From assembly GCA_043797665.1 (NCBI GenBank), contig JAZDPL010000065.1, forward strand, positions 1 to 64,000: 64,000 bases of DNA. Direction: 5' to 3'. Both the position numbers and the translations under genes were made by a program. Shown in pieces: positions 1 through 64,000 of this stretch. The notes under the pieces are model-generated. The model was not told where the DNA came from. It saw only the letters and a list, made by a program, of their open reading frames with translations, and made no database searches. The first letter of the stretch is position 1. The number at the start of each line of letters is the position of its first letter. Origin of the DNA: Candidatus Omnitrophota bacterium. GTDB lineage: Bacteria > Ratteibacteria > UBA8468 > MWAK01.

Positions 1-37
1 AAAAATAGTAGTGGTAAGAGAGAAAAATACTTTTTGT

Positions 38-104
38 TGTCATTCTGAGCCGCTTTTGCGAAGAATCCCTATTTTGAGATTCTTCACTGTCGTTCAGAAT
101 GACA
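38..104. repeat. TGTC-type palindromic repeat doublet (family A: TGTCATTCTGAG..CGAAGAATC)
   Basis: tgtcattctgagc...gcgaagaatcc followed by the inverted copy agattcttca...tcagaatgaca; the unit recurs more than 10 times in the window. Confidence 0.9.
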
Positions 105-160
105 GATGAATACAGTATTTTTAGGAAAACTTACCTGTTACTGAAAAAGAGGTATTTTTG

Positions 161-183
161 GTAGCCGCAGGTTTCAGCCTGCG
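161..183 (+). repeat. GTAG-tagged REP-like hairpin
   Basis: GTAG followed by the cgcagg...cctgcg hairpin. Confidence 0.55.
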
Positions 184-265
184 TTTTAAGTGCCCTTTCC
201 AATCCTATGGAAATGGTGCCCGTATTCCTGCAGGTTTTAAGCAGTCATCCCAGATGTGTTGTGTA

Positions 266-967
266 TTATGGGAGGAGACGGGTGGTGTTAGCCCGCGGGT
301 AGGCTCGCATCTGTTTGAACCCCTCCGCGTATTTTACCCCGCACTGGAGGCCCCGGTACTTCGCGACGGTTTCCATCATTTCCGTGATGGAATCACCGTA
401 CTGGTCTCTCATCCACAGGTCCTGGCTCTGGTGGCATAATAACATTTTCCTCTTGATTTTAAACGTTTCGGTGATGTCAACGTATATTTCCGGATTAAAG
501 TCTATTCCCAACACCGTGTCCATATAGTAGACGCAGGGCATTTTTTCGGCTGGCGGGAATTTCGTCTTGACGCTGGAGGCGGTTGACAAAAGGCTTACGT
601 CAGCAGCCATCTTCCCCGCGTAGACGTGGTCGGAGTGGTAGTCGTTGGAAGCGTGGACAATCATAAAGTCAGGTTTTACCTCCCTTACCAGGTCAATGAA
701 CTGATTCCGGTGTTCTTCCTTCTCAAAGAAGAAACCGTCCCGGAAGTTCATCCAGAGCAGTTTGGCGCCGATTATGGCGGCAGACTTTCCGGCTTCTTCT
801 AACCGTACCCTGGCAATCTCTTCCCGGGAAAGGGTGGGCGAACCGCAGCCACCCTCGGTTACGATTGCGATATAGACTTCATCTCCTCTTTGGGCGCACC
901 GGGCAAGAGTTCCCGCACACTGCATTTCAATGTCGTCCGGATGGGCGCCTACCGCCAATACTCTCAT
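266..967 (-). CDS. PIG-L/LmbE family deacetylase
   Basis: AHPDD and DYHSDH motifs; start moved to MRVLAV (967), whose ATG overlaps the tilS stop. Confidence 0.9.
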   Translation of the reverse strand: MRVLAVGAHPDDIEMQCAGTLARCAQRGDEVYIAIVTEGGCGSPTLSREEIARVRLEEAGKSAAIIGAKLLWMNFRDGFFFEKEEHRNQFIDLVREVKPDFMIVHASNDYHSDHVYAGKMAADVSLLSTASSVKTKFPPAEKMPCVYYMDTVLGIDFNPEIYVDITETFKIKRKMLLCHQSQDLWMRDQYGDSITEMMETVAKYRGLQCGVKYAEGFKQMRAYPRANTTRLLP

Positions 968-2019
968 TTTGTCTCTCCATTTAATAAAGATAGTGAAATA
1001 ACATTTTTTTCTGTTGAAATCAGAAGATTTTCTAAAAGTTGACAATGTTTTTTGGGTCCGGAAAGGAGGAAATGCCGGAGGGTTTCAACTTCTTCGTAGG
1101 TTGTTCGGTAGGATGTGCCGGAGAGGGTGCTGACCGCCTGCCGGATGACCTCGCGCTGAAGGGCAAGGGGCAGGGTAGAAAACTCTTTAAGTGGAAATTT
1201 TATTGAAGTGCCATAAACCTGTCCCAGCATGCTTAAGGCCGGGATGGCACCGCTACCTTGTGTTTTTTCTACGAAGGATGAAGCCTGATTAGAGATATAC
1301 TGGTAGTCTGCGCTCAGGATTTCAGTCAATCGGGACAGGGTTTCTTTGAACTTGGGGTTATACGAAGTGAGAAGGGGCAATAATTTATGCCGAATTTTGT
1401 TGCGCAGGTATTTATCTTCCCGGTTGGTGGAGTCGGTCATAAACCGGGATTTTTTGGTTTTGAGAAAACCCGTGATTTCTTCCCGGCTTACGGGAAGAAA
1501 AGGTCGCATGATATAAATTTTTGATTGTGGAGATAGGGGCCTGCCCCTGTATGCTGTAGACAGGGGACGACGGGGTTTTATTCCAGCCAGACCTTGCAGG
1601 CCGGTACCCCGGATGAGACGTAAAAGCACGGTTTCTGACTGGTCGTCCTGGTTGTGTCCGGTTGCGATAGAATGGCAGGAAAAGTGTTCGGCTGCCGAAG
1701 CGAGGAAGTTGTAGCGTACTTTACGTGAGGTCTCTTCAGAAGCGGTTGGTTTTAAGGAGACTTTTTTAGTCTGAATTGGTATCCGGTACTTATCGCACAG
1801 TTCCACGCAGAATTTACGGTCTTTTTCCGAACCTGGTCGCAGACCGTGGTCTAAATGGGCTGAAAAGAGGGTAAACTTTAGCCGGGAACGTAAGTTTCGC
1901 AGAATATGAAAGAGGCAGACCGAGTCGGGACCGCCGGAAAGGGCAAGCAGTACCCGGTCACCGGGTTTGATTAATTGGTGTTCGCGGATGTAATTTAAAA
2001 CTTTGCTTTCCAAGGTCAT
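964..2019 (-). CDS. tilS: tRNA(Ile)-lysidine synthetase, with in-frame repeat inserts
   Basis: SGGPDS PP-loop, HLDHGLR, GHNQDDQSET and RNKIRH motifs. Confidence 0.95.
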   Translation of the reverse strand: MTLESKVLNYIREHQLIKPGDRVLLALSGGPDSVCLFHILRNLRSRLKFTLFSAHLDHGLRPGSEKDRKFCVELCDKYRIPIQTKKVSLKPTASEETSRKVRYNFLASAAEHFSCHSIATGHNQDDQSETVLLRLIRGTGLQGLAGIKPRRPLSTAYRGRPLSPQSKIYIMRPFLPVSREEITGFLKTKKSRFMTDSTNREDKYLRNKIRHKLLPLLTSYNPKFKETLSRLTEILSADYQYISNQASSFVEKTQGSGAIPALSMLGQVYGTSIKFPLKEFSTLPLALQREVIRQAVSTLSGTSYRTTYEEVETLRHFLLSGPKKHCQLLENLLISTEKNVISLSLLNGETK

Positions 2020-2025
2020 TGTTTA

Positions 2026-2055
2026 AGAATAACATCGTTAGGAAAGGTAAGTCAA
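2026..2055 (-). promoter_or_regulatory. sigma70-type promoter of tilS, probably giving a leaderless mRNA
   Basis: TTGACT-18 bp-(TG)TATTCT, 6 nt before the ATG, with no Shine-Dalgarno sequence. Confidence 0.55.
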
Positions 2056-2112
2056 CTATTGACTTTTTGGGCTAAATGAGATAAAACTTAAAAGGAAAGA
2101 ATACATTCGTTA

Positions 2113-2227
2113 TAAATACTCAGTGAACGCTGTTAGCAAGGTAGGGGCTTGATTCATCAAGCCCGCGGGTCGGATGAATCCGACCCCTACATTTTTCACC
2201 TAACATAACGGGTTTACTGAATATTTA
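2113..2227. repeat. GTAG REP doublet (family B, 2141-2190) inside a larger inverted-repeat shell
   Basis: gtaggggcttgattcatcaagcccgcgggtcggatgaatccgacccctac flanked by taaatactcagtgaac...gtttactgaatattta; the same shell occurs at 48495-48614. Confidence 0.85.
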
Positions 2228-2252
2228 CCATTCATTACCTGATGGAGGAGAG

Positions 2253-3962
2253 ATGGGTGCAGAAAGATTGCCTTATGTGACAAAGGTGGAAGAAAAAGTA
2301 CCGGTGATCGGGGTCTTTGCGACCTGTGATCCCCGGGGTGACAAGCCTTCCCGCCAGAGAGCGACCAACATTATCGGAATGACTGCGGATGTCATCGCCA
2401 AATCGGTAAAGACTGTGGAAGGAAAACCAATAAAGGTTGTCTGGTCGCCGGTTCTGGTGGACGGTGAGGTTCAGGCAGACATCGTTGCCCGGCAGTTTAA
2501 GAAATTAGGTGTTGAAGTACTGGTATGCGTTCCGGATACCTGGGCTTTTCCCCAGTTAGGGTTAATCTCTCTTCTGAGCCATTTCCCTTCCGGTATACCG
2601 ATTAATCTGACCTGCGGTAACAGCGGTCCCAAGCCCGGTGTGGTCTTCACCCACGCGGCCAGCGGTGCAATTTCCCAGTCGGGTCGTCTTATCCACATTA
2701 ATGTCGGCACCTGGCCGGATACCGGTCTGAATCCCAGAATGACCGAGGGCACCGCGGAGGCGCTGGTTGACTGGTGCTATGCAGCAATTACCGCTACCGG
2801 ACTCAGGGGCAGGAGGGTGGTTATCTTTGGACACGATTCCATGGGTATGGAGACCGCCTTAGCCCATATCATTCCTACCCGAAAGGTCTTTGGTATTGAA
2901 ATTACCCGGTTAGATATGAAACTTCTGGCGGATATGCTCCGGAAGAAGTCCTACGACCAGAAAGAACTTAAAGCCTTACGGGTCTGGATTAACAGGCATG
3001 TCGGTAAAAGGTTGGAACTGAAATCCCAGGAAGACAGCGACCGGTTTGACGTCAGTTTAGCGATGTATCTTATCATCCGGGATTTGATGCAAGAACTGAA
3101 CGCGGTGGGCGGCGGGTTCATGAGCCAGTTGGAGTGGGGTTCGGACAACCGCGGAATACCTTTGCCGGTTGCCGACGTAATGGAATCTCTCTTCAACTCA
3201 AGTTTTGACCATAACGGCAGGAAGGTTCCGGTCCCTTACGCCACCGAAGCGGATGTCCAGGGTCTTTTGACGATGTTATTCTTTACCCACCTGACCGGCG
3301 GGAACCCGCCGCTCTTTATGGACTTCCGCAAGGTCTGGGAACCCTGGGAAATTAAGGAGTTGGCTAAAAAAATAGGCGTTAGACTTACGGGCAATACGTT
3401 ATGGGAAAAGAAAGGGTTTGTGGACGGCGATAATTCCGGAAGCGCCTCGTTTGACTGGGCGGCAATGCCCGGTGCCGGCGTAAAGGAGATAATGAACAGG
3501 ATAAGTCTGCCTCCGGCAGAACTTTACTACTTCCCGGGCGGAGGCAATTCGGTCAATTTCGTTACGCCGGAAGGGATTGAGGGTATCGCCGGAAGGATGG
3601 CCTATAGTTCCCTGAACAATATGTTTTCGTTAATCTGGGATGAAGCGGTAACCGTGGACCTGCCGGAAAAACTATCCGACGCGGTCTGTCACACCTCCAC
3701 GCCTACCTGGCCCCATACCTTTGTGGTACCCAAGTATGCGACTATGGCCGAATATAAACAGTACGCTCCGGCCAACCACTTCCATATGACCTGGGGACTA
3801 AAGCCATCCCGGCTCCAGTACTGGATGGACTTTACCAACGTCCTTTCGGTAACACCCTGGAGTAATCGGCCCGCGTTCATAGAAAAGTCTGACCGGCCCC
3901 TGCCGTTACTCTATCTTATCAACGGCGGAGAATTGGAAGCCAAAAAACTTCTCAGCAGATAG
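2253..3962 (+). CDS. fucI: L-fucose/D-arabinose isomerase family protein
   Basis: 569 aa; ATEAD, FMDFRKVW, NSGS, PTWP and ANH motifs; GGAGG RBS. Confidence 0.8.
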   Translation: MGAERLPYVTKVEEKVPVIGVFATCDPRGDKPSRQRATNIIGMTADVIAKSVKTVEGKPIKVVWSPVLVDGEVQADIVARQFKKLGVEVLVCVPDTWAFPQLGLISLLSHFPSGIPINLTCGNSGPKPGVVFTHAASGAISQSGRLIHINVGTWPDTGLNPRMTEGTAEALVDWCYAAITATGLRGRRVVIFGHDSMGMETALAHIIPTRKVFGIEITRLDMKLLADMLRKKSYDQKELKALRVWINRHVGKRLELKSQEDSDRFDVSLAMYLIIRDLMQELNAVGGGFMSQLEWGSDNRGIPLPVADVMESLFNSSFDHNGRKVPVPYATEADVQGLLTMLFFTHLTGGNPPLFMDFRKVWEPWEIKELAKKIGVRLTGNTLWEKKGFVDGDNSGSASFDWAAMPGAGVKEIMNRISLPPAELYYFPGGGNSVNFVTPEGIEGIAGRMAYSSLNNMFSLIWDEAVTVDLPEKLSDAVCHTSTPTWPHTFVVPKYATMAEYKQYAPANHFHMTWGLKPSRLQYWMDFTNVLSVTPWSNRPAFIEKSDRPLPLLYLINGGELEAKKLLSR

Positions 3963-3969
3963 ACGCATT

Positions 3970-3996
3970 TGTCATTCTGAGCGCAGCGAAGAATCT
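3970..3996 (+). repeat. family A repeat, single unit
   Basis: tgtcattctgagcgcagcgaagaatct, just after the isomerase stop. Confidence 0.85.
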
Positions 3997-4362
3997 CGCT
4001 TTATTATGCGGCAACCCCTTAAACACGGAATCAGCAGAAACGTCTTTGCTTTAGGATAGGTCAGCCTCTTCAATGACATCTCCTCGGAGATGCTCTACCC
4101 GATTCTGCCCATCTTTCTGACCGCTACCCTGAAGGCTCCGGTAACCGTCCTGGGACCGATTATCACCATCCTCCTTTTTAAGTCTGTAAACGACAACCTC
4201 CGGATAATTTTTTTATCTTGCTTTTGGTCTTGTCCGGCAGACTCGCTATCTCTGGTTCCTCTTTCCTCTTTACGGAGTTTATATGGTTTTGACCGAAGGG
4301 GTGGGTAAGGCGTATATTTCCAACCTGGTTCCTCGGGAGAGGATGGGGACGAGGATGGGGTT

Positions 4363-4506
4363 TTATCAGACAGCGTCCCGCCGTATGTCTTTCAGACCCA
4401 GGCGGAGTTTTACTCCTGTCCTGCCTGCCGGCGCATCTACTGGTCCGGCACCCACTGGGAACACATCAGGGAAACAATTTTGAGGATTCAGGAGTTGTCA
4501 TTCTGA
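4363..4506 (+). pseudogene. C-terminal remnant of a Mut7-C-type (PIN/Zn-ribbon) RNase; degraded upstream part at about 4000-4360
   Basis: An unannotated frame reads LSDSVPPYVFQTQAEFYSCPACRRIYWSGTHWEHI, matching the CPxC..IYW.G.H signature; no continuous frame upstream. Confidence 0.75.
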
Positions 4507-4638
4507 ACCCTTCGCTTCCTGCTCTTACCCATTCAAGGGTAAGGGGACCCGTATTCTGAGCGTAGCGAAGAATCTCGCTCAAGGGCAGGCTCCGTGAAGA
4601 ATCTAAAGGATAGATCCTTCGTTACACTCAGGATGACA
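4496..4638. repeat. nested composite repeat cluster
   Basis: Family A unit interrupted by cccttcgctt...cgctcaagggcaggc, a hairpin+GGGGACCCG unit and a second A unit, closed by an inverted A copy. Confidence 0.85.
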
Positions 4639-4645
4639 GGAGGGA

Positions 4646-5842
4646 TTAGGAAAGGATGAAGGAGACGATGCGTTTAGCTGGTTCCGGATGAGCCAGGCGT
4701 CGGGTTGCTTCAGCCATAGTACTTATCTTCTGCGGGTTGCCTGCCAGGGTTTTAATCTCTTTCGCTAAGTCTTCACCGGACAAGCCGGATTCTGTTTTTA
4801 AAATGCCGGCACCATTCTTAACTAAATAGTTTGCGTTCAGGGTCTGGTGGTCTTCTGCGGCAAAGGGATAAGGAGTCAGGATTGAGGGTAAGCCGAATGC
4901 GGTCAATTCCGCGATGGTAGTCGCACCAGACCGGCAAATAGCCAAGTCGGAAGCGGTATAGAGTAGTTCCATCTCCGAAAAGAAAGACCGGGTGTAATTC
5001 TGGAAATTTTTCTTTCGGTAGGTTTCTGAAACCAATTGATAGTCAATCGGTCCGGTGAGGTGAATAAACTGAACTTCATCCGGGGAAAGATAGTCAAGGC
5101 TTGCCAGAATTTTGAGGTTAATCTGGTGTGCACCCTGGCTCCCGCCCAGAACCAGAACCGTAAATTTCTCTTTTACCAGCCCCAGATTCAGTCTTAACTT
5201 TTCTTCCCCCTCTCCTTCATCCTCCCCCAATCTGACATTGGGGTCCCCGCCCTCAAGGGGGGAGGTAAGGTGGGGGTGTAAGTTACGAAATGGTCTTAAA
5301 GGATTGCCTGTCTCCAGAACTTTTTTTGTCCGCAGATAGTTCCGGCTCTCCGGAAAAGAAGTGAAGACTGCCCGGCACCGTGAGCTGAATATTCGGGTGG
5401 ATTTACCCGGCAAAAGGTTCTGCTCGCAGAAGTAGAGGGGAATACGCAGAATAACCGCAGACAGGGCAGGGGCAGCCGAGGCGTAACCACCCATTCCGAT
5501 AACCGCAACAGGCCGATGGCGTAAAAGGTAGCCGAAGGCAAAAAGAAAAGCCCGGATAGCCCGAAAGGGGAAGGAGACGAGGTCTCTTTTTCCGGAGGGG
5601 AGACGAACGACCGGAACCTCCTGAAAAGGGATGCCGGCCTTATAAAATTCGTTTTTCAGTTCCGGGATTGTTCTGCCGATGACCAGAGGTTTTATTCTCT
5701 GTGACCGGAACTCCAGAGCCAACGACAGGGCAGGGAAGAGGTGCCCGCCGGTGCCGCCGGCTGCAATTACCACCTTTCCCCTCTCCCGATTCAACGGGAA
5801 GGGTACCCGCCTTTGTAAAAGGGGGATTGAGGGGGATTTCAT
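4646..5842 (-). CDS. murG: Lipid II GlcNAc transferase MurG, with two in-frame repeat inserts
   Basis: GGTGGH, EQN, GNP, GGSQGA, RSGATT and HQTLNA motifs. Confidence 0.96.
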   Translation of the reverse strand: MKSPSIPLLQRRVPFPLNRERGKVVIAAGGTGGHLFPALSLALEFRSQRIKPLVIGRTIPELKNEFYKAGIPFQEVPVVRLPSGKRDLVSFPFRAIRAFLFAFGYLLRHRPVAVIGMGGYASAAPALSAVILRIPLYFCEQNLLPGKSTRIFSSRCRAVFTSFPESRNYLRTKKVLETGNPLRPFRNLHPHLTSPLEGGDPNVRLGEDEGEGEEKLRLNLGLVKEKFTVLVLGGSQGAHQINLKILASLDYLSPDEVQFIHLTGPIDYQLVSETYRKKNFQNYTRSFFSEMELLYTASDLAICRSGATTIAELTAFGLPSILTPYPFAAEDHQTLNANYLVKNGAGILKTESGLSGEDLAKEIKTLAGNPQKISTMAEATRRLAHPEPAKRIVSFILS

Positions 5843-6966
5843 ATCCGGAAATCCTCCGGCGGCAGGTTACGGGCTAAGTTGACCAGAAGCCCTCCGCTTA
5901 AGAGGGTAAAGACCAGGGAACTACCGCCGTAACTGATAAAAGGCAGGGTGATGCCCTTGGTTGGGAAGAGGCTTACCACAACGCCGATGTGGATAATCGC
6001 CTGTAAACCGATGAGACTGGTGATGCTTAACGCCAGAAATTTGTGGAACTGGTCGGTACTTTCTTTGCTTATCCGCAAGCCATACAGAATAATGAGGAGG
6101 AATAACCCAAGAAAAAATGTCGAGCCGAACAGACCCATTTCTTCCGCAATATTGGCAAAGATAAAGTCAGTGTGCGCCTCCGGTAAGAAAAAAAGTTTTT
6201 GTTTGCCCTGTCCTAAGCCAACTCCAAAGAGTCCTCCGCTGCCAACCCCGATTAAGGACTGGCTGATATGGTAAGAAGAGCCCAGAGGGTCCCGCCAGGG
6301 ATTAAGAAAAGAGAGGAAACGGGTCCGCCGGAAAGGAGAGAGAGCAATCATCAGGCTGCCAGCAAGGAGACAGGCTACTACCAGAAGGCCCAGGTACTTA
6401 AAGGGTACGTTAGCCACGTAGTAGAGGATAATGACCACGCCGGCTAAAAGGACCACGGTCCCTAAGTCTGGTTCGGCCAGAATCAAGCCCATTCCCAGTC
6501 CAATCAGGATACCGGGCGGAAGGAAGACCAGAAGGGGATTGCGAATCTTCTCTTTTTTCCTGGCCAGAAAGTCAGAAAGGTAGATTAGAATCGCAACCTT
6601 GGCGAATTCCGAGGGCTGGAAAGAGATTGGTCCAAAAGAGAACCAGCGCGTGGCACCATTGACCTCCTTTCCTACACGGAGCACCAAAAACAGAAGAACA
6701 AGTGAGAATAGAAGGGGAAGCCGCGCAAATTTTTCTATTTTTTTTAAAGGGAATATTTGCCCGATCAAAAAGGCGATTGTCCCCAGCAAAACCCAGACCA
6801 AATCTTTCTTTAAAAAGTAATACTGGTCGGAGAACCGCTGACCCGCAAAGGCAAAGGTGGTGTTGTAGACTATCACCACTCCCAGGCCGGTTAAGCCGAG
6901 AAACAGTAAAGAGAGTTTACGGTAAAGAGGCCACGGCTTTCTTAAAGATATTTCCCCGTTCAGCAT
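5839..6966 (-). CDS. ftsW: Peptidoglycan polymerase FtsW (start uncertain)
   Basis: GATRW, FQPSEFAK, EPDLGT, LPEAHTDF and LPFISYGGSS motifs; lies between murD and murG. Confidence 0.93.
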   Translation of the reverse strand: MLNGEISLRKPWPLYRKLSLLFLGLTGLGVVIVYNTTFAFAGQRFSDQYYFLKKDLVWVLLGTIAFLIGQIFPLKKIEKFARLPLLFSLVLLFLVLRVGKEVNGATRWFSFGPISFQPSEFAKVAILIYLSDFLARKKEKIRNPLLVFLPPGILIGLGMGLILAEPDLGTVVLLAGVVIILYYVANVPFKYLGLLVVACLLAGSLMIALSPFRRTRFLSFLNPWRDPLGSSYHISQSLIGVGSGGLFGVGLGQGKQKLFFLPEAHTDFIFANIAEEMGLFGSTFFLGLFLLIILYGLRISKESTDQFHKFLALSITSLIGLQAIIHIGVVVSLFPTKGITLPFISYGGSSLVFTLLSGGLLVNLARNLPPEDFRI

Positions 6967-8386
6967 AACTTTCAAACATATCGAAACTGGAACAGGCGGG
7001 TGACAGGAGAACCGTATCTCCGGAAACCGCCAGGCTATGTGCCAAAAGAACACCTTCCGGCAGACTGCTTACTTCTTTAATGTCACTGCTGCCGGCCAAC
7101 TCCTTCTTAATCCGGTCAGTCGCTTCGCCTAAAAGTATGAGTGCTTTCACCCTTTTTTTGAGCGCTGGTTTTAAAGGCAGGTATGAGCCGCCTTTGTCCT
7201 TTCCGCCCAGAATGAGGATGAGCCGTTTGGTCTTACTTTCCGGGAATGATTGCAGCGCCCGCAGGGTGGAGTCAACGTTAGTGGCTTTGGAATCGTCAAC
7301 ATATCTTATTCCTGATTTTTCCGCAACCAGTTCCATCCGGTGGTTGAGCGGCTGAAATTTTTTAATCGCCTCAACCATTGCCGGAGGTCTGGCACCAAAA
7401 CAATGGGCTGCCGCACAAACAGACAGGATATTCTCCTGGTTATGGATACCCCAGAGGCGACTTTTCGGGATGGTAAGGAGTTCTTCACCCGAGGGCAAAA
7501 ATATTGTTTTGTCATCAGTGCAGAAAAACTGCTTGAACCCGCAGGAATTTATACCCCCTGTTAATCCCAAACTGTAGGGGCTTGATTCATCAAGCCCGCG
7601 GGTCGGATAAATCCGACCCCTACATTTGTAGGATTTGTTGGGCTTGACGGGTATAGGATTTGTACGAGTGTAAAAGAAGGTTCTGGCTTTTATCCCGGTA
7701 GCCAGACTCCGACTCACCGGGTCATCGTAATTGATGACCGCAAAGTCTTCCGGGGTCTGGTTTTCAAAGATTCGTTTTTTAGCAGACAGGTAGGAGTCGA
7801 AGTCCGGATACCGGTCCAGATGGTCTGCGGTAACATTGAGGAGTACAGCGACCTTTGCTCTGAATTCAACAATCCATTCCAGCTGGAAACTGCTTACTTC
7901 CAGGACTACCGCTTCGGTTTGCGCAAGGTCTTCTACCACTGAGATGAAGGGCGTACCGATATTGCCCGCCAGGATAACTTTTTTACCGGCTGTTTTCAGG
8001 ATGTCGTAAAGCAGCGTAACCGCAGTACTCTTTCCGTTGGTACCGGTAATCGCTAAGATTGGTGCCGGGCAGAACCGGTAGGCTAATTCAATCTCGCTCC
8101 AGACCGGGATTCTGTTCTTGAGGGCAAACCGGACGGGAAAAGATTCCGGTGTGACTCCCGGGCTGGGAACTACCAGTTCTATGTCACCTAAAAACGTTTC
8201 TGAATGTTGACCTAATTCTACTTCTATCCCGGTACTCTCCAGAGATTTCTTCTTTTCACGCAGAGCAGGATTGTCGCCGGCTTCAGTCAGTCGGACCAGG
8301 GCGCCCTTTTTACCCAAAAAAAGCGCGGTTGCCTCCCCGCTTTTGCCCAGACCCACTACCAGTACCTTTTTACCGGACAGTTCCAC
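6917..8386 (-). CDS. murD: UDP-MurNAc-L-Ala:D-Glu ligase, with an in-frame repeat insert
   Basis: GLGKSG, TGTNGKST, EVSSFQL, DHLDRY, DSKATN and SPACSSFD motifs. Confidence 0.96.
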   Translation of the reverse strand: MELSGKKVLVVGLGKSGEATALFLGKKGALVRLTEAGDNPALREKKKSLESTGIEVELGQHSETFLGDIELVVPSPGVTPESFPVRFALKNRIPVWSEIELAYRFCPAPILAITGTNGKSTAVTLLYDILKTAGKKVILAGNIGTPFISVVEDLAQTEAVVLEVSSFQLEWIVEFRAKVAVLLNVTADHLDRYPDFDSYLSAKKRIFENQTPEDFAVINYDDPVSRSLATGIKARTFFYTRTNPIPVKPNKSYKCRGRIYPTRGLDESSPYSLGLTGGINSCGFKQFFCTDDKTIFLPSGEELLTIPKSRLWGIHNQENILSVCAAAHCFGARPPAMVEAIKKFQPLNHRMELVAEKSGIRYVDDSKATNVDSTLRALQSFPESKTKRLILILGGKDKGGSYLPLKPALKKRVKALILLGEATDRIKKELAGSSDIKEVSSLPEGVLLAHSLAVSGDTVLLSPACSSFDMFESYAERGNIFKKAVASLP

Positions 8387-8392
8387 GTTCTT

Positions 8393-8401
8393 ATTATATC
8401 A
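8393..8401 (-). promoter_or_regulatory. extended -10 promoter of murD, probably leaderless
   Basis: TGaTATAAT 6 nt before the GTG start. Confidence 0.55.
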
Positions 8402-8447
8402 TAATAGTTGGCTTTAGTTGTGGGTAAAGTGCTAAAATGACACAAAG

Positions 8448-8515
8448 TGTCATTCTGAGTGAAACGAAGAATCCGACGTTTTGTGTCATTGCGAGCGTAG
8501 TTCGCGTGGCAATCC
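8448..8515 (+). repeat. two TGTC-type repeats (family A and a TGTCATTGCGAG..GTGGCAATC variant)
   Basis: tgtcattctgagtgaaacgaagaatcc and tgtcattgcgagcgtagttcgcgtggcaatcc. Confidence 0.85.
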
Positions 8516-8516
8516 C

Positions 8517-9263
8517 ATGGAAAATAAAATTAGACGGGTGGGTCTGGTTACTTGTGAAATTTTCTTCCGGGAAGTTGCCTACTTTGTCGCCCGGAGTCCG
8601 GAGGTCTTTGACATAACTTTTATTCCCAAAGGCTTGCACGACTTGGGCGGGAAGAAGATGCGCGAGGTAATCCAGGCGGAAATAGACAAGATGAACGAAA
8701 AGGATTACCGCCGAATCGTCTTAGGCTACGCACTCTGCAATAACGGGATTATAGACTTAACGAGTTCCCGGCTACCTCTGGTTATTCCCCGGGCGCACGA
8801 CTGTATCACCCTCTTTTTGGGTTCGCGAAAGATTTACCGGGAATATTTTTTCCAGAACACCGGTACTTACTTCCACTCTCCGGACTGGTTGGAAAGGGGT
8901 GGTTCTGCTACCGAGGAGCAGTATTTCGATTCCCAGTTAGGTCCGACACAGAATAAGGAAGAGTTTATCGCCAACTACGGCGAGGAGAACGGAGAATACC
9001 TCTGGTCGGTTTTAAACCCGGAGAAGAATTATCACAAGATAGCGTATATTACTTTGCCTTTGTCCGGGATGCCGGACTACCGTAATCTGTCCCGGAAGAT
9101 TGCGAAAGATAAAGGATGGGAATGGGAAGAGATTATCGGTGAGACCGGACTCTTGGAACGATTACTGAACGGACCTTATTCGGAGGAGGAATTTTTAGTT
9201 CTGAAGCCTGGTGAGAGAGTGAAGGCAACCAACGATGACCAGATTATCGCATCCCTTCCTTAA
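8517..9263 (+). CDS. DUF1638 domain protein
   Basis: GLH, LGYALCNNG and PRAHDCITLFLGS motifs; start moved to MENKI because the upstream codons lie in a repeat. Confidence 0.85.
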   Translation: MENKIRRVGLVTCEIFFREVAYFVARSPEVFDITFIPKGLHDLGGKKMREVIQAEIDKMNEKDYRRIVLGYALCNNGIIDLTSSRLPLVIPRAHDCITLFLGSRKIYREYFFQNTGTYFHSPDWLERGGSATEEQYFDSQLGPTQNKEEFIANYGEENGEYLWSVLNPEKNYHKIAYITLPLSGMPDYRNLSRKIAKDKGWEWEEIIGETGLLERLLNGPYSEEEFLVLKPGERVKATNDDQIIASLP

Positions 9264-10122
9264 CCTCAGGAATTCCTACGAGGAATTTTACTGCGGTTGG
9301 AATGGCATTCATAATGTCGCCGGCGAGGAGGGATACTTCTCCGATTTCTTTTGCCGCAAGGTCTCCGGCCAATCCGTGGATGTATACTCCGAGTCTGGCT
9401 GCGGAGAAGGGGGGCAGACCCTGAGTCAACAGCCCGGCTACGATTCCGGCCAGTACGTCACCGCTGCCGGCGGTTGCCATCCCGGGGTTACCGGTAAAGT
9501 TAAGGTATATTGAGCCGTCTGGTGCGGTAACCACGGTCTGATAACCTTTCAGAATAGTTACCACTCCGTATTTACGGCTGAATTCTAAGGCGGTCTCCTG
9601 GCGTTTATTCCGGATTTCCGCGGTTTGCATACCGGTTAATCTTGCCATCTCACCCGGATGGGGCGTAACGATTACCGGTGCTTTTACTTTTTTTAATATT
9701 CCGGTCTGCCCTGCAATTGCATTGAGACCGTCGGCATCCAGAACCAGAGGTTTCTCAATCTTTGGCAGTAAAGAATTAATCAGTTCATCCACCGGTTCTT
9801 TCCCGCCCAAGCCCGGTCCGATTAAGAGGCTATCGGCACGGGGGAGAAATTGCATAATGAGCGAGCCGCTATCCGCGGAAATACTTCCTTCCTTTTCCGG
9901 AAGAGGCAGGTACATCACTTCCGTGAACTTGGAAGCCAGGATGGGATAGACGCTGAGAGGAGTGGCCAGGGTTACCAGTCCGGTACCGGTTCGGAGAGCA
10001 GAGTTTGCTGCCAGACCCGCCGCACCGCTTAAGCCGGTAGACCCGGCGACTACCAGAAGATGGCCAAAATCATCTTTGTGGGCTGTTTTTTCCCGATGGC
10101 GTAATATTTCTATTCCTTCCAT
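9244..10122 (-). CDS. nnrD: ADP-dependent NAD(P)H-hydrate dehydratase (stand-alone YjeF C-terminal domain)
   Basis: GPGLG, LDADGLN, TPHPGEMARL and MATAGSGDVLAG motifs. Confidence 0.92.
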   Translation of the reverse strand: MEGIEILRHREKTAHKDDFGHLLVVAGSTGLSGAAGLAANSALRTGTGLVTLATPLSVYPILASKFTEVMYLPLPEKEGSISADSGSLIMQFLPRADSLLIGPGLGGKEPVDELINSLLPKIEKPLVLDADGLNAIAGQTGILKKVKAPVIVTPHPGEMARLTGMQTAEIRNKRQETALEFSRKYGVVTILKGYQTVVTAPDGSIYLNFTGNPGMATAGSGDVLAGIVAGLLTQGLPPFSAARLGVYIHGLAGDLAAKEIGEVSLLAGDIMNAIPTAVKFLVGIPEVKEGMR

Positions 10123-10125
10123 AAA

Positions 10126-10246
10126 TACAAACGCAGTAAGTAAGTTTACATCCTAAAATTGTAGGGGCTTGATTTATCAAGCCCGCCCCGTAAAAGGCGA
10201 TAGCCGCCTATACGGGGCCCGCGGGTCGGATAAATCCGACCCCTAC
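10126..10246. repeat. family B GTAG doublet (10161-10246) with a hairpin inserted in its spacer, preceded by a TACAAACG shell arm
   Basis: gtaggggcttgatttatcaagcccg[ccccgta...tacggggc]ccgcgggtcggataaatccgacccctac. Confidence 0.85.
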
Positions 10247-10498
10247 CTAAGCAGTCAGAATGGACACGAATTTCCGGCCGGCCCGGGTTTCAAAGAGCAC
10301 TTTACCGGTACTCAACGCAAAGATGGTGTGGTCTCTACCCATCCCGGCATTCTGACCGGCTTTGAATCGGCTGCCTCTCTGCCGAATGATAATCTCTCCG
10401 GCCGAGACTACCTGGCCGCCATAACGCTTTACGCCTAACCGTTTCCCGATGCTATCCCGGCCGTTCTTGCAGGCCCCTTGACCCTTCTTGTGTGCCAT
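10247..10498 (-). CDS. rpmA: 50S ribosomal protein L27
   Basis: [19 protein letters not shown]. Confidence 0.98.
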
Positions 10499-10520
10499 AC
10501 GTTACCTCCCCTGTGTTATT

Positions 10521-10724
10521 TGTCATTCTGAACCCTTTACTTCCTGTCATTCTGAGCCCTTCGTTTGTCATTCTGAGCCCTTCGTTTGTCATTCTGAGCG
10601 AAGCGAAGAATCTCAGGGTAAACTCCGTGAAGAATCCGACGTACTATGTCGTCCTGAACGAATGTGAAGGATCTCCCTTAGATCCTTCGTCCCTGAGTAA
10701 AGCACTCAGGAACTCAGGATGACA
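10521..10724. repeat. large family A cluster with tandem 21-bp units
   Basis: Four tgtcattctga starts (10521, 10545, 10566, 10587), then an inverted doublet ending ...ctcaggatgaca. Confidence 0.9.
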
Positions 10725-11010
10725 CGAATACGTCATATAGATCTATCCATTTAGGATTTGAAGAAACGATAAGATGCTCTTTTTTCTTTCTGAGCCATCC
10801 TTTAATCTGCTTTTCTCGTGATATCGCTGATTTCACTTCGTTTGTTTCTTCATAATAGACCAGTTTTGTTAAATTGTACTTTTTGGTAAAGCCTTCCACC
10901 AGTTTCTTTTTATGTTCCCAAATTCGACGCACCAAATTATTGGTTACCCCGGTATATAGAACCTTGTTAGTTTTGTTGGTTAAAATATAGACATAGTAGT
11001 TGTAAGGCAT
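10714..11010 (-). CDS. Stand-alone GIY-YIG nuclease (98 aa)
   Basis: YYVYIL...LYTGVTNNLVRRIWEHK...FTKKY...AISREKQIKGW; start moved to MPYNYY because the longer ORF runs through the tRNA. Confidence 0.92.
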   Translation of the reverse strand: MPYNYYVYILTNKTNKVLYTGVTNNLVRRIWEHKKKLVEGFTKKYNLTKLVYYEETNEVKSAISREKQIKGWLRKKKEHLIVSSNPKWIDLYDVFVSS

Positions 11011-11031
11011 GGTGCGTTTTTCAAGAAAAAC

Positions 11032-11058
11032 AGATTCTTCGTTGCACTCAGAATGACA
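11032..11058 (-). repeat. family A repeat between tRNA-Val and the GIY-YIG gene
   Basis: reverse complement reads tgtcattctgagtgcaacgaagaatct. Confidence 0.9.
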
Positions 11059-11068
11059 GACATCCAGG

Positions 11069-11141
11069 TGGGCGAGACAGGACTTGAACCTGTGGCCTTT
11101 CGGATGTAAGCCGAATGCTCTGCCAGCTGAGCTACTCGCCC
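11069..11141 (-). tRNA. tRNA-Val(TAC)
   Basis: GGGCGAG/CTCGCCC acceptor stem, AGCTCAGCTGGCAGAGC D arm, TTCGG-CTTACAT-CCGAA anticodon arm, GGTTCAAGTCC T arm; followed by CCT, so CCA is not fully encoded. Confidence 0.96.
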
Positions 11142-11198
11142 TTTTGCCTAATTTATTATTGTACCTCAAACCCGCAAAAATGACAAATAGGGAGGAGT

Positions 11199-11295
11199 GG
11201 ATTCTTCGGCACAAGACGCCTCAGAATGACAACGCTTCGTCATTCTGAGCGATAGCGAAGAATCTCGCTCAGGGTAAAAACTCCGCGAAGAATCT
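11199..11295. repeat. family A cluster
   Basis: ggattcttcggc...cctcagaatgaca, then cgtcattctgagcgatagcgaagaatct-cgctcagggtaaa-ctccgcgaagaatct. Confidence 0.85.
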
Positions 11296-11308
11296 ATTTG
11301 AGATGGTG

Positions 11309-12667
11309 TTACTTCAAAGAGTTGAGGAGGGTGGTGAGGAAGGACTGAATTTCCGAGAGGCGTTTTTCGGTTTTGGCTTCAAAGCGTAAAACCAGGGCGG
11401 GCTGGGTGTTGGAAGCCCGTACCAGTCCCCAGCCGTCTTCAAAATATACCTTGACGCCGTCAATCGTGGAAACATTATACTTGCCGGACAGTTCTGCCTT
11501 CAGGCGTTCTACCACGTTAAACTTCTCTTCGTCCGGAACTTCCACCCGGATTTCCGGCGTGGCGTAATAGGGGGTGAGACCGGCGACTAATTGCGATAGT
11601 TTTTCTTTCTGTCCTGCCAGATATTGCAGGAAACGGCTGGCCGAGTAAATGGCGTCGTCAAAACCGTACCAGTGGTCTCCAAAGTAGAGGTGACCGGAAA
11701 GTTCTCCGGCTGCCGGTGCGCCAATTTCGTGCATTTTGTCCTCAATCAGGGAATGGCCGGTCTTCCACATCACCGGTTTGCCGCCTAACCGGGCAATTTC
11801 CTCTTCCAGAGCCTTACTGCACTTAACGTCAAAGACTATGGAAGCGCCCGGGTTTTCCATTAAAATATCCCGGGAGAGGAGGGCTAAGATTTTGTCGCCC
11901 CAGATGAGATTACCCTCTTCATCACATAAACCGATTCTATCACCGTCACCGTCTATACCTATCCCTAATTCTGCCCCGGTCTCTCTGACCTTTTTAATTA
12001 AGTCAGCCATATTTTCCGGTACCACCGGATCAGGCAGGTGGTGGGGAAAGGTGTTGTCACTTTCGCAGTAGAGCGGAATTACCTCAACGCCAATCTCTGA
12101 GAGAATAGCGGTAGTTAAAGGACCGGCGGTGCCGTTTCCGCAGTCAACGACTGCCTTAACCGGACGAACCAGCCGGATACGGGCTTTGATTTCGGATTGG
12201 TACTCTGTTTCCATTTCTAACTTTTGATAAAGAATTTTTTCCGGAGAGGGAAGGGGTTCCAGACTTTCCATTATTTCCCGCAGGGATTGAATCTGTTGAC
12301 CGAAGATACTCTTGCGTCTGACCACTAATTTAAATCCGTTGTAGGCCGGCGGATTATGGCTGGCGGTTACCATAATACCGGCCGGGAAGGAATATTTGTG
12401 GTTGGCAAGGTAAAAGACCGGCGTAGGTACTTCACCCAGGAAGAATACTTCAACACCACTTGCTTGGAGTCCGGCCATCAATTTTTCGCTCAGAGCCGGA
12501 GAGGTCTTTCGGTTGTCGTGTCCCACCACCACCTTTTTCGCAGCGCCTTCTTTTCCAATGTAATCAGCAAAGGCTTGGCCTAAACCAAAGGCGAACTCCG
12601 GCGTCAGTTCCTTGTCCGCAATTCCCCGCAAATCATACTCCCGGAAGATACTCTTCTCTACCTTCAT
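11309..12667 (-). CDS. Phosphomannomutase/phosphoglucomutase
   Basis: FREYDLRG, TASHNP, DGDGDR, GELSGH and RASNTQP motifs. Confidence 0.95.
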   Translation of the reverse strand: MKVEKSIFREYDLRGIADKELTPEFAFGLGQAFADYIGKEGAAKKVVVGHDNRKTSPALSEKLMAGLQASGVEVFFLGEVPTPVFYLANHKYSFPAGIMVTASHNPPAYNGFKLVVRRKSIFGQQIQSLREIMESLEPLPSPEKILYQKLEMETEYQSEIKARIRLVRPVKAVVDCGNGTAGPLTTAILSEIGVEVIPLYCESDNTFPHHLPDPVVPENMADLIKKVRETGAELGIGIDGDGDRIGLCDEEGNLIWGDKILALLSRDILMENPGASIVFDVKCSKALEEEIARLGGKPVMWKTGHSLIEDKMHEIGAPAAGELSGHLYFGDHWYGFDDAIYSASRFLQYLAGQKEKLSQLVAGLTPYYATPEIRVEVPDEEKFNVVERLKAELSGKYNVSTIDGVKVYFEDGWGLVRASNTQPALVLRFEAKTEKRLSEIQSFLTTLLNSLK

Positions 12668-12698
12668 AAAGTTTAATACAATCGCCTTAAATTAAGTC

Positions 12699-12802
12699 TG
12701 TCATTCCGGCGGATAGTAAGCCGGAATCTATACTCGTAATTACTGGATTTCCGCTAACCCCTGCTTATTGCATGCAGGGGCAGGCGACATGCGGGAATGA
12801 CA
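12699..12802. repeat. TGTCATTCC(C/G)GC doublet (family C) with a nested family D unit (12758-12785)
   Basis: tgtcattccggc...gccggaatcta ... tggatttccgc[cccctgcttattgcatgcaggggcaggc]...gcgggaatgaca. Confidence 0.85.
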
Positions 12803-12822
12803 AAGGAATTAATTCGTTTGTG

Positions 12823-13947
12823 TCAATATGCGGCTTGGTAGATCCGCACCAGGTCCTCTTTGGTTAAGATTTTTGGTGTATTGGATATTGGTACCGCAAT
12901 CTCCTGGGCTTCAGTTGCCAGATTTTCTAATTCTCCTTCCGGAATGCCAAAATCACGCATCCGTTTTTTGAAGCCTAACCGTCTTTCAAAAGAAAGGAGG
13001 AAGTCAGGGACTTCTTTCGCCTTTCCTATCCCTAAAGCCAGCGCTAACCGGGAGAGTTTTTCGGTTGCGGAATCAAGGAGTTCTTTTATTACGTAAGGCA
13101 GAATAATCCCGTTGGCAACTCCGTGGCTTACCTGATAACGGCCACCTAGCGGATAAGAGAGGGAATGACCCGCAATAACACCCGCGTTTGCCAGGGTAAT
13201 TCCGGCGATGAGGCTTCCCATCAGGGTTTTGGTGCGTGCCTCTAAATTTTCACCTTCGGTTACTGCGGTGGGAAGTGCTTCTACCAGAAGGCGGACCGCC
13301 TCCAACGAAAGGGGTTCGGTAAAAGAGGAACTGTTTTTTGAAAGGAATGATTCAATGGCGTGGGCCAAGGCATCAAGACCGGTGGCTGCCGTCACCTCCG
13401 GGGGTAAATCCAGGGTTAGTTCCGGGTCAAGCAAGGCTACTTCCGGAATGAGGTAAGGGCTGTTGATTCCGCCTTTCTTACCCTGTCCAATCAGTACTGC
13501 GGTAGGCGTGAGTTCGCTTCCGGTCCCGGCCGTGGTTGGCACCATAATCTTTGGCAAAGCCGGATTTCGCAGAAGGTTTTGACCCCGGTAGTTCTGAGAA
13601 CTTCCCGGATTGGCGACCAGACCCGCAACCGCTTTTGCGGTATCCATGGCACTCCCACCGCCGATGCCGATTATCAGTGCCGGATTTTCTTTTCGCGCCA
13701 GGTCAGCTGATTTGTCAACCGCTTCTACGGTAGGTTCACCGGCAGGAATTGCGTAAGGGAATGTCCGGTATTCGGAAAAGAGTTTTTCTATTCTGCTTAA
13801 TACCTTTGGCTGGACCGCCGGGTCCATTACCAAAAAAATCTTTTTGTTACTTCGGGTAAAGGACTTTACTTCTTCTGGTAGAAGGTTGAATTTCCCCGGT
13901 CCAAAGATAATTTTAGACGGCAGCCTCAGAACAAAATCGTTCTTCAT
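12823..13947 (-). CDS. Iron-containing alcohol dehydrogenase
   Basis: GGGSAMDTAK, PTTAGTGSE, DALAHAIES and HGVAN motifs. Confidence 0.93.
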   Translation of the reverse strand: MKNDFVLRLPSKIIFGPGKFNLLPEEVKSFTRSNKKIFLVMDPAVQPKVLSRIEKLFSEYRTFPYAIPAGEPTVEAVDKSADLARKENPALIIGIGGGSAMDTAKAVAGLVANPGSSQNYRGQNLLRNPALPKIMVPTTAGTGSELTPTAVLIGQGKKGGINSPYLIPEVALLDPELTLDLPPEVTAATGLDALAHAIESFLSKNSSSFTEPLSLEAVRLLVEALPTAVTEGENLEARTKTLMGSLIAGITLANAGVIAGHSLSYPLGGRYQVSHGVANGIILPYVIKELLDSATEKLSRLALALGIGKAKEVPDFLLSFERRLGFKKRMRDFGIPEGELENLATEAQEIAVPISNTPKILTKEDLVRIYQAAY

Positions 13948-13957
13948 AAATCCAATT

Positions 13958-14028
13958 TGTCATTCTGAGGCGGTAGCCGAAGAATCCCGTATTTAAAAGA
14001 GAGATTCTTCGCTTTGTTCAGAATGACA
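13958..14028. repeat. family A doublet that supplies the stop codon of the DegT-family gene
   Basis: tgtcattctgaggc...gaagaatcc / agattcttcg...tcagaatgaca. Confidence 0.9.
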
Positions 14029-15133
14029 CGTTAACGTAAAACTCCTTAATTTTGGTTATGACATAATCCTGCTCTTCCCCGGTCAGCAGAGGGTCTATCG
14101 GCAGGGAGATGACCTCTTTCGCCGCTCTCTCAGTTTCGGTCAGAGTATTGCTGACCCGGCTGGTCCTGCGGAAGAGTTCCTGCTGGTGTAAGGGGTAGGG
14201 ATAATAGATGGCGGTACCGATACCGTTATCCTGGAGAAACTTTTGCATCTGGTCCCTCTTTTGTGTCCTTATCGTGAACTGGTTGAATGTATGGTAATAA
14301 CCGGAGGGTTCGGCAGGTAAAAGAAGGTCAGGAATGCCAGTTAACTCTTTCTGGTAAATATTAGCAATGCGGCGCCGGTTTTCGTTCCAGGTATCAACAT
14401 ACTTTAACTTGGCTAAAAGAATCGCAGCCTGAAGCGTATCCAGACGGCTGTTATGGCCTAACATAGTGACATTGTACTTATTTTTGCCCCCGTGTTCGCT
14501 TAAGGTTCGAACCGTTTCGGCCAATTGCGGGTCTGAGGTGGTGACCATTCCACCGTCACCGAACCCGCCTAAGTTTTTGGAAGGAAAGAAACTGAACGCG
14601 CTGGATTTGCCGAACCCGCCTACTTTTTTCCCCTGGTAGGCAGAACCAAATGCCTGGGCGCAATCTTCCAGGACCCATAAACCATTTTCTTGTGCAATTT
14701 CCAAAATAGGTGACATGTCGGCGGACAGACCGAAGAGGTGTACCGGCAGAATTCCTTTTGTGTTTCTGGTTAAGGCGGTCTTAATCTTATCCGGATTTAG
14801 ATTAAAGGAGGCCGGGTCAATGTCTATGAAGACCGGGACCGCACCGGTGTGTAAAATAGTCTCTGCGGTGGCGACAAAGGTAAAGGCGGTGGTAATCACT
14901 TCATCACCTGGTTTCAGGTCAAGTGCCTCTAAACTCAGAAGGAGTGCATCGGTTCCGGAAGCGACGCCGATGGCGAATTCTGAGCCGGTATACCTGGCAA
15001 CTTCGTCTTCCAGCGTCTTTACCTGGGGTCCGCGGATAAAACGCTGGCTCTCCAGAATTTCTGCCAGTCCGGCATCTATCTCCGCCTTGGCGGCCAGGTA
15101 ATGTCGTTTCAGGTTAAGAATCAGTACCTGCAT
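14018..15133 (-). CDS. DegT/DnrJ/EryC1/StrS family aminotransferase
   Basis: SGTDAL, EDCAQA, SFFPSKNLGGFGDGG and NSRLD motifs; start moved to MQVLIL. Confidence 0.93.
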   Translation of the reverse strand: MQVLILNLKRHYLAAKAEIDAGLAEILESQRFIRGPQVKTLEDEVARYTGSEFAIGVASGTDALLLSLEALDLKPGDEVITTAFTFVATAETILHTGAVPVFIDIDPASFNLNPDKIKTALTRNTKGILPVHLFGLSADMSPILEIAQENGLWVLEDCAQAFGSAYQGKKVGGFGKSSAFSFFPSKNLGGFGDGGMVTTSDPQLAETVRTLSEHGGKNKYNVTMLGHNSRLDTLQAAILLAKLKYVDTWNENRRRIANIYQKELTGIPDLLLPAEPSGYYHTFNQFTIRTQKRDQMQKFLQDNGIGTAIYYPYPLHQQELFRRTSRVSNTLTETERAAKEVISLPIDPLLTGEEQDYVITKIKEFYVNVSF

Positions 15134-15185
15134 CGGAACTTTATGATAGCACGGAGCCACTATTTCTGGCAACCGGCCCACCATT

Positions 15186-15267
15186 GTAGGGGTTTGATTT
15201 ATCAAACCCGCTTAATTCGGGTCGGATGAATCCGACCCCTACATGAATGATTTAATGCATTTGTATT
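15186..15267. repeat. family B GTAG doublet (15186-15242) plus a TACAAA shell arm
   Basis: gtaggggtttgatttatcaaacccg...cgggtcggatgaatccgacccctac, then atttaatgcatttgtatt. Confidence 0.85.
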
Positions 15268-16138
15268 ACTTAAGCAGGGTTTTGAGATAGGTCGTGTCTT
15301 TTCTTAACACGTCTTTTCTCTCTTCCGGTTTGGCAAATTTGCCCAGGCTTTCATCTTCAATCGTGAGGGGTCCTTCGTACCCGGCGCTTTTTAATATCCG
15401 GACAACCTGTCCGTGGTCAATGTCCCCTTCATAGATCGGACTGACGTATTTTCCATACTCCCACCCAATCTCCCGTTTTTGGTTTCGGGTTTCTTCCGGA
15501 TACCGGATGTTCTTTACGTGGGTGTGTTTGGTGTATTTGGAGACGGACTTAAGCACCTCGTACACTTCGTTCAGCGGAAAGCCGTACCAGTAGAAATTAC
15601 CGGTATCCATATTAACGCCCAGTCGTGTATTGCCTACCTGTCCGATGACCCGTTGTAGAAAGTTCGGGTCGTTTCCCTGTACTCCGTGGTTTTCGATGCC
15701 TAATTGAACCGGGTTTCCTTCCGTGGCGGAGAGGACTTCCTGCATACAGGACACGAAACGGTTAACTCTGGTCTCAAAAGGCTCCTCCCGTTCTCCTTGG
15801 GTGATGGCATCAATACGGATGGCTGGTATCTTCAGGGTTTCTGCGGTTTTGACGACGTCAATTACCCACTTCACTTCTCCAGCCCGGTCTGCACAGTTAA
15901 AGTTGTTGTGCAACAGAAAGGCGCAGATTTTAATGCCGGCAGGTCCATAGGACACGGTTATCGTTTTTGCGAGATTATCCCTGTCCAGCGGCATCTTTTG
16001 CCAGGAACCGGGTGCATAGATGGTATAGTCCCGGAAAAATTCCGCTTCCACACTGTCAAGACCTAAGTCCTTGAGCCCTTCCGCAATACTTGAGTACCCG
16101 GCTTGCTGCAGGATTGCTTCTCTAACAGAAACATACAT
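15266..16138 (-). CDS. Sugar phosphate isomerase/epimerase (xylose-isomerase-like TIM barrel)
   Basis: IENHG, DTGNFYW, HTHVK and TIEDE motifs. Confidence 0.9.
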   Translation of the reverse strand: MYVSVREAILQQAGYSSIAEGLKDLGLDSVEAEFFRDYTIYAPGSWQKMPLDRDNLAKTITVSYGPAGIKICAFLLHNNFNCADRAGEVKWVIDVVKTAETLKIPAIRIDAITQGEREEPFETRVNRFVSCMQEVLSATEGNPVQLGIENHGVQGNDPNFLQRVIGQVGNTRLGVNMDTGNFYWYGFPLNEVYEVLKSVSKYTKHTHVKNIRYPEETRNQKREIGWEYGKYVSPIYEGDIDHGQVVRILKSAGYEGPLTIEDESLGKFAKPEERKDVLRKDTTYLKTLLK

Positions 16139-16157
16139 AACCCCTCCTTTACATTAG

Positions 16158-16221
16158 GGTCACCCTGAGTGAAAGCGAAGGGTCTAAAGAATAGATTCTT
16201 CGGCTTCGCCTCAGAATGACA
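16158..16221. repeat. family A doublet (GTCACCCTGAG variant)
   Basis: gtcaccctgagtgaaagcgaagggtct / agattcttcggcttcgcctcagaatgaca. Confidence 0.85.
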
Positions 16222-16246
16222 TGTGTGCCCAGTGTCATTCTAGTAG

Positions 16247-17230
16247 TTATAAACATACTTTCAGTACCTCTTCCGGCGTGATATTGGTCAGGCAGACGGG
16301 TTTGGAGCAGAACTTGCGGTAACACGGCCGGCAGGCAAGTCCTGCCGTTTCCAGAACCGTAACCCCGGGCGGTGCGTGGCGCCTGCTTTCGGTTGGTCCG
16401 TAAAGCCCCAGAGTTTTTATCCCGCCGGCTGCCGCGATAAAGAGCGGGCCGCTGTCGGTGGAGATAAAGACCCGGCATTTTTTTATTATCGCGGGCAGGA
16501 GAGAAAGTAAAGCCTTCCCTGCTAAGTTAAAGGTTTTTCCGGAGACTTCTTTACTTATCTCCTCCAACTTACGATATTCGCTGCTATCCCCGAAAAATAC
16601 GGGTATTATCCCTTTTTCCGATAGTTTCCGGGCTAAATCTACCCAGTACTGGTCCGGCCACCTTTTACTTTGCCAGCCGGAACTGGCACCCGGATGCAAA
16701 CCAGCCAGTGGTTGTCCCGACCAGCCTGACGATTTAAGTAAATCTTCAGTTTCTGTTTCTTTCTCCGGTGTAATGTAAAGTTCCATCCTTTCTGCCGGAA
16801 AAGCACCGGCCAGTGCCAGAACCTGGTTTATGTTCCACAGAGCGTTTTCTTCCGGGTTGTACAAGAGACTTTTGGTCAGCAGATTTGGAAGAGGTCCTTT
16901 TCTGAAACCGATTCGTTCTGGCGCGCCGGTCAAGTACGCCAGAAGGTTGGCTTTAAAATTATTCTGCAGATTAACCACCGTAGAAAACCTTTTCCGGCGT
17001 AAGGTCACGCCTGTCTGTGAAGCCTGAAGAAAAAAATTCTCTTCGCGCCGGAAGAGAAAAACCTCCGTAAAATAAGGGCAGTCTTTAACCAGAGGAAGAT
17101 AGATTGGTGTAGTTAAGAGTGCGAGTTCGCTTTTCGGGAAAGATTGTCTCAGGCTGGCAAAGGCAGCGCTGGCTAAGACCATATCACCTAAAGCGCCTAA
17201 TTTGATTACCAGAATTTTATTGCCCATCAT
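16247..17230 (-). CDS. Glycosyltransferase family 9 (heptosyltransferase-like)
   Basis: LGALGDMVL, HPGAS...KRWP, DSGP and LYGPT motifs. Confidence 0.9.
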   Translation of the reverse strand: MMGNKILVIKLGALGDMVLASAAFASLRQSFPKSELALLTTPIYLPLVKDCPYFTEVFLFRREENFFLQASQTGVTLRRKRFSTVVNLQNNFKANLLAYLTGAPERIGFRKGPLPNLLTKSLLYNPEENALWNINQVLALAGAFPAERMELYITPEKETETEDLLKSSGWSGQPLAGLHPGASSGWQSKRWPDQYWVDLARKLSEKGIIPVFFGDSSEYRKLEEISKEVSGKTFNLAGKALLSLLPAIIKKCRVFISTDSGPLFIAAAGGIKTLGLYGPTESRRHAPPGVTVLETAGLACRPCYRKFCSKPVCLTNITPEEVLKVCL

Positions 17231-17235
17231 TGAAA

Positions 17236-17344
17236 TACAAACGTATTAAATAAATTTACATCAATAAACTGTAGGGGCTTGATTTATCAAGCCCGCGGGT
17301 CGGATGAATCCGACCCCTACGTCAAAAGATTTAATGCGTTTGTA
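17236..17344. repeat. family B doublet (17271-17320) inside a 16-bp inverted-repeat shell
   Basis: tacaaacgtattaaat ... atttaatgcgtttgta (15/16 complementary). Confidence 0.88.
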
Positions 17345-18428
17345 GAAATATCTCTTTATACACTTCCAGTGTTTTAGTTATCATTCGTTCCAGCGAAAAA
17401 TTTTCGAGAGCAGATTTTTTTGCTCGTTCCATAAGAGCCAGTTTCTCTTCCGGATGGGTTAAAAGGTATCGGATACCTTCCGCCAGACCTTTCGGGTCCT
17501 TTGCGGGTACAAAGATTTCCGCGGCGCCGGATTCAAAAGTGCCGGGGTTAAGTCCCTGCAAAGTGGTTACCACCGGAATACCCACAACCTGGGCTTCCGC
17601 TGCGGTTCTACCCGGCCAGTACGGTCCGTTCTCCGGTCCTGGTTCCGGAGATATATGCGGAGCTGCCAGAATGTCAAAAGATGGTAAGTAATCTACAGAT
17701 TTTCCGGTGACAAAGGAGACTTTTTCCTCTAAAGATAACCTTCGGGTAAAAACCCTCAGTTTTTTTTCTTCCGGACCTTCACCCACCAGAATAGCTTTCA
17801 AATTCGGGAAGTCTTTCTGCAAAAGGCCGAGAGCTTCTATGAGGTAACGATAGCCTTTTGCTTTAGATAGTCTTCCCACCGCACCGACCGTGAGACGGTC
17901 TCCCTTATTTTTGGTTGGAGAAGACAGGTTGAGAAAGGGAGTAAATCCAAAACCGTTGTATACCACCCGGACCTTTTCCGAAGAAGCGCCTAAAAATCTT
18001 ATCGCATAATCCTTGAGTCCTTCGCTCACCACGATGACCCGTTTCCCCTTGCCCATAATCCGGCTGTACCAGTGGCTGCGATGAAATCCGTGAACGCTGG
18101 TAACAAAGAGGCTTTCCGGGAAGGGTTTAGCGGCGAAGTAGGCAATCCAGGCAGGGAACCGGCTCCGGCAGTGTAGGATGTCGGGTTTTTCTTCGGCGAT
18201 GATTCTTCTTATCCGGCGTAAAGCCCGGCAAAAATTGGGGAGAGTTTTCCTCTCCATCGGTACCGGGTACCACTTGATTCCGGTTTCTTTCAGGCCGGGG
18301 ATATACTGACCCGGACCGGAGATGACCAGTACGTCGTGACCAAGTTCTTTGAACCCGCAGGCTAAGTCAAAGGTGCCTTGTTCCACACCCCCCAAATCCA
18401 TTCCCGGCACCAGAAAAGCAATTTTCAA
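17331..18428 (-). CDS. Glycosyltransferase family 4
   Basis: GGVEQG, VYNG, VGRLSKAKG and EA..GIPVV motifs; AAAGGAG RBS with TTG start. Confidence 0.88.
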   Translation of the reverse strand: MKIAFLVPGMDLGGVEQGTFDLACGFKELGHDVLVISGPGQYIPGLKETGIKWYPVPMERKTLPNFCRALRRIRRIIAEEKPDILHCRSRFPAWIAYFAAKPFPESLFVTSVHGFHRSHWYSRIMGKGKRVIVVSEGLKDYAIRFLGASSEKVRVVYNGFGFTPFLNLSSPTKNKGDRLTVGAVGRLSKAKGYRYLIEALGLLQKDFPNLKAILVGEGPEEKKLRVFTRRLSLEEKVSFVTGKSVDYLPSFDILAAPHISPEPGPENGPYWPGRTAAEAQVVGIPVVTTLQGLNPGTFESGAAEIFVPAKDPKGLAEGIRYLLTHPEEKLALMERAKKSALENFSLERMITKTLEVYKEIFLQTH

Positions 18429-18442
18429 TGGGTTTCTCCTTT

Positions 18443-18747
18443 AGGGGTTGCTAAACAATAAAATTGACTATTTGGAGTCCCAGATTTGAAGTCAGTGCAA
18501 GGCGCGACACGGGTCCCCTTGTCATAGGATTGACAAGGGAGGTTGCTGTGCCCACTGTGGCACATAACCGAGGAGCAACGCCGCAATGACCCAAAGATGG
18601 GATTCCCCGAAGGGCCAGGCCGCTTTTGGGCTGCGACTGCGTCGCTCATCGCTTGCGTAGCGCTGTGGATACGCAATCTTCTTCGCTCCTTGTCTCGCTC
18701 CAAAATCGCCTCTGGCAAATAGTTAATTTTATTGTTTAGCAACCCCT
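18443..18747. mobile_element. 305-bp MITE-like element with 32-bp terminal inverted repeats
   Basis: aggggttgctaaacaataaaattgactatttg (18443-18474) and caaatagttaattttattgtttagcaacccct (18716-18747) are 31/32 complementary; no transposase. Confidence 0.85.
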
Positions 18748-19400
18748 CTAAACCAGGCAAACATATCCCGGCGCAACTTTGCCATTTCTCCGTTGGGGGA
18801 ATAAAAAACTATTCCTTCCGCGGCATATCCTTCAAAGCCCAAAGATTCGTCCATCTTGATAGATTCGTTTGTGGGAATGGTCCTTCTCTTTAACAAACTC
18901 CACAATCCCTTAAACGCACTGCTAACCTCTTCAAAGATTTGTTCCTCTGTTTTGTCTTTCAAGAATGGGAGGATATCTTTCTGCCAGAACTTGTAGGTAT
19001 ACTTTACCTTGATAACGTCTAACGGTAACCACAAATGACCCTGAATTTTATAGGGATTCCCCTGGAGTTTTTCGCCGATAAGTTCCCCGAAATAGATGCC
19101 ATCCTCCCGGTCTTCCGAGAAGTGTCCTTTTTCAATCGCTTTCAAAATACCTTCAGCGAAATGGATTTTTCCGGACTGCCAGATGTTAATCAGGTTTAAC
19201 CGGTTTCGGATAGTACTGATATGTTTCCCGGTAATTTCAACCGAGACGTTCGTACCGTCCAACTTTTCCACTGCCTCACTCTCGGTAAATACCCAGCGGT
19301 ATCCCTCTTTGATTTTTGGGATACAAACATGTCTACCGTCAATTTCCTGACGCTCGAACGGTGCTTCCAATTTCGGCATATCATGATGAGGCAATCGCAT
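18729..19400 (-). CDS. ATP-dependent RNA ligase-like nucleotidyltransferase
   Basis: motif I EKLDGTN, motif III FGELIG, motif IV EGIVF, motif V MAKLR; 223 aa with no OB domain. Confidence 0.8.
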   Translation of the reverse strand: MRLPHHDMPKLEAPFERQEIDGRHVCIPKIKEGYRWVFTESEAVEKLDGTNVSVEITGKHISTIRNRLNLINIWQSGKIHFAEGILKAIEKGHFSEDREDGIYFGELIGEKLQGNPYKIQGHLWLPLDVIKVKYTYKFWQKDILPFLKDKTEEQIFEEVSSAFKGLWSLLKRRTIPTNESIKMDESLGFEGYAAEGIVFYSPNGEMAKLRRDMFAWFRGVAKQ

Positions 19401-19417
19401 CTTTACCCCCTTTTAAC

Positions 19418-19849
19418 TTATAACAACTTCTTTACAAAATTAATCGGGTCTATCACGGTCACTTCTTTAACCTTTGCAATTCCGGTATCCGCAGTACAGA
19501 TGTCGTGAATAGAGTTATTAAGCATCACCGCGATGTGGATGGCATCCCGGGGTTCAATAAATCTCCCGTAAATTTCTCCAAGGTGAACGGCTAATGAGAA
19601 ATCAGCGTGGGTAACCGGCAGGATATAGCCGGGCTTGATTATTTGTAATACATCTTTCAGAAGGTTTATTCCCTGGTCCGTGTCCCGGTGATAATGACGG
19701 TACCATATCTCCTGGAATATTTCGGTATCGGTATAGGGAATCACCTTGTTTTCCAGGACTGCTTCCAGTATCTTCAGGCAGGGGTCTTTATAAATATTAT
19801 CCCTTCCCTGGGCATACTCAAAGACGCAGGTATCCAAAAAGATGAGCAT
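19418..19849 (-). CDS. vapC: VapC-type PIN domain toxin
   Basis: IFLDTCVF, EIFQEI, RDAIHIA and ICTAD motifs. Confidence 0.9.
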   Translation of the reverse strand: MLIFLDTCVFEYAQGRDNIYKDPCLKILEAVLENKVIPYTDTEIFQEIWYRHYHRDTDQGINLLKDVLQIIKPGYILPVTHADFSLAVHLGEIYGRFIEPRDAIHIAVMLNNSIHDICTADTGIAKVKEVTVIDPINFVKKLL

Positions 19850-20101
19850 TTAAAGATTCCCTTTCTTGCCAACGATTCCCTGCGTTATTTCCTTTTTCAT
19901 TTCGGACCAGGCGGGAACTTTCCCCCGGCGGTCCGCAATCCGTTTCAAAGCCGCGATTTGTTTCTGGTTATTGATTCCCTGGACAAATTCTTTTTCTACC
20001 GCTTCCCTTACCAGAGCCGCGATGGAAACATCCCGTTCTTTAGATAAATTGTGCAATGTTTGATATTGTTCTTGAGTAATAATAACCTGTGTCCTGACCA
20101 T
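19850..20101 (-). CDS. RHH/CopG-type antitoxin
   Basis: MVRTQVII...L..LS....VSIAALVREAV; abuts vapC; AAGGAGG RBS. Confidence 0.85.
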   Translation of the reverse strand: MVRTQVIITQEQYQTLHNLSKERDVSIAALVREAVEKEFVQGINNQKQIAALKRIADRRGKVPAWSEMKKEITQGIVGKKGNL

Positions 20102-20116
20102 TATCTACCTCCTTAG

Positions 20117-20169
20117 GTTACATCATTATGTTACACATTATTATACCCCATAGTACTCTTCTTCGTCAA
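20117..20169 (-). promoter_or_regulatory. promoter and candidate operator of the vapB-vapC-ligase operon
   Basis: TTGACG-18 bp-TATAAT (20169-20140), followed by two TGTAAC direct repeats before the RBS. Confidence 0.6.
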
Positions 20170-20183
20170 CGTCTCAATCATTT

Positions 20184-20290
20184 TGTCATTCTGAGCGTAG
20201 TGAAGAATCTGACTTATCTGCGTTGTCATTCCCGCATGCTTGAAGCGGGAATCTATATCCCCTTACAGATTCAACTGTAAGGGTACCCGC
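20184..20290 (+). repeat. three adjacent repeats (families A, C and E)
   Basis: tgtcattctgagcgtagtgaagaatct; tgtcattcccgcatgcttgaagcgggaatcta; ccccttacagattcaactgtaagggtacccg. Confidence 0.85.
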
Positions 20291-20316
20291 CTTATTATCG
20301 GGTCTCATATTAAGAC

Positions 20317-20406
20317 TTATAGCAGATTTATCCGGATGCCGGCCTTTTGGTAGAGCAGAAAATGGGTATCGGAGGTATAGAAACCGGTGTCAACGCCGAC
20401 CAGCAT
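20317..20406 (-). pseudogene. internally deleted PIN/VapC toxin (29 aa)
   Basis: MLVGVDTGFYTSDTHFLLYQKAGIRINLL: a PIN N-terminal DT motif joined directly to the C-terminal TxD.hF motif. Confidence 0.7.
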
Positions 20407-20557
20407 CGTCCGCAGTCCTTTTCCGATGAACTTCTTCCCATGGTTCAAGGGAAACCTTAGCCAGAAGTGTGGGTACTGTTTCTTTCGCCTTTTCTTTTAC
20501 CTGGCGGAGGGGTTGAGTTTTTAATGTATCGAGTAGATAAACTGATATTTTGGACAT
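20390..20557 (-). CDS. Small antitoxin-like protein (55 aa), below the ORF-track cutoff
   Basis: AGGAGG RBS; MSKISVYLLDTLK... RHH-like start; overlaps the start of the PIN remnant. Confidence 0.55.
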   Translation of the reverse strand: MSKISVYLLDTLKTQPLRQVKEKAKETVPTLLAKVSLEPWEEVHRKRTADDAGRR

Positions 20558-20605
20558 TTATTAACCTCCTGTGTAAGGATATGGTAGCATAAAGATAAGC
20601 CTTCG

Positions 20606-21382
20606 TCATTTTATGAGCGAGGAGAGGGTGGAGGCAGGGTCCGGAGAGCGTAAAAGGATTTCGCCGATTAAGAAGGCAGAAGCGCCTAATTCCTTCAGGC
20701 GAATCAGGTCGTCTTTTTCTTTGAGACCGCTCTCTACCACCACGACCTTGTCTTTTGGTATCAGAGGTAAAATCCGGTAACTGGTTTTAATATCAACGGT
20801 CAGGGTCTTGAGGTCGCGGTTGTTGATGCCGATGACTTTAGCCCCGACAGAGAGCGCGATTTCCAGTTCAGACTCGTTATGGATTTCCACTAAGGGTGTC
20901 AAACCGAAGGAGAGGCTCAAGGAATATAGTTCCTGTAGACCTTTTTGGCTGTGGAGGGCAACGATTAAAAGGATTGCATCGGCGCCGCAGGCGTGGCTTT
21001 CGTAAATCTGATACGGCTCCAGGATAAACTCTTTTTGAATGACTGGAATGGTGACCGCTTTTTTTACTTCCGATAAGTCATTCAGATTTCCCCGGAAGAA
21101 GTCTTCTTCGGTCAGGACTGAAATGGCACACGCACCTGCCTTCTGATAACTCTGCGATAGAAGGGCAGGGGAGAGTCCTGGATTTAAAGAGCCGGCTGAG
21201 GGTGAGGCGCGTTTGATTTCGGCAATGATACGCAAAGGCAAAGGAGATACGGCGGTGAGCGCGTTAATAAAGTCACGGGGTTGAGATAAGCCGGAGATTT
21301 CTTCTTTAAGGAAACTTAGAGGTTTTTTCTCTTTTCTGGTGCGGACCCTGGCACGAACTGAAGAGATGATTTTTTCAAACAT
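20606..21382 (-). CDS. trpC: Indole-3-glycerol phosphate synthase
   Basis: IIAEIKRASPS, SVLTE, GINNRDL and ESG motifs. Confidence 0.95.
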   Translation of the reverse strand: MFEKIISSVRARVRTRKEKKPLSFLKEEISGLSQPRDFINALTAVSPLPLRIIAEIKRASPSAGSLNPGLSPALLSQSYQKAGACAISVLTEEDFFRGNLNDLSEVKKAVTIPVIQKEFILEPYQIYESHACGADAILLIVALHSQKGLQELYSLSLSFGLTPLVEIHNESELEIALSVGAKVIGINNRDLKTLTVDIKTSYRILPLIPKDKVVVVESGLKEKDDLIRLKELGASAFLIGEILLRSPDPASTLSSLIK

Positions 21383-22417
21383 TTAAATATCTATCATGGC
21401 TTTGATAACACCATCCCGGTATTCGGCTGCTAATTGTAAACCTTCCGTCACTCTTTCCAGAGGAAACCGGTAGCTTACCATACCTTTGGCATCTATTTTA
21501 CCGGATGCCATAAGGTTAATTACCTTTTCAGCAGCAAAAGCAGAACGTCGTACATTGAAAAAGGCGAGTTCTTTCCTTCGTGTCGAATAACTGGGGATCT
21601 GCCAGTAATCCTCAATGGGAATGCCGACAATTCCTACTTTGCCACCCAGTGCAGCAGTTCCTACTGCTTGAATCAAAGTCTCCAGTTGACCGGCAGATTC
21701 AAAGGTGACTTGGACCCCTTTACCTTTGGTCAGTCCAAGGATTTCTTTTACCGGGTCGCATTCTTTGGGGTCAAAAACATAGTCGGCACCGATGCGCTTG
21801 GCATAGGTTCTGCGTTCCGGAATTAAATCGCTGGCAAAGAGGGTAGAAGCACCAGCCAGTCTGGCACAGAGGAGGAGGGAAAGTCCAATGGGACCACAAC
21901 CAAAGATGGCTACTTTATCGTCTAATGCTATGGAGACAAGTCTTGTGGCATAAAGTCCGACCGCCAAAGGTTCGGAAAGCGCACCTTCTTCCAGGGTTAC
22001 ATTATCGGGCAGAGGAATAAGGTTTGCTGCGGGTATCACAAGATATTCCCGAAAGGCACCCTCAACCGGGGGAGTTCCCAAAAAACGTACTTTGAGACAG
22101 AGGTTTGGTTTGCCTGTCAAACAGACTTCGCACTTCCCGCAGGAGACACCCGGGTCGATTGCCACTTTTTGTCCGGTTAATAATCCTTTTACCTCCGGGC
22201 CTGTTTCTGCGACTATGCCAGCTGCTTCGTGGCCCACGATGAACGGAAAAGTAACCACCTGTTCACCGATGCGACCTTCCCGGAAATAGTGGACATCAGA
22301 GCCGCAGATGCCGACCTTTTTTACCCGTACCAGAACCTCGGCCGGACCGGGAACCGGTACCGGCGTTTCCTTAATCTCAATTTTTTCCTTTCCCACTAAA
22401 TAGGCTGCCTTCATCAT
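21383..22417 (-). CDS. Zn-dependent alcohol/polyol dehydrogenase
   Basis: GICGSD, GHE, CGKCEVC..NLC and GCGPIG motifs. Confidence 0.93.
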   Translation of the reverse strand: MMKAAYLVGKEKIEIKETPVPVPGPAEVLVRVKKVGICGSDVHYFREGRIGEQVVTFPFIVGHEAAGIVAETGPEVKGLLTGQKVAIDPGVSCGKCEVCLTGKPNLCLKVRFLGTPPVEGAFREYLVIPAANLIPLPDNVTLEEGALSEPLAVGLYATRLVSIALDDKVAIFGCGPIGLSLLLCARLAGASTLFASDLIPERRTYAKRIGADYVFDPKECDPVKEILGLTKGKGVQVTFESAGQLETLIQAVGTAALGGKVGIVGIPIEDYWQIPSYSTRRKELAFFNVRRSAFAAEKVINLMASGKIDAKGMVSYRFPLERVTEGLQLAAEYRDGVIKAMIDI

Positions 22418-22851
22418 TTTAATCCTGAAGAACCAAACCCCTTTTCGTTACGCTCGGTCTCCGGTAAGGAACTTTTTTCAATCAATTCCGCTTTCAGACA
22501 GGGTAAGAGAATTAACTGGGCGATGCGGTCACCGAACTTTATCTGGTGGGTTTTTTCACCTAAATTTATTAGCACAACCTTGACTTCACCGCGGTAGTTG
22601 CTGTCTATTACGCCAGCCAGGGTATGGATGCCAAAATTCAGAGCCAGGCCGCTGCGGTCCTTGATGATACCGACCACCCCTTCCGGCAGGGCGATACGCA
22701 GTCCGGTTCCTACCGCAGAGCGCTCGCCGGGTTTTAGAGTTACCTCTTCCGCAGAGCGCAGGTCTAATCCGGCATCTCCCTGACGTTGGTACTCCGGCAG
22801 TGCAATGTCTTTAATGTTTTCTTTCTTTACTAAAACCTGAACGGTAGGCAC
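22414..22851 (-). CDS. dut: dUTP diphosphatase
   Basis: DAGLDL, RSGLA, GVIDSNYRGE, DRIAQ and GFGSSG motifs. Confidence 0.96.
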   Translation of the reverse strand: MPTVQVLVKKENIKDIALPEYQRQGDAGLDLRSAEEVTLKPGERSAVGTGLRIALPEGVVGIIKDRSGLALNFGIHTLAGVIDSNYRGEVKVVLINLGEKTHQIKFGDRIAQLILLPCLKAELIEKSSLPETERNEKGFGSSGLK

Positions 22852-25009
22852 GATGGGTTAAATTAGGTTGACGCCGGCCGCCGCCACCGTTGATTTTACT
22901 CTGGTGGTCGGTTCGGCCTGGACGGGATTCATTTTCAGTACCGCCGGGCGGAGCCGGCAGAAGCGCTTTACGGCTCAGGTTTACCCGGTGCTGGTCGTCA
23001 ATACCGACAATCTTGATGTCTATTAAATCACCAACCTTGACCACTTCGTCCGGTTTGTTTATGTACCGGTGGTCAAGTTCGGAGACGTGGACCAGGCCTT
23101 CCTGCCCGGGCAGATATTCTACCATGGCACCGAACGGAAAGAGCCGGGTAACCTTGACCTGATTATAGACTTGTCCCACGATTGGCTCTTCAACCATTCC
23201 TTTGATGACACTAATCGCTTTCTGCTGGGCTGCTTCATCTTTGGCGATTATCTGGACTCCGCCGTCATCTTCTATTTCAATCTCCGCACCGGTATCCGCA
23301 ATGATTTTGCGGATGTTGCGGCCACCCGGTCCAATTACTGCGCCAATTTTTTCGGTCGGAATCTTGAAGGTAATAATTTTGGGTGCGTAACTGGATAGAG
23401 AAGGTCGATGCACCGGTAAGACCTGCGCCATTGTGTCCAATATCTGGCACCGGGCTTCCCGGCTCTGCTGGAAAGCCTGTCGGAGAACTTCCAGGGTAAT
23501 CTGTGTGGTTTTAACGTCCATCTGGATGGAGGTAATGCCTTCTTTTGTTCCGGCAATCTTCAGGTCTAAATCGCCGTAGTGGTCTTCTTCGCCGGCGATG
23601 TCGGTAAGGATTAGATAGTTGTTTTCATCTTTTAGAATTAGACCCAGAGCTACGCCGCCAGCCGCAGCGGTCATCGGAACACCGGCGTCCATTAAAGCCA
23701 GAGAGCCGGCGCACACGGTTGCCATGGAGGATGAACCGTGTGATTCTAAGATGTCCGAGACAACCCGGATGGTATAAGGGAACCCTTCTTCAGGAGGCAA
23801 CAGGTTTACCATCGCCTTTTCTGCCATCGCACCGTGACCGATTTCCCGTCGTCCCGGACCGCGCATCGGTTTCACTTCACCCACGCTGAAAGGCGGAAAG
23901 TTGTAGTGGAGAGTGAACCTTTTTTTAATTTCCTCTAATAATCCCTCAACCCGCTGTTCGTCAGACCAGGTGCCTAAGGTTACCAGAGCCAGAGCCTGGG
24001 TTTCGCCCCGCCGGAAGAGGGCTGAGCCGTGTACTCTGGGTAGGAGCCCGACCTCACAACTTATCGGTCTGACCTGGTCTGGTTTTCTGCCGTCCAGACG
24101 GGTCTTCGTTTCCAGGATATGTTTCCGTACCCGGATGCGCAGTTCCCGTTCGAAGGCTTCCTTAATATCTTTTTCCGGAACGGTTTCCGCCAGGCTGCTG
24201 CGCAGATCCTGTTTTATGCCGTCAAAAAAAGCAGACCTTTCAGTTTTGCCCGGGTAATTTGCAACCTGGCTGAACTTCTGGTCAAAAATCCGGGTAATGG
24301 CATCTTCCCATTCTGCCTTTTGTAGTTCGGGGACTTCTTCTTTGGGAACCGAGAAGTTTTCGCTGAAGAAACCGACTAATTTCTGAGCTTCCTGGATGCC
24401 GTATGCAATCGCAGCGAGGACTTTTTCTTCCGTTATGTTTTTGGCAATCCCTTCCATCATTACCAGAGATTTTGCGCCGGCTGCGACCACCAGGGAAAGG
24501 GTACTTTCTAATAACTGGGTATTGGTCGGATTAATAATAAGTTGGTCATTGACCATTCCCACCCGAACGGTCGCCACCGGTCCGGTTGAGGGAAAGGGAG
24601 AAAGGGAAAGACAGGCGGAAGCACCCAGAGATGCCAGTATGTCCGGGTCGATATCCGGGTCTGCGGAGAAGATAAACGAGGAGACCTGAATCTCGCGGTT
24701 GATACTTTTTGGTATGAGCGGTCTGATGGTCCGGTCAATGAGCCGGCAGGTGAGAATTTCCTTTTCCGTCGGTCTTCCTTCCCGTTTAAAGAACCCACCC
24801 GGGAATTTACCCGCGGCCGAGATATGTTCCCGGTACTCCACGGTCAACGGCAAAAAGTCCCAGGCAATTTCCAGGGGTTTGCCGAAGACGATGGTGGTTA
24901 AGACCATCGTGTCGCCTGAGCGGACCATTACACCGGCGGTCGCCTGTTGAGCAAAAGTTTCACTGTCAAAACTTATCTTACGTCCTCCAACTTCAATCTC
25001 CTGTTTCAT
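22811..25009 (-). CDS. pnp: Polyribonucleotide nucleotidyltransferase
   Basis: FLPLTVEY, RLIDR, HYNFPPFSVGE and RREIGHG motifs; KH and S1 domains; follows rpsO. Confidence 0.97.
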   Translation of the reverse strand: MKQEIEVGGRKISFDSETFAQQATAGVMVRSGDTMVLTTIVFGKPLEIAWDFLPLTVEYREHISAAGKFPGGFFKREGRPTEKEILTCRLIDRTIRPLIPKSINREIQVSSFIFSADPDIDPDILASLGASACLSLSPFPSTGPVATVRVGMVNDQLIINPTNTQLLESTLSLVVAAGAKSLVMMEGIAKNITEEKVLAAIAYGIQEAQKLVGFFSENFSVPKEEVPELQKAEWEDAITRIFDQKFSQVANYPGKTERSAFFDGIKQDLRSSLAETVPEKDIKEAFERELRIRVRKHILETKTRLDGRKPDQVRPISCEVGLLPRVHGSALFRRGETQALALVTLGTWSDEQRVEGLLEEIKKRFTLHYNFPPFSVGEVKPMRGPGRREIGHGAMAEKAMVNLLPPEEGFPYTIRVVSDILESHGSSSMATVCAGSLALMDAGVPMTAAAGGVALGLILKDENNYLILTDIAGEEDHYGDLDLKIAGTKEGITSIQMDVKTTQITLEVLRQAFQQSREARCQILDTMAQVLPVHRPSLSSYAPKIITFKIPTEKIGAVIGPGGRNIRKIIADTGAEIEIEDDGGVQIIAKDEAAQQKAISVIKGMVEEPIVGQVYNQVKVTRLFPFGAMVEYLPGQEGLVHVSELDHRYINKPDEVVKVGDLIDIKIVGIDDQHRVNLSRKALLPAPPGGTENESRPGRTDHQSKINGGGGRRQPNLTHRAYRSGFSKERKH

Positions 25010-25061
25010 TTTTCCTTTCGGTAAGTGTAAATTCGAATTGTGCTTTTGAATTGTACCCCAA

Positions 25062-25328
25062 CTATTTACGCAGGCCTAACTTGGAAATGACCGTCTCGTA
25101 CTTGGTAGGGTTTTTTACCTTTAGATAGTTCAGAAGGCGCCGGCGCCGGCCGATGATGATTAAAAGTCCCCGTCGGGAGTTATGGTCTTTTTTATGGTCC
25201 TTAAAGTGCTGCTCCAGACGGTTAATCCGTTCGGTTATCAGCGATATCTGGACTTCCGGACTGCCGGTGTCTTTAGTTCCCCGGCTGAAATCCTTGATTA
25301 CTCCTTTTTTTTCCTCTGCCGTCAACAT
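25062..25328 (-). CDS. rpsO: 30S ribosomal protein S15
   Basis: [20 protein letters not shown] and LGLRK motifs; start MLTAEE. Confidence 0.97.
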
Positions 25329-25345
25329 TTTACGATTCTTAAATA

Positions 25346-25375
25346 AATATACCACACCTTTCTTCCTGCTGTCAA
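25346..25375 (-). promoter_or_regulatory. rpsO-pnp promoter
   Basis: TTGACA-18 bp-(TG)TATATT. Confidence 0.6.
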
Positions 25376-25393
25376 TACGTACAGTAGAGTCGG

Positions 25394-27868
25394 TCAGGGG
25401 AGCGCGACGTTTTTAGAGATGGATTGGTGGTACACCTGGAGGCTGGTTACGGAGAAGGTGATGTTAAAGTCAAGATGGGACCAGTCGCTGTCAATCTCGT
25501 TGTTATAGACGATCTGGTAGGCGCGCTTATCCGGACCGGGAACCGGTGAGAGTTCTGCCTGGACGAAAGAATAGAATTCAAACTTCTTCTGCCGTCTGGT
25601 CGCCAGGCAAAGGCGAACCGGGTCATCACCGGATTTAGATTTGATGATTTTATGCAGCGGTATCCAGGGTGTGGGAATTCCCGGCCGGATATAATCTTTT
25701 TTCTCGGGCCACTTTCTTGCCAGTCCTTTTGCGCTGACGTAGCCCAGGGACCGGTGCGAACCGTTCTTATTGACTTCCCGGAGTTCAACCGCATTATCAA
25801 ACAGGTCCCACCAGAGCGAATCTTCATAACTGTTCGGGTAATTCGGGATTACGACCCTCAGATACCATCTTTTCCAGGACGGTGGTTCAAATCTTTGTTT
25901 CCGTATCGATTCAATCTTCTTCCGGTACCTTGCCTCGTCTGTCGGGAAAGCGACATAGGGTGAGGCGAATTGGGCCAGTCTCGCCTTCCAGCTGTTGCCG
26001 CTGTTTGCAAACAACCACCCGGTTACCCCGAAACCATCCAGCGTTCTTGAGAAACAGTATTCAAAATCAGCCGCAGAATAACGGTTCCTCTCGTAATTGC
26101 TATCAAGGGCAAAGAGGTTCCTTCCCGGTTTCAGACCTATTTTTTTCCAATTAATCCGGACCGAAACACCTCTGATTTTCGCTGAAAAGTTGGAAACGAT
26201 GAGAAGACCGTCGCCCTTATCGTCAACCAAAAGGCAGGCGCCGGTTTTGTCGGAGTCTACGGTAAAAATGATTGAGCTGTTATACGTCGAATAGACATGG
26301 ATGTTCTTCTTTCCCTCAAAGAGTCCCCAGAGCCGCCACAGAGGCCGTTGAAAGGTGATTACCGACGGAACGTCAGGGTGGTCAAGGGAACTGGCCGGCA
26401 TCTGGGTTCCCAGGTTAATGAACGGACTCTGAGCCGCAGTTGCCAAATACGGGATTGCCGCCTTTGTCCGGTAGGTAGGAAAAGCGGCTGTCCACAGGGT
26501 AGATGGAGAGACTGAGATACCGCTGAAATAGGCGTGCAGGGTTCTGCTTTTAATGAGTTGCCCCTTTTCCTGTTCTCCGGATACGTAACCGTTGGCGGTC
26601 GTGTGTCCAACCGCAGAGAAGAAAGAACCGGAGTGACTGAGGAATATCCCGTCTTCACCCACAGATTCCCTGATCTTTCGTGTCAGGTGATAATACAACC
26701 GGAAAGCGATCTTGCCGCCTGGCGAAGATTCGTCGCAGGAGGTAAAGCAGACCGGTGAGCCGAAATCCATATAAATACCGTCCCAGTCTTTCTTCAAGTA
26801 CGGCGTCAGGGAGCCGGCACAGTCCTCCTTTATCTCGTCTTCGTTTCCCCGCACATAAAGAGCGGTCCTCATTCCGTATTTGTGAATGTTTCTGATGGTC
26901 CTTTTCAAAAGAGAGCGGTCGTCAGCAAATTCGCCGTTTTTAATATCAAAACGCCAGTTTTCATGGAGAATGAACAGGTTTGCACCCTGGCTGGCAGCCT
27001 GTTTAACTATCTTTTCGGTTGGGTAGCGAGCGAAATTGTCAAAATAGTGATAAATTCGGAATGGAGGATGCTTCCGTTCTTCAGGGAAACGTCGCAACGC
27101 CCATCCCCAGGTGTTTGACCACTGGTAAGCGCGTTCCGGCGTCAGATTCGGCTTTTTTTGAAAATTCCAGGTTACGGTGGCTTTTTTCTTGCTCCAAGAG
27201 ATGTCGGTCTCAGTATTGTGGTAATCTCCGGAGAGGGAGTTGTATGACTCTACGAAGTATTCCAAGTGCCGGTCGCGTCGTTCGCCGACACCGAAATCAA
27301 AACTGACGAATGGAAGAATTGTCTTGGGGAAAACCCTTCTTTCTCCCTCCTTCAGGTTCCGTTCAAAACCGCCCATGGCCTGAATAAGTTCGGCGGTGTT
27401 TGTCTTGGGGAATGTCCAGTATGCCCAGTTCGCCTCCTCTTCATCTTTCAGCGACAGATGCCCCTGAAAAATGAAGTTCCATACCGGGCCCGGCACCAGC
27501 GTTTTGGTGAAGAAGAAGGTTTTGACGAAGACAACTCCATCTTCATATGTTTCGTAGTGGAGCGCAAGCCGATAATCCTTCACCAGATTCCCCTCTTCAT
27601 CCTGCCAACCAATATCGTCAAAGATGAGCCTGACGGAATTTTTCCCGGTAATGATTTCCGGTTGGAACCTGTCTTTTAGGCAAGGGCGGATGGCACGGCC
27701 GTTGACCCGGGCGGTTATTAAAGGCAGTCCGGATTTCATCAGGGGTGTGCTGTCCCCGCTGAAAGCGATTTCCGAGGGAAAACCGGCGGTTTCTTTGCTG
27801 ATACGATAGGAAAAAAGGTTGTTGGATATTACCAACTCATCTCGTTTTTGCTTCCGGGTGATTTTCAT
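25394..27868 (-). CDS. Large hypothetical protein, possibly a glycoside hydrolase (TIM-barrel core)
   Basis: 824-aa ORF with LFILHENW and DGIYMDFG segments, in a sugar locus. Confidence 0.65.
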
Positions 27869-27886
27869 AATATTCCGCTACTTTTC

Positions 27887-28822
27887 TTACCGCAGTATCC
27901 CTTTATTATACATCCACTTCACCGACCGCTCCATGGTTTCTTCCGGTGTATAGTGGGGTTTATATCCTACACGTGATGATATTTTTGATATATCCGGACA
28001 CATATGCTCGGTAAAGTGGAAGTTTGCGCCGAGGTCCGGTGATATCTCTTTAATATACTTTTCCGTACTCACGTACTCTATGGGAATCCTTGTTCCATAA
28101 ATATCCGCATAGGTCCGGATGAATTTTTCGGCAGTCAGGGCGTAGGCAGATCCGACATTAAATATTTCTCCAGCCGCCGCATCCCGATTCTTGACCGCGC
28201 AGTAGAATCCCCGTGCCACATCTTCCGCATCGCAGGGTCCGATAAGATTCGTGCCGGGAAAAGGCAGAACCACCGGCGCACCTTTCTGATGTGCCCGGTG
28301 AACATCTATTGAGCGTCCACCCATTCCCTCAAGTGGAACCTTCTCCGGGCCACAGATATTCGGAGGCATAATGGCACTAACAGAAATCTTCTCTTTCTTT
28401 GACTGTTCTATGGTTTTAAGCATCTCCGCATATCGCTGGCGGTAGCCTTCAAAGGGGCATTCAGTTTGGGTTACTTCCGGGGTTGGAACGGATTTGGGCC
28501 GGCCAAACATCCATATGGAACCACACATAACGAGTTGACTGACTCCAGCCCCAAGACAGTGAGCATAGACACTTTGAATATCTCCTTGTAAAATGTCTAC
28601 CACAACGTTAATCTTTTTTTCACGCAAAAGGGAGGCGAATGTACCGTCAGATAACATGTCCGGGTACTTCATTTTTACCAGGCGGACTTTTTTTTCAATA
28701 CTCTCGTCACCGATGGGTGTGCGTCCGGAAGAGATTATCCCGACTTCATAACCATCATCAAGAAGTATCCTGGTAAGAAAAGTCCCGATGTGTCCTGTCC
28801 CGCCGATGATCATTACCTTCAT
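27887..28822 (-). CDS. NAD-dependent epimerase/dehydratase
   Basis: GGTGHIG, NICGP, DVA and FNVGS motifs. Confidence 0.9.
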   Translation of the reverse strand: MKVMIIGGTGHIGTFLTRILLDDGYEVGIISSGRTPIGDESIEKKVRLVKMKYPDMLSDGTFASLLREKKINVVVDILQGDIQSVYAHCLGAGVSQLVMCGSIWMFGRPKSVPTPEVTQTECPFEGYRQRYAEMLKTIEQSKKEKISVSAIMPPNICGPEKVPLEGMGGRSIDVHRAHQKGAPVVLPFPGTNLIGPCDAEDVARGFYCAVKNRDAAAGEIFNVGSAYALTAEKFIRTYADIYGTRIPIEYVSTEKYIKEISPDLGANFHFTEHMCPDISKISSRVGYKPHYTPEETMERSVKWMYNKGILR

Positions 28823-28844
28823 AGTTAATTACCTCCAGAAACCA

Positions 28845-29747
28845 TCATGTGTTCCTTATTAGTTTTTCCCAATAGAGTCGTTCCTTTTTCAATTCGTCAA
28901 CAGAAGGACACCGCACCGACAGATGCAAGGATATCTGACCTTGTGACCGGTATTTTTTCAGGACCGTAAAAAGATTCCGGTAATCATCGGCGGTGTAATA
29001 TCCTTCCCGCAGACAGTTATGGTAAAGCGCCCTACGAAACGTCCTGGTCATCGGCCCCGGGTGGTTGGCAAGGTATACCACATCCAGTCCCTGTTTCAAA
29101 TAATTTTGTACCTCGCCGGCAAGCGAGAATCCATGCATATTCTTTCTGCCTGCCATCTCATTGGCGGTATCAAAAACCCAGCCGACCCTTTTGGCTCCGG
29201 TTCTTCTTGACTGGGCAAATAGTTCTTCCCTGGGGTAATCAGAGTAATAAAAGCCGTCCTTACTGTTGATTACCCGGCGATAAGGCACGATAATAAGGGA
29301 CAGGGCTACTTTCTTCTGCTCGGCATATTCGGAAATTTTAATCCAGGATTGACGCCACAGTTTTTCCTGTTGCTCGCGGGACTGGCTATACGGCACCGTA
29401 GTACCGGTATCAAGGATTAATTTAGGGATATTCAGAAAGGCACATATGTCCAGGGTTTTTGTTATGTACTGTATCGCTTTTTTACGATGCGCCTCATTTT
29501 CGGAGAGAAAATTACCGCGACTGAACTGGAACATATCACAGGCGGTATTTATGTCTAGAATTTTAACTCCATCCTTTTGGGCACAATCTTTCAGGTCCAG
29601 GAGTTCTTTTTTGGAAAGAGACCCTAATTGGCTTCCGGTAAACTCACAGGCACTAAAACCGGCTTTCTTCACAAGTTGTATTATCTCCAGGGGTGTTTGG
29701 TTCCGGAAATACCAGCCATTGATACTTATTGCTTTCCAGTTATACAT
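28845..29747 (-). CDS. Divergent sugar phosphate isomerase/epimerase TIM barrel protein
   Basis: GFSACEF, RKKAIQY and FDTAN segments. Confidence 0.65.
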   Translation of the reverse strand: MYNWKAISINGWYFRNQTPLEIIQLVKKAGFSACEFTGSQLGSLSKKELLDLKDCAQKDGVKILDINTACDMFQFSRGNFLSENEAHRKKAIQYITKTLDICAFLNIPKLILDTGTTVPYSQSREQQEKLWRQSWIKISEYAEQKKVALSLIIVPYRRVINSKDGFYYSDYPREELFAQSRRTGAKRVGWVFDTANEMAGRKNMHGFSLAGEVQNYLKQGLDVVYLANHPGPMTRTFRRALYHNCLREGYYTADDYRNLFTVLKKYRSQGQISLHLSVRCPSVDELKKERLYWEKLIRNT

Positions 29748-29750
29748 CTT

Positions 29751-31952
29751 TTATTCCATAAACCGGACTATTGGTTTATCCAGATGAAGTTCCAGTATTA
29801 AAACCGTTTTTCCGCAGAAGTCTTTAGGTTTAAGATGAAAGTTTATTCCGCCATCTTTTCTGATCGGCACGGGAGAATCGTTCTCTAACACATCCAGAGC
29901 CTTAACTATTCTGCCGTTTTTTACCCGCAGGCGACCGTATGCTGAGACCAGGTTTGTATTAATTAAGGTAACTACCAGTTTATCCGGTTCCTCTCTGAGA
30001 CAGGTGGTGAATTGAATGTCCAATTTTCGGAGAGAAGTTTCAGGGTCTAAACCATATTCCTTGACGATGTTATCGTCATTCCAGCCCGGCACGTCAGATG
30101 ATGTAACCTCTATCAGATTAAAAGTATCAATATACTCAAATAGAATCTTTTTTACCCCCTCCAGAAACTGGTAGGGTGTACCAAGAGGTTTTTCCCAGTA
30201 AAGGTACTGGAAGTCTACGTCCGCGTCCCAATCTCCGTAGACATTATTAGGATAAGAGAGCGGCAGGTCATTTTCCAATTCTTTTCTGTTTCCCATACCA
30301 AAGGGAGGGATGAGCGTAATAATTTCCCCCTTTCCGACCTGGCAAGAGGTTATCAACGGTCTGCCGGTATCACTCTCTAACCAGCCCTCACCGCTTTTCA
30401 CTTTAACTTCCGGGTAAGAATAGGGTCCTTCTTTAAATATCTCTTTACTTCTTGAGTCAACACTCTTTTGTCCGGTACGGGTTTTGCCGGTTTCTTTTAG
30501 ATGTACCAGCCTTTTGGCTTCCTCAGACAATTGAGGGTAATTCCATACCACTTTTCCGCCATTCTGTACGTAGCGTAAAAGTTTATCCAGGAGTTCATTT
30601 TCTATTTTGGTTTCACCCAGAACGCAGACCAGACGGTAGCGTGAAAAAATCTGCTCTCTAATGTTGGAAAGGAGTACGTCAAAGATATCACCGTATGGCG
30701 TTGCGGTTAAACTGCCTTTGTCCTGGCGGAAAAATGGGCAATCCAGATAACCGGGAAAGACCTCTCGGAAGAAAAGGTCTATCTGGTGGTCTCCCGGTTG
30801 GTAGGGAACGGTTCCCCAGGTATTGAAGAGACTATCAGAGTAATTGTTTCGTGGTGGGGCCCACCCGGAATGGAAATCCAAAAGAAGCGCCACCGGACAG
30901 TATTGTACCCCACGCCTTTTGCTGAAACGGGTTGAGAACCCGGTCACTTTCAACTGGAGTTCTCCCAGAGGGCTCAGATATTCTTCTTTTGCTCCCGGTG
31001 GTTGTATGAATTGAGATGCTTCCAGAGCCTGAATGTTTACGCCGTAACTGTAGAGGAGGTACCAGGTCTGTTCAATCAGCGATAGGGTAGGTCCGTGGTC
31101 CGGACCGCTTTCGTGGCTGGCGTGGGATGAGCCGTGGTAGTTGGCGGTAAACCTCTTCCAACCGAATTTGTTCCAGACGCTCATTCCCGCAAACCACAAA
31201 GACTGGTACTGTCTGGCGGCTCCCCGGATAAATGAAGCCCACATATTGGTGCTGGGAAGCGCCTGAAGAAACTCTGCACCAATCATCCGGCCGCCCATTT
31301 CCAGATAGTAATGGGGGTAGGTCAAACTGCAGAGCGGAGTGGAGTAGTGGTGTTCGCCGGCAGGGATTTCGTTATGCCATTCCTGGAAATTTTTCCAACC
31401 ATCTTCCCGGTTTACCAGGGCAGGATATATCTGGTTCGTTTCCGAAAACCACCGGCCGTCCTGCTCACCGATGTCCCAACCCAGGAACTTTGGGCCCAGG
31501 ACCCGCTGGATATGGTTATGCATCTCCCTGGTGGGAGCCCATCCGCCCGGCAAAAATCCCCAGGTGTCAAACAGAAAGAGGCCCTGCCTCTTTATCTCTT
31601 TGAGTGCTTCTTTCCAATCGGACGCTTTGAGAAAACTGTAATTTAGCCACAAACACTTTCCGAAGTTATGACGGAGTTTATCTTCCGACGATTCGCCTGG
31701 CTTCAGAGATTGGTCATTCCACCGGGTTATTGCTCTGCGGAATTTGGTCAAATCTATGCTGCCTTCCTCCACAATTACCTGGTTGGAGATTTTTCTGATG
31801 CTACCTTTGACCGGAATATCCCTTAGTCCGGCGGTCAGATAATCCGCGCCAAGGTCCTCTCTGGTTACCGGTTTCGGATTTCGTTTCGCAAAGTCCGGAT
31901 TCTGAACCGGGTCTATCGGCTTATTCCACACCACCGGCTTTTTATCTGTCAT
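29751..31952 (-). CDS. Large hypothetical protein (possible carbohydrate-active enzyme)
   Basis: 733-aa aromatic-rich ORF with GEQDGRW, RGAARQY and PVALLLD segments; operon context. Confidence 0.65.
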   Translation of the reverse strand: MTDKKPVVWNKPIDPVQNPDFAKRNPKPVTREDLGADYLTAGLRDIPVKGSIRKISNQVIVEEGSIDLTKFRRAITRWNDQSLKPGESSEDKLRHNFGKCLWLNYSFLKASDWKEALKEIKRQGLFLFDTWGFLPGGWAPTREMHNHIQRVLGPKFLGWDIGEQDGRWFSETNQIYPALVNREDGWKNFQEWHNEIPAGEHHYSTPLCSLTYPHYYLEMGGRMIGAEFLQALPSTNMWASFIRGAARQYQSLWFAGMSVWNKFGWKRFTANYHGSSHASHESGPDHGPTLSLIEQTWYLLYSYGVNIQALEASQFIQPPGAKEEYLSPLGELQLKVTGFSTRFSKRRGVQYCPVALLLDFHSGWAPPRNNYSDSLFNTWGTVPYQPGDHQIDLFFREVFPGYLDCPFFRQDKGSLTATPYGDIFDVLLSNIREQIFSRYRLVCVLGETKIENELLDKLLRYVQNGGKVVWNYPQLSEEAKRLVHLKETGKTRTGQKSVDSRSKEIFKEGPYSYPEVKVKSGEGWLESDTGRPLITSCQVGKGEIITLIPPFGMGNRKELENDLPLSYPNNVYGDWDADVDFQYLYWEKPLGTPYQFLEGVKKILFEYIDTFNLIEVTSSDVPGWNDDNIVKEYGLDPETSLRKLDIQFTTCLREEPDKLVVTLINTNLVSAYGRLRVKNGRIVKALDVLENDSPVPIRKDGGINFHLKPKDFCGKTVLILELHLDKPIVRFME

Positions 31953-32000
31953 TCTGAGGCATTGTTTACTGCACGTAGGAGTAGGCTCCTATTTCAACCG

Positions 32001-33020
32001 TCAAAGATACCTCCGGAGCACCGGCCAGGCTAAGTCCTGATAGAAACGATGCCCTTTTTCACCCACCAGAAGGTGAAGATTTCTTTCTGCCTTAAAATCC
32101 TGGTATATCTTCTTAGTTTGTCGAAACGCTCTCTTTACTCCCCGAAGGGGAAATATCTCATCCTTTTTACCGGCAACGATGATTAATACCCGTGGGGCCA
32201 TCAAACCGCCTAAATCACCCATATCCGCCAGATTCATTATCCCGGGAATATAGTTGTCGGCACAATGGTAAATCCTCATAATGCTGTCCGTGTAATTGCA
32301 ATAATAACAGGATGGAACGGCAACCTTTATTCGTCGGTCTAAGCAGGCGGTAAAAAAGGTAATGGTTCCGCCTCCGGAATTTCCTAAACAGGCGATACGC
32401 CTTTGGTCCACCTCTGCTCTTTGCTCTAAATAATCTATGGCTCTCATTACGTCCCAGACCCGTTCGCCAATCAAGGTCTTCCCTAAAATAAGCGAGTGCA
32501 TTGCGGTATCCTGACAGAGGTGGGGCGCTTTTGCCTTTTGTTTGGTTTCCCTTCTTTCACCGAAACAACGCTGTTCCATCGCAAACGCAAGATATCCTCT
32601 TTTCACCGCCTGGAGCGCAAAATCTCTATCACCGGCAATTTCTTCCCTATCTTCTTTATTATTCGCTTTCCCCAGAGAAATATGCATTCCTGAGGTATGT
32701 CCCTGGAGGCAAATTACAACCGGCGCCGGCAAAGAAATATTCTTAGGAACAAGGAAATAGCCGGGGAGATCAGCAAAGGGTTCACTGGTAAAGACTATTT
32801 TCTCCGCCACATAATCTTTAAATTCTTTTTGTTCCAGAACTTCCGGGTTCAAAGGAACTTTCTTTTCGGGAAAATCACCCAGCAGATTTCTCAAACCCAA
32901 CCGAAGTTGCCTCTGCCAACGGACAGGGTCTGTACCTTTTTTATAAGCCATGGTGGGTTTTACGGAGGCAAGGTAATTTAAATGATAATCGCTGGGAACG
33001 AAATATCTACGGTTGTGCAT
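32001..33020 (-). CDS. Alpha/beta hydrolase (acetylxylan esterase-like)
   Basis: LGNSGGG nucleophile elbow, D(EIF) and GHRFY motifs. Confidence 0.88.
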   Translation of the reverse strand: MHNRRYFVPSDYHLNYLASVKPTMAYKKGTDPVRWQRQLRLGLRNLLGDFPEKKVPLNPEVLEQKEFKDYVAEKIVFTSEPFADLPGYFLVPKNISLPAPVVICLQGHTSGMHISLGKANNKEDREEIAGDRDFALQAVKRGYLAFAMEQRCFGERRETKQKAKAPHLCQDTAMHSLILGKTLIGERVWDVMRAIDYLEQRAEVDQRRIACLGNSGGGTITFFTACLDRRIKVAVPSCYYCNYTDSIMRIYHCADNYIPGIMNLADMGDLGGLMAPRVLIIVAGKKDEIFPLRGVKRAFRQTKKIYQDFKAERNLHLLVGEKGHRFYQDLAWPVLRRYL

Positions 33021-35217
33021 TTTTCACACCTGTTACAAGCAATAATACCTCGAGTGGAGGCATCTTCACCTGGAACTTATTATTTTTAACCGTCCATCGT
33101 TGATGTGTAAATTCGTCCTCAAAAGAGGTAACCTTTGATAGCCCAATTACCTTCAATTCTGTTGATACTTCTTCTGACAAAGGGTTTACTACCAACAGAT
33201 AGTGCTTCCCTTTAAGTACAAAATCATGCCTGGCTGTAATAATCTGATCCGATGGGTCCGAAAGACTTGCCTTTCCCCAGGGGGCTGTCCAGACATTAGA
33301 GAGGCCATTCAGCTCCTTTACTAATTTCTTTAGTGACTCCCAGGATTCCGGAAAATCTTTCATGAGATGGAAACCAGACTCTCCGTAGCTGTCGTCAAAT
33401 GCATAATACTGAAGTCCTCTGGCCCCACGTGCCAGAGCCATGTAACTCATACTCCGAATCTGGTCATAGGTTGGTAGCGGCGATAGAAAATCACCATTTT
33501 TTTTGCGATAAGTAGTAGTTTCAAGAGTCATCCAAACCGGTTTCTTTCCTCCTACGGAATCATAGGTAATATCTGTATAATCGGCTACTATTCGTAAAGG
33601 TAAGGGATGTCCTTGTCCTCCTGAAAATCCTATTAAAATAGGATATGGGTCCATACCCACGATATCAGATGCCGGTGAATAAGCGTTCATTTCCGGAGGG
33701 ACATTATGATTGTAGCTTACCGGTGTTTCAGGATCAACTGCCCGAATTTCGTGATAAGAATGGTTTAACTTCAAAGCACCAGACAGTCCCCCTCCTACTT
33801 CATCTCCTATGCAATACGACAAATACGCCCTTTTCTTTCCGTACTTCTCCGCAAACTCACTTATCCGTGCTAAATGGGGAACAAGAAAGCAACCCAGTCC
33901 TAATTTTTCCGCAAGGTCCAAAGCGCCCAATGAATCTTCATAATCACCCCACTTTTTCCAATCGCGAATCGTTATAGAACTGAGATTTACATCATCCTTA
34001 ACTTGGGGATGAACGACATTAAACCCGGCTTCTTTAACAATCTGAAAGAATCTGGGCCGCACATGATAGAGTACCACCGGGAAAAATGGCTTACCCCAGA
34101 AATAAGTAACTCCATCATCAGTAATGTGCACTTTCTTCTCTTTTCTCTCGATCTTCTTGAAAGGGGTCAGATTTAACAATATTTCTTCTCCCTTTTGCGT
34201 CACGCCAACCACCTTTACCCGATACGGACCGAAGGGAAGGGAAGAGTAGTCCATAATCCGGCCCTTCTCAAATTCACTCTTAGGAATAGTCATCTCCAAG
34301 AGGGGTTTCTCATCCCCTTGGCTTACAACAGAAACTTTAAAACTATTGTATAATGCCGCTGGCCCTTGCCCTGGTAATACAAATAACCGGTACCCACTCC
34401 ATAAAAAATGGCTATACGGCCGTTCAATCGTATATATCGGCTGGCCAAAGGTAGTAAATTTTGCCGACGCCATTACCGAATCTATCTTACCCACAAATCT
34501 ACTCCAGCCATCGTGACTTCTGATAAAAGCATGTCCTTTTACCTCTGGGTCACAACCAAATGCGCAAGCATTAGCTGGTAATTCCGCTGAGCCGGCGATA
34601 ACTCCGTTTACAAATAATATGGCTTTTTTAGCCGGAATACTTGCACTCAGGGTGATATGTACCCATTCGTTCAACTTTATGGGCCCGCCAGAATACCTCT
34701 CTTTAAAAACCCAGATACCAACCGGATCACCTTTGTCATCCTCCATCGAAAGTATCCCTAAAATATTGAGGCTCTCAGGCCACGCTTCCCAAAGAATAAG
34801 TCTGGCACCTTCCACCCGGATTACCAGTCCACTGGAAAAAGGAGACCTCCCATCTCCATAGACTGGCTTCTTGGTGGGGTATATCCAGGCCTGAAGCGTA
34901 ATTTCGGTCATGTTCTTCCGGTCATTGAGCGCTGTATTACTACTTACGAACCCTTCTTCTTCTCCCCACTCCAAAGATTTCCCAAACTTTCCGTCAACCC
35001 ACCTGGCACCTTTTATCTCTCCCTGATTCTCACCAGTAGGGGAAGAGTCCTTGGCTACGGTACCTTCTCCTTCATTAAACTGATAGAGAAGAAATGTATC
35101 TTCATCAGCCACAAAAGGCTTGGTCAAATCTTCAGCAACACCCATTGCCGGCATTACGAAAAAGGTTACCATTGACACGAAAACTATCCAACATCTTAAT
35201 GTTTTAAACCTTTCCAT
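33007..35217 (-). CDS. Secreted LamG-like jellyroll plus glycoside-hydrolase-like protein
   Basis: Signal-peptide-like N-terminus; YQFNEGEGTVAKDS and GKFG (LamG); GDE, DPYP and ARGARGLQYY segments. Confidence 0.75.
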   Translation of the reverse strand: MERFKTLRCWIVFVSMVTFFVMPAMGVAEDLTKPFVADEDTFLLYQFNEGEGTVAKDSSPTGENQGEIKGARWVDGKFGKSLEWGEEEGFVSSNTALNDRKNMTEITLQAWIYPTKKPVYGDGRSPFSSGLVIRVEGARLILWEAWPESLNILGILSMEDDKGDPVGIWVFKERYSGGPIKLNEWVHITLSASIPAKKAILFVNGVIAGSAELPANACAFGCDPEVKGHAFIRSHDGWSRFVGKIDSVMASAKFTTFGQPIYTIERPYSHFLWSGYRLFVLPGQGPAALYNSFKVSVVSQGDEKPLLEMTIPKSEFEKGRIMDYSSLPFGPYRVKVVGVTQKGEEILLNLTPFKKIERKEKKVHITDDGVTYFWGKPFFPVVLYHVRPRFFQIVKEAGFNVVHPQVKDDVNLSSITIRDWKKWGDYEDSLGALDLAEKLGLGCFLVPHLARISEFAEKYGKKRAYLSYCIGDEVGGGLSGALKLNHSYHEIRAVDPETPVSYNHNVPPEMNAYSPASDIVGMDPYPILIGFSGGQGHPLPLRIVADYTDITYDSVGGKKPVWMTLETTTYRKKNGDFLSPLPTYDQIRSMSYMALARGARGLQYYAFDDSYGESGFHLMKDFPESWESLKKLVKELNGLSNVWTAPWGKASLSDPSDQIITARHDFVLKGKHYLLVVNPLSEEVSTELKVIGLSKVTSFEDEFTHQRWTVKNNKFQVKMPPLEVLLLVTGVKNAQP

Positions 35218-35229
35218 AATTTTCTCCTC

Positions 35230-37695
35230 CTATTTTTCACTCCGCGTTATGCGGTATGACCTGCCTGATTGCGTCTCAAAAGAAACGGTATCTTTCTCCG
35301 AAGTTGTGTCCATAGGGAAGTTGTTGATTTGACATAGCACTTGTACTTTTAAGGAATACCATGGATTTTTGAAACGGCAAACCTCTCCTGCTGTGGATTT
35401 AACCTCAAACCATTTTACTATTCCACCCTCTCTTTCTCCGGAAACTTCAAATCCTCCAACAGCCAGTATTCGCTCAAAGCGAACATCAATGTTTGGTGGT
35501 AGAGCGGGAAATAAATGAATACGTCCGGGAGAAGATAATACTACATGCTCCGGCATAAATATCTCCGGAACTTTAGTAATACCAAGACGATTATTTACCA
35601 CCGCATCATAATTAGGCCTGGCAAGTATTTTGCCATAATCTTTATACATATGCGTGAGGGTCCTCCTGGCTACCTCTAATACCGGGGAAGGTGAATCAAG
35701 GTGAATATCTTCACCCCATATTACAGGAACTAATGAAGCAGGAACATTATATTTTATAGGGGGGGCATTTCTTACATCCACCATTATGCATCCTTCTTCA
35801 CTTTCATAAGTCGAATAAGGAGTAATATTGTCTGTTATATCCTTCCACTTTGTTCTTTCTTCTTCATCAATGCCGAGTCTCTCGCTACAATCTATAGCTG
35901 CATTGAGTTGATAACGTGCCAAGGAAAGGGCGCCGGTTGAATCACGATTACGTTCAAAATTTTTGGTAATCCCCCAATGTTCCTGAGATACTGTGAAAGG
36001 CACGTGATAAAAGCCATCAGCTTCTTTCTTGAAATAATCGGCATAAAACCTTGCTCCTTCCCGAATGAGCGGATAGGACCGCTGTAAGAATGTTATATCG
36101 TGGGTGTAGCTGAAAATCTGGTAAAAAATCTGGAGCGCCAGGCCGGTCATTTCCATGCCCTGGTCCCAGGTTGCACTGCCCCGGATCACATGTCTGGTAC
36201 GCACGGGGTAATGAACCAACGGATACATGGCACCGCTGCAACCATAGACTTCTCTCGCGTTCAACTGAGCCATCGGAAGCATCTCCTCAATTAATTCGCA
36301 CCAGGCTTCCAGGATGTCTGAATGATTAGCCATAACCAAAGGCAACAAAAACATTTCATTAAAATGATAATCTCCGTGCCAGGGATGCGCATCGGTGTAA
36401 AGATGCGGTGTGGCATTAAAAGCCGGTACTTTCCCCTTGCGCAGGGTAGACGCCGCATTGTATAGGCTGTGATATAGGGGGACAAGAAGGCTATGTTTTG
36501 AGGTTTCAATCCAGGCTGATTTAGACCAGAAAGATTCCCACCAACTTAGATGCCCTTGAAGTAAAAAGGCTTCTCCTTTGTTTTCGGCCTCAATTAAAAT
36601 TTCCTTAGCTCTGACAAATGGGTTTGGCACATCCCTGCTTGTAACCATGCTCAGATAAACCGTAAAATGTAAATCCTGTTTCCCCTCCAACGTTGCAGAA
36701 GCAAGCCAGCCCGGGGCTTCATTAGACATTTCCATGGCCTTGCGTTTTTCCTTGTGTGCTCCATGCAGGGTTTTAAATTCCTCGGAAGTAAGGGTCGGTA
36801 GTTTCGCTTTAGCACCCGCTCCCAAAACATTTTCTTCTGTTATAACCTGGTATTCCTCCCCAACAATTAGACCCATCACTACACATTCAAAATCGCCCGG
36901 GACATCTGGTTCATTAAAATACTTCTGCTTGATCCAGAAGAATCTACCATCAGTCCCCACAACCGGTGGTTCCATAGGTCCATTATTGGTATCCTGATCA
37001 TAATCATAGTTAAAATGAGGATAACTACCGCTGTCTTCCATAACTGTTCGACCACGCCTGAGCGTATCACGATGGCGGTAAAGTTCTATTTTAACCGGAC
37101 CGTTTAAATTGCGGTAATCGCAGGTGAATACACATAAATTATCCGTCGCCATTACATAATTGCTGATTTCTACTTTTCTTTTCTCCTTCGCCGCAGTGAC
37201 CATTATTCGACCATCTCCAAATGTAAGAGTGGCTTGGTATTCAACCGCACCCTTTAATTCGCCACATCTGATAATGAATTGACCAACCGGCTTCGGACAG
37301 GGAAAATCATATGCTCGGGAAAGACCATAAGCTGAATTACGGACAATATTCTCTCCTTCAATACTTTCGAAATTATCTCTAAAAGCAAGCCTTCTGATAT
37401 CCTCAAGAGTAACCACTGGCTTTGAATCTCCGTAATAACGTCTATCCCATACATCGTTTTTGCCCAAACTCCAGGTTATTTCCTCGGGTAAGTTCCAAAA
37501 TTTATTGTGAATGTCACCATTCCCCTGGAAAAGACCTGTTTCTGGAATCAGGCTTATTCCCGACTGTTGAGAGGAGCCAAAACCAGGCCCAATAGCAGGT
37601 ATATCTTCCCCATCTCCATCAATTTGCTGTACTACAAAATAGGTTCTATTAACTTCTTCAATTTTGGGAAACATATATTTTTTGTCTATAATCAT
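35230..37695 (-). CDS. GH95/GH65-like (alpha/alpha)6 glycoside hydrolase
   Basis: KNDVWDRR, WWESFWSKS, WHGDYHFN, IHLFPALP and GGFEVS segments. Confidence 0.75.
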   Translation of the reverse strand: MIIDKKYMFPKIEEVNRTYFVVQQIDGDGEDIPAIGPGFGSSQQSGISLIPETGLFQGNGDIHNKFWNLPEEITWSLGKNDVWDRRYYGDSKPVVTLEDIRRLAFRDNFESIEGENIVRNSAYGLSRAYDFPCPKPVGQFIIRCGELKGAVEYQATLTFGDGRIMVTAAKEKRKVEISNYVMATDNLCVFTCDYRNLNGPVKIELYRHRDTLRRGRTVMEDSGSYPHFNYDYDQDTNNGPMEPPVVGTDGRFFWIKQKYFNEPDVPGDFECVVMGLIVGEEYQVITEENVLGAGAKAKLPTLTSEEFKTLHGAHKEKRKAMEMSNEAPGWLASATLEGKQDLHFTVYLSMVTSRDVPNPFVRAKEILIEAENKGEAFLLQGHLSWWESFWSKSAWIETSKHSLLVPLYHSLYNAASTLRKGKVPAFNATPHLYTDAHPWHGDYHFNEMFLLPLVMANHSDILEAWCELIEEMLPMAQLNAREVYGCSGAMYPLVHYPVRTRHVIRGSATWDQGMEMTGLALQIFYQIFSYTHDITFLQRSYPLIREGARFYADYFKKEADGFYHVPFTVSQEHWGITKNFERNRDSTGALSLARYQLNAAIDCSERLGIDEEERTKWKDITDNITPYSTYESEEGCIMVDVRNAPPIKYNVPASLVPVIWGEDIHLDSPSPVLEVARRTLTHMYKDYGKILARPNYDAVVNNRLGITKVPEIFMPEHVVLSSPGRIHLFPALPPNIDVRFERILAVGGFEVSGEREGGIVKWFEVKSTAGEVCRFKNPWYSLKVQVLCQINNFPMDTTSEKDTVSFETQSGRSYRITRSEK

Positions 37696-37736
37696 CCCAA
37701 TTTGTTAGATTACCTCAGGTTTAGGTACTTTCTTTC

Positions 37737-38411
37737 TTACGGTATTACGCCTGACCACCGAGGATTAATTTGACTGGAGTCAGTGAGGTCATTACGCCAC
37801 TCCACGTGTCCATCCAGAAAGGAAGCGTTAGTCCCGTTGGTATGCCAAGTAGCCACTCGGTTGTAAGCGGAATAAGCTTCATGTCCACCAGCATGCAAAT
37901 TATGTACATCCGTAAAGGCAATCGTTTCAGATGGCCGCTGGAAATAGGAATCCTTTTTTTGGGCATCAGCACCAACGTAGGAATTTAAACCATAGCTAAT
38001 CACCACATTCGCCGCGCCATCCCAAGTTAAACCAATCGGCCTTGGTTCCGTAGGACAGGTGAAGACGGTACGGTCGTTCTGTCGGGTAGCGTACGCTTTC
38101 TGGTAGTCACCAACTATATAGGCCCGGAATGTCCACCCCATTCCTCCACCACTCCAAGTGTTACAAGGGGAAACGTTATTGTAAGCTAACGGATACCATC
38201 CATCGTAATCTTGAGCATACAAGGAAAGCGCCAATGTTATTTGTTTCAGGTTGCTGATGCATTGTGCCTGTCTGGCTTTTTCCCGTGCCTGGCTTAACGC
38301 CGGCAGCAGCATTGCCGCTAAAATGGCAATGATAGCAATAACGACTAAAAGTTCTATGAGGGTGAAGCCGAGGTTTGCCCTTTTCCGCGCTACCATTAGT
38401 TTCTGTGCCAT
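37737..38411 (-). CDS. DUF1559-type prepilin with an H-X9-DG C-terminal motif
   Basis: [40 protein letters not shown] and [19 protein letters not shown] before ATG 38411. Confidence 0.93.
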
Positions 38412-38424
38412 TGTGTCCTCCATT

Positions 38425-38451
38425 AGATTCTTCACTGCGTTCAGAATGACA
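38425..38451 (-). repeat. family A repeat in the prepilin 5' leader
   Basis: reverse complement reads tgtcattctgaacgcagtgaagaatct. Confidence 0.85.
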
Positions 38452-38459
38452 CGTACTTA

Positions 38460-38502
38460 TGTTTACGATAACAATTATATCTTAAATTTCTGCTTTCGTC
38501 AA
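38460..38502 (-). promoter_or_regulatory. sigma70 promoter plus LacI-type operator
   Basis: TTGACG-17 bp-TATAAT (38502-38474) directly followed by the operator TGTTTACGATAACA (38460-38473, + strand). Confidence 0.75.
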
Positions 38503-38674
38503 GTCGTCCGCCTTCGGCGACCCCCTACCTTGATGGTAGGGAACCCGTCCCAACGGGGGTTTACACCCCCAATGGTGGTCGCAAGGTTCCCTGTTACCCC
38601 CTCTACGGAGTAAGGGGGTTCTTCGCCACCCCCTTAGCAATCCCCCCTCTTGAACCTACCTAAGATATAAATTC

Positions 38675-39697
38675 CTATAGGTTCAAGGGGCCGGCGGAGG
38701 AGCGCTCTAAAAGGGTGGCGGGCAGAAGAATCTTTTCCACCGGCTTTTTTGGATTTGCGATTCGTACCAGTAAACCTTCCACCGCCTTTCTGCCAATCTC
38801 TTCAATCGGTTGGACCATCGTGGTTAAGGGAGGATGGGTGTAAGCGCCAATTTCGTCACCGGTAAATCCAGCCACAGAAATTTTTCCGGGAACTTGGATA
38901 CTCTTTTTCTGGAGGGCTGCCAGGACACCGATGGCGATGGGGTCGTTGGCACTAAAGATGGCGGTAAAAGTAATCCGGGAACTCAACAGTTTTTTGGTTG
39001 CTTCATAACCGCCATCGGTTTCATAATTGGTATGAAGAACAAGTTCACTATTATAATTAATTCGGGCATTGAGTAGCGCGGTTTTATAGCCGGCCAATCG
39101 TTCCTGGCTGGTATAGGCTTCTTCCGGTCCAGCCAGAAAGGCAATCTTTCGGTGGCCTAATTTAATAAGGTGTCTGGTCATCTCCCTGGCACCATCAAAG
39201 TCGGCAGTCCCGATAAAAGAGAAGCGGTTGTCTTTTGGGGGCAGGTCAACAAAAATTGTCGGCACTTTCTCTTTTTTTAATCGGGAATAGATGGTTTTGT
39301 TCAGAGGTAAATCAATTAGCAAGCCTTCAATCTGCCGTGCTAAAAGGAACTCAAAGTCCTGCCAGGTAATACGACTCTGATGGTCATGACACTTTCCCTG
39401 AATCACGATGATGTGATAGCCGGCGCTATGGCAGGCATCTTCTACCGCATCAAGGAAACGGGCGTAGAAGGGGTGCCGGAAGTTGGGAACGATGACACCG
39501 ATGGCCCGGCTCTTTTTACTGCGAAGGCTCGCCGCAATCAGGTTGGGCCGGTATTTAAGTTTCCGGCAGGCAGACCGTACTTTTTTCCGGGTGGCGGAGG
39601 TAACATAGGGGAAATTGTTCAGTACCCGGCTGACCGTCATATGGGAGACCCCGGCCAGTTTCGCCACCTCGGTTTTGGTAATAGCACTTCTGTTCAC
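38675..39697 (-). CDS. LacI family transcriptional regulator
   Basis: EVAKLAGVSHMTVSRVLN helix-turn-helix; YRPN and PPLTT motifs. Confidence 0.95.
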   Translation of the reverse strand: MNRSAITKTEVAKLAGVSHMTVSRVLNNFPYVTSATRKKVRSACRKLKYRPNLIAASLRSKKSRAIGVIVPNFRHPFYARFLDAVEDACHSAGYHIIVIQGKCHDHQSRITWQDFEFLLARQIEGLLIDLPLNKTIYSRLKKEKVPTIFVDLPPKDNRFSFIGTADFDGAREMTRHLIKLGHRKIAFLAGPEEAYTSQERLAGYKTALLNARINYNSELVLHTNYETDGGYEATKKLLSSRITFTAIFSANDPIAIGVLAALQKKSIQVPGKISVAGFTGDEIGAYTHPPLTTMVQPIEEIGRKAVEGLLVRIANPKKPVEKILLPATLLERSSAGPLNL

Positions 39698-39736
39698 GGT
39701 AACAAGATATTAACACGTTGGTGGATTCAATGTCAA
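39691..39736 (-). promoter_or_regulatory. promoter of the LacI-family gene with an autoregulatory operator
   Basis: TTGACA-18 bp-(TG)TAATAT; TGTTCACGGTAACA (39691-39704) overlaps the GTG start. Confidence 0.65.
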
Positions 39737-39750
39737 GGGCAAGGTTGGGG

Positions 39751-39777
39751 AGATTCTTCGCTGCGCTCAGAATGACA
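39751..39777 (-). repeat. family A repeat downstream of carB
   Basis: reverse complement reads tgtcattctgagcgcagcgaagaatct, identical to 3970-3996. Confidence 0.9.
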
Positions 39778-39786
39778 TGGGTGGGC

Positions 39787-42700
39787 TTATGGGGATATCA
39801 GGGTAATTTCCTGATGGTATTCCTGAAGAGATTTGACTTCGCTTGCGGTTGTTTTGCGGGCGGCTTCAATCCCTTCCGCGGTAGCGATGGCGGCGGCCGG
39901 TGTAGTGATATAAGGAATCTTGTAGCGGATGGCAGATTTACGGATGTAACTGTCGTCATGAGCGCTTTCTTTACCCGCCGGCGTATTGATAACCAGATTT
40001 ATCTGGCGGTTATGCATCGCATCGATGATATTGGGTCTGCCTTCATGTAACTTTTTGACTGATTGGACGCTTAGGCCGTGTTTCTGCAAAAAAGCGGCGG
40101 TTCCTTCTGTTGCCAGAATGATGAAACCCATATCCGCCAACTTTTTCACCGCCGGCAATACCTTTTCTTTATCATGACCGGCAACGGTTACCAGAACCGT
40201 CCCGGCAGTTGGCAGGGTGAAACCGGTTGCCAGTTGGGCTTTGTAGAAGGCTAAGCCGAACGAGGGTGCCAGTCCTAAGACCTCGCCGGTGGAGCGCATC
40301 TCCGGTCCCAGTAACGGGTCAACTTCCGGAAACATGTTGAACGGGAAAACCGATTCTTTTACTCCGTAGTAAGGGTATTGTCTGGGGCATAGTTTGAGGT
40401 CTTTTAGTGCGGTGCCGAGCATTACCTGAGTAGCGATACGTGCCATGGAGACGTTGGTCACTTTTGATACCAGGGGGACAGTCCGTGAAGCGCGCGGGTT
40501 TGCTTCCAGAACATAGATCGTATCGTTGGCGATGGCAAACTGAATGTTAATTAGTCCCACTACCTTCAGTTCCACCGCTATCTGCCGGGTATATTCTTCA
40601 ATTGTCTGCAGGTGGGCCGGAGAAATGGTCCGCGGGGGAAGTACGCAGGCGCTGTCTCCGGAATGGATGCCAGCCAGTTCAATGTGTTCCATTACCGAGG
40701 GAACAAAGGCTTCTTTCCCGTCAGAGATGGCATCAGATTCCGCTTCTACGGCATTCTCTAGAAATTTGTCAATCAGGATAGGATATTCCGGAGAGACCTC
40801 AACTGCTGCGGAAACGTACTTTTCTAACATTTCGTCGTCGTAGATAACTTCCATCGCCCGGCCGCCTAATACGTAAGAAGGACGTACCATCAAAGGATAG
40901 CCAATAATGCGTGCCACTTTCAATGCTTCTTCCATGGAGGTGGCGGTACCGTTTTCCGGTTGAGGTATGCCCATTTTTTTCATCACGTTGGCAAAACGTT
41001 TCCGGTCTTCTGCCAGGTCAATACTTTCCGGTGACGTACCCAGAATCTTTACGCCCGCATTAGCCAGTTCTGAAGCGATATTGAGCGGTGTCTGACCACC
41101 AAATTGAACGATTACACCCTCCGGCTGTTCTTTCTGGTAGATGCTCAAGACGTGCTCTACGGTAAGAGGTTCAAAATAGAGTTTATCGGAGGTGTCGTAG
41201 TCGGTGGAGACGGTTTCCGGATTACAGTTGACCATAATGCTTTCGTATCCTAAGTCCCGCAGCGCAAAGGCGGCATGGACACAGGTGTAATCAAACTCGA
41301 TTCCCTGTCCAATCCGGTTTGGACCTCCGCCTAAAATCATAATCTTCCGTGCGGAAGAGACCGGCACTTTGTCCGGACCGTTATAGGTAGAGTAATAGTA
41401 GGCGCCGGTGGCGCCGCTTACCGGCACCGAATCCCAGCCGCGGTGTATCTTAAGTGCCTGTCTTCTATTCCGTATCTGTACTTCGGGCAGGTTTAGTATC
41501 TGACCTAAATATTTATCGGAAAAACCGTCTTTTTTCGCCTGAATGAGAAGGTCGTCGGAAAGTAAATTCCCTTTATAGACAAGGAGTCTTTCTTCCAATT
41601 CAACCAGTTCCTTCATCTGTTGAATGAACCACGGGCCGATATGGGTTAATTCATGAAGTTCTTCAATCTGCATCCCTTTACGCAGGGCTTCATACATCAG
41701 GAACTGACGTTCCGAACTGGGTTCCGCTAACAGTTTGCGTAATTCTTCCAGGGGCAGGGTATGGAAGTTTTTGGCAAATCCTAATCCATAGCGTTTAATT
41801 TCTAAGGAATAGATGGATTTTTGAAGGGTTTCTTTATAGGTTTTACCGATGCTCATTACTTCACCAACCGCCCGCATCTGCGTACCGAGTATATCTTTGG
41901 CGCCCTTGAATTTTTCAAATGCCCATCGGGAAAATTTAACCACCACGTAGTCTCCGGACGGCGTATATTTGTCTAAGGTGCCTTCCCGCCAGTAGGGAAG
42001 TTCCGAAAGAGTTATCCCGGCAGCCAATTGGGAGGAGACCCGGGCAATCGGAAAGCCGGTTGCCTTGGACGCTAAGGCTGAGGAGCGGGAAGTGCGGGGA
42101 TTGATTTCAATCACCACCAGCCGTCCGGTTTTTAAATCATGGGCAAACTGGATATTGGTGCCACCTATGACTCCGATAGACTCCACGATCCGGTAAGATA
42201 TTTCCTGGAGCTTTGCCTGTAAATTTTTCGGGACCGTGAGCATGGGTGCAACACAGAAACTGTCACCGGTATGGACACCCATCGGGTCTACATTCTCAAT
42301 GAAACAGACGGTGATCATTTTATTCTCGGAATCGCGTACTACCTCCAATTCCAGTTCTTCCCAACCCAAAACCGATTCTTCGATAAGCACCTGTCCGATC
42401 ATACTGGCGGAGATACCACGGGCTGTTATGATACGCAGTTCTTCCACGTTCCAGGCGATTCCGCCGCCGGTACCTCCCATGGTGTAGGCGGGTCTGATGA
42501 CCACCGGATAACCCAACCGCCGGGCAATCTCTTCTGCTTCTTCCACACTATAAGCCGGGTCACTAAGGGGCATCTCCACCTTCAGGCGGTTCATCGTCTC
42601 TTTAAAGGCGATCCGGTCTTCCCCGCGTTCAATCGCATCTACCTGAACGCCAATAACCTGGACGCCGTATTTTTCCAGAATGCCTTTGCGGTACAGGTCT

Positions 42701-42999
42701 GAGGTCAGGTTTAAGCCGGTCTGACCTCCTAAGTTGGGTAGTACCGCATCCGGACGTTCTTTGGCGATAATCTTTTCCAGGATTTCGGTGGTGAGGGGTT
42801 CAATATAGGTGGCATCAGCCATTCCCGGGTCGGTCATAATGGTGGCAGGGTTGGAGTTGACCAGAACGATTTGATAACCTGCGTTACGGAGGGCTTTACA
42901 GGCTTGAGTACCGGAATAATCAAATTCACATGCCTGTCCTATGACAATAGGGCCAGAACCGATAATGATGACCTTTTTGATGTCGGTTCTTTTGCTCAC
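39787..42999 (-). CDS. carB: Carbamoyl-phosphate synthase large subunit
   Basis: IGSGPIVIGQACEFDYSG and GPNRIGQGIEFDY motifs; 1070 aa. Confidence 0.98.
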   Translation of the reverse strand: MSKRTDIKKVIIIGSGPIVIGQACEFDYSGTQACKALRNAGYQIVLVNSNPATIMTDPGMADATYIEPLTTEILEKIIAKERPDAVLPNLGGQTGLNLTSDLYRKGILEKYGVQVIGVQVDAIERGEDRIAFKETMNRLKVEMPLSDPAYSVEEAEEIARRLGYPVVIRPAYTMGGTGGGIAWNVEELRIITARGISASMIGQVLIEESVLGWEELELEVVRDSENKMITVCFIENVDPMGVHTGDSFCVAPMLTVPKNLQAKLQEISYRIVESIGVIGGTNIQFAHDLKTGRLVVIEINPRTSRSSALASKATGFPIARVSSQLAAGITLSELPYWREGTLDKYTPSGDYVVVKFSRWAFEKFKGAKDILGTQMRAVGEVMSIGKTYKETLQKSIYSLEIKRYGLGFAKNFHTLPLEELRKLLAEPSSERQFLMYEALRKGMQIEELHELTHIGPWFIQQMKELVELEERLLVYKGNLLSDDLLIQAKKDGFSDKYLGQILNLPEVQIRNRRQALKIHRGWDSVPVSGATGAYYYSTYNGPDKVPVSSARKIMILGGGPNRIGQGIEFDYTCVHAAFALRDLGYESIMVNCNPETVSTDYDTSDKLYFEPLTVEHVLSIYQKEQPEGVIVQFGGQTPLNIASELANAGVKILGTSPESIDLAEDRKRFANVMKKMGIPQPENGTATSMEEALKVARIIGYPLMVRPSYVLGGRAMEVIYDDEMLEKYVSAAVEVSPEYPILIDKFLENAVEAESDAISDGKEAFVPSVMEHIELAGIHSGDSACVLPPRTISPAHLQTIEEYTRQIAVELKVVGLINIQFAIANDTIYVLEANPRASRTVPLVSKVTNVSMARIATQVMLGTALKDLKLCPRQYPYYGVKESVFPFNMFPEVDPLLGPEMRSTGEVLGLAPSFGLAFYKAQLATGFTLPTAGTVLVTVAGHDKEKVLPAVKKLADMGFIILATEGTAAFLQKHGLSVQSVKKLHEGRPNIIDAMHNRQINLVINTPAGKESAHDDSYIRKSAIRYKIPYITTPAAAIATAEGIEAARKTTASEVKSLQEYHQEITLISP

Positions 43000-43024
43000 A
43001 GAAATAACATAGGATTAGTAACCC

Positions 43025-44344
43025 CTAACGGTCAAGAAGGGCAAACATCATGTCTGCTTCGGCAACGGTTTTACCTTCTACCAGCGCTTTTGCGTGGACC
43101 TGACCGATGCGGCTGCGGAATTTTAACAGTTCCACCTCAATCCGCAGTTGGTCACCCGGTAAGACCGCATGTCGGAACCGGGCGTTGTTGATGGCGGCAA
43201 AATAGGCAAACTTATTGCGGTTTTCTTTCTTCCGCAACATCAGAACGCCGGCAACCTGCGCCATTGTTTCTATCAAAATTACTCCGGGCATTACCGGTCG
43301 ACCCGGGAAATGACCGGAGAAGTACGGCTCATTGATGGAAACGCTCTTTAATCCCACGATGATTTTGTCTTCTTCAATTTTAACGATACGGTCCACAAAG
43401 AGGAAAGGTGGCCGGTGCGGAATAATTTTCAGAATGTCTTCCGCCTCCAGAATCACTTTGTGAAGGTCTATCCCATCGTCCGGCGATATTACCGCCGCGG
43501 CACTTTCCCGCCGGTTAACATCCAGAATTTTATGAACCAGATGGACATTGAGAATGTGACCGCTCCGGATGGCGATGATGTGTGCCAGCAGAACTGCGGA
43601 CAGAAGTCCTAAGTCACCCAGAAGGTCCAGAACTTTGTGCCGCGCCATTTCGTTTTCAAAACGCAGAGTATTTTTGATGATGCCATTTTTGCCAATGACG
43701 ATGGTGTTGTTGTAGTTGGACCCTTTCCCTAATCCGCTCTTGATTAAAGCGTCCACTTCACTCTGGAGGCAGAAGGTGCGTGCGGGTGCAATTTCTGAAA
43801 GGAATGTCCGGGGTTCAATGACGAACGAAACGTACTGGCTCTTCAGGGGTGCCGGATAGTCCAGGGTATAGGAGATTCTGAAGACCGGCGAGGGTAAGGC
43901 AATAACCTGGCTGTCGTCGTTATTGACGAATACCGGTTCCCGCAAAGTGATGGTTTTGTGGAGAACAGACTGTTCTTTAATCCCGGCACGAAGAAGCAGT
44001 TCGGAAAACTTTTTGCTGCACCCGTCTTCACCGGGAAATTCGTCGTTATTAATTTCCACGATGAGGTTGTCAATGCCCAGCCCCAAAAGAGTAGCCAGGA
44101 TGTGTTCGACGGTGTGAATTTCTGCCCCGTTTTTACCGATTGAAGTACGCCGGGCACGTCTCTCCTCAGGGAGAAGGTTACTTATCTCCACTTTAACCGC
44201 CGGTTTTTCCGGCAGGTCGGTTCGGACAAATACCAGACCGGTATCAACCTCAGACGGTTTAAAAGTTACCTTTGCCCGATGCGCGGTATGCAGACCGATT
44301 CCTTCAAAGGAGACCTTCTTTTTAATCGTTGTTTGTTGTGCCAT
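43025..44344 (-). CDS. lpxC: Bifunctional LpxC/FabZ
   Basis: GIGLH, TVEH, ARTF and HKVLDLLGD motifs, then PHRPPFLFVD and GHFPGRPVMPGV. Confidence 0.94.
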   Translation of the reverse strand: MAQQTTIKKKVSFEGIGLHTAHRAKVTFKPSEVDTGLVFVRTDLPEKPAVKVEISNLLPEERRARRTSIGKNGAEIHTVEHILATLLGLGIDNLIVEINNDEFPGEDGCSKKFSELLLRAGIKEQSVLHKTITLREPVFVNNDDSQVIALPSPVFRISYTLDYPAPLKSQYVSFVIEPRTFLSEIAPARTFCLQSEVDALIKSGLGKGSNYNNTIVIGKNGIIKNTLRFENEMARHKVLDLLGDLGLLSAVLLAHIIAIRSGHILNVHLVHKILDVNRRESAAAVISPDDGIDLHKVILEAEDILKIIPHRPPFLFVDRIVKIEEDKIIVGLKSVSINEPYFSGHFPGRPVMPGVILIETMAQVAGVLMLRKKENRNKFAYFAAINNARFRHAVLPGDQLRIEVELLKFRSRIGQVHAKALVEGKTVAEADMMFALLDR

Positions 44345-45374
44345 TATTCCTTTCTTCTTCCAACTTAGCCAGTCTGGCTTCTAATTCAAAGACCTTTTCC
44401 CAGAGTTTCGGTTGTTTGTGAAGATAGGCTTGTAGTTTCATATCTTTGTTCCTTTCCCGGGCCGGAAAACCGGAGACATGGGTTCCGTTAGGAACGTCCT
44501 TGGTTACGCCGGCCTTACCGGAGATGACCACATTGTCGCCTACCGCGATATGACCAATGATGCCAGCCTGGCCGGCGATGATGACGTTCTTACCGATGGT
44601 GGTGGTACCGGATATGCCTACCTGCGCCACCACGATGGTATTTTCACCAATGGTAACGTTGTGGGCGATCTGAACCAGATTGTCAATTTTAACGCCCCGT
44701 TTAATTAAGGTAGTATCAAACCTCGCCCGGTCAATCGTTACGCAGGAACCAATTTCCACGTCGTCTTCTATCCGCACGGTGCCAATCTGAGGAATCTTAT
44801 GGTGGATGCCGCTTACCGTTGCAAAACCAAAGCCGTCACCACCGATGACGGTTCCGCCGTGGATGATTACCCGATTGCCTATTTCCACCCGTTCTCTGAT
44901 GGAAACATGGGGATAGATGAGGCAATCGTCACCGATGATGGTGTAATGGCCCACGTAGACACCCGCACAGAGGACGGTCCGGTCTCCAATGCGTACGTGG
45001 TCTTCAATGACTACGTAAGGCTGGATGGAGACATCTTTACCTAAAACCACGCCTTCCCCGATGATGGCGGTTGGATGGATTCCGGCTGATAAGGTAATGG
45101 TCTCCGGTCCGAAGAGCGAGACGATGCGGGCAAAGGCTAAAGAAGGGTTGTCCACCTGAATAAGGGTGCGTTTTCCACTCTTGATTTCCGGCGGCACAAG
45201 AATTGCAGAGGCTTGCGTTTTGTCCATCAGGCAGTAATACTTCCGGTTAGCCACAAAGGTGATTTCACCCGCTCCCGCTTCTTTAATGCCGGAAACGCCG
45301 GTGATTACCAGTCCTTCGTCTCCGATTACCCGACCACCAACTAATTGCGCCAGTTCTCCAATGGTTTTAGCCAT
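44322..45374 (-). CDS. lpxD: UDP-3-O-acylglucosamine N-acyltransferase
   Basis: Hexapeptide repeats; DGFGF, KIPQIG and KIDNLVQIAHN motifs. Confidence 0.96.
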   Translation of the reverse strand: MAKTIGELAQLVGGRVIGDEGLVITGVSGIKEAGAGEITFVANRKYYCLMDKTQASAILVPPEIKSGKRTLIQVDNPSLAFARIVSLFGPETITLSAGIHPTAIIGEGVVLGKDVSIQPYVVIEDHVRIGDRTVLCAGVYVGHYTIIGDDCLIYPHVSIRERVEIGNRVIIHGGTVIGGDGFGFATVSGIHHKIPQIGTVRIEDDVEIGSCVTIDRARFDTTLIKRGVKIDNLVQIAHNVTIGENTIVVAQVGISGTTTIGKNVIIAGQAGIIGHIAVGDNVVISGKAGVTKDVPNGTHVSGFPARERNKDMKLQAYLHKQPKLWEKVFELEARLAKLEEERNNGTTNND

Positions 45375-45378
45375 ATAC

Positions 45379-45987
45379 TTACCTTTTTTTTGATTCTCCT
45401 TTGGCTTTAGGTTCTGCTGATTTGAGTGCGTCTTTGTTTAGGATTTTAAGAACTTCATCGGTTAAGTCGGCCGCATCGGGAGAGTAGAGCACCGCTTCCT
45501 TATGAATTATTACGGTGTACCCTTTTTCTTTGCCTATTTTGGCAATTACCTCGTTAATCTCCTTTACCCGATTTTCCACTAATTCCCGGTTTTTACTCTG
45601 GAGTTCCTGGTATGCTTCCCTCTGGAAACTTAAGACCTCATTGCGCTTCTTTTCTATTTCGTCTCCCAATTTCGAAATCTCCGCCTTCATTTCCTCGGCT
45701 TTTTCTTTACTCAGTACCTTCTCTTTTTCTTTCAGATCGCTTTGTTGTTTATCCAATTTATCCTGCAGGGGTTGAATCTCCTTCTGCATTTCGTCAGCTT
45801 TTTTCTCCACGGAAGCCTGGCGCTCTTTACGTAAACTGTCAAACTCTTCCTGGGTTTCCGCCACCTTGTAATAGGCAGAGAATACCCCGTTCATGTCAAC
45901 CACACCAATCTTAGGCTCCTGACCGCTTGCCCAGCGGCCTGCCAACACTAGGCCTATTACTACCCCTAACACTCCGACCTTTTTCAC
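45379..45987 (-). CDS. skp: OmpH/Skp periplasmic chaperone
   Basis: Signal peptide, KIGVVDM, coiled coil and DLTDEVL; lies between bamA and lpxD. Confidence 0.9.
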   Translation of the reverse strand: MKKVGVLGVVIGLVLAGRWASGQEPKIGVVDMNGVFSAYYKVAETQEEFDSLRKERQASVEKKADEMQKEIQPLQDKLDKQQSDLKEKEKVLSKEKAEEMKAEISKLGDEIEKKRNEVLSFQREAYQELQSKNRELVENRVKEINEVIAKIGKEKGYTVIIHKEAVLYSPDAADLTDEVLKILNKDALKSAEPKAKGESKKR

Positions 45988-46013
45988 CTTTCCCTCCTCT
46001 AATTTTGATTCTC

Positions 46014-46115
46014 TGTCATTCCCGCATGTTTTAAGCGGGAATCTATGCCGCAGTATGGATTCCTGCTTACTATCCGCAGGAATACGGGTCCCCTATCCCT
46101 TGAATGGGATAGGGC
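46014..46115. repeat. family C doublet truncated by a family E unit
   Basis: tgtcattcccgcatgttttaagcgggaatcta...tggattcctgc...gcaggaat-a-cgggtcccctatcccttgaatgggataggg. Confidence 0.85.
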
Positions 46116-46132
46116 AACTTATTCCGTTGTTC

Positions 46133-48451
46133 TCAGAAGCCCCAGTCTATCGTAAAGTGGAACCGACCCGGGTCCTCGCCGGGTAATGGGTCTAACGCAT
46201 AGCCGTAGTCTATTTTAATCGGTATCGGGAAGATAGGAATCTTGATGCGAATGCCGGTGCCTATGCCGACTTTAAATTCGGAAAGGTCAAAGTCCGAGGT
46301 CTTCCACCAGGATTGGCCGATGTCGGTAAAGAAAACCAGAAAGAGAATATCCTTATAGAGGGGGTGGGTAATCTCTAAGTTTTCCACCGTCAGGAAGTTT
46401 CCACCTTTAGGTATCCCGCTGGTGTCCAGAGGTCCCAGGGACCGCTCTTCGTAACCGCGCACCGTCTTGGCTCCACCGCAGAAGTACCGTTCGTATATCG
46501 GTACATCTCCGGTATCGCCAAACCCGTCTGCCCAGGCTAATTTCGTGTGGGTGGAGAAGATAAACTTACGGGGTAATTGGTGATAAGAAGAAAAAGCGTA
46601 TTCGCTCTTCCAGAAGTCCTTGTCTCCGCTGAGGGGCCCACCCGCATATTTGAAGTCGAAGTCGTTCAGTGTGCCTGTGGTAGTACGCAGGCGGGAATTT
46701 CTGGTGTCCCGGGTTGCGCCAAGAGCCAGACTGTTGACGTCGCTAACACCGGCTTCATTTTGATAGTCTACGGAGGCGTTTGCGTCGATGTCGGTGATTT
46801 CAATCCTTTCTATTCGCGGGGTGAGACTGAAACGCCAGTACCCGGGAAGTCGCCATCCAAAACGCAGGTCACCGCCGGTTTTCCTTTCGTGATACTCGTC
46901 GTACTCATGGAACCGGTCATACAGGTCAAAACCAGCGGATACCGGATAATCACGAAGGTACGGTTCGGTAAAACTCAAAGCGTAACCGTGCGAACTGCTT
47001 CCGAATTCTCCATACAATTTCGCGTTCTGTCCCCCTCCGGTAAACGAAGGAGGGTTATGCCAGTCAAAATTAGTCTGTTCGATGGATAGAAACCCTACGA
47101 AATCATCCACCGTACTGTAACCGGCTCCAACGAGCAGGTTCCCGGTATGGTCCTTCTCTTTTACGTCAAAAGATATATTTGCCTTATCCGGCGCGGACCC
47201 TTCTTCCGGCTGGACGTTAATTTCATCAAAATAGTTCAGGTCCTTTAAGTTTTCTATGGACTTTTTGAGCTTGGCGCCGTTGAATTGTTCTCCCGGCAGA
47301 ACTTTTATTTCCCGGCGGATGACCTTATCCTTGGTTCGGGTATTTCCGGTGATTTTAATTTCTTCCACGTCCACGATATTGCCGGGTGAAACGTAATAGG
47401 TTATATCCACCCGGTCAGTTTTTTGGTTGTAGATAGGGACCGGTTCCACACGGCACTTCAGGTAACCTTTCTCCCGGTAAAAAGAGATAAGGTTGCTCTG
47501 TCCTTTCATCACCAGTTCCTCGTTATAATGTGAGTCAGTAATCAGGGCGCTTTTTTTCTCCAGCATCACCTCCGGGAAAAGCAGATCTCCGGAGAAAGTT
47601 ATCGTGCCGGTGAGGTATTGTTTACCTTCTTCAATGTTAAAGACGATTTCCATTTCTTTTTTGTATCTTTTTACTTCACCCTTGACCTTTACGTCCGCAA
47701 AACCATATCGATGATAAATCTTTCGTATTCGTTCTTCATCGTCTTTCAATGCCTCTTCTCTAAAGGTACCTAAAATGAATTTAAAGAGGTTGCGTTCTTT
47801 GGTCTTGAGAACCTTTTTGATTTTGCTGTTTTTAAGATTCTCGTTCCCAACAATGATAATTTTGGTGACCCGGGCGGTAGACCCTTCCTGAATTTTGAAG
47901 TTTACTGCGATTCCGTTGGGAGGTAAATCTTTTGTGTCTACGTCCACTTCCGTGAAGAGCAGTCCTTTCTTGAGGTAAAAATCACGTATTTTATTTCGGG
48001 TCTCTTCCACTTTTGTTTTATCGTATAGTTGTCCCGCGGTCAGGGCAATTTCTTTTTGCAGGTTCTTTTTGGAATAGTGCCGGTTTCCGTAAAAGTTAAT
48101 CGCCTTGATGGTCGGTTGTTCCTTCACCTGAAAGGTTACCTTTATCCCTTCCGGAACCGTCTCCACGTTTGGTACAACCTGCGAAAAGAAGCCGGTATCC
48201 ATGAGTCTTTTGGTATCTTCCGCAACCGTGATTTCCGAGTAGGGCTGGTTAGAGCGGGTTCGGACAAAGAGCAGGATGCGACCGGTCGCGATGGTTTGAT
48301 TGCCGGAAATTTCAAGGGCAATTACGTTTCGTTCTTCAGCCTGACCGGGAACACTCATCAAAACCAACGCGAGGGTAGCCGCCGCAGGGATTAGCCTGCG
48401 TATAGAAGTGACGTTCGGAATTCTGGGATGCGTTTTGCCAAAAAAGAACAT
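46133..48451 (-). CDS. bamA: Outer membrane protein assembly factor BamA
   Basis: POTRA repeats (GN.RT.DKVIRRE), VRGY motif, C-terminal Phe. Confidence 0.95.
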   Translation of the reverse strand: MFFFGKTHPRIPNVTSIRRLIPAAATLALVLMSVPGQAEERNVIALEISGNQTIATGRILLFVRTRSNQPYSEITVAEDTKRLMDTGFFSQVVPNVETVPEGIKVTFQVKEQPTIKAINFYGNRHYSKKNLQKEIALTAGQLYDKTKVEETRNKIRDFYLKKGLLFTEVDVDTKDLPPNGIAVNFKIQEGSTARVTKIIIVGNENLKNSKIKKVLKTKERNLFKFILGTFREEALKDDEERIRKIYHRYGFADVKVKGEVKRYKKEMEIVFNIEEGKQYLTGTITFSGDLLFPEVMLEKKSALITDSHYNEELVMKGQSNLISFYREKGYLKCRVEPVPIYNQKTDRVDITYYVSPGNIVDVEEIKITGNTRTKDKVIRREIKVLPGEQFNGAKLKKSIENLKDLNYFDEINVQPEEGSAPDKANISFDVKEKDHTGNLLVGAGYSTVDDFVGFLSIEQTNFDWHNPPSFTGGGQNAKLYGEFGSSSHGYALSFTEPYLRDYPVSAGFDLYDRFHEYDEYHERKTGGDLRFGWRLPGYWRFSLTPRIERIEITDIDANASVDYQNEAGVSDVNSLALGATRDTRNSRLRTTTGTLNDFDFKYAGGPLSGDKDFWKSEYAFSSYHQLPRKFIFSTHTKLAWADGFGDTGDVPIYERYFCGGAKTVRGYEERSLGPLDTSGIPKGGNFLTVENLEITHPLYKDILFLVFFTDIGQSWWKTSDFDLSEFKVGIGTGIRIKIPIFPIPIKIDYGYALDPLPGEDPGRFHFTIDWGF

Positions 48452-48494
48452 TCTTTAGATTTTACTCTACCGGTATCCTAACCGTCAAGCGTAC

Positions 48495-48614
48495 AATATT
48501 TAGTCAACCCCGTTAGTGTAGGGGTCGGATTTATCCGACCCGCTTATCTCGGGTTCAATAAATTGAACCCCTACATCTTTCTGTCTGATATAACGGTGTT
48601 CGCTGAATATTTAC
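48495..48614. repeat. family B doublet (48518-48574) inside an inverted-repeat shell
   Basis: aatatttagtcaaccccgtta...taacggtgttcgctgaatatt around gtaggggtcgg...gaacccctac. Confidence 0.85.
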
Positions 48615-48622
48615 AGGTTTCT

Positions 48623-50032
48623 TCAGGAGTGGCGGTAGACGTTCCAGCCTAAGTAGTTATCCAGTGCTTCCGTAAGAATGTCTGCGGTCTGGGATTGGCT
48701 GAGCGCAACGTGGTGTTCAAACCCGTTTTTGCACAGAACCTGGAGGAGTTCCTGCAGTCTTTCTATTTTTGCGACACCAACTCCGCCAAAGGTCTTCAAC
48801 GGGTCGTCGGTAATCTTTCCCTCGCCGATACAGGCGACAATCTGACCGTTAACGTCATCGGTGCTGATTCGGGCAAAGGTCATTGGTCCGGCGGATATCC
48901 TTCCGGTGTAGGTGCCGTAACTGTTTTCCGGTCCGGCACCCATTCGGGCAGCGATGACGTTGTAACTCATCCCGGTATTTTTGAGCATACTTTTGGGTGC
49001 GTTACTGCAGTGGAAGAGGACCAGTTTATCCGGGTCGTCTCCGTAATTGTTGTTCCAGTCAAAGAGTCCGGAGGGTGCTTCGCTTGCTAATTGTAGGGCG
49101 TACATCGCTACCGCACCCACCACGTCCACTTCACAGGCACAGGGTACCCCGGAGTTACTCATCATACTCATCAGAACGCAGGGAAAGATGGCAAGTGCAT
49201 CCTGCAAGGCTGACCAGCACTGAAGGGTACCGGCATGGATATCGTTCTCTTTAATCCACCGGTCGATGACCAAACCCATCTTAGCCATCTTTAAGAGAGC
49301 GGATGTTGATATTCCTTTGGTGGAGCAATATCCTTCAATTGCCTTCAACTTATTGCCAACCGCCTTATCCGAATCCTTCAGTTTCGCTACGCCGTTCATT
49401 ACCTCGGAGAGGTCAAGGGTTTCTACGGAAATGCCGCTCTTCTGAAGTAATTTTTCGCTGAAACGCACCGTCTTGAAAGGAGTGGTCCGGGCGCCAATCG
49501 CTCCGATTCGTGCCTGCCGAAGTCCTTTTACCACCCGGCAGACACCCATAAACCTTCGTAAGTCGGCAATGAAATCTTTACTGGCAGGATAGACGGTATG
49601 TAGTTCGGTTAACGAGAAGGTGATACCGTACTGGCGCAGGTTGTTGCAGACCGAGAATTTCCCGCAGAAACTGTCCCGGCGGTAGTCCGCTTCCATTCTC
49701 TCCAACCGGTCAGGATAAGCCTGAACCAGGACCGGAACGTTCAGGCCGGACATCTTAATGGTTTCTGCGATTGCCCTTTCGTCTCCGAAGTTGGGCAGGC
49801 TGATTAGAATACCGTCTATTTTCTCCCGGTTCTGACGGAAGAGGTTGGCACACTTTTTAGCGTCACCTAAGTTTTCAATGGCTCCCCATTTTGTGTCTCT
49901 GTTGCCGGCAATCAGGATATCTATTCCTTCCTTTCGTAACGTCTCAACTACTTCCTGGCGTCCTTTTTCCGCAAGCCCGCCTGGAAAACAGCCCCGGTGT
50001 CCGATGATTACACCCAGCGTTCCTTTCTTCAT
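48623..50032 (-). CDS. L-fucose/L-arabinose isomerase family protein
   Basis: NFGDE, RRDSFCGK, ACEVD, FHCSN and GFEHH motifs; start moved to MKKGTL because the upstream codons lie in a repeat. Confidence 0.9.
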   Translation of the reverse strand: MKKGTLGVIIGHRGCFPGGLAEKGRQEVVETLRKEGIDILIAGNRDTKWGAIENLGDAKKCANLFRQNREKIDGILISLPNFGDERAIAETIKMSGLNVPVLVQAYPDRLERMEADYRRDSFCGKFSVCNNLRQYGITFSLTELHTVYPASKDFIADLRRFMGVCRVVKGLRQARIGAIGARTTPFKTVRFSEKLLQKSGISVETLDLSEVMNGVAKLKDSDKAVGNKLKAIEGYCSTKGISTSALLKMAKMGLVIDRWIKENDIHAGTLQCWSALQDALAIFPCVLMSMMSNSGVPCACEVDVVGAVAMYALQLASEAPSGLFDWNNNYGDDPDKLVLFHCSNAPKSMLKNTGMSYNVIAARMGAGPENSYGTYTGRISAGPMTFARISTDDVNGQIVACIGEGKITDDPLKTFGGVGVAKIERLQELLQVLCKNGFEHHVALSQSQTADILTEALDNYLGWNVYRHS

Positions 50033-50043
50033 AATCCTCTCCT

Positions 50044-50075
50044 TGTCATTCCCGCATGCTTTAAGCGGGAATCCA
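50044..50075 (+). repeat. family C repeat
   Basis: tgtcattcccgcatgctttaagcgggaatcca. Confidence 0.85.
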
Positions 50076-50100
50076 TTGGATTCCTTATTGTTATATTGTA

Positions 50101-51621
50101 TCACACTTTCAGTTTTTGGAGGGACTGCCGGGCAGAGGCAAGGGAATGGTAAATTTCTTTGTATATTTCAAATCGCTCCTCATAGGCTTGGGTATATTTA
50201 GGCCGTGGATAAAAGGTTCTGGTTGGTTTTGCCCATTTTCCTGCGGTGGTCCTGAGGTCAAAGAGACCGGTACCGGACCCGGCAAGAATCGCTGCGCCCA
50301 TACAGGTTGCTTCGGTTATAGAGAGAGTGGTCAGCGGAATTCCTAAGATATCCGCTTTTATCTGCAGCCAGGTGGCACTCTTTGCTCCGCCGCCGATGGT
50401 CCGCAACTCTTTTATCTTTAGCCCCACACCGTTCAGTATGGAGAGGTTCCACTTCATTTCGTAGGTTATCCCTTCCAGAAAGGCACGCAGGATTTCCGAG
50501 CGGGTGGTGGAAAGTTTCAGTCCGAACAGGACACCGGTTCCAGACTGGTCAAAGAGGGGAGTACCGGTAGGGCAAAAGTGGGGGAGAAGAATCAGCCGCG
50601 ATGGGTTCCGGTCAGCACTTTTGATGATCTTTTCGTAAGGGTCCTGGCCTTTTTGCCGTGCTTCTTTGGTTTCTTCTAAGGCAAGGTTGTCCCTTACCCA
50701 GCGCAGGATATTGCCGCCGGTCAGGCTGAAGGCTACCGTAGTGTAAGCCTCCGGTATGACGTGAGGATAGGTTGCCAGGTTACAGCGCATCAGTTCAGGG
50801 TTTAAGATAAGACGGTTAAAGGCAGGGCAGATACATTCTGCAGTGCCGGTGGAATAACTGGCACAGTCGGTTGTTACCGCTCCGGAACCTAATGCGCCGC
50901 AGGGCTGGTCGTGTCCCCCTAAAACCACAGAGACCTTTTTGTCCAGGCCAATCTTCCGGGCGATATCTTTTTTTAAGGTGCCCACAACCGTACCGCTGGG
51001 TACTACATCCGGCAGACGTCTGCCGGGCAGCCCGATTCTATCCAGAATTTCCGGAGACCATTTTTTGGTTCTTACATTAAACAGCATGGAACGGCTTGCC
51101 ATAGTATATTCCGCTTTGGTTTCACCGGTGAGGACAAACGCAAGTAAGTCCAGAAAGAAGAAGAACTTCCAGGTTTTCTGCCATACGTCCGGCTGATGTT
51201 CCTTAAGCCACAAAAGTTTGAAAAGAGAGTACATATGGTAGGGAGTATGGCCGGTAATCCGGTAAATTTTCTCTGCACCGAAACTCCTGCTCCAGGGAGC
51301 AACCAGGTGTTGGGCCCGGAAATCAGCGGTGGTCATGGCGTTTCCCAGAAACCTTCCGTCTTTTGATACCGGCGTGAACGCCTCTCCCTGAGAGGCGATA
51401 CCGACGGCGACAACCGGGTCCTTCTTTTTAACCTCCGCACTTACTTTCTTGATAACCTGCAGGGCAGAGTAGATTACCTTATTTGAATCAAGTTCACAAA
51501 ACCCGGATTTGGGAAGTAGAGTGGGATATTCCTGATAGGCAATGGCAAGGAGTTTGCCTGATTCGCCAAAGACCGCGGCCTTTACGCCGCCCTGCCCGAT
51601 ATCCACTCCCATCAGACTCAT
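50101..51621 (-). CDS. FGGY family carbohydrate kinase
   Basis: GVDIG, GGHDQ, GTAE and GGGAKS..W.QIKAD motifs. Confidence 0.93.
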   Translation of the reverse strand: MSLMGVDIGQGGVKAAVFGESGKLLAIAYQEYPTLLPKSGFCELDSNKVIYSALQVIKKVSAEVKKKDPVVAVGIASQGEAFTPVSKDGRFLGNAMTTADFRAQHLVAPWSRSFGAEKIYRITGHTPYHMYSLFKLLWLKEHQPDVWQKTWKFFFFLDLLAFVLTGETKAEYTMASRSMLFNVRTKKWSPEILDRIGLPGRRLPDVVPSGTVVGTLKKDIARKIGLDKKVSVVLGGHDQPCGALGSGAVTTDCASYSTGTAECICPAFNRLILNPELMRCNLATYPHVIPEAYTTVAFSLTGGNILRWVRDNLALEETKEARQKGQDPYEKIIKSADRNPSRLILLPHFCPTGTPLFDQSGTGVLFGLKLSTTRSEILRAFLEGITYEMKWNLSILNGVGLKIKELRTIGGGAKSATWLQIKADILGIPLTTLSITEATCMGAAILAGSGTGLFDLRTTAGKWAKPTRTFYPRPKYTQAYEERFEIYKEIYHSLASARQSLQKLKV

Positions 51622-51623
51622 AT

Positions 51624-54600
51624 TTATTGGGGTTGGTAAAAAAAGGTGGCAATCTGGAAGGGTTTTACCATGATAGTAAAACGTCTGCCGGTGAAAGGTA
51701 TTTTGTTTTTAACCTCTTCTATAAGGTTGGTTTCCCTGAGTTCTTTGGGTTCTGACGGCAGGGTAACGGTAACTTTACCGGCTTTGCCGTTTGATTCGTA
51801 CAGGCGCAGGATAAACCCTTGACCGTCTTCCGAACGTTTTAAGGCGGAAATAACCACGTCTAAACCTTCGGTTTTAATAAAAGAGAAGGATGTAGGGGCT
51901 TGATTCATCAAGCCCGTTTCGGGCGCCATAAATGGCGCCCCTACACTCAGAGGAAGGAGAAGAACCGGGATGTTGAGTTGATAGCCTTGTTTAACCACTT
52001 CAGAGTTAGACCAATTCCCCCGGTGCAGGAAAAGGGAATAGGTGAATCGGTGTTTTCCCCAATCTGCTTCCGGGTCAGGATAGGTAGGTGCACGTAAAAG
52101 GGTAAGGCGTATGATATTCCTTTTAATGTCATACCCGTACTTGCAATCGTTGAGAAGGCTCACGCCGTACTTATCATCGGAGAGGTCTGCCCAGCGTAAG
52201 GCAGAGACTTCTTTCTTTGCTTCTTCCCAGGAATTATTATTGGTGGTAGGCCGGCCAATCGCGCCAAAAGGTATTTCGTAAAAGGCTTGATCGGATTTCA
52301 CCGAGACCGGAAAAGCGGACTTGAGCATCTTGCGCCTTTCCTGCCAGTTTACCGTGGTTTTAAAGTCAATACGCCAGGAGTCTTCATAAAGAACGATATC
52401 CTGGGAAAGGGTGCTTTTATTGTCTTTAAATACTTGCCGCAAGACGGCTCTAAACGGACAGGATTCTATTATTTTACGCTGGACTAATTTTCCAAAGGGT
52501 CTGACCGTGGATTCGTAATCCGGGTCAATATTCCAGGCTTCTTCCGCTAAGGGTCCGTCTTTAAAGATTAAGAAATCGTTGGCGCAGGATTTCGGAGGTA
52601 TAACCTCTTTTTTATTTACCTTATCGTAGATACTTATGATTCTGCCCTGTTGGTTAAGGTTTAAAGAAAGGTTTTTGTTTTCCAGAAAATCCTTTTTTAT
52701 CTTTAATTCGGATTTTTCAGGTTTCTCCCCTTTCAAATAATAAACCCGGTAGCCACAGGAAGGCAGTGCTGTATTTATCAGAATGCCTGGTTTTACTTCC
52801 ACTATTTCTTTCCGCTCCCAGTTGAGAGGGTTGAAGAGTAAGACCGCTTCGCCTTTTTCCGGAGATACGGAAATTCTGCCGGCAATCTTGTTTAAGTTAT
52901 TCTTAATCTCATCGTTAAGATGCATAATGATTTTCTGGTACTGCGGTTCAATGTCCTGGTAGACTTCTTTGATGGAAGAGCCGGGTAAGATGTCGTGGAA
53001 CTGGAAGGTCAGGATTTTTTCCCAGATATCAGTCATTTCTTCGGGTCGGATGAATCCGCCCCCTACACCTTGTTTGTAGGGCGGGTTTCCCTTGTCATAG
53101 GATTGACAAGGGCTCGATTTATCGAGCCCGCCAAGAATTGTGTTAAGGCTCTGGAGGAGTTCCAGGGTGTAAAGAAGGTTTTCCGCGGTCCGGTTGTTTT
53201 GTTTAATTTGCGCCTGGCTGGTGTAACAGCCCTGATGGGTTTCCAAATAAAGTTCACCTTTCCAGACCGGAAGGTCTTTGGATTCTTTTACTACCTTTTT
53301 AAAATAGTCTTCGACCCGGCTGGCGCTACTTTTAGGAAGATAAGGAAGATTTCCCACTCGTTTCGCGTATTCTAACATCTCCAAAGATACCCCGCCACCG
53401 CCGTCACCGTAACCAAAAGGAAAGAGGCAGACGGGAAATCTTATTTTCTGTTGGAATTCTTTCTCCGCTTTTTTAAACTGATAGGGATTCGGGAAGCCGT
53501 TGTAGCCCCAGAAGAGCTTTGGTGTGTGGGCTAAGACTCTGCTTCCGTCAATTCCCTGCCACCAGAAGAGACTGTGCGGAAAACGGTTGGTCGTCTGCCA
53601 GTAAATTTTATTGGTATAGAAATAGTCTATGCCGGATTCCTTGAATATCTGGGGCAGGGAACCGCTAAAACCGAAGGTATCCGGCAGCCAGGCGGTACGG
53701 ACATCTTTACCGAATTCCTCTTTAAAAAACTTTTTGCCGTAAAGAATCTGGCGTACTAAAGACTCTCCGGAGATAAGGTTGCAGTCCGGTTCTACCCAGA
53801 GACCGCCAACCGGTTCCCACTGACCTTTTGCCACCCTTTCTTTTATTCCCTGGTAGACATCAGGATAATACTTTTTGGTAAATTGGTATAACTGGGGCTG
53901 GCTGGCGCAGAAGATAAATTCAGGGTAAATTTCCATCAAACGTAACGCGGTAGAAAATGTCCGTCCGCACTTCCGTATTGTTTCCGCAATCGTCCAGAGC
54001 CAGGCGGTATCAATGTGGCTGTGACCCACCAATGCCAGGGAAAACCCCTGTTTACTACCCCTGCCTACTGCATGCAGGGGCAAGCATACAGGGGCAGGAT
54101 TATGCGATAACCCTTTTTTGGCGAAAAATTCTCTCGTTAAGATGCCGCAGGCTTCCGTAATAGAATTCATCTCTTCTCCCCAATCTGACATTGGGGTCCC
54201 CGCGTCGAACTTTCGGAGCGCCTTAAGGATAACCGGTTCCAGAACCTTTTTCTCTTTTTCTTCCGCGGTTTGCCAGATTTCAAAAATCACCCTGAGGTGA
54301 TAATAGAATTTTAAAATCTGGTGATTAAGCGCAGACAGTTCCACCGAGGAGAAGAGGTGGGGCTGGTCGGGAGCCGAGCAGATTCGGTTTGAAAAAGACC
54401 ACTCCACTTCAAAGGTGAGGATTTTTTTGTTTAATAACGGCCTGCCCCTGCATGTAATAGGCAGGGGGACCAGGCTGTGGTTTCTGTCTATGCCCCAGTA
54501 GGGTTTACCTTCAAGAAAGAGCAAGCCCTCCGCATTATTAAACCCAAATTTTAGATATAACTGAGAGTCTTTCGGACCTGCAGACAAAGGCAATTCCCCT

Positions 54601-54776
54601 TTGAAAGATAGCCTCTTCTCAAAAGTGGAGATAACCGGAAGACGCACCCTTTGCCACTTATCCGCGGTGTTTTTCCTAATTACTCCTTCATCCAGAGTAA
54701 ACAGAATACGACCGGATTTCTCCTCCAGTACTCTGAGAGTTCCTGCAACCTTACTGCTCAATCTCTGCGTCTCCAT
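51624..54776 (-). CDS. GH38 alpha-mannosidase with five in-frame repeat inserts
   Basis: GHSHIDTAWLW, WLPDTFG, GYGDGGGG, GELYLETH and QFHDILPGSSI motifs; start METQRL. Confidence 0.93.
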   Translation of the reverse strand: METQRLSSKVAGTLRVLEEKSGRILFTLDEGVIRKNTADKWQRVRLPVISTFEKRLSFKGELPLSAGPKDSQLYLKFGFNNAEGLLFLEGKPYWGIDRNHSLVPLPITCRGRPLLNKKILTFEVEWSFSNRICSAPDQPHLFSSVELSALNHQILKFYYHLRVIFEIWQTAEEKEKKVLEPVILKALRKFDAGTPMSDWGEEMNSITEACGILTREFFAKKGLSHNPAPVCLPLHAVGRGSKQGFSLALVGHSHIDTAWLWTIAETIRKCGRTFSTALRLMEIYPEFIFCASQPQLYQFTKKYYPDVYQGIKERVAKGQWEPVGGLWVEPDCNLISGESLVRQILYGKKFFKEEFGKDVRTAWLPDTFGFSGSLPQIFKESGIDYFYTNKIYWQTTNRFPHSLFWWQGIDGSRVLAHTPKLFWGYNGFPNPYQFKKAEKEFQQKIRFPVCLFPFGYGDGGGGVSLEMLEYAKRVGNLPYLPKSSASRVEDYFKKVVKESKDLPVWKGELYLETHQGCYTSQAQIKQNNRTAENLLYTLELLQSLNTILGGLDKSSPCQSYDKGNPPYKQGVGGGFIRPEEMTDIWEKILTFQFHDILPGSSIKEVYQDIEPQYQKIIMHLNDEIKNNLNKIAGRISVSPEKGEAVLLFNPLNWERKEIVEVKPGILINTALPSCGYRVYYLKGEKPEKSELKIKKDFLENKNLSLNLNQQGRIISIYDKVNKKEVIPPKSCANDFLIFKDGPLAEEAWNIDPDYESTVRPFGKLVQRKIIESCPFRAVLRQVFKDNKSTLSQDIVLYEDSWRIDFKTTVNWQERRKMLKSAFPVSVKSDQAFYEIPFGAIGRPTTNNNSWEEAKKEVSALRWADLSDDKYGVSLLNDCKYGYDIKRNIIRLTLLRAPTYPDPEADWGKHRFTYSLFLHRGNWSNSEVVKQGYQLNIPVLLLPLSVGAPFMAPETGLMNQAPTSFSFIKTEGLDVVISALKRSEDGQGFILRLYESNGKAGKVTVTLPSEPKELRETNLIEEVKNKIPFTGRRFTIMVKPFQIATFFYQPQ

Positions 54777-54787
54777 GGAGGTTCTTT

Positions 54788-55549
54788 TTAGGGGATGAGG
54801 AGGCTGAGGCGTTCCCCGGAAAGGAGCATACCGCCAAAGATAGGGCCCATTCTCGGACCGCCGAAAACCGCATTTACGGTCATACCCGCGATGAAAAGTC
54901 CCGGGAATACCTCGCCGGTGTTGGCGATAATCATCTCTTCGCCTTTTTCTGCCCACATCGGACCTTCGCCCGCAACCTTACCGGTGGGTGTACGCAGGGT
55001 TACCTTTCCTTTATCCACCAGGAGCCGGCAGAGAACCGCATCGTGGCCGGTGGCATCAACCACCGCTTTTGCCCGGATGGTTATCGGGTCAACGTGGAGA
55101 CCGGCGGTCTTGACCGCAGACCAGTTGAGAACCAGGCCGTTGACCCTGCCTTCCTGGAGCGAAAGGTCTTCCACCGCAATCAGGTTGAAGATTTTGGCGC
55201 CAGCCTGGATGGCTTTACTGGTAAGCAAAGAGATTGCTTCCAACGAATCGGCGACGTAATAGCCTGCCTGGTATTTTTGATAACGGATGCCAAACTCGTC
55301 CAGAATTTTCTTCGCCTCTTCCTGGATTACAATTTTGTTGAACATCATTCCGCCGCCCGGCATTCCGCCGCCAACCCTTAACTGGCGTTCAAAAATGGCT
55401 ACCTTCCTGCCTTTCTTAGCCAGAAAGTAGGCAGCGGTTAAGCCGGCCGGACCGGCACCGGCAATCGCGACGTCATTTTCCAGATAGTTAAGAAAGTCCT
55501 GAAAATAAGTTTCCACAATCGCCCGGGAAATCACAACATCATCCAGCAT
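54788..55549 (-). CDS. thi4: Thi4-type thiazole synthase, His (sulfide-dependent) variant
   Basis: GAGPAG, GGGM, LHVDP, DATGH and [14 protein letters not shown] motifs. Confidence 0.94.
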
Positions 55550-55560
55550 ATTTTCCTCCA

Positions 55561-55580
55561 TTAGGGGTTGCTAAACCCCT
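55561..55580. repeat. collapsed end of the 18443-18747 MITE
   Basis: ttaggggttgctaaac is identical to 18441-18456 and is followed by ccct, closing a hairpin. Confidence 0.55.
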
Positions 55581-55740
55581 TACATTTCATAATGTGTTTT
55601 GATAATAATTATACCTGAAATCTATCCACAAGGTAAAATGTTACTATTTAGTTTCCTGTCTAAACAGGGGAACGGTGCTAAAGTTGACCAAAAGGAGTGG
55701 TTCACAGTAAAATATAAGGGGGCAACTCCTCCACTACCGT

Positions 55741-57003
55741 ATGGACGCGAAAGATAAAAAAAAGATTCTGGAACAGGTTAAATCCGCAAAGGCGAATAGT
55801 CTCTTTCTGGCTAATACCGCCACCCAACAGCGCAGTCAAGTCCTCTCCTTGCTGAAAGAAGAGATATTGAGGAATAAGGAGAGGATAGCCGAGGTTAACC
55901 GGAAGGACGTGGTGTTGGCAAAGGAGGCTGGTCGTAGTTCAGCGTATCTTGACCGGCTGGCTCTTTCCGAGAAGAGAATTCTGCGGATGGCAGAATCGCT
56001 TTCCGCGGTAGAGTCTTTGCCTGATCCCTTGAATAAAATTTTGTGGGAGACAACGAGACCGAACGGACTTCTGGTTCGGAAGGTTTCGGTGCCGATCGGC
56101 GTAATCGCCATCATCTACGAATCACGGCCTGACGTGACGATAGAATCAGCCGGTCTCTGCTTGAAGAGCGGGAATGCGGTGATTCTGAAAGGCGGTTCTG
56201 ATTCTTTGTCAACCAATGCTTTTCTGGTGGAACTGATGCAGGGGGTGTTAAAAGATGCCGGTATCCCGGAAGAAGTGGTCGGTCTGATTACCAGCCGGGA
56301 GCATTCAGCGGTCGATTACCTGCTCTCACTTTTTGATTACATAAATCTGGTTATCCCCCGGGGAGGCGAATCTTTAATTGAATTGGTGGTGGAGAAGAGC
56401 AAGATTCCGGTGGTTAAGCATTACAAAGGCGTCTGTCACACTTATGTAGACCGTGCCGCAAATTTAGAAATGGCCTGGGAAGTTACTCTGAATGCCAAGA
56501 CTCAGCGACCGGGTACCTGTAATGCGACGGAAACTCTTTTGGTGCACCGGGACATCGCGGAAGAATTTTTGCCGGAGATGGCACGGCGTCTTAAGGAAAA
56601 AGGCGTGGAGATGCGCGTCTGTCCGGAAACCGGGAAGATGGTACCGGAATCCGTACCAGCCAGAGAGAAAGACTGGGGTTTTGAATTTCTTGACCGGGTT
56701 ATCGCCATAAAAGTTGTGGGTTCTTTGGAGGAGGCGATTGTCTGGGTTAACCGGTACGGGACCGGTCATTCGGAAGCCATTATTACCGAAGATAAAGAAT
56801 CTGCCAGCCGGTTTTTAAAGGAAGTGGATGCGGCTGCGGTCTATCATAACGCTTCCACCCGGTTTACGGACGGATTTGAGTTTGGTTTGGGTGCGGAAAT
56901 TGGCATCAGTACCGATAAGATTCATGCCCGGGGTCCGATGGGGTTACAGGAGTTGACCTCCTATAAATACCTTATTTACGGAAATGGACAACTCCGGCAA
57001 TGA
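55741..57003 (+). CDS. proA: Gamma-glutamyl phosphate reductase
   Basis: YESRP, IPRGG, CNATETLL, NASTRFTDG and HARGPMGL motifs. Confidence 0.97.
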   Translation: MDAKDKKKILEQVKSAKANSLFLANTATQQRSQVLSLLKEEILRNKERIAEVNRKDVVLAKEAGRSSAYLDRLALSEKRILRMAESLSAVESLPDPLNKILWETTRPNGLLVRKVSVPIGVIAIIYESRPDVTIESAGLCLKSGNAVILKGGSDSLSTNAFLVELMQGVLKDAGIPEEVVGLITSREHSAVDYLLSLFDYINLVIPRGGESLIELVVEKSKIPVVKHYKGVCHTYVDRAANLEMAWEVTLNAKTQRPGTCNATETLLVHRDIAEEFLPEMARRLKEKGVEMRVCPETGKMVPESVPAREKDWGFEFLDRVIAIKVVGSLEEAIVWVNRYGTGHSEAIITEDKESASRFLKEVDAAAVYHNASTRFTDGFEFGLGAEIGISTDKIHARGPMGLQELTSYKYLIYGNGQLRQ

Positions 57004-57022
57004 AATATGACACCCATTAGGG

Positions 57023-57126
57023 TGTCACCCTGAGTGAAACGAAAGGTCTATAGATTCTTCCCCTTTGCTTCGCTCAGGGTCAGGACGGCAAAAAACGAGA
57101 TTCTTCGCCTTTGGCTCAGAATGACA
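57023..57126. repeat. family A composite cluster
   Basis: tgtcaccctgagtgaaacgaaaggtct...ccctttgcttcgctcagggtcagg...agattcttcgcctttggctcagaatgaca. Confidence 0.85.
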
Positions 57127-57136
57127 CTTTTATACC

Positions 57137-57712
57137 ATGGAAATTGGAGTTTTGGGTGGGACGTTTGACCCGGTTCATCTCGGGCATCTCATTATTGCGG
57201 AGAGAGCGAGGGAAGAGGTCGGTCTGGATAAAGTGATATTCGTACCGGCTGGCATTCCGCCGCACCGGCAGGAGGCAGAAGTTTCCGCCGAGCATCGGTA
57301 CCGGATGGTGGCTCTGGCTGCTCAAAGGAACCCCGACTTCCTGGCATCTGATGTAGAAATTAATCGTGACGGTCCGTCCTATACCTATGATACGATTCAG
57401 TTTTTCCTGAATAATTACGGGAAAGAGGTTAGAATCCATCTTATTTTAGGTGCCGACGCTTTTCAAGAGGTGGGTTCCTGGTATAAAATTAAAGAGTTGG
57501 TGCCGCTGGTTTCATTTGTGGTTGTGCCAAGGGAGGGTGCGATAATATCAGAAAATCTGCCTTTGGCGATCAATTTTCAATTTCTGAACGTGGGAATCTT
57601 TTCGGTGTCGGCCCGGGAGATTCGTCAACGGATTAAGGCGGGCCGGAGTATTCGTTACCTTGTGCCGGATTTGGTACGGGAATATATTGGTCAGTACGGA
57701 TTGTATAAATAA
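57137..57712 (+). CDS. nadD: Nicotinate-nucleotide adenylyltransferase
   Basis: GGTFDPVHLGH, SYTYDT and GAD motifs. Confidence 0.96.
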   Translation: MEIGVLGGTFDPVHLGHLIIAERAREEVGLDKVIFVPAGIPPHRQEAEVSAEHRYRMVALAAQRNPDFLASDVEINRDGPSYTYDTIQFFLNNYGKEVRIHLILGADAFQEVGSWYKIKELVPLVSFVVVPREGAIISENLPLAINFQFLNVGIFSVSAREIRQRIKAGRSIRYLVPDLVREYIGQYGLYK

Positions 57713-57715
57713 TGG

Positions 57716-58747
57716 ATGAAAGGGGATATGGTAAAGAATATTGAAGAGTTACAAAGGGATTTTGAAAAGGCTCTGGCTGAAGTTCAGGATGAAGAAGGAC
57801 TTGAGGTTTTGCGCATCCGGTTTTTAGGTCGTAAAAACGGTTTTTTAACTACAATTCTGCATAATCTGAAAAGCTTGTCGCCGGAAGAGCGCCGGCTGGT
57901 AGGGGCGGACGCCAACCGTTTAAAGAAAGAGATGGAAATCCGCCTGGAAACCCTGGGAAATACCCTGAAAGGAAAGGAAAAGGAAGAGGTTCCCCTTGAC
58001 CTTACTTTACCCGGTCCGGAAATTCGTACCGGTCATCTCCATCCTTTGACTCTGGTGAGTCAGGATATGGTCGGTTTTTTTGAAAGATTAGGGTTTCAGT
58101 TCCGGGAGGGACCGGAGATTGAGACCGAGTATTATAATTTTGATGCCCTCAACACGCCTGCCGACCACCCGGCCCGGGATTTGCATGACACCTTTTATCT
58201 GGCACCCGGGGTTCTTCTGCGCAGTCATACCTCACCGGTACAGATTCGGGTGATGGAGAAAGAGAAGCCTCCAATCCGGATGGTGACGTTGGGCCGGTGT
58301 TACCGGAGGGACGCGCTGGATGCCAGCCATTCGCCTGTCTTCCACCAATTTGAGGGGTTGATGGTTGAAAAAGGAACTAACTTCACCCACTTGAAGGGTA
58401 TTATCACCTGTTTTTTGGAATATATCTTTCCTTTCTCTTCGCAGACTCGTTTTACGCCGGCGTTCTTCCCTTTTACGGAACCGAGTGCAGAGGTGAGCAT
58501 CTCCTGTTCCAATTGTCAGGGGAAGGGTTGTTCGTCCTGCGGGCACTCGGGTTTTTTAGAAATTTTAGGGTGCGGAATGGTACATCCGAAAGTCCTGCAA
58601 AAGGTTGGTTATAATCCTGAGGAGATTACCGGGTTTGCCTTCGGGATGGGAGTGGAACGGATTGCGATGATAAAGTACGGTATTCCGGACATCCGCCTTT
58701 TTTACGAGAACGACCTTCGTTTCTTACACCAATTCCGGGAAATGTAG
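57716..58747 (+). CDS. pheS: Phenylalanyl-tRNA synthetase alpha subunit (start may be 57728)
   Basis: NFDALN, HPAR, FHQFEG, FPFTEPS and FAFGMGVER motifs. Confidence 0.97.
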   Translation: MKGDMVKNIEELQRDFEKALAEVQDEEGLEVLRIRFLGRKNGFLTTILHNLKSLSPEERRLVGADANRLKKEMEIRLETLGNTLKGKEKEEVPLDLTLPGPEIRTGHLHPLTLVSQDMVGFFERLGFQFREGPEIETEYYNFDALNTPADHPARDLHDTFYLAPGVLLRSHTSPVQIRVMEKEKPPIRMVTLGRCYRRDALDASHSPVFHQFEGLMVEKGTNFTHLKGIITCFLEYIFPFSSQTRFTPAFFPFTEPSAEVSISCSNCQGKGCSSCGHSGFLEILGCGMVHPKVLQKVGYNPEEITGFAFGMGVERIAMIKYGIPDIRLFYENDLRFLHQFREM

Positions 58748-58768
58748 GGGTTTGATTTATCAAACCCG
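58744..58768 (+). repeat. single family B GTAG repeat supplying the pheS stop codon
   Basis: gTAGgggtttgatttatcaaacccg. Confidence 0.85.
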
Positions 58769-58778
58769 CATAAATACT

Positions 58779-59333
58779 ATGAACGCAAACGATTTACGAC
58801 CGGGGACGGCTTTTCTTCTGGACGGCGACCTCCAGGAAGTAGTAGCTTTTCAGCACGTCAGACCGGGCAAAGGTCCTGCGTACATCAAATGCAAGTTGCG
58901 TATCGTCAAGACCGGCAAAATTTATGAACGTTCCCTGCGTTCCTCCGAAAAGGTCGATGTGGTCAAAATATCCGAAGAGACGGGCCGATATCTTTACCGG
59001 GACGGTGAGAGTGCCTATTTTCTGAACGAAGAGACGATGGATGAAATTCAATTCCCACTTACCGTTATGGAAGATAAAATGGCCTTTTTGCGGGAAGGAG
59101 ACGCGGTGCGAATCAAAAAGGCGGATGATGAGACCATCGGTGTAGAGATTCCGGATTTTGTTGATTTAAAAATTGCTCAGACGGTCCCGGGCGTGAGGGG
59201 TGATACGGTTCAGTCGACCCGGAAGCCAGCCACTCTTGAGACCGGGGCGGTGATAATGGTACCGCTCTTTATCAACGAAGGTGACACGGTGCGGGTGGAT
59301 ACCCGAATCAAAGAGTACGTTACGAGGGTATAA
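58779..59333 (+). CDS. efp: Elongation factor P
   Basis: HVRPGKG, PGVRGDT and KPATLETG motifs; start MNANDL. Confidence 0.96.
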   Translation: MNANDLRPGTAFLLDGDLQEVVAFQHVRPGKGPAYIKCKLRIVKTGKIYERSLRSSEKVDVVKISEETGRYLYRDGESAYFLNEETMDEIQFPLTVMEDKMAFLREGDAVRIKKADDETIGVEIPDFVDLKIAQTVPGVRGDTVQSTRKPATLETGAVIMVPLFINEGDTVRVDTRIKEYVTRV

Positions 59334-59335
59334 CT

Positions 59336-59740
59336 ATGAAACCAGAAGAGTTGAAGCCATTTGTCGATTTCATGGAAGAACACGGGCTGCTTATTTTATC
59401 AGCGGAGGGGCCGGATTTCAGGATTTATCTTGCCGGAAAAGGTGCGGAAAATTTAGTTTCTCCTTCATCGGTTGTACCGGAAACCCCGGCGGACAAGAAG
59501 CGCGTTATTGTTACTTCTCCCCTGGTCGGCACCTTTTACCGGGCACCCGCTTCCGGTGCGGCGTCTTTCGTAGAAGCAGGTCAGGAAATTAAGGTGGGCG
59601 ACATCCTGTGCATCGTGGAAGCGATGAAGGTGATGAACCACGTCAAGAGCGAGGTGGCCGGGAAGGTGCTGGAGATTAAAAAAGAAAACGGGAAACCGGT
59701 GGAATTCGGCGAACCGCTCTTCATTATTGCGGTGGTTTAA
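59336..59740 (+). CDS. accB: Biotin carboxyl carrier protein
   Basis: SPLVGTFYRAP and EAMKVMN motifs. Confidence 0.95.
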   Translation: MKPEELKPFVDFMEEHGLLILSAEGPDFRIYLAGKGAENLVSPSSVVPETPADKKRVIVTSPLVGTFYRAPASGAASFVEAGQEIKVGDILCIVEAMKVMNHVKSEVAGKVLEIKKENGKPVEFGEPLFIIAVV

Positions 59741-59768
59741 ATGATGCAAGGCTGAGACCTGTTTGATA

Positions 59769-59796
59769 CCCCTGCTTACTACACGCAGGGGCAGGC
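59769..59796 (+). repeat. family D repeat (CCCCTG hairpin plus GCAGGC tail)
   Basis: cccctgcttactacacgcaggggcaggc; relatives at 1539, 12758, 54045 and 54439. Confidence 0.85.
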
Positions 59797-59815
59797 GCCT
59801 TGCCCTAATATTTTT

Positions 59816-61144
59816 ATGTTTTCCTTTAATCTTCGTCAGAGAGGGACCAATCTCCGTACGGAAATGGTGGCGGGCCTGGTTACCTTTATGACGATGGCTT
59901 ACATCCTTTTCGTTAATCCCTCCCTTCTTTCCCAGGGGGGAATAAATTTTGAAGCGGCGTTAATCGCTACCGCCCTTTCCGCAGGTATAACCACCATCCT
60001 GATGGGGCTCCACACCAACCTGCCTTTTGCTCTGGCAGCCGGTATGGGCTATAACGTCTTTTTTGCCTTTACCGTGACCAGTCTGATGAAAGTCCCCTGG
60101 CAGATAGCATTGGGCTGTGTATTCTGGGATGGGGTTCTCTTTCTCCTTTTGACGTTACTCCCTTTTCGCGAAGAAATCTTCCGGGGTATCCCGATGAGTC
60201 TGAAGTTAGCAGCCAGTGCCGGCATCGGCATTTTTATCGCTTTTATCGGTTTGTCGAATGCGGACATTATCGTTGCGGTTCCTTCGGTAAAGGTGGGTTT
60301 GGGTAACCTTCACTCGCCCCAGGTACTTCTGGCGTTGGCCGGACTTATCTTCACCGGGTTCCTTCTGGCAAGGAAAATAAAGGGCGCTTTTTTATGGGGA
60401 ATAATCGCCACCGGTCTGTGGGGGATGGTGTTCACCGGTCCTTCCGGTGCCACGATTACCCCGATTCCCGGAGCGATTTCTGATATCGTAAAGATGCCTT
60501 CCTGGCAGACGTTTCGACAAACCTTCTTTCAGATGGACATAGTGGGTGCCTTGCAGTGGCATCTGCTTCCGGTTATCTTCACGTTCCTTTTCTTTGATGT
60601 TTTTGACACGGTGGGTAGCGTGGCGGGTCTGGCTTCCAAGTTGAATATTCTCGATGCCAAAGGTTCCTTTCCGGAGGTGACCGGTGTGTTAATGGTGGAT
60701 GCGGGTGGGACCATCATCGGCGCTGCCTGCGGAACCACCACGGTCACCACCTACATTGAGAGTGCAGCCGGGGTTGCGGAGGGGGGACGGACCGGTTTAA
60801 CCGCGGTCACGGTTGGAGCCTGCTTTCTTTTGGCGCTTTTCTTTGCTCCTTTTGCCGGTCTCCTTCCTCCGGCGGCGATTGCACCCGCCTTGATTCTGGT
60901 CGGGCTCTACATGGTTGAACCGGTCCTGAAGATAGATTTTACCAGCGTTACGGAAGGACTGCCGGCTTTTTTAACCATTATTATGATGCCCCTGACATAC
61001 AATATCGCCCATGGTCTGGCGTTTGGTATTGTTTCCTATACCGTACTTAACCTTTTGGCGGGCAAAAAGGAAAAGATTAGTCCGTTGATGCTGGTTCTCA
61101 CGTTCTTTTTTGTACTCTATTATGCGGTGGGTCGGGTAGGGTGA
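59816..61144 (+). CDS. NCS2 family (AzgA-type purine) permease
   Basis: TFMTMAYILFVNP, AGMG, YIESAAG and GGRTGLT motifs. Confidence 0.93.
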   Translation: MFSFNLRQRGTNLRTEMVAGLVTFMTMAYILFVNPSLLSQGGINFEAALIATALSAGITTILMGLHTNLPFALAAGMGYNVFFAFTVTSLMKVPWQIALGCVFWDGVLFLLLTLLPFREEIFRGIPMSLKLAASAGIGIFIAFIGLSNADIIVAVPSVKVGLGNLHSPQVLLALAGLIFTGFLLARKIKGAFLWGIIATGLWGMVFTGPSGATITPIPGAISDIVKMPSWQTFRQTFFQMDIVGALQWHLLPVIFTFLFFDVFDTVGSVAGLASKLNILDAKGSFPEVTGVLMVDAGGTIIGAACGTTTVTTYIESAAGVAEGGRTGLTAVTVGACFLLALFFAPFAGLLPPAAIAPALILVGLYMVEPVLKIDFTSVTEGLPAFLTIIMMPLTYNIAHGLAFGIVSYTVLNLLAGKKEKISPLMLVLTFFFVLYYAVGRVG

Positions 61145-61147
61145 GAC

Positions 61148-62500
61148 ATGATTAAAAAAGTGCTTATTGCCAACCGGGGTGAAATTGCTCTGCGTATCTG
61201 GCGTGCCTGTACCGAGTTGGGAATTCCTTCGGTAGTCGCCTTTTCTGAGGCGGACCGGAATAGTCTCCCGGTTAAGATTGCCCAGGAGAAAATCTGCATC
61301 GGACCGCCACCCAGCCTGGAGAGTTATCTGAATATTCCGTCTATCCTTTCTGCCCTTGAAGTAACCGGGTGTGACGCCATCCACCCCGGCTACGGTTTTC
61401 TGGCGGAAAACGCTTCTTTTGCCGAGATTTGCGAAGACAGCGGAATTACCTTTATCGGTCCCACTGCGGAGAATATCCGCCTGATGGGAGACAAGGCTAC
61501 GGCACGACGTAATGCGGTGGAAGCCGGCGTTCCAATTTTACCCGGTACCCTTTCGCCCATCAAAGGTAAAGAAGAGGCGGTTTATCTGACCCGTAAAATA
61601 GGTTTCCCGGTCATTTTGAAAGCGGCCGGCGGCGGGGGGGGGCGGGGGATGCGCATCGTGCGGGATGCGAAAGAACTGCTTCCGGCTCTGGATGCCTGCC
61701 AGAGTGAAGCGCTGGCTGCTTTTGACAACCCGGAAGTATATCTTGAGAAGTATGTGGAACGTCCCCGGCATGTCGAGGTCCAGATTATGGCGGATAACCA
61801 TAAACACGTAGTTTCCCTGGGCGAACGAGACTGCTCTTTGCAGCGCCGGCACCAAAAACTGGTTGAAGAATCGCCTTCCCCGGTGGTTACCCCCCGGATG
61901 AGACGGAAAATTTGTACCTATGCCCGGCGTTTGGTAAAATATATCGAGTACCGCAGCGTCGGAACGGTGGAGTTTCTGGTTGACAACCGGCTTAATATTT
62001 ACTTTATGGAAATGAATACCCGGGTTCAGGTGGAACATCCGGTCACGGAAGAGGTAACCGGCGTTGACATTATTAAGGAGCAGTTGCGCATTGCCAACGG
62101 AGAAAAGTTTTCTTTTTCCCTGCGCGAGGTCAGATTTTCCGGTTCGGCAATTGAATGCCGGATTAATGCGGAAGACCCGGCCCGGAACTTTCAACCTTCA
62201 CCGGGCAGAATAGAAAGTTTGATTGTTCCGTCCGGGCCGGGTATCCGTTTTGACAGTCATATCTACCCGGGCTATGTCGTACCGCCCTACTACGATTCCC
62301 TGGTGGGAAAACTGATTGCGAAGGGAAAAGACCGGTAAGAGGCTTTAAACCGGCTCCGCCGGGCATTGGTCGAGATGGAAATTACCGGGATTAAGACCAC
62401 CATCCCTTTGTTTAAACGACTCCTGGAACACTCGGGTTTCCTGAGCGGGCGGTATTACGTCGGTCTCATAGAATCTATTCTGGAGAAAGAATCCCTATGA
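61148..62500 (+). pseudogene. accC: Biotin carboxylase interrupted by an in-frame TAA at 62336-62338 (may be a sequence error)
   Basis: ANRGEIA, HPGYGFL and EMNTRVQVEH motifs; the frame continues EALNRLRRAL...GIKTTIP to TGA 62500, which overlaps the next ATG. Confidence 0.85.
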
Positions 62501-62835
62501 CAAATGAAACACTCGGCGCGGTTAAAATTGAGCACGAAGTATTTTCAGCCATTGCCGCTACCGCCGCGGGAAAGGTTTCCGGAGTTACCAGAATCATCCC
62601 GGGTCTGGTCGGTGGCATCGCGGAACTTTTCGGGCGGCATGCCCCCCAGCATTCGGTAAAGATAAAAGTCAAAGAAGGCGGAATCGCTTTTGAATTAGCC
62701 ATAGAAGTGGCGTACAACAGTGACATTCCCCAGGTATGCTGGGAAATCCAGAAAGCGGTAAAGTCTGCGGTTGAGGCGATGACCGGAATGAGGGTGGTGA
62801 AAGTTGACGTGGAGGTTCATGGTCTAAAGGCATAA
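62497..62835 (+). CDS. Asp23/Gls24 family protein
   Basis: G.VKI..EV..IA and IQ..VK.AVE.MTG..V..VDV.V patterns; follows accC. Confidence 0.9.
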   Translation: MTNETLGAVKIEHEVFSAIAATAAGKVSGVTRIIPGLVGGIAELFGRHAPQHSVKIKVKEGGIAFELAIEVAYNSDIPQVCWEIQKAVKSAVEAMTGMRVVKVDVEVHGLKA

Positions 62836-62843
62836 CCCCTAAG

Positions 62844-63680
62844 ATGAAGATTAAAATTTTAATAATTATTTTCGGGCTAAGTCTGTTTTGTGAATTTGTT
62901 TTAGCCGGTGAGACCGCGCAGGAGTACCATAAGCGGGGCCGTGCCTATCGTCTCAAGGGCGAATATGACAAAGCGATTGCCGACATAAGCCGGGCGATCG
63001 AGATTCAGCCCGATTTCTCCCGGGCGTATAATAATCGCGGACTTACCTATAAGGAAAAGGGCGAATACGACAAGGCGCTCGCCGATTTTATCAAAGCGCT
63101 GGATATTGACCCGAAGTATGCCAACGCCTACTACAACCGGGGAGTTATATATCATAAGAAAGGGGAATACGATAAAGCGATTGCTGATTATGACCAAGCG
63201 ATAGGGTTTAACCAGAAGTTTGTTTCCGCTTACACCGATAGGGGAAATGCGTACGCCTGCAAAGGAGAGTACCCGAAAGCGATTGCTGACTATGAGCGGG
63301 CGCTGAAGCTCGACCCGAAGTACGCACCGACCTATGCGGGGAGGGGATTTACGTACTGTAATACCGGTAAATATGATGAGGCGATTGCGGATTTTACCCG
63401 GGCGCTTAAAATAAACCCGGACGATGTTGAATCCTGTTGTAAAAGAGGGATCGCCTACGGGGGAAAGGAAGAGTATGATAAGGCTGTCGCAGATTTCTTC
63501 CGGGCGCTTAAGATTAACCCGAACTACGCCGAAGCCTATTACAACCGGGGGGTGGCATATTATTATAAGGGAGAATACGACAAGGTCTGGAAAGACGTAC
63601 ATAAAGTAGAAAGTATGGGATATAAAGTAGACCCGGGATTCCGGGCTGACCTGATCAAGGCTTCCGGCCGGGACAAATAG
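62844..63680 (+). CDS. Exported tetratricopeptide repeat protein
   Basis: Signal-peptide-like start; about seven 34-aa AY.NRG..Y..KGEYDKAIAD repeats. Confidence 0.92.
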   Translation: MKIKILIIIFGLSLFCEFVLAGETAQEYHKRGRAYRLKGEYDKAIADISRAIEIQPDFSRAYNNRGLTYKEKGEYDKALADFIKALDIDPKYANAYYNRGVIYHKKGEYDKAIADYDQAIGFNQKFVSAYTDRGNAYACKGEYPKAIADYERALKLDPKYAPTYAGRGFTYCNTGKYDEAIADFTRALKINPDDVESCCKRGIAYGGKEEYDKAVADFFRALKINPNYAEAYYNRGVAYYYKGEYDKVWKDVHKVESMGYKVDPGFRADLIKASGRDK

Positions 63681-63695
63681 AGGGGACGGTAAAAA

Positions 63696-64000
63696 ATGAA
63701 GATGATAGATTTACACACCCATTCACTCCTTTCCGACGGTATCTACCTTCCGATGGAACTTGCCCGTCGGGCTTTAGTGCGCGGTTATGCAATTTTCGCA
63801 ATCACTGACCATGTGGATACTTCCAATATCAGCCGGGTGGTACCGGAGGTGGTTAAGGTGGCGGATGAGATTAACCGGCAGAAAAACGGCATCCAGGTCA
63901 TTCCGGGCGCGGAAGTTACCCATGCGCCTGCGGGTTCTATGCCCGGATTGGTCAAAGAGGCGCGGCGGTTAGGTGCCAAACTGGTTGTGGTCCACGGTGA
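63696..64000 (+). CDS. PHP domain protein (histidinol-phosphatase-like), cut by the window edge
   Basis: [15 protein letters not shown]...AITDHVD...PGAEVTH...VVHG; absent from the ORF track because it has no stop in the window. Confidence 0.9.

Follow-up and report, generated by a model that had tools for sequence, protein, structure and literature searches.

What is a 98-residue nuclease doing in the middle of the densest cluster of hairpin repeats of a bacterial genome? The question arises in a stretch of 64,000 nucleotides (hereafter, the window) from a Candidatus Omnitrophota bacterium. The initial annotation, made from the letters of the sequence, had described there a 98-aa GIY-YIG gene (10714-11010) with one repeat 21 bp upstream and another providing its TGA, a description that the coordinates confirm. 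It had further proposed a REPtron-like unit, in which a minimal nickase recognizes the hairpin and drives its propagation. Which parts of this proposal hold, and what might the enzyme do to the repeats that surround it?

The locus and its repeats

The repeats at the locus form a family, here called family A, with a recurrent layout: a TGTC tag, a 5-bp stem, a GA step, an inner helix with its loop, a second GA step, the complementary 5 bp, and a C. A strict pattern of this kind finds 162 copies in the 2.69-Mb genome; three Markov-random genomes contain none, and neither does the genome when the pattern is reversed. A structure-based finder, which requires stem pairing and the final C, retrieves 234 copies versus none in the reversed genome. 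The tag of these 234 is TGTC in 230 cases and CGTC in four, and the stem begins with AT in 214. When pairing is not demanded (tag, GA..GA, and C), 162 of the 178 genome matches pair at five of five positions and 11 at four of five; when the final C is not demanded, nearly all GA/GA hairpins, judged by eye, still have a C next. The stem covaries, with 18 different complementary 5-bp stems among 216 hairpins flanking homologues of the gene, and across the homologue loci both GA steps are constant while the inner helix varies in length. Going by the general chemistry of such steps, they may form tandem sheared pairs.

Family A copies are intergenic and often occur as inverted pairs. The 12 nt upstream of the tag hold no conserved target motif, only a lack of G. 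Genome-wide, there are 12 short arrangements of a half copy plus the next tag, as in the nested half copies at 10521-10637. Many copies are compact: in 122 of 162, the loop counts 3 or 4 nt and is closed by G..A, 61 of the 162 are exact GCGNAGC or GCGNNAGC, and the commonest loop is the 3-nt GNA. According to the accessible part of PMC13037366, such mini-hairpin motifs have a much higher stability as DNA than as RNA. DNA energies from ViennaRNA, weak for compact copies (-1 to -3 kcal/mol) and alike on both strands, miss this reported stability and were not used as evidence. The features of the locus are collected in Table 1.

Table 1. Features of the nuclease locus and of related genes elsewhere in the source genome (G000); positions are those of the window unless a contig is named
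Feature	Position	Strand	Remarks
Single-domain GIY-YIG nuclease gene, assigned to the Ssn family	10714..11010	-	98 aa; Y8, Y19, R29, E66 intact; subtype motif K70-G-W-x-R-x-K-K77
Family A hairpin, same orientation as the nuclease gene	11032..11058	-	ends 21 bp before the ATG
Long-stemmed family A hairpin	10681..10724	-	GA/GA loop kept, 10-bp inner helix; provides the last codons and TGA of the gene
Family A copy facing the 10681..10724 copy	10647..10673	+	first stem pair is G-T
Full family A copy	10587..10612	+	inner helix is an exact GCGAAGC mini-hairpin
Three 5' half copies of family A (10521, 10545, 10566)	10521..10586	+	remnant of an inverted copy after each
Leftover 3' arms of nested outer family A copies	10613..10637	+	parsed by eye from the sequence
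tRNA-Val(TAC), host gene	11067..11141	-	directly upstream of the nuclease gene; without nuclease in 7/7 relatives
Family A copy upstream of tRNA-Val	11200..11231	-	repeat finder
CGTC-tagged family A copy (11238-11264) enclosed by what is left of two further copies	11238..11295	+	sequence and repeat finder
rpmA (L27), left-flank host gene	10247..10498	-	outside the unit; domain search and synteny
Phosphomannomutase/phosphoglucomutase (PGM), right-flank host gene	11309..12667	-	outside the unit; domain search and synteny
Second intact Ssn gene, SsnA-like (W76)	G000:C85:18886-19176 (L001:2887-3177)	-	family B perfect-stem flanks
Third, decayed B-type Ssn copy	G000:C36:28850-29100 (L002)		frameshift near the second tyrosine motif

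The cluster at 10566-11238 has six finder hits in 800 bp, one of them a composite whose 3' arm is common to the next hit. Initially described as the densest of the window, it is also the densest genome-wide, the next clusters having three hits. Elsewhere in the window, 12 full family A copies lie at 10 separate sites, and an earlier count of more than 10 other sites therefore stands for copies and is borderline for sites. The gene had also been placed right behind tRNA-Val. This tRNA is indeed directly upstream, but it lies inside the cluster, with two copies beyond it (11231 on the minus strand and 11238 on the plus strand); it is a host gene, outside the nuclease unit, and it likely supplies read-through transcription to the nuclease gene. 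A promoter scan at the locus returned one site against a shuffled mean of 1.3, which is the chance level, and a scan of the cluster for terminator-like sites returned none. A 166-aa ORF from a TTG at 11214 was rejected, as it would run through the tRNA. Sequencing runs were uninformative on excision and expression: no run contained more than 0.09 of the query words, the contigs were other organisms' repeats, and the listed runs matching the locus included no RNA run.

Other repeats occur nearby. A GTAG-tagged REP family counts 398 half-units in the genome and appears in the window at 2140, 7573, 10160-10246, 15185, 17270, 48517, 51891, and 58743; the pair nearest to the nuclease gene (10161-10246) lies beyond rpmA. 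On another contig, a weak Y1 transposase match (G000:C47:11285-11596, L215) has GTAG repeats on both sides and is a probable RAYT REPtron. Two palindromic families, CCCCTGC..GCAGGGG (window positions 12757, 54057, 54440, and 59768) and CCCTT..AAGGG (4520, 5779, 20259, and 46080), are often nested in copies of family A or of family B, a second hairpin family described below. The window also holds a MITE-like 32-bp inverted repeat pair (18443-18747), 97% complementary and 241 bp apart, and 102-bp periodic repeats in a coding region (62944-63583), likely TPR units. In G001, a genome of the same genus, partial duplications of the tRNA-Val 3'-end lie between rpmA and the tRNA, like integration-site remnants (L186:1330-1575); the window has none.

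Family membership and flanking hairpins

The protein has PF01541 (GIY-YIG, E 2.6e-17) as its sole Pfam domain. An NCBIfam search matched no family, and the sole match of a PDB sequence search was UPF0213. The single-sequence fold was poor (pLDDT 57.6), and an alignment-based model (pLDDT 94) was used instead; it resembles UPF0213 and Slx1 GIY-YIG domains, the best structural matches being BH0048 (1zg2) and Slx1. These short nucleases have the same fold, but their identity to the window protein is about 30% or less. Viral contigs searched with the window protein as single query gave no relative.

Is there a described family to which this protein belongs? The members of the Ssn family are cd10448 GIY-YIG proteins of a single domain, with hairpin repeats on either side of their genes (Chenal 2025, PMC11893778). 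In the accessible text of that paper, such genes are linked to CGTC-type hairpins and encode site-specific ssDNA endonucleases cutting beside the repeat. SsnA binds and cuts ssDNA only, and dsDNA, RNA, and the reverse strand are not cut; both the tag's G and the C that follows the stem are required, and the enzyme frees 20 nt from an oligonucleotide whose CGTC tag starts at base 25, which places the cut 4 nt 5' of the tag. In vivo, it lowers the integration of repeat-bearing transforming DNA, and this restriction is the sole in vivo role for any Ssn that the accessible text gives. The discussion of the same paper likens the repeat-ssnA-repeat arrangement to IS200/IS605 and REP elements, and suggests repeat expansion as a hypothesis only.

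By sequence comparison, the window gene is an Ssn-family nuclease. Aligned with the N. gonorrhoeae ssnA product, its own product shows 50% identity across 86 of 94 residues (E 4e-29 in the pairwise comparison, 5e-19 in tblastn), the ORF compared being the one with the ssnA primer sites of PMC11893778 and NTS repeats on both sides. That paper draws the family clade by an SsnA match of E <1e-10 over >75% of the length, and the window protein lies within this boundary when measured against the N. gonorrhoeae orthologue, not the N. meningitidis query itself. At 98 aa with PF01541 only, it also agrees with the description of an Ssn as a single GIY-YIG domain of <150 aa, and oriented, tagged hairpins of 20-50 nt flank its gene, as expected of the family. 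The 50% identity falls below a stricter filter of >=60%, which, in the accessible text of the paper, is a conservative one for close homologues.

The likeness to SsnA and its NTS repeats (SRM) extends to the details. Both proteins are a single GIY-YIG domain of ~95 aa with the catalytic Tyr, Tyr, and Glu kept; Y8, Y19, and E66 (SsnA Y6, Y17, and E64) are invariant in 154 hairpin-typed rows of our alignment and in 52 of 52 rows of another. The hairpins beside both genes are oriented, and in both the tag is (C/T)GTC, the stem starts with AT, and a C follows the stem. However, NTS has a perfect stem, whereas in family A a stem of 5 bp leads to a GA/GA internal loop and an inner helix that varies, and the window protein has G71 and K76 where SsnA-type proteins have K and W. 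The published SRM pattern is a search tool from 29 NTS-bearing genomes, and 58% of the paper's homologues are without a match on both sides (PMC11893778, accessible text). This pattern has no match within 1.5 kb of the window gene; it matches 3 of 80 loci of the relatives of this gene (best 80 of at least 592) versus 44 of 80 for the relatives of a paralogue introduced below. The mismatch marks the hairpins of the window gene as a variant, and the substrates in the accessible oligonucleotide table of PMC11893778 are all perfect stems, with no GA/GA type among them.

Family A also has much in common with the CGTC-tagged REPs, among which Neisseria CGTC-1 is dRS3 (PMC3733652). On the accessible description, the two share an unpaired CGTC/TGTC tag, an AT-starting stem, a short tail, and frequent inverted dimers. 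The CGTC REPs have a stem of 8-9 bp and a loop of 4-5 nt; the 5+2+2 positions of family A add up to 9 solely when the GA/GA pairs are included. Di Nocera (2013) reported, in the part of the paper that is accessible, no dedicated transposase for CGTC repeats and none flanked by them (PMC3733652). The initial annotation had likewise held that no enzyme is established for CGTC/TGTC repeats, which was true of that paper and is outdated by the Ssn endonucleases of PMC11893778; "nickase" does not fit either, SsnA being inactive on dsDNA (PMC11893778, accessible text). The gene-hairpin system had thus already been published in 2025, and finding it here is a rediscovery. The points discussed below (the GA/GA class, two orthogonal pairs in one genome, an empty site, and three residues that may set specificity) are absent from the visible text and supplements of PMC11893778, and three 10-base starts of GA-type repeats are absent from its 14 supplementary files. 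A literature search on cd10448 or GIY-YIG proteins with REP or dRS3 repeats, covering little of the subscription journals, found only this paper; in the accessible part of a 2026 preprint, SsnA loci serve merely as a benchmark.

Another question is whether hairpins accompany the gene elsewhere. The homologue set consists of the best 80 of at least 592 confirmed homologues, from contigs of one genome per species. Among these 80, a tagged hairpin lies within 300 bp of 75, and on both sides of 61. The density of GA/GA hairpins is 4.64 per kb close to the gene and 0.152 per kb at distances beyond 1 kb, a ratio that overstates the enrichment over intergenic DNA because the far background includes coding DNA. 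The source genome offers a fairer control: family A is found on both sides of 20 of its 2036 crude ORFs, window gene included, and on at least one side of 221. The GA/GA loci among the best 80 come from 14 named phyla, and the loci of four distant short GIY-YIG hits, with 33-43% identity, lack an adjacent GA/GA hairpin. The enrichment that the initial annotation had predicted is therefore borne out (61/80 versus 20/2036 on both sides), and the gene-hairpin link is real and specific.

Beyond the hairpins, nothing recurs in the neighborhood of these best 80 loci: no partner gene does (neighbors clustered by BLAST; the biggest cluster covers 4 of 80 loci), and no transposase does among the same neighbors, which were BLAST-clustered and not annotated. 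A tRNA lies within 500 bp of 1 of the 80 loci; on this count, tRNA-targeted integration was rejected, and the tRNA adjacency at the window locus is incidental. Some Ssn genes sit inside conserved operons or clusters (L185:1501-1794; L026), for example between sufB and sufC in Azospirillum, as a mobile unit would.

Protein subtype and hairpin subtype

The source genome encodes more than one Ssn. The intact paralogue on contig C85 is 61% identical to the window protein, and hairpins of family B, a perfect-stem, NTS-like repeat with 143 copies in G000, lie 16 and 4 bp from it. Each of the two intact paralogues is thus flanked by its own repeat family. A 97% identical copy of the C85 gene is present in G001. 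In the third gene, on contig C36, a different palindromic repeat truncates the frame past the conserved Glu region, and a degenerate family B hairpin lies upstream.

Does each type of protein keep to its own type of hairpin? Among the relatives of the window protein (best 80 of at least 592), 63 loci have GA/GA hairpins, nine have a GAG/GAA loop on an ATTGC stem, three have perfect stems, and five have none. The nearest 80 relatives of the C85 paralogue, from metagenome contigs and hence from a different collection, have perfect stems at 70 loci, none at 10, and GA/GA at 0. An internal control within one collection comes from the three perfect-stem loci retrieved by the window protein, two of which have W76 and the third does not. 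Overall, W76 proteins go with a perfect stem in 78 cases, with no hairpin in eight, and with a GA-type hairpin in none.

The residues that follow the hairpin type can be read from an alignment of 168 proteins, five short or distant rows and four duplicates having been omitted. Residue 71 is G in 62 of 65 GA/GA rows and K in 74 of 79 perfect-stem rows; residue 76 is K in 62 of 65 and W in 78 of 79, respectively; and residue 72 is G in 8 of 10 GAG/GAA rows and W in all 144 others. In the alignment-based model, residues 71-73 form the turn between two helices, and residue 76 is at the start of the second. From this position, residues 71, 72, and 76 may touch the DNA, reading the part of the stem directly above base pair five.

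A FastTree tree computed without residues 70-77 requires five changes for the three hairpin types. When rows with no hairpin are counted, 16 changes are needed versus a shuffled mean of 70.9, with 0 of 200 shuffles as low. The resolution of this tree is weak (89 columns; 18 of 165 branches starred), so that it shows clustering, not clades or direction; nor do related genomes count as independent cases. As judged from these alignments, protein subtype pairs specifically with hairpin subtype, and the earlier suggestion that nuclease type tracks repeat subtype agrees with the counts (63/80 GA/GA, best 80 of at least 592, versus 70/80 perfect stem for the relatives of the paralogue).

As for the third hairpin class, with the ATTGC stem and the GAG/GAA loop, its proteins mostly have G72 and not W; examples are L007, L014, L029, L048, L065, L077, L080, and L091.

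Turnover, spread and competing explanations

How old is this arrangement? A search of eight family genomes found the PGM, tRNA-Val, and rpmA block conserved in seven, the exception being G007, where no PGM turned up; the nuclease is missing from this site in 7 of 7 family relatives. In G001, with ~90% nucleotide identity to G000, the same gap contains family B hairpins, and a family B hairpin begins at the same left junction (10521). A 73% identical gene with GA/GA flanks is found in G006, at an unrelated locus. The comparison of G000 with G001 (309 kb of about 1.3 Mb) gave 58 gaps between collinear blocks. Family A is present in G000 only at eight of them (one uninformative, a run of N) and never in G001, and at five gaps, GTAG repeats in G000 stand in place of family B in G001; the alignments listed contain no target duplication or constant junction. 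Taken together, the empty sites and the gaps show that the repeats turn over rapidly between close genomes, and the likeliest reading is that the window gene reached its site recently.

No independent intragenomic copies of the cassette were found. Three gene copies in genome G045 were considered as proof of cassette transposition and rejected, as the downstream gene is common to all. The same genome (L220-L222) has ~370-420 family A copies, many as pairs of a half copy and a full copy, and a tandem array of ~52-bp repeat-derived units directly upstream of its Ssn gene.

Does the gene go with the number of repeats in a genome? Among 41 genomes around G000, a GA/GA-type gene is present in two of the six with >=10 family A copies (G000 and G006), and the cognate gene was not found in the other four (G003, G005, G009, and G013). 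The 35 genomes with <10 copies have no typed full-length gene of this type, a truncated hit in G007 not being typeable by motif; G001, with four A copies and 126 B copies, carries the B-type gene alone. Of the 82 genomes in the class of G045, 15 have >=10 copies and 67 have <10. The subtype motif is present in five of the former, among them the three with the most copies (370, 154, and 93), and in none of the latter (Fisher p 6e-4 with the centre genome omitted, overstated as kin are not independent); the other 10 repeat-rich genomes gave no hit above 38% identity. In a sample of 32 genomes from the bacterium's own phylum, the repeat is found in only four, and G014 has one motif hit without a protein match.

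Since the motif is seen only in genomes with >=10 copies, gene presence implies repeats, but the converse fails in 14 of the 21 repeat-rich draft genomes of both samples pooled, all or most of them incomplete assemblies. The link between gene and copy number foreseen in the initial annotation hence stands in one direction only. Repeat-rich genomes lacking the gene fit gene loss with persisting repeats, assembly breaks at clusters, or another route of spread.

A comparison with REPtrons helps to frame the mechanism. GIY-YIG enzymes cut by hydrolysis and form no covalent link with DNA; HUH enzymes become linked to it through a phosphotyrosine and are able to join strands again. With a REPtron (RAYT TnpA-REP, HUH Y1, GTAG REPs), the window unit shares an enzyme gene between cognate hairpins, solo genomic copies, and, as predicted here, recognition of ssDNA hairpins, with self-propagation putative in both. 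The two differ in fold, chemistry, and tag: the window protein has PF01541 only and no HUH Y1 domain (PF01797), the Y1 matches of the genome are on other contigs, and the flanking tags are TGTC/CGTC, not GTAG. By fold or tag, the window unit is not a RAYT or a REPtron, and "REPtron-like" holds for its layout only, because the window enzyme, unlike a RAYT, would hydrolyze DNA without a covalent link and could not join strands itself.

How could the hairpins spread, then? In the reading that we favor, the hairpin would fold once the DNA is single-stranded, and the enzyme would read the tag, the stem base, and the GA/GA step, and cut ~4 nt before TGTC. Host repair of these cuts would copy hairpins to new intergenic sites, often existing repeats, and sometimes the gene between them; recombination or template switching by the host at the shared TGTCATT tag would spread the repeat. 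Copying into existing repeats would explain both the nested half copies at 10521-10637 and the junction shared with family B. We consider this whole chain, from cognate hairpin binding through the ssDNA cut 5' of the tag to copying by host repair, to be probable, if by no means assured. As for its parts, the window protein very probably cleaves the ssDNA of its cognate hairpin, and its cleavage of ssDNA only, Mg dependence, and cut 4 nt 5' of the tag are predicted by analogy with SsnA; for a role in repeat spread, we see about even chances.

Other explanations have to be weighed. In the first, the enzyme has been domesticated for ssDNA restriction, like that of Neisseria: cognate to the hairpin, it trims incoming or recombining ssDNA at the repeats, which spread otherwise. 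In the accessible text of PMC11893778, no function but restriction is demonstrated in vivo for an Ssn, and repeat-rich genomes without a detected gene do exist. However, the lack of a fixed locus or conserved neighbor (at most 4 of 80 loci, best 80 of at least 592), the site empty in 7 of 7 relatives, and the decayed third copy form a pattern more like gain and loss than a kept host function. We regard this explanation as unlikely, although the two roles are compatible.

A second explanation, which we find less plausible still, is that another enzyme, such as a RAYT-like Y1 transposase, moves the hairpins, while the Ssn gene hitchhikes and merely recognizes or prunes them. Strand joining is beyond GIY-YIG chemistry, G000 has two Y1_Tnp matches, and the slots that hold GTAG in G000 and family B in G001 (5/58 gaps) could be accounted for in this way. 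Yet the C47 match has GTAG flanks with family A ~800 bp off, no transposase recurs beside the homologues (best 80 of at least 592), and none is flanked by CGTC repeats in the accessible text of PMC3733652. Moreover, the strict co-variation of protein and hairpin requires a selective tie between both.

It is very improbable that family A is an RNA element (terminator or mRNA stabilizer) with a secondary nuclease association. Its copies are intergenic and often inverted pairs, and RNA roles have been proposed for REPs (PMC3733652, accessible text), but the 3-nt GNA loop is typical of DNA mini-hairpins, the cluster scan gave no terminator-like site, SsnA ignores RNA (PMC11893778, accessible text), and occupancy varies between close genomes. 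Chance, by which a repeat-rich genome places repeats beside any gene, could account for family A on at least one side of 221 of 2036 ORFs, and is already refuted by the two-sided counts (20/2036 ORFs versus 61/80 homologues, best 80 of at least 592, in 14 named phyla) and by the four distant GIY-YIG hits without an adjoining GA/GA hairpin.

Returning to hairpin copying by host repair of Ssn cuts, a broader and more tentative idea, to which we give rather less than even chances, is that Ssn proteins are the missing mobilizers of the whole CGTC/TGTC REP superfamily. A three-way code would then operate, in which residues 70-77 choose the perfect-stem, GA/GA, or GAG/GAA hairpin.

If true, a 98-aa hydrolytic nuclease together with host repair would constitute a transposase-free route of repeat propagation, and orthogonal systems would coexist in one genome and compete for the same intergenic slots. 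With two intact Ssn paralogues and two repeat families of ~150 copies each, G000 is a clean test of the spread of CGTC repeats, and the same-genus genome G001, with one gene-repeat pair only, adds contrast. Ssn enzymes have been proposed as ssDNA tools, and a widespread subtype with a different target would give orthogonal cutters. Last, the three candidate specificity residues would help to explain how a hairpin is recognized by so small an enzyme of one domain.

Follow-up and report, generated by a model that had tools for sequence, protein, structure and literature searches.

Palindromic repeats lying in frame within genes have been in print since the work on Rickettsia and the report of Di Nocera (2013), which describes intragenic REPs of GTAG and CGTC types, together with RAYT REPtrons (PMC3733652). 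Part 1 of S3 of that report holds 70 rows of intragenic GTAG repeats from O. terrae, glycoside hydrolases included, and in these rows eight ORFs are struck twice, some by two families (PMC3733652). Here, we describe a GH38 alpha-mannosidase gene of a Candidatus Omnitrophota bacterium, located in the window (the whole 64,000-nt stretch of DNA that was analysed), in which five repeat tracts lie in a single intact reading frame. As far as the relevant sections of the two reports set out the features of intragenic GTAG REPs, the likeness extends to a tag 5' of the hairpin, head-to-head and tail-to-tail dimers, a REP-flanked RAYT, mostly intergenic copies and in-frame copies in enzymes (PMC3733652, PMC8266576). 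The present case differs in degree: a single ORF has five sites, where the O. terrae ORFs of S3 part 1 have two at most and later parts of S3 could hold more (PMC3733652); three of the four families here are without a GTAG tag, and repeats nest within coding inserts. Turnover is seen here in filled/empty pairs of sister genomes, unlike in those sections of the intragenic GTAG REP report (PMC3733652).

The first-pass annotation had likened the tracts to Rickettsia palindromic elements (RPE), palindromic repeats with a CGTC end that lie in frame in functional genes; the parallel holds in that RPE insert in frame, but the closest case in the parts of the literature consulted is that of the intragenic GTAG/CGTC REPs (PMC3733652). 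Like RPE, the GH38 tracts are in-frame insertions into an intact gene and add extra peptide. RPE measure about 100-150 nt, and the present tracts are unlike them, by description rather than by direct sequence comparison, in being GTAG-, CCTG- or CGGG-tailed, in consisting of 24-30-nt singles or 53-90-nt composites and in having a host that is not Rickettsia. Two of the families, D and F, also recall the small dispersed repeats (SDR) of Nostoc, reportedly described by Elhai in 2008 as mobile hairpins of 21-27 nt, with copies nested in one another or in repeats of other kinds, whose mover is said to be unknown. The likeness would lie in dispersed, precise units of 27 nt (D) and 24 nt (F), in nesting within themselves (site 3), in tandems (in the sister genome G001) and in the use of other hosts; unlike the Nostoc repeats, D occurs in several non-cyanobacterial phyla. 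A third comparison is with Ssn GIY-YIG nucleases, which, in the sections of the source that bear on them, pair with NTS/SRM (CGTC-type) hairpins (Chenal 2025, PMC11893778). The host genome resembles that system in having GIY-YIG genes flanked by GTCATT hairpins, with which D shares loop and inner stem, and departs from it in that D, E and F fall outside the SRM pattern described there and the GTCATT repeat is absent from GH38 (PMC11893778).

Our literature search found no account of these D, E and F hairpins or of five repeats in a single gene. Intragenic in-frame repeats are already published; what is new here is the degree, the mix of families and the non-assigned mover of D, E and F. We propose, with a probability of roughly 0.75, that the five tracts are in-frame copies of four genome-wide hairpin families and are likely tolerated selfish DNA translated into extra surface loops.

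Five repeat tracts in an alpha-mannosidase gene

The start of the gene is placed at ATG 54776, where the orthologues begin, and its stop at 51624 (Table 1); a longer ORF from GTG 54956 was dropped, as it overlaps thi4 and the orthologue starts correspond to 54776. All four domains of the set (PF01074, PF09261, PF07748 and PF17677) were found in the 1050-aa ORF, and the predicted fold is close to Ams1 and Bl_Man38A-C (PDB 7vqo, 6lz1 and 7ufr; TM-score 0.81-0.83; E 5e-146), from which the protein differs by five extra loops and the 10-residue N-terminal deletion. Residues H252, H254, D256, D366, D458, H594 and D595, which from family roles we take to be the Zn ligands, nucleophile and acid/base, are intact in columns that are 98-100% conserved among 119 homologues. 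Domains and metal and catalytic residues together place the predicted product among the alpha-mannosidases of this family, and the first-pass reading that frame and catalytic motifs are preserved is borne out by 1050 open codons and this conservation.

Table 1. Positions of the gene, its repeat tracts and the candidate mover of the GTAG units (window positions unless a contig is named)
Feature	Position	Strand	Size	Details
GH38 alpha-mannosidase ORF, Ams1/Bl_Man38-like	51624..54776	minus	1050 aa	single open frame
N-terminal deletion after residue 36	~54660..54680	minus	10 residues	against all 5 close orthologues; unrelated to repeats
Site 1, D hairpin, CCTG tail	54441..54467	plus	27 nt	antisense to gene; residues 104-112, PLPITCRGR
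Site 2, F hairpin, CGGGGA tail	54179..54202	minus	24 nt	between two G; residues ~192-199
Site 3, outer D with inner D in its loop	54045..54098	minus	54 nt, 18 aa	outer D 27 nt; inner D 54058-54084, 27 nt
Site 4, tail-to-tail GTAG REP pair	53042..53130	no strand	89-90 nt	units 53042-53066 and 53076-53130
Site 4, nested E hairpin	~53082-53111		30 nt	inside second GTAG unit
Site 5, head-to-head GTAG REP dimer (REPIN)	51892..51944	no strand	53 nt	residues 945-962
RAYT (Y1/HUH) gene, predicted	C47:11213-11644		143 aa	flanked both sides by site-4 and site-5 GTAG units

BLAST of 51601-55000 against its own 2.69-Mb genome assembly returned eight repeated segments, five with 11-208 overlapping matches and three with one, and the five multi-copy segments coincide with the five tracts. 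Four families share the gene: GTAG at sites 4 and 5, D at sites 1 and 3, F at site 2 and E at site 4. Sequence and BLAST thus confirm the first-pass placement of five tracts in an intact GH38 gene, and the anatomy it gave (a GTAG doublet, a GTAG pair with E, D in D) was read directly and is correct, as are the peptides VGAPFMAPETGLMNQAPT (site 5) and PLPITCRGR; the 26-mer at site 2 that it noted as shared with murG is an exact match to murG 5225-5250. Sites 1 and 2 have no host hairpin around the insert. Mapping onto a predicted structure, as the annotation had suggested, places all five tracts in loops of the AlphaFold model (pTM 0.77): site 3 just upstream of the strand bearing HSHID, site 4 in a helix-helix loop of the middle domain and site 5 in place of part of a linker. 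Alignment gaps would by themselves lead to low pLDDT at sites 2-5, which is no proof of disorder or surface exposure. All five sites fall in windows where family length varies with an SD of at least 0.8, which make up 35% of 937 windows (chance about 0.35^5 = 0.005), and the long invariant stretches of GH38 are free of inserts.

The absence of the tracts from orthologues was read from an alignment of the query with 119 homologues, among which P0002-P0006 are close orthologues (50-60% BLAST identity; the sequence of P0006 stops short of site 5). Wherever these reach a site, the query exceeds them in length, with net gains of +5 to +8 aa at site 1 (repeat 27 nt), +8 aa against five of five at site 2 (24 nt), +13 to +19 aa at site 3 (54 nt; +18 against P0002 and P0006), +24 to +26 aa at site 4 (89-90 nt) and +7 to +11 aa at site 5 (53 nt). 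Only at site 2, and at site 3 in the comparison with P0002 and P0006, does net gain equal repeat length. Sites 2 and 3 are thus clean 3n indels against orthologues, as the annotation had expected of each tract; at sites 1, 4 and 5, insertion was accompanied by loss of native loop residues. No homologue of 118-119 reaches the length of the query at sites 2, 3 and 5; three of 118 do so at site 1, and two of 119 at site 4. The full-length orthologue of G004 and the N-terminal part of one in G002, two genomes with no match to the GTAG, D or F patterns, are without the segments they cover; the orthologues of these two genomes are shorter, not equal in length, at the covered tracts, in keeping with the earlier view that unrelated families had added in-frame peptide. 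Searches for closer GH38 orthologues gave at best 44% identity in a metagenome scan and 59% identity over 26% of the query among shorter proteins.

A run with contigs of a relative at 88-92% identity (X1), covering GH38, shows the tracts in a different state. Compared to the query, this relative is 21 nt shorter at site 1, has the F hairpin at site 2, is equal in net length but rearranged at site 3 (14 nt out, 14 in) and is 15 nt shorter at site 4; over 51675-52052, which includes site 5, one contig matches the query in length and a second falls short of it by 21 nt. All these length differences are multiples of three, which suggests that the tracts differ in age and that in-frame change continues. 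At the N-terminal deletion, the X1 contig spanning the position has no gap against the query.

Hairpin families and their candidate movers

Structure-based hairpin patterns, run beside an order-4 Markov sequence scaled to genome size as control, gave 492 copies of GTAG-GGG (about 3 in the control), 118 of E (about 3), 52 of D and 20 of F (0 for either), 35 of GTAG-CGC and 199 of GTCATT-ATT (0-3 each). In a strict census, the 483 GTAG copies divide into 363 intergenic, 60 at gene edges and 60 deep in genes, and the corresponding deep copies are 11 of 20 for F, 19 of 67 for D and 8 of 199 for GTCATT-ATT. The only phases seen among intragenic GTAG units are the four that are stop-free. In filled/empty pairs, the net difference is 24 nt for F, or 48 nt where two copies stand in tandem, and 27 nt for D, and both behave as fixed-length units with a junction ambiguity of at most 1 nt; D is CCTG-tailed, with a purine directly before nearly every copy, and F copies mostly sit between two G. 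Measured against the consensus of its GTAG host, the E copy at site 4 accounts for 30 extra nt. Tandem F and tandem D occur in G001, and D is also found inside GTAG and GTCATT host hairpins. Among 41 genomes, the F pattern matched in G000 (the host genome) and G001 only. D is present in Planctomycetota, Latescibacterota, Nitrospirota, Gammaproteobacteria and others (at least 110 loci, 80 of them listed); among the 80 listed loci, neighbours are GTCATT-type hairpins in 45 and GTAG-type in 12, and an open frame runs through D in 4 of the 74 full-length loci listed, so that elsewhere it is mostly non-coding. Its loop and inner-stem sequence resemble the GTCATT family.

On contig C47, GTAG units of the kinds seen at sites 4 and 5 lie on either side of a predicted RAYT gene (Table 1). 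The product of this gene matches Y1_Tnp (PF01797) at 26.8 bits (cut-off 23), with H68-L-H70 and Y124 present, and NCBIfam REP_Tyr_transpos (NF047646) at E 2.7e-17 and 63 bits (cut-off 80); an orthologue in G001 is 85% identical and lies at a different locus. The GTAG pattern occurs in 12 of the 41 genomes, and a RAYT of at least 52% identity in 7 of these 12 and in 0 of the 29 others, genomes that as kin are not independent. In four of the 12 (77-91% complete), the C47 query found no close RAYT; one more genome matches the GTAG pattern only once and gave no RAYT match. A second Y1_Tnp match, L016 (450 aa, fused), was set aside as a mover, since GTAG units do not lie on both its sides. With tag and hairpin, inverted dimers and a REP-flanked Y1/HUH gene, sites 4 and 5 belong, on sequence features, to the GTAG REP/REPIN-RAYT kind.

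GTCATT hairpins flank two GIY-YIG genes, one at window 10714-11010 and one on contig C85. Assignment of D, E and F to the SRM (CGTC-type) repeats was rejected: the pattern matched 0 of 67 D, 0 of 110 E and 0 of 20 F copies, and in the GTCATT-ATT control family it matched 112 of 199. Among ORFs of 60-260 aa, none with D, E or F on both its sides was recognisable as a nuclease or transposase, as judged by eye from N-terminal sequence in this 86%-complete genome. A DUF559 match in G000 (contig C20) had no flanking PLP-type hairpin in the stretch examined; in G008, a hairpin of this type lies at the 3' end of a DUF559 gene, which is a lead only.

We propose the following course of events. (i) The RAYT, as an HUH/Y1 nuclease, would cut GTAG-guided ssDNA and thereby spread GTAG units and dimers such as those of sites 4 and 5, an insertion that may often cost a few native codons. 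(ii) D (27 nt) and F (24 nt) would enter as fixed units through some non-assigned mover, and D and E would prefer landing in other hairpins, as at sites 3 and 4. (iii) Most coding insertions would be purged by selection, and in-frame, stop-free copies in length-tolerant loops could drift to fixation, later eroding in multiples of three or gaining nested copies. In this reading, the tracts would be translated and close to neutral.

Selection on reading frame and on the enzyme

The frame filter was measured by comparing G000 with ~0.7 Mb of the ~1.3-Mb G001 (85 loci, 422 gene pairs, 430 kb, median 90.7% identity). All 82 intragenic indels of at least 12 nt are 3n, as are 54 of 56 smaller ones; 47 of the 82 are repeat-derived and fall in 36 genes, or about 1 in 12 of the pairs. 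G000 frames are open by construction, yet 30 of the 47 belong to G001 alone. The two genomes also share some filled sites in genes other than GH38. Selection for reading frame is strong on intragenic indels, which upholds the first-pass view on this point.

Such numbers invite a bolder reading, which we hold only tentatively and consider unlikely as a whole: D and F may be minimal mobile hairpins shared across phyla, exactly 9 and 8 codons long, that depend on an enzyme other than RAYT and Ssn and can spread into coding DNA thanks to their 3n length, in line with their high shares of copies deep in genes. Within the genus, D, F and further hairpin families would act as a continuous loop-insertion mutagenesis that changed ~1/12 of the compared genes within 9% nucleotide divergence, with GH38 as the most diverse product. 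Because D elsewhere is mostly non-coding, the 3n length of D and F may be chance.

Under the preferred reading of tolerated selfish DNA, five tracts likely gathered in GH38 owing to its length, its many tolerant loops and its dispensability, the last to judge from G001 and from four paralogous loci. An improbable alternative is that the enzyme is decaying, relaxed selection having let insertions and the N-terminal deletion build up in a protein of no further importance. The 10-aa deletion near residue 36, several GH38 paralogues and a G507D change in the X1 relative, at a column invariant in alignment A1, would fit decay, as would G001, where no GH38 orthologue was found other than 19 codons followed by a stop in a 70%-complete assembly. 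Against this, 1050 codons run without stop or frameshift, the catalytic columns are all conserved and every length variant of X1, across four sites, is a multiple of three. Codon changes between GH38 and the X1 relative, counted on 77 listed differences out of >400, comprise 45 synonymous and 25 nonsynonymous, a nonsynonymous share of 0.36 compared to a neutral expectation of 0.72-0.78; the genome-wide share between G000 and G001 is 0.361, and GH38 stands at the 52nd percentile of 421 genes. Its protein branch is not long either (0.335 versus 0.33-0.38 root-to-tip in the sister clade). Insert-bearing genes in general are slightly more tolerant (0.40 versus 0.34, p=2e-4; 73 versus 348 genes). 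As estimated from these alignments, GH38 is under ordinary purifying selection, no more relaxed than average, and the case for its dispensability therefore comes down to the G001 stub in that 70%-complete assembly.

The density of the tracts was assessed by a pattern-based census, which includes some chance and overlapping calls, on 2320 genes from a custom gene-calling script. The strict version counts 595 sites and places 81 deep in genes, and an extended version with nine more patterns counts 822 and places 123 there; intragenic hairpin density is 37-42-fold below intergenic. Insert-bearing genes include polA (2 sites), leuS, valS, murD, murG, tilS, fmt, mnmG and hypF (30 proteins scanned). 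Genes with at least five sites are expected under Poisson at 0.0002 (strict) or 0.001 (extended), and 1 and 2 were observed. The density called unusual in the first-pass annotation is therefore real in that five exceeds this expectation, but it is not unique: with the nine added patterns, GH38 went from sole top to a tie with a 656-aa O-antigen ligase/TPR gene on contig C1, which is denser (2.5 versus 1.6 sites/kb). GH38 is best described, on this count, as the tail of a genome-wide distribution, with the most mixed family set.

Less probable again than decay is that the GH38 locus is a targeting hot spot, for example through single-stranded exposure or local hopping, with the excess reflecting insertion rate and not tolerance. 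Sites are indeed overdispersed (17 genes with at least two sites against 5.2 Poisson-expected; 2 against 0.001 with five), three C1 genes within 10 kb carry 2, 5 and 4 sites, and D and E nest in pre-existing hairpins. Yet the genes flanking GH38 (thi4, an FGGY kinase, fucose isomerase and a bamA-like gene) have no deep sites, four families with probably different movers struck one gene, and host hairpins do not surround sites 1 and 2. The siteless neighbours, together with the GH38 paralogues, of which three of four loci checked have 0 hairpin sites and one has 2, also indicate that length and fold alone do not explain five.

That the tracts are adaptive or regulatory, as mRNA hairpins tuning translation or stability or as loops altering oligomerisation or substrate access, is very unlikely in our view, although hairpin folding of sites 3, 4 and 5 is far above shuffles (z -3.5 to -5.6) and sites 2-5 persist in some form in a ~90%-identical relative. 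Hardly credible is an origin as assembly artefacts or as segments cut from the RNA like tiny introns, for although the GH38 protein is recorded from one contig only, independent contigs of the 88-92% relative carry variant sites 2-5, G001 has some of the same filled sites in other genes, and a strict 3n rule would be needless if the tracts were spliced out.

Read as tolerated selfish DNA, the GH38 gene shows how much of such DNA a single enzyme can absorb: four families have contributed 55-72 extra residues (summed net gains), and nothing indicates that constraint has been relaxed. Dated filled/empty pairs from within the genus could yield the rate at which small repeats add peptide to proteins, essential ones included (polA, leuS, valS, murD, murG, tilS and fmt), and the 24-nt F and 27-nt D units provide exact substrates for tracing the mover of very small hairpins.

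Intragenic repeats and the junctions of the D element

Hairpin repeats also lie within genes other than the GH38 alpha-mannosidase, and the densest intragenic cluster of the source genome occupies three genes in less than 10 kb of contig C1 (see the table). In tilS, the copy of the 27-nt D element is shared with the sister genome G001, whereas an additional 66-nt hairpin insert in the window copy is missing from it. At several D hosts, the base preceding D is G rather than the T of the commonest free host repeat (e.g., C47:37502, C52:9912, and C30:17432), and the net length at these junctions is still 27. The comparison suggests that one base is changed at the junction.

Purine/pyrimidine-rich hairpins of the types CCCTCACC..GAGGG and CCCCTCAATCCCCCTT..AAGGGGG occur across the source genome (e.g., C61:88297 and C92:51967-54288) and lie within genes in most cases (15 of 23 copies of the first type, 13 of 24 of the second). 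Both types are common among the insertions on the G001 side, and in G008, another compared genome, a DUF559 gene carries a purine/pyrimidine-rich hairpin at its 3' end.

Repeat-bearing genes, RAYT-type and GIY-YIG genes
Feature	Coordinates	Strand	Repeats or remarks
tilS	window 1540-1566 (repeat site)		D, also in G001
murG	window 5225-5250 (repeat site)		F nested in another hairpin
murD	window 6917-8386 (gene)		GTAG dimer
polA, O-antigen ligase/TPR, glycosyltransferase fusion	L098:3116-12692 (C1)		2, 5, and 4 sites, respectively
Y1_Tnp domain fused to hydrophobic segment and C-terminal domain	L016:1375-2727		three sites within the gene
REPtron	C47:11213-11644		
REPtron of G001	L141 (C186)		
GIY-YIG, 98 aa (PF01541)	window 10714-11010	-	GTCATTCTGA-type hairpins at 10520-10720 and 11030-11060
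GIY-YIG, second copy	C85:18886-19176		61% identity to window copy; flanking inverted GTCATT-ATT REPs
GIY-YIG, third copy, broken	C36:28897		

The GH38 locus in the source and related genomes

The minus strand carries an almost uninterrupted run of the thi4, GH38, FGGY kinase, and fucose-isomerase-like genes (window 48623-55561); the neighbors differ in the relatives G004 and G007. In G001 (L251:1-420, contig C239), thi4 is followed by a 19-codon GH38 stub that ends in a stop; the reading frame beyond it is that of an unrelated membrane protein. Compared with all close orthologues, GH38 lacks 10 residues at residue 36/37 (window ~54668), a deletion that bears no relation to the repeats and is apparently common to the X1 relative (contigs 88 to 92% identical) as well.

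REPtron and GIY-YIG genes

The REPtron, a RAYT gene flanked by GTAG units, does not occupy the same locus in the two sister genomes, and the source-genome counterpart of the G001 site (C8:13303) is occupied by other hairpins. Beside the window GIY-YIG gene, a short tandem hairpin run lies at ~10520-10590. The GIY-YIG genes and their flanking hairpins have the same layout as the Ssn/SRM architecture, GIY-YIG nucleases with CGTC-type hairpins, as set out in Chenal 2025 (PMC11893778).
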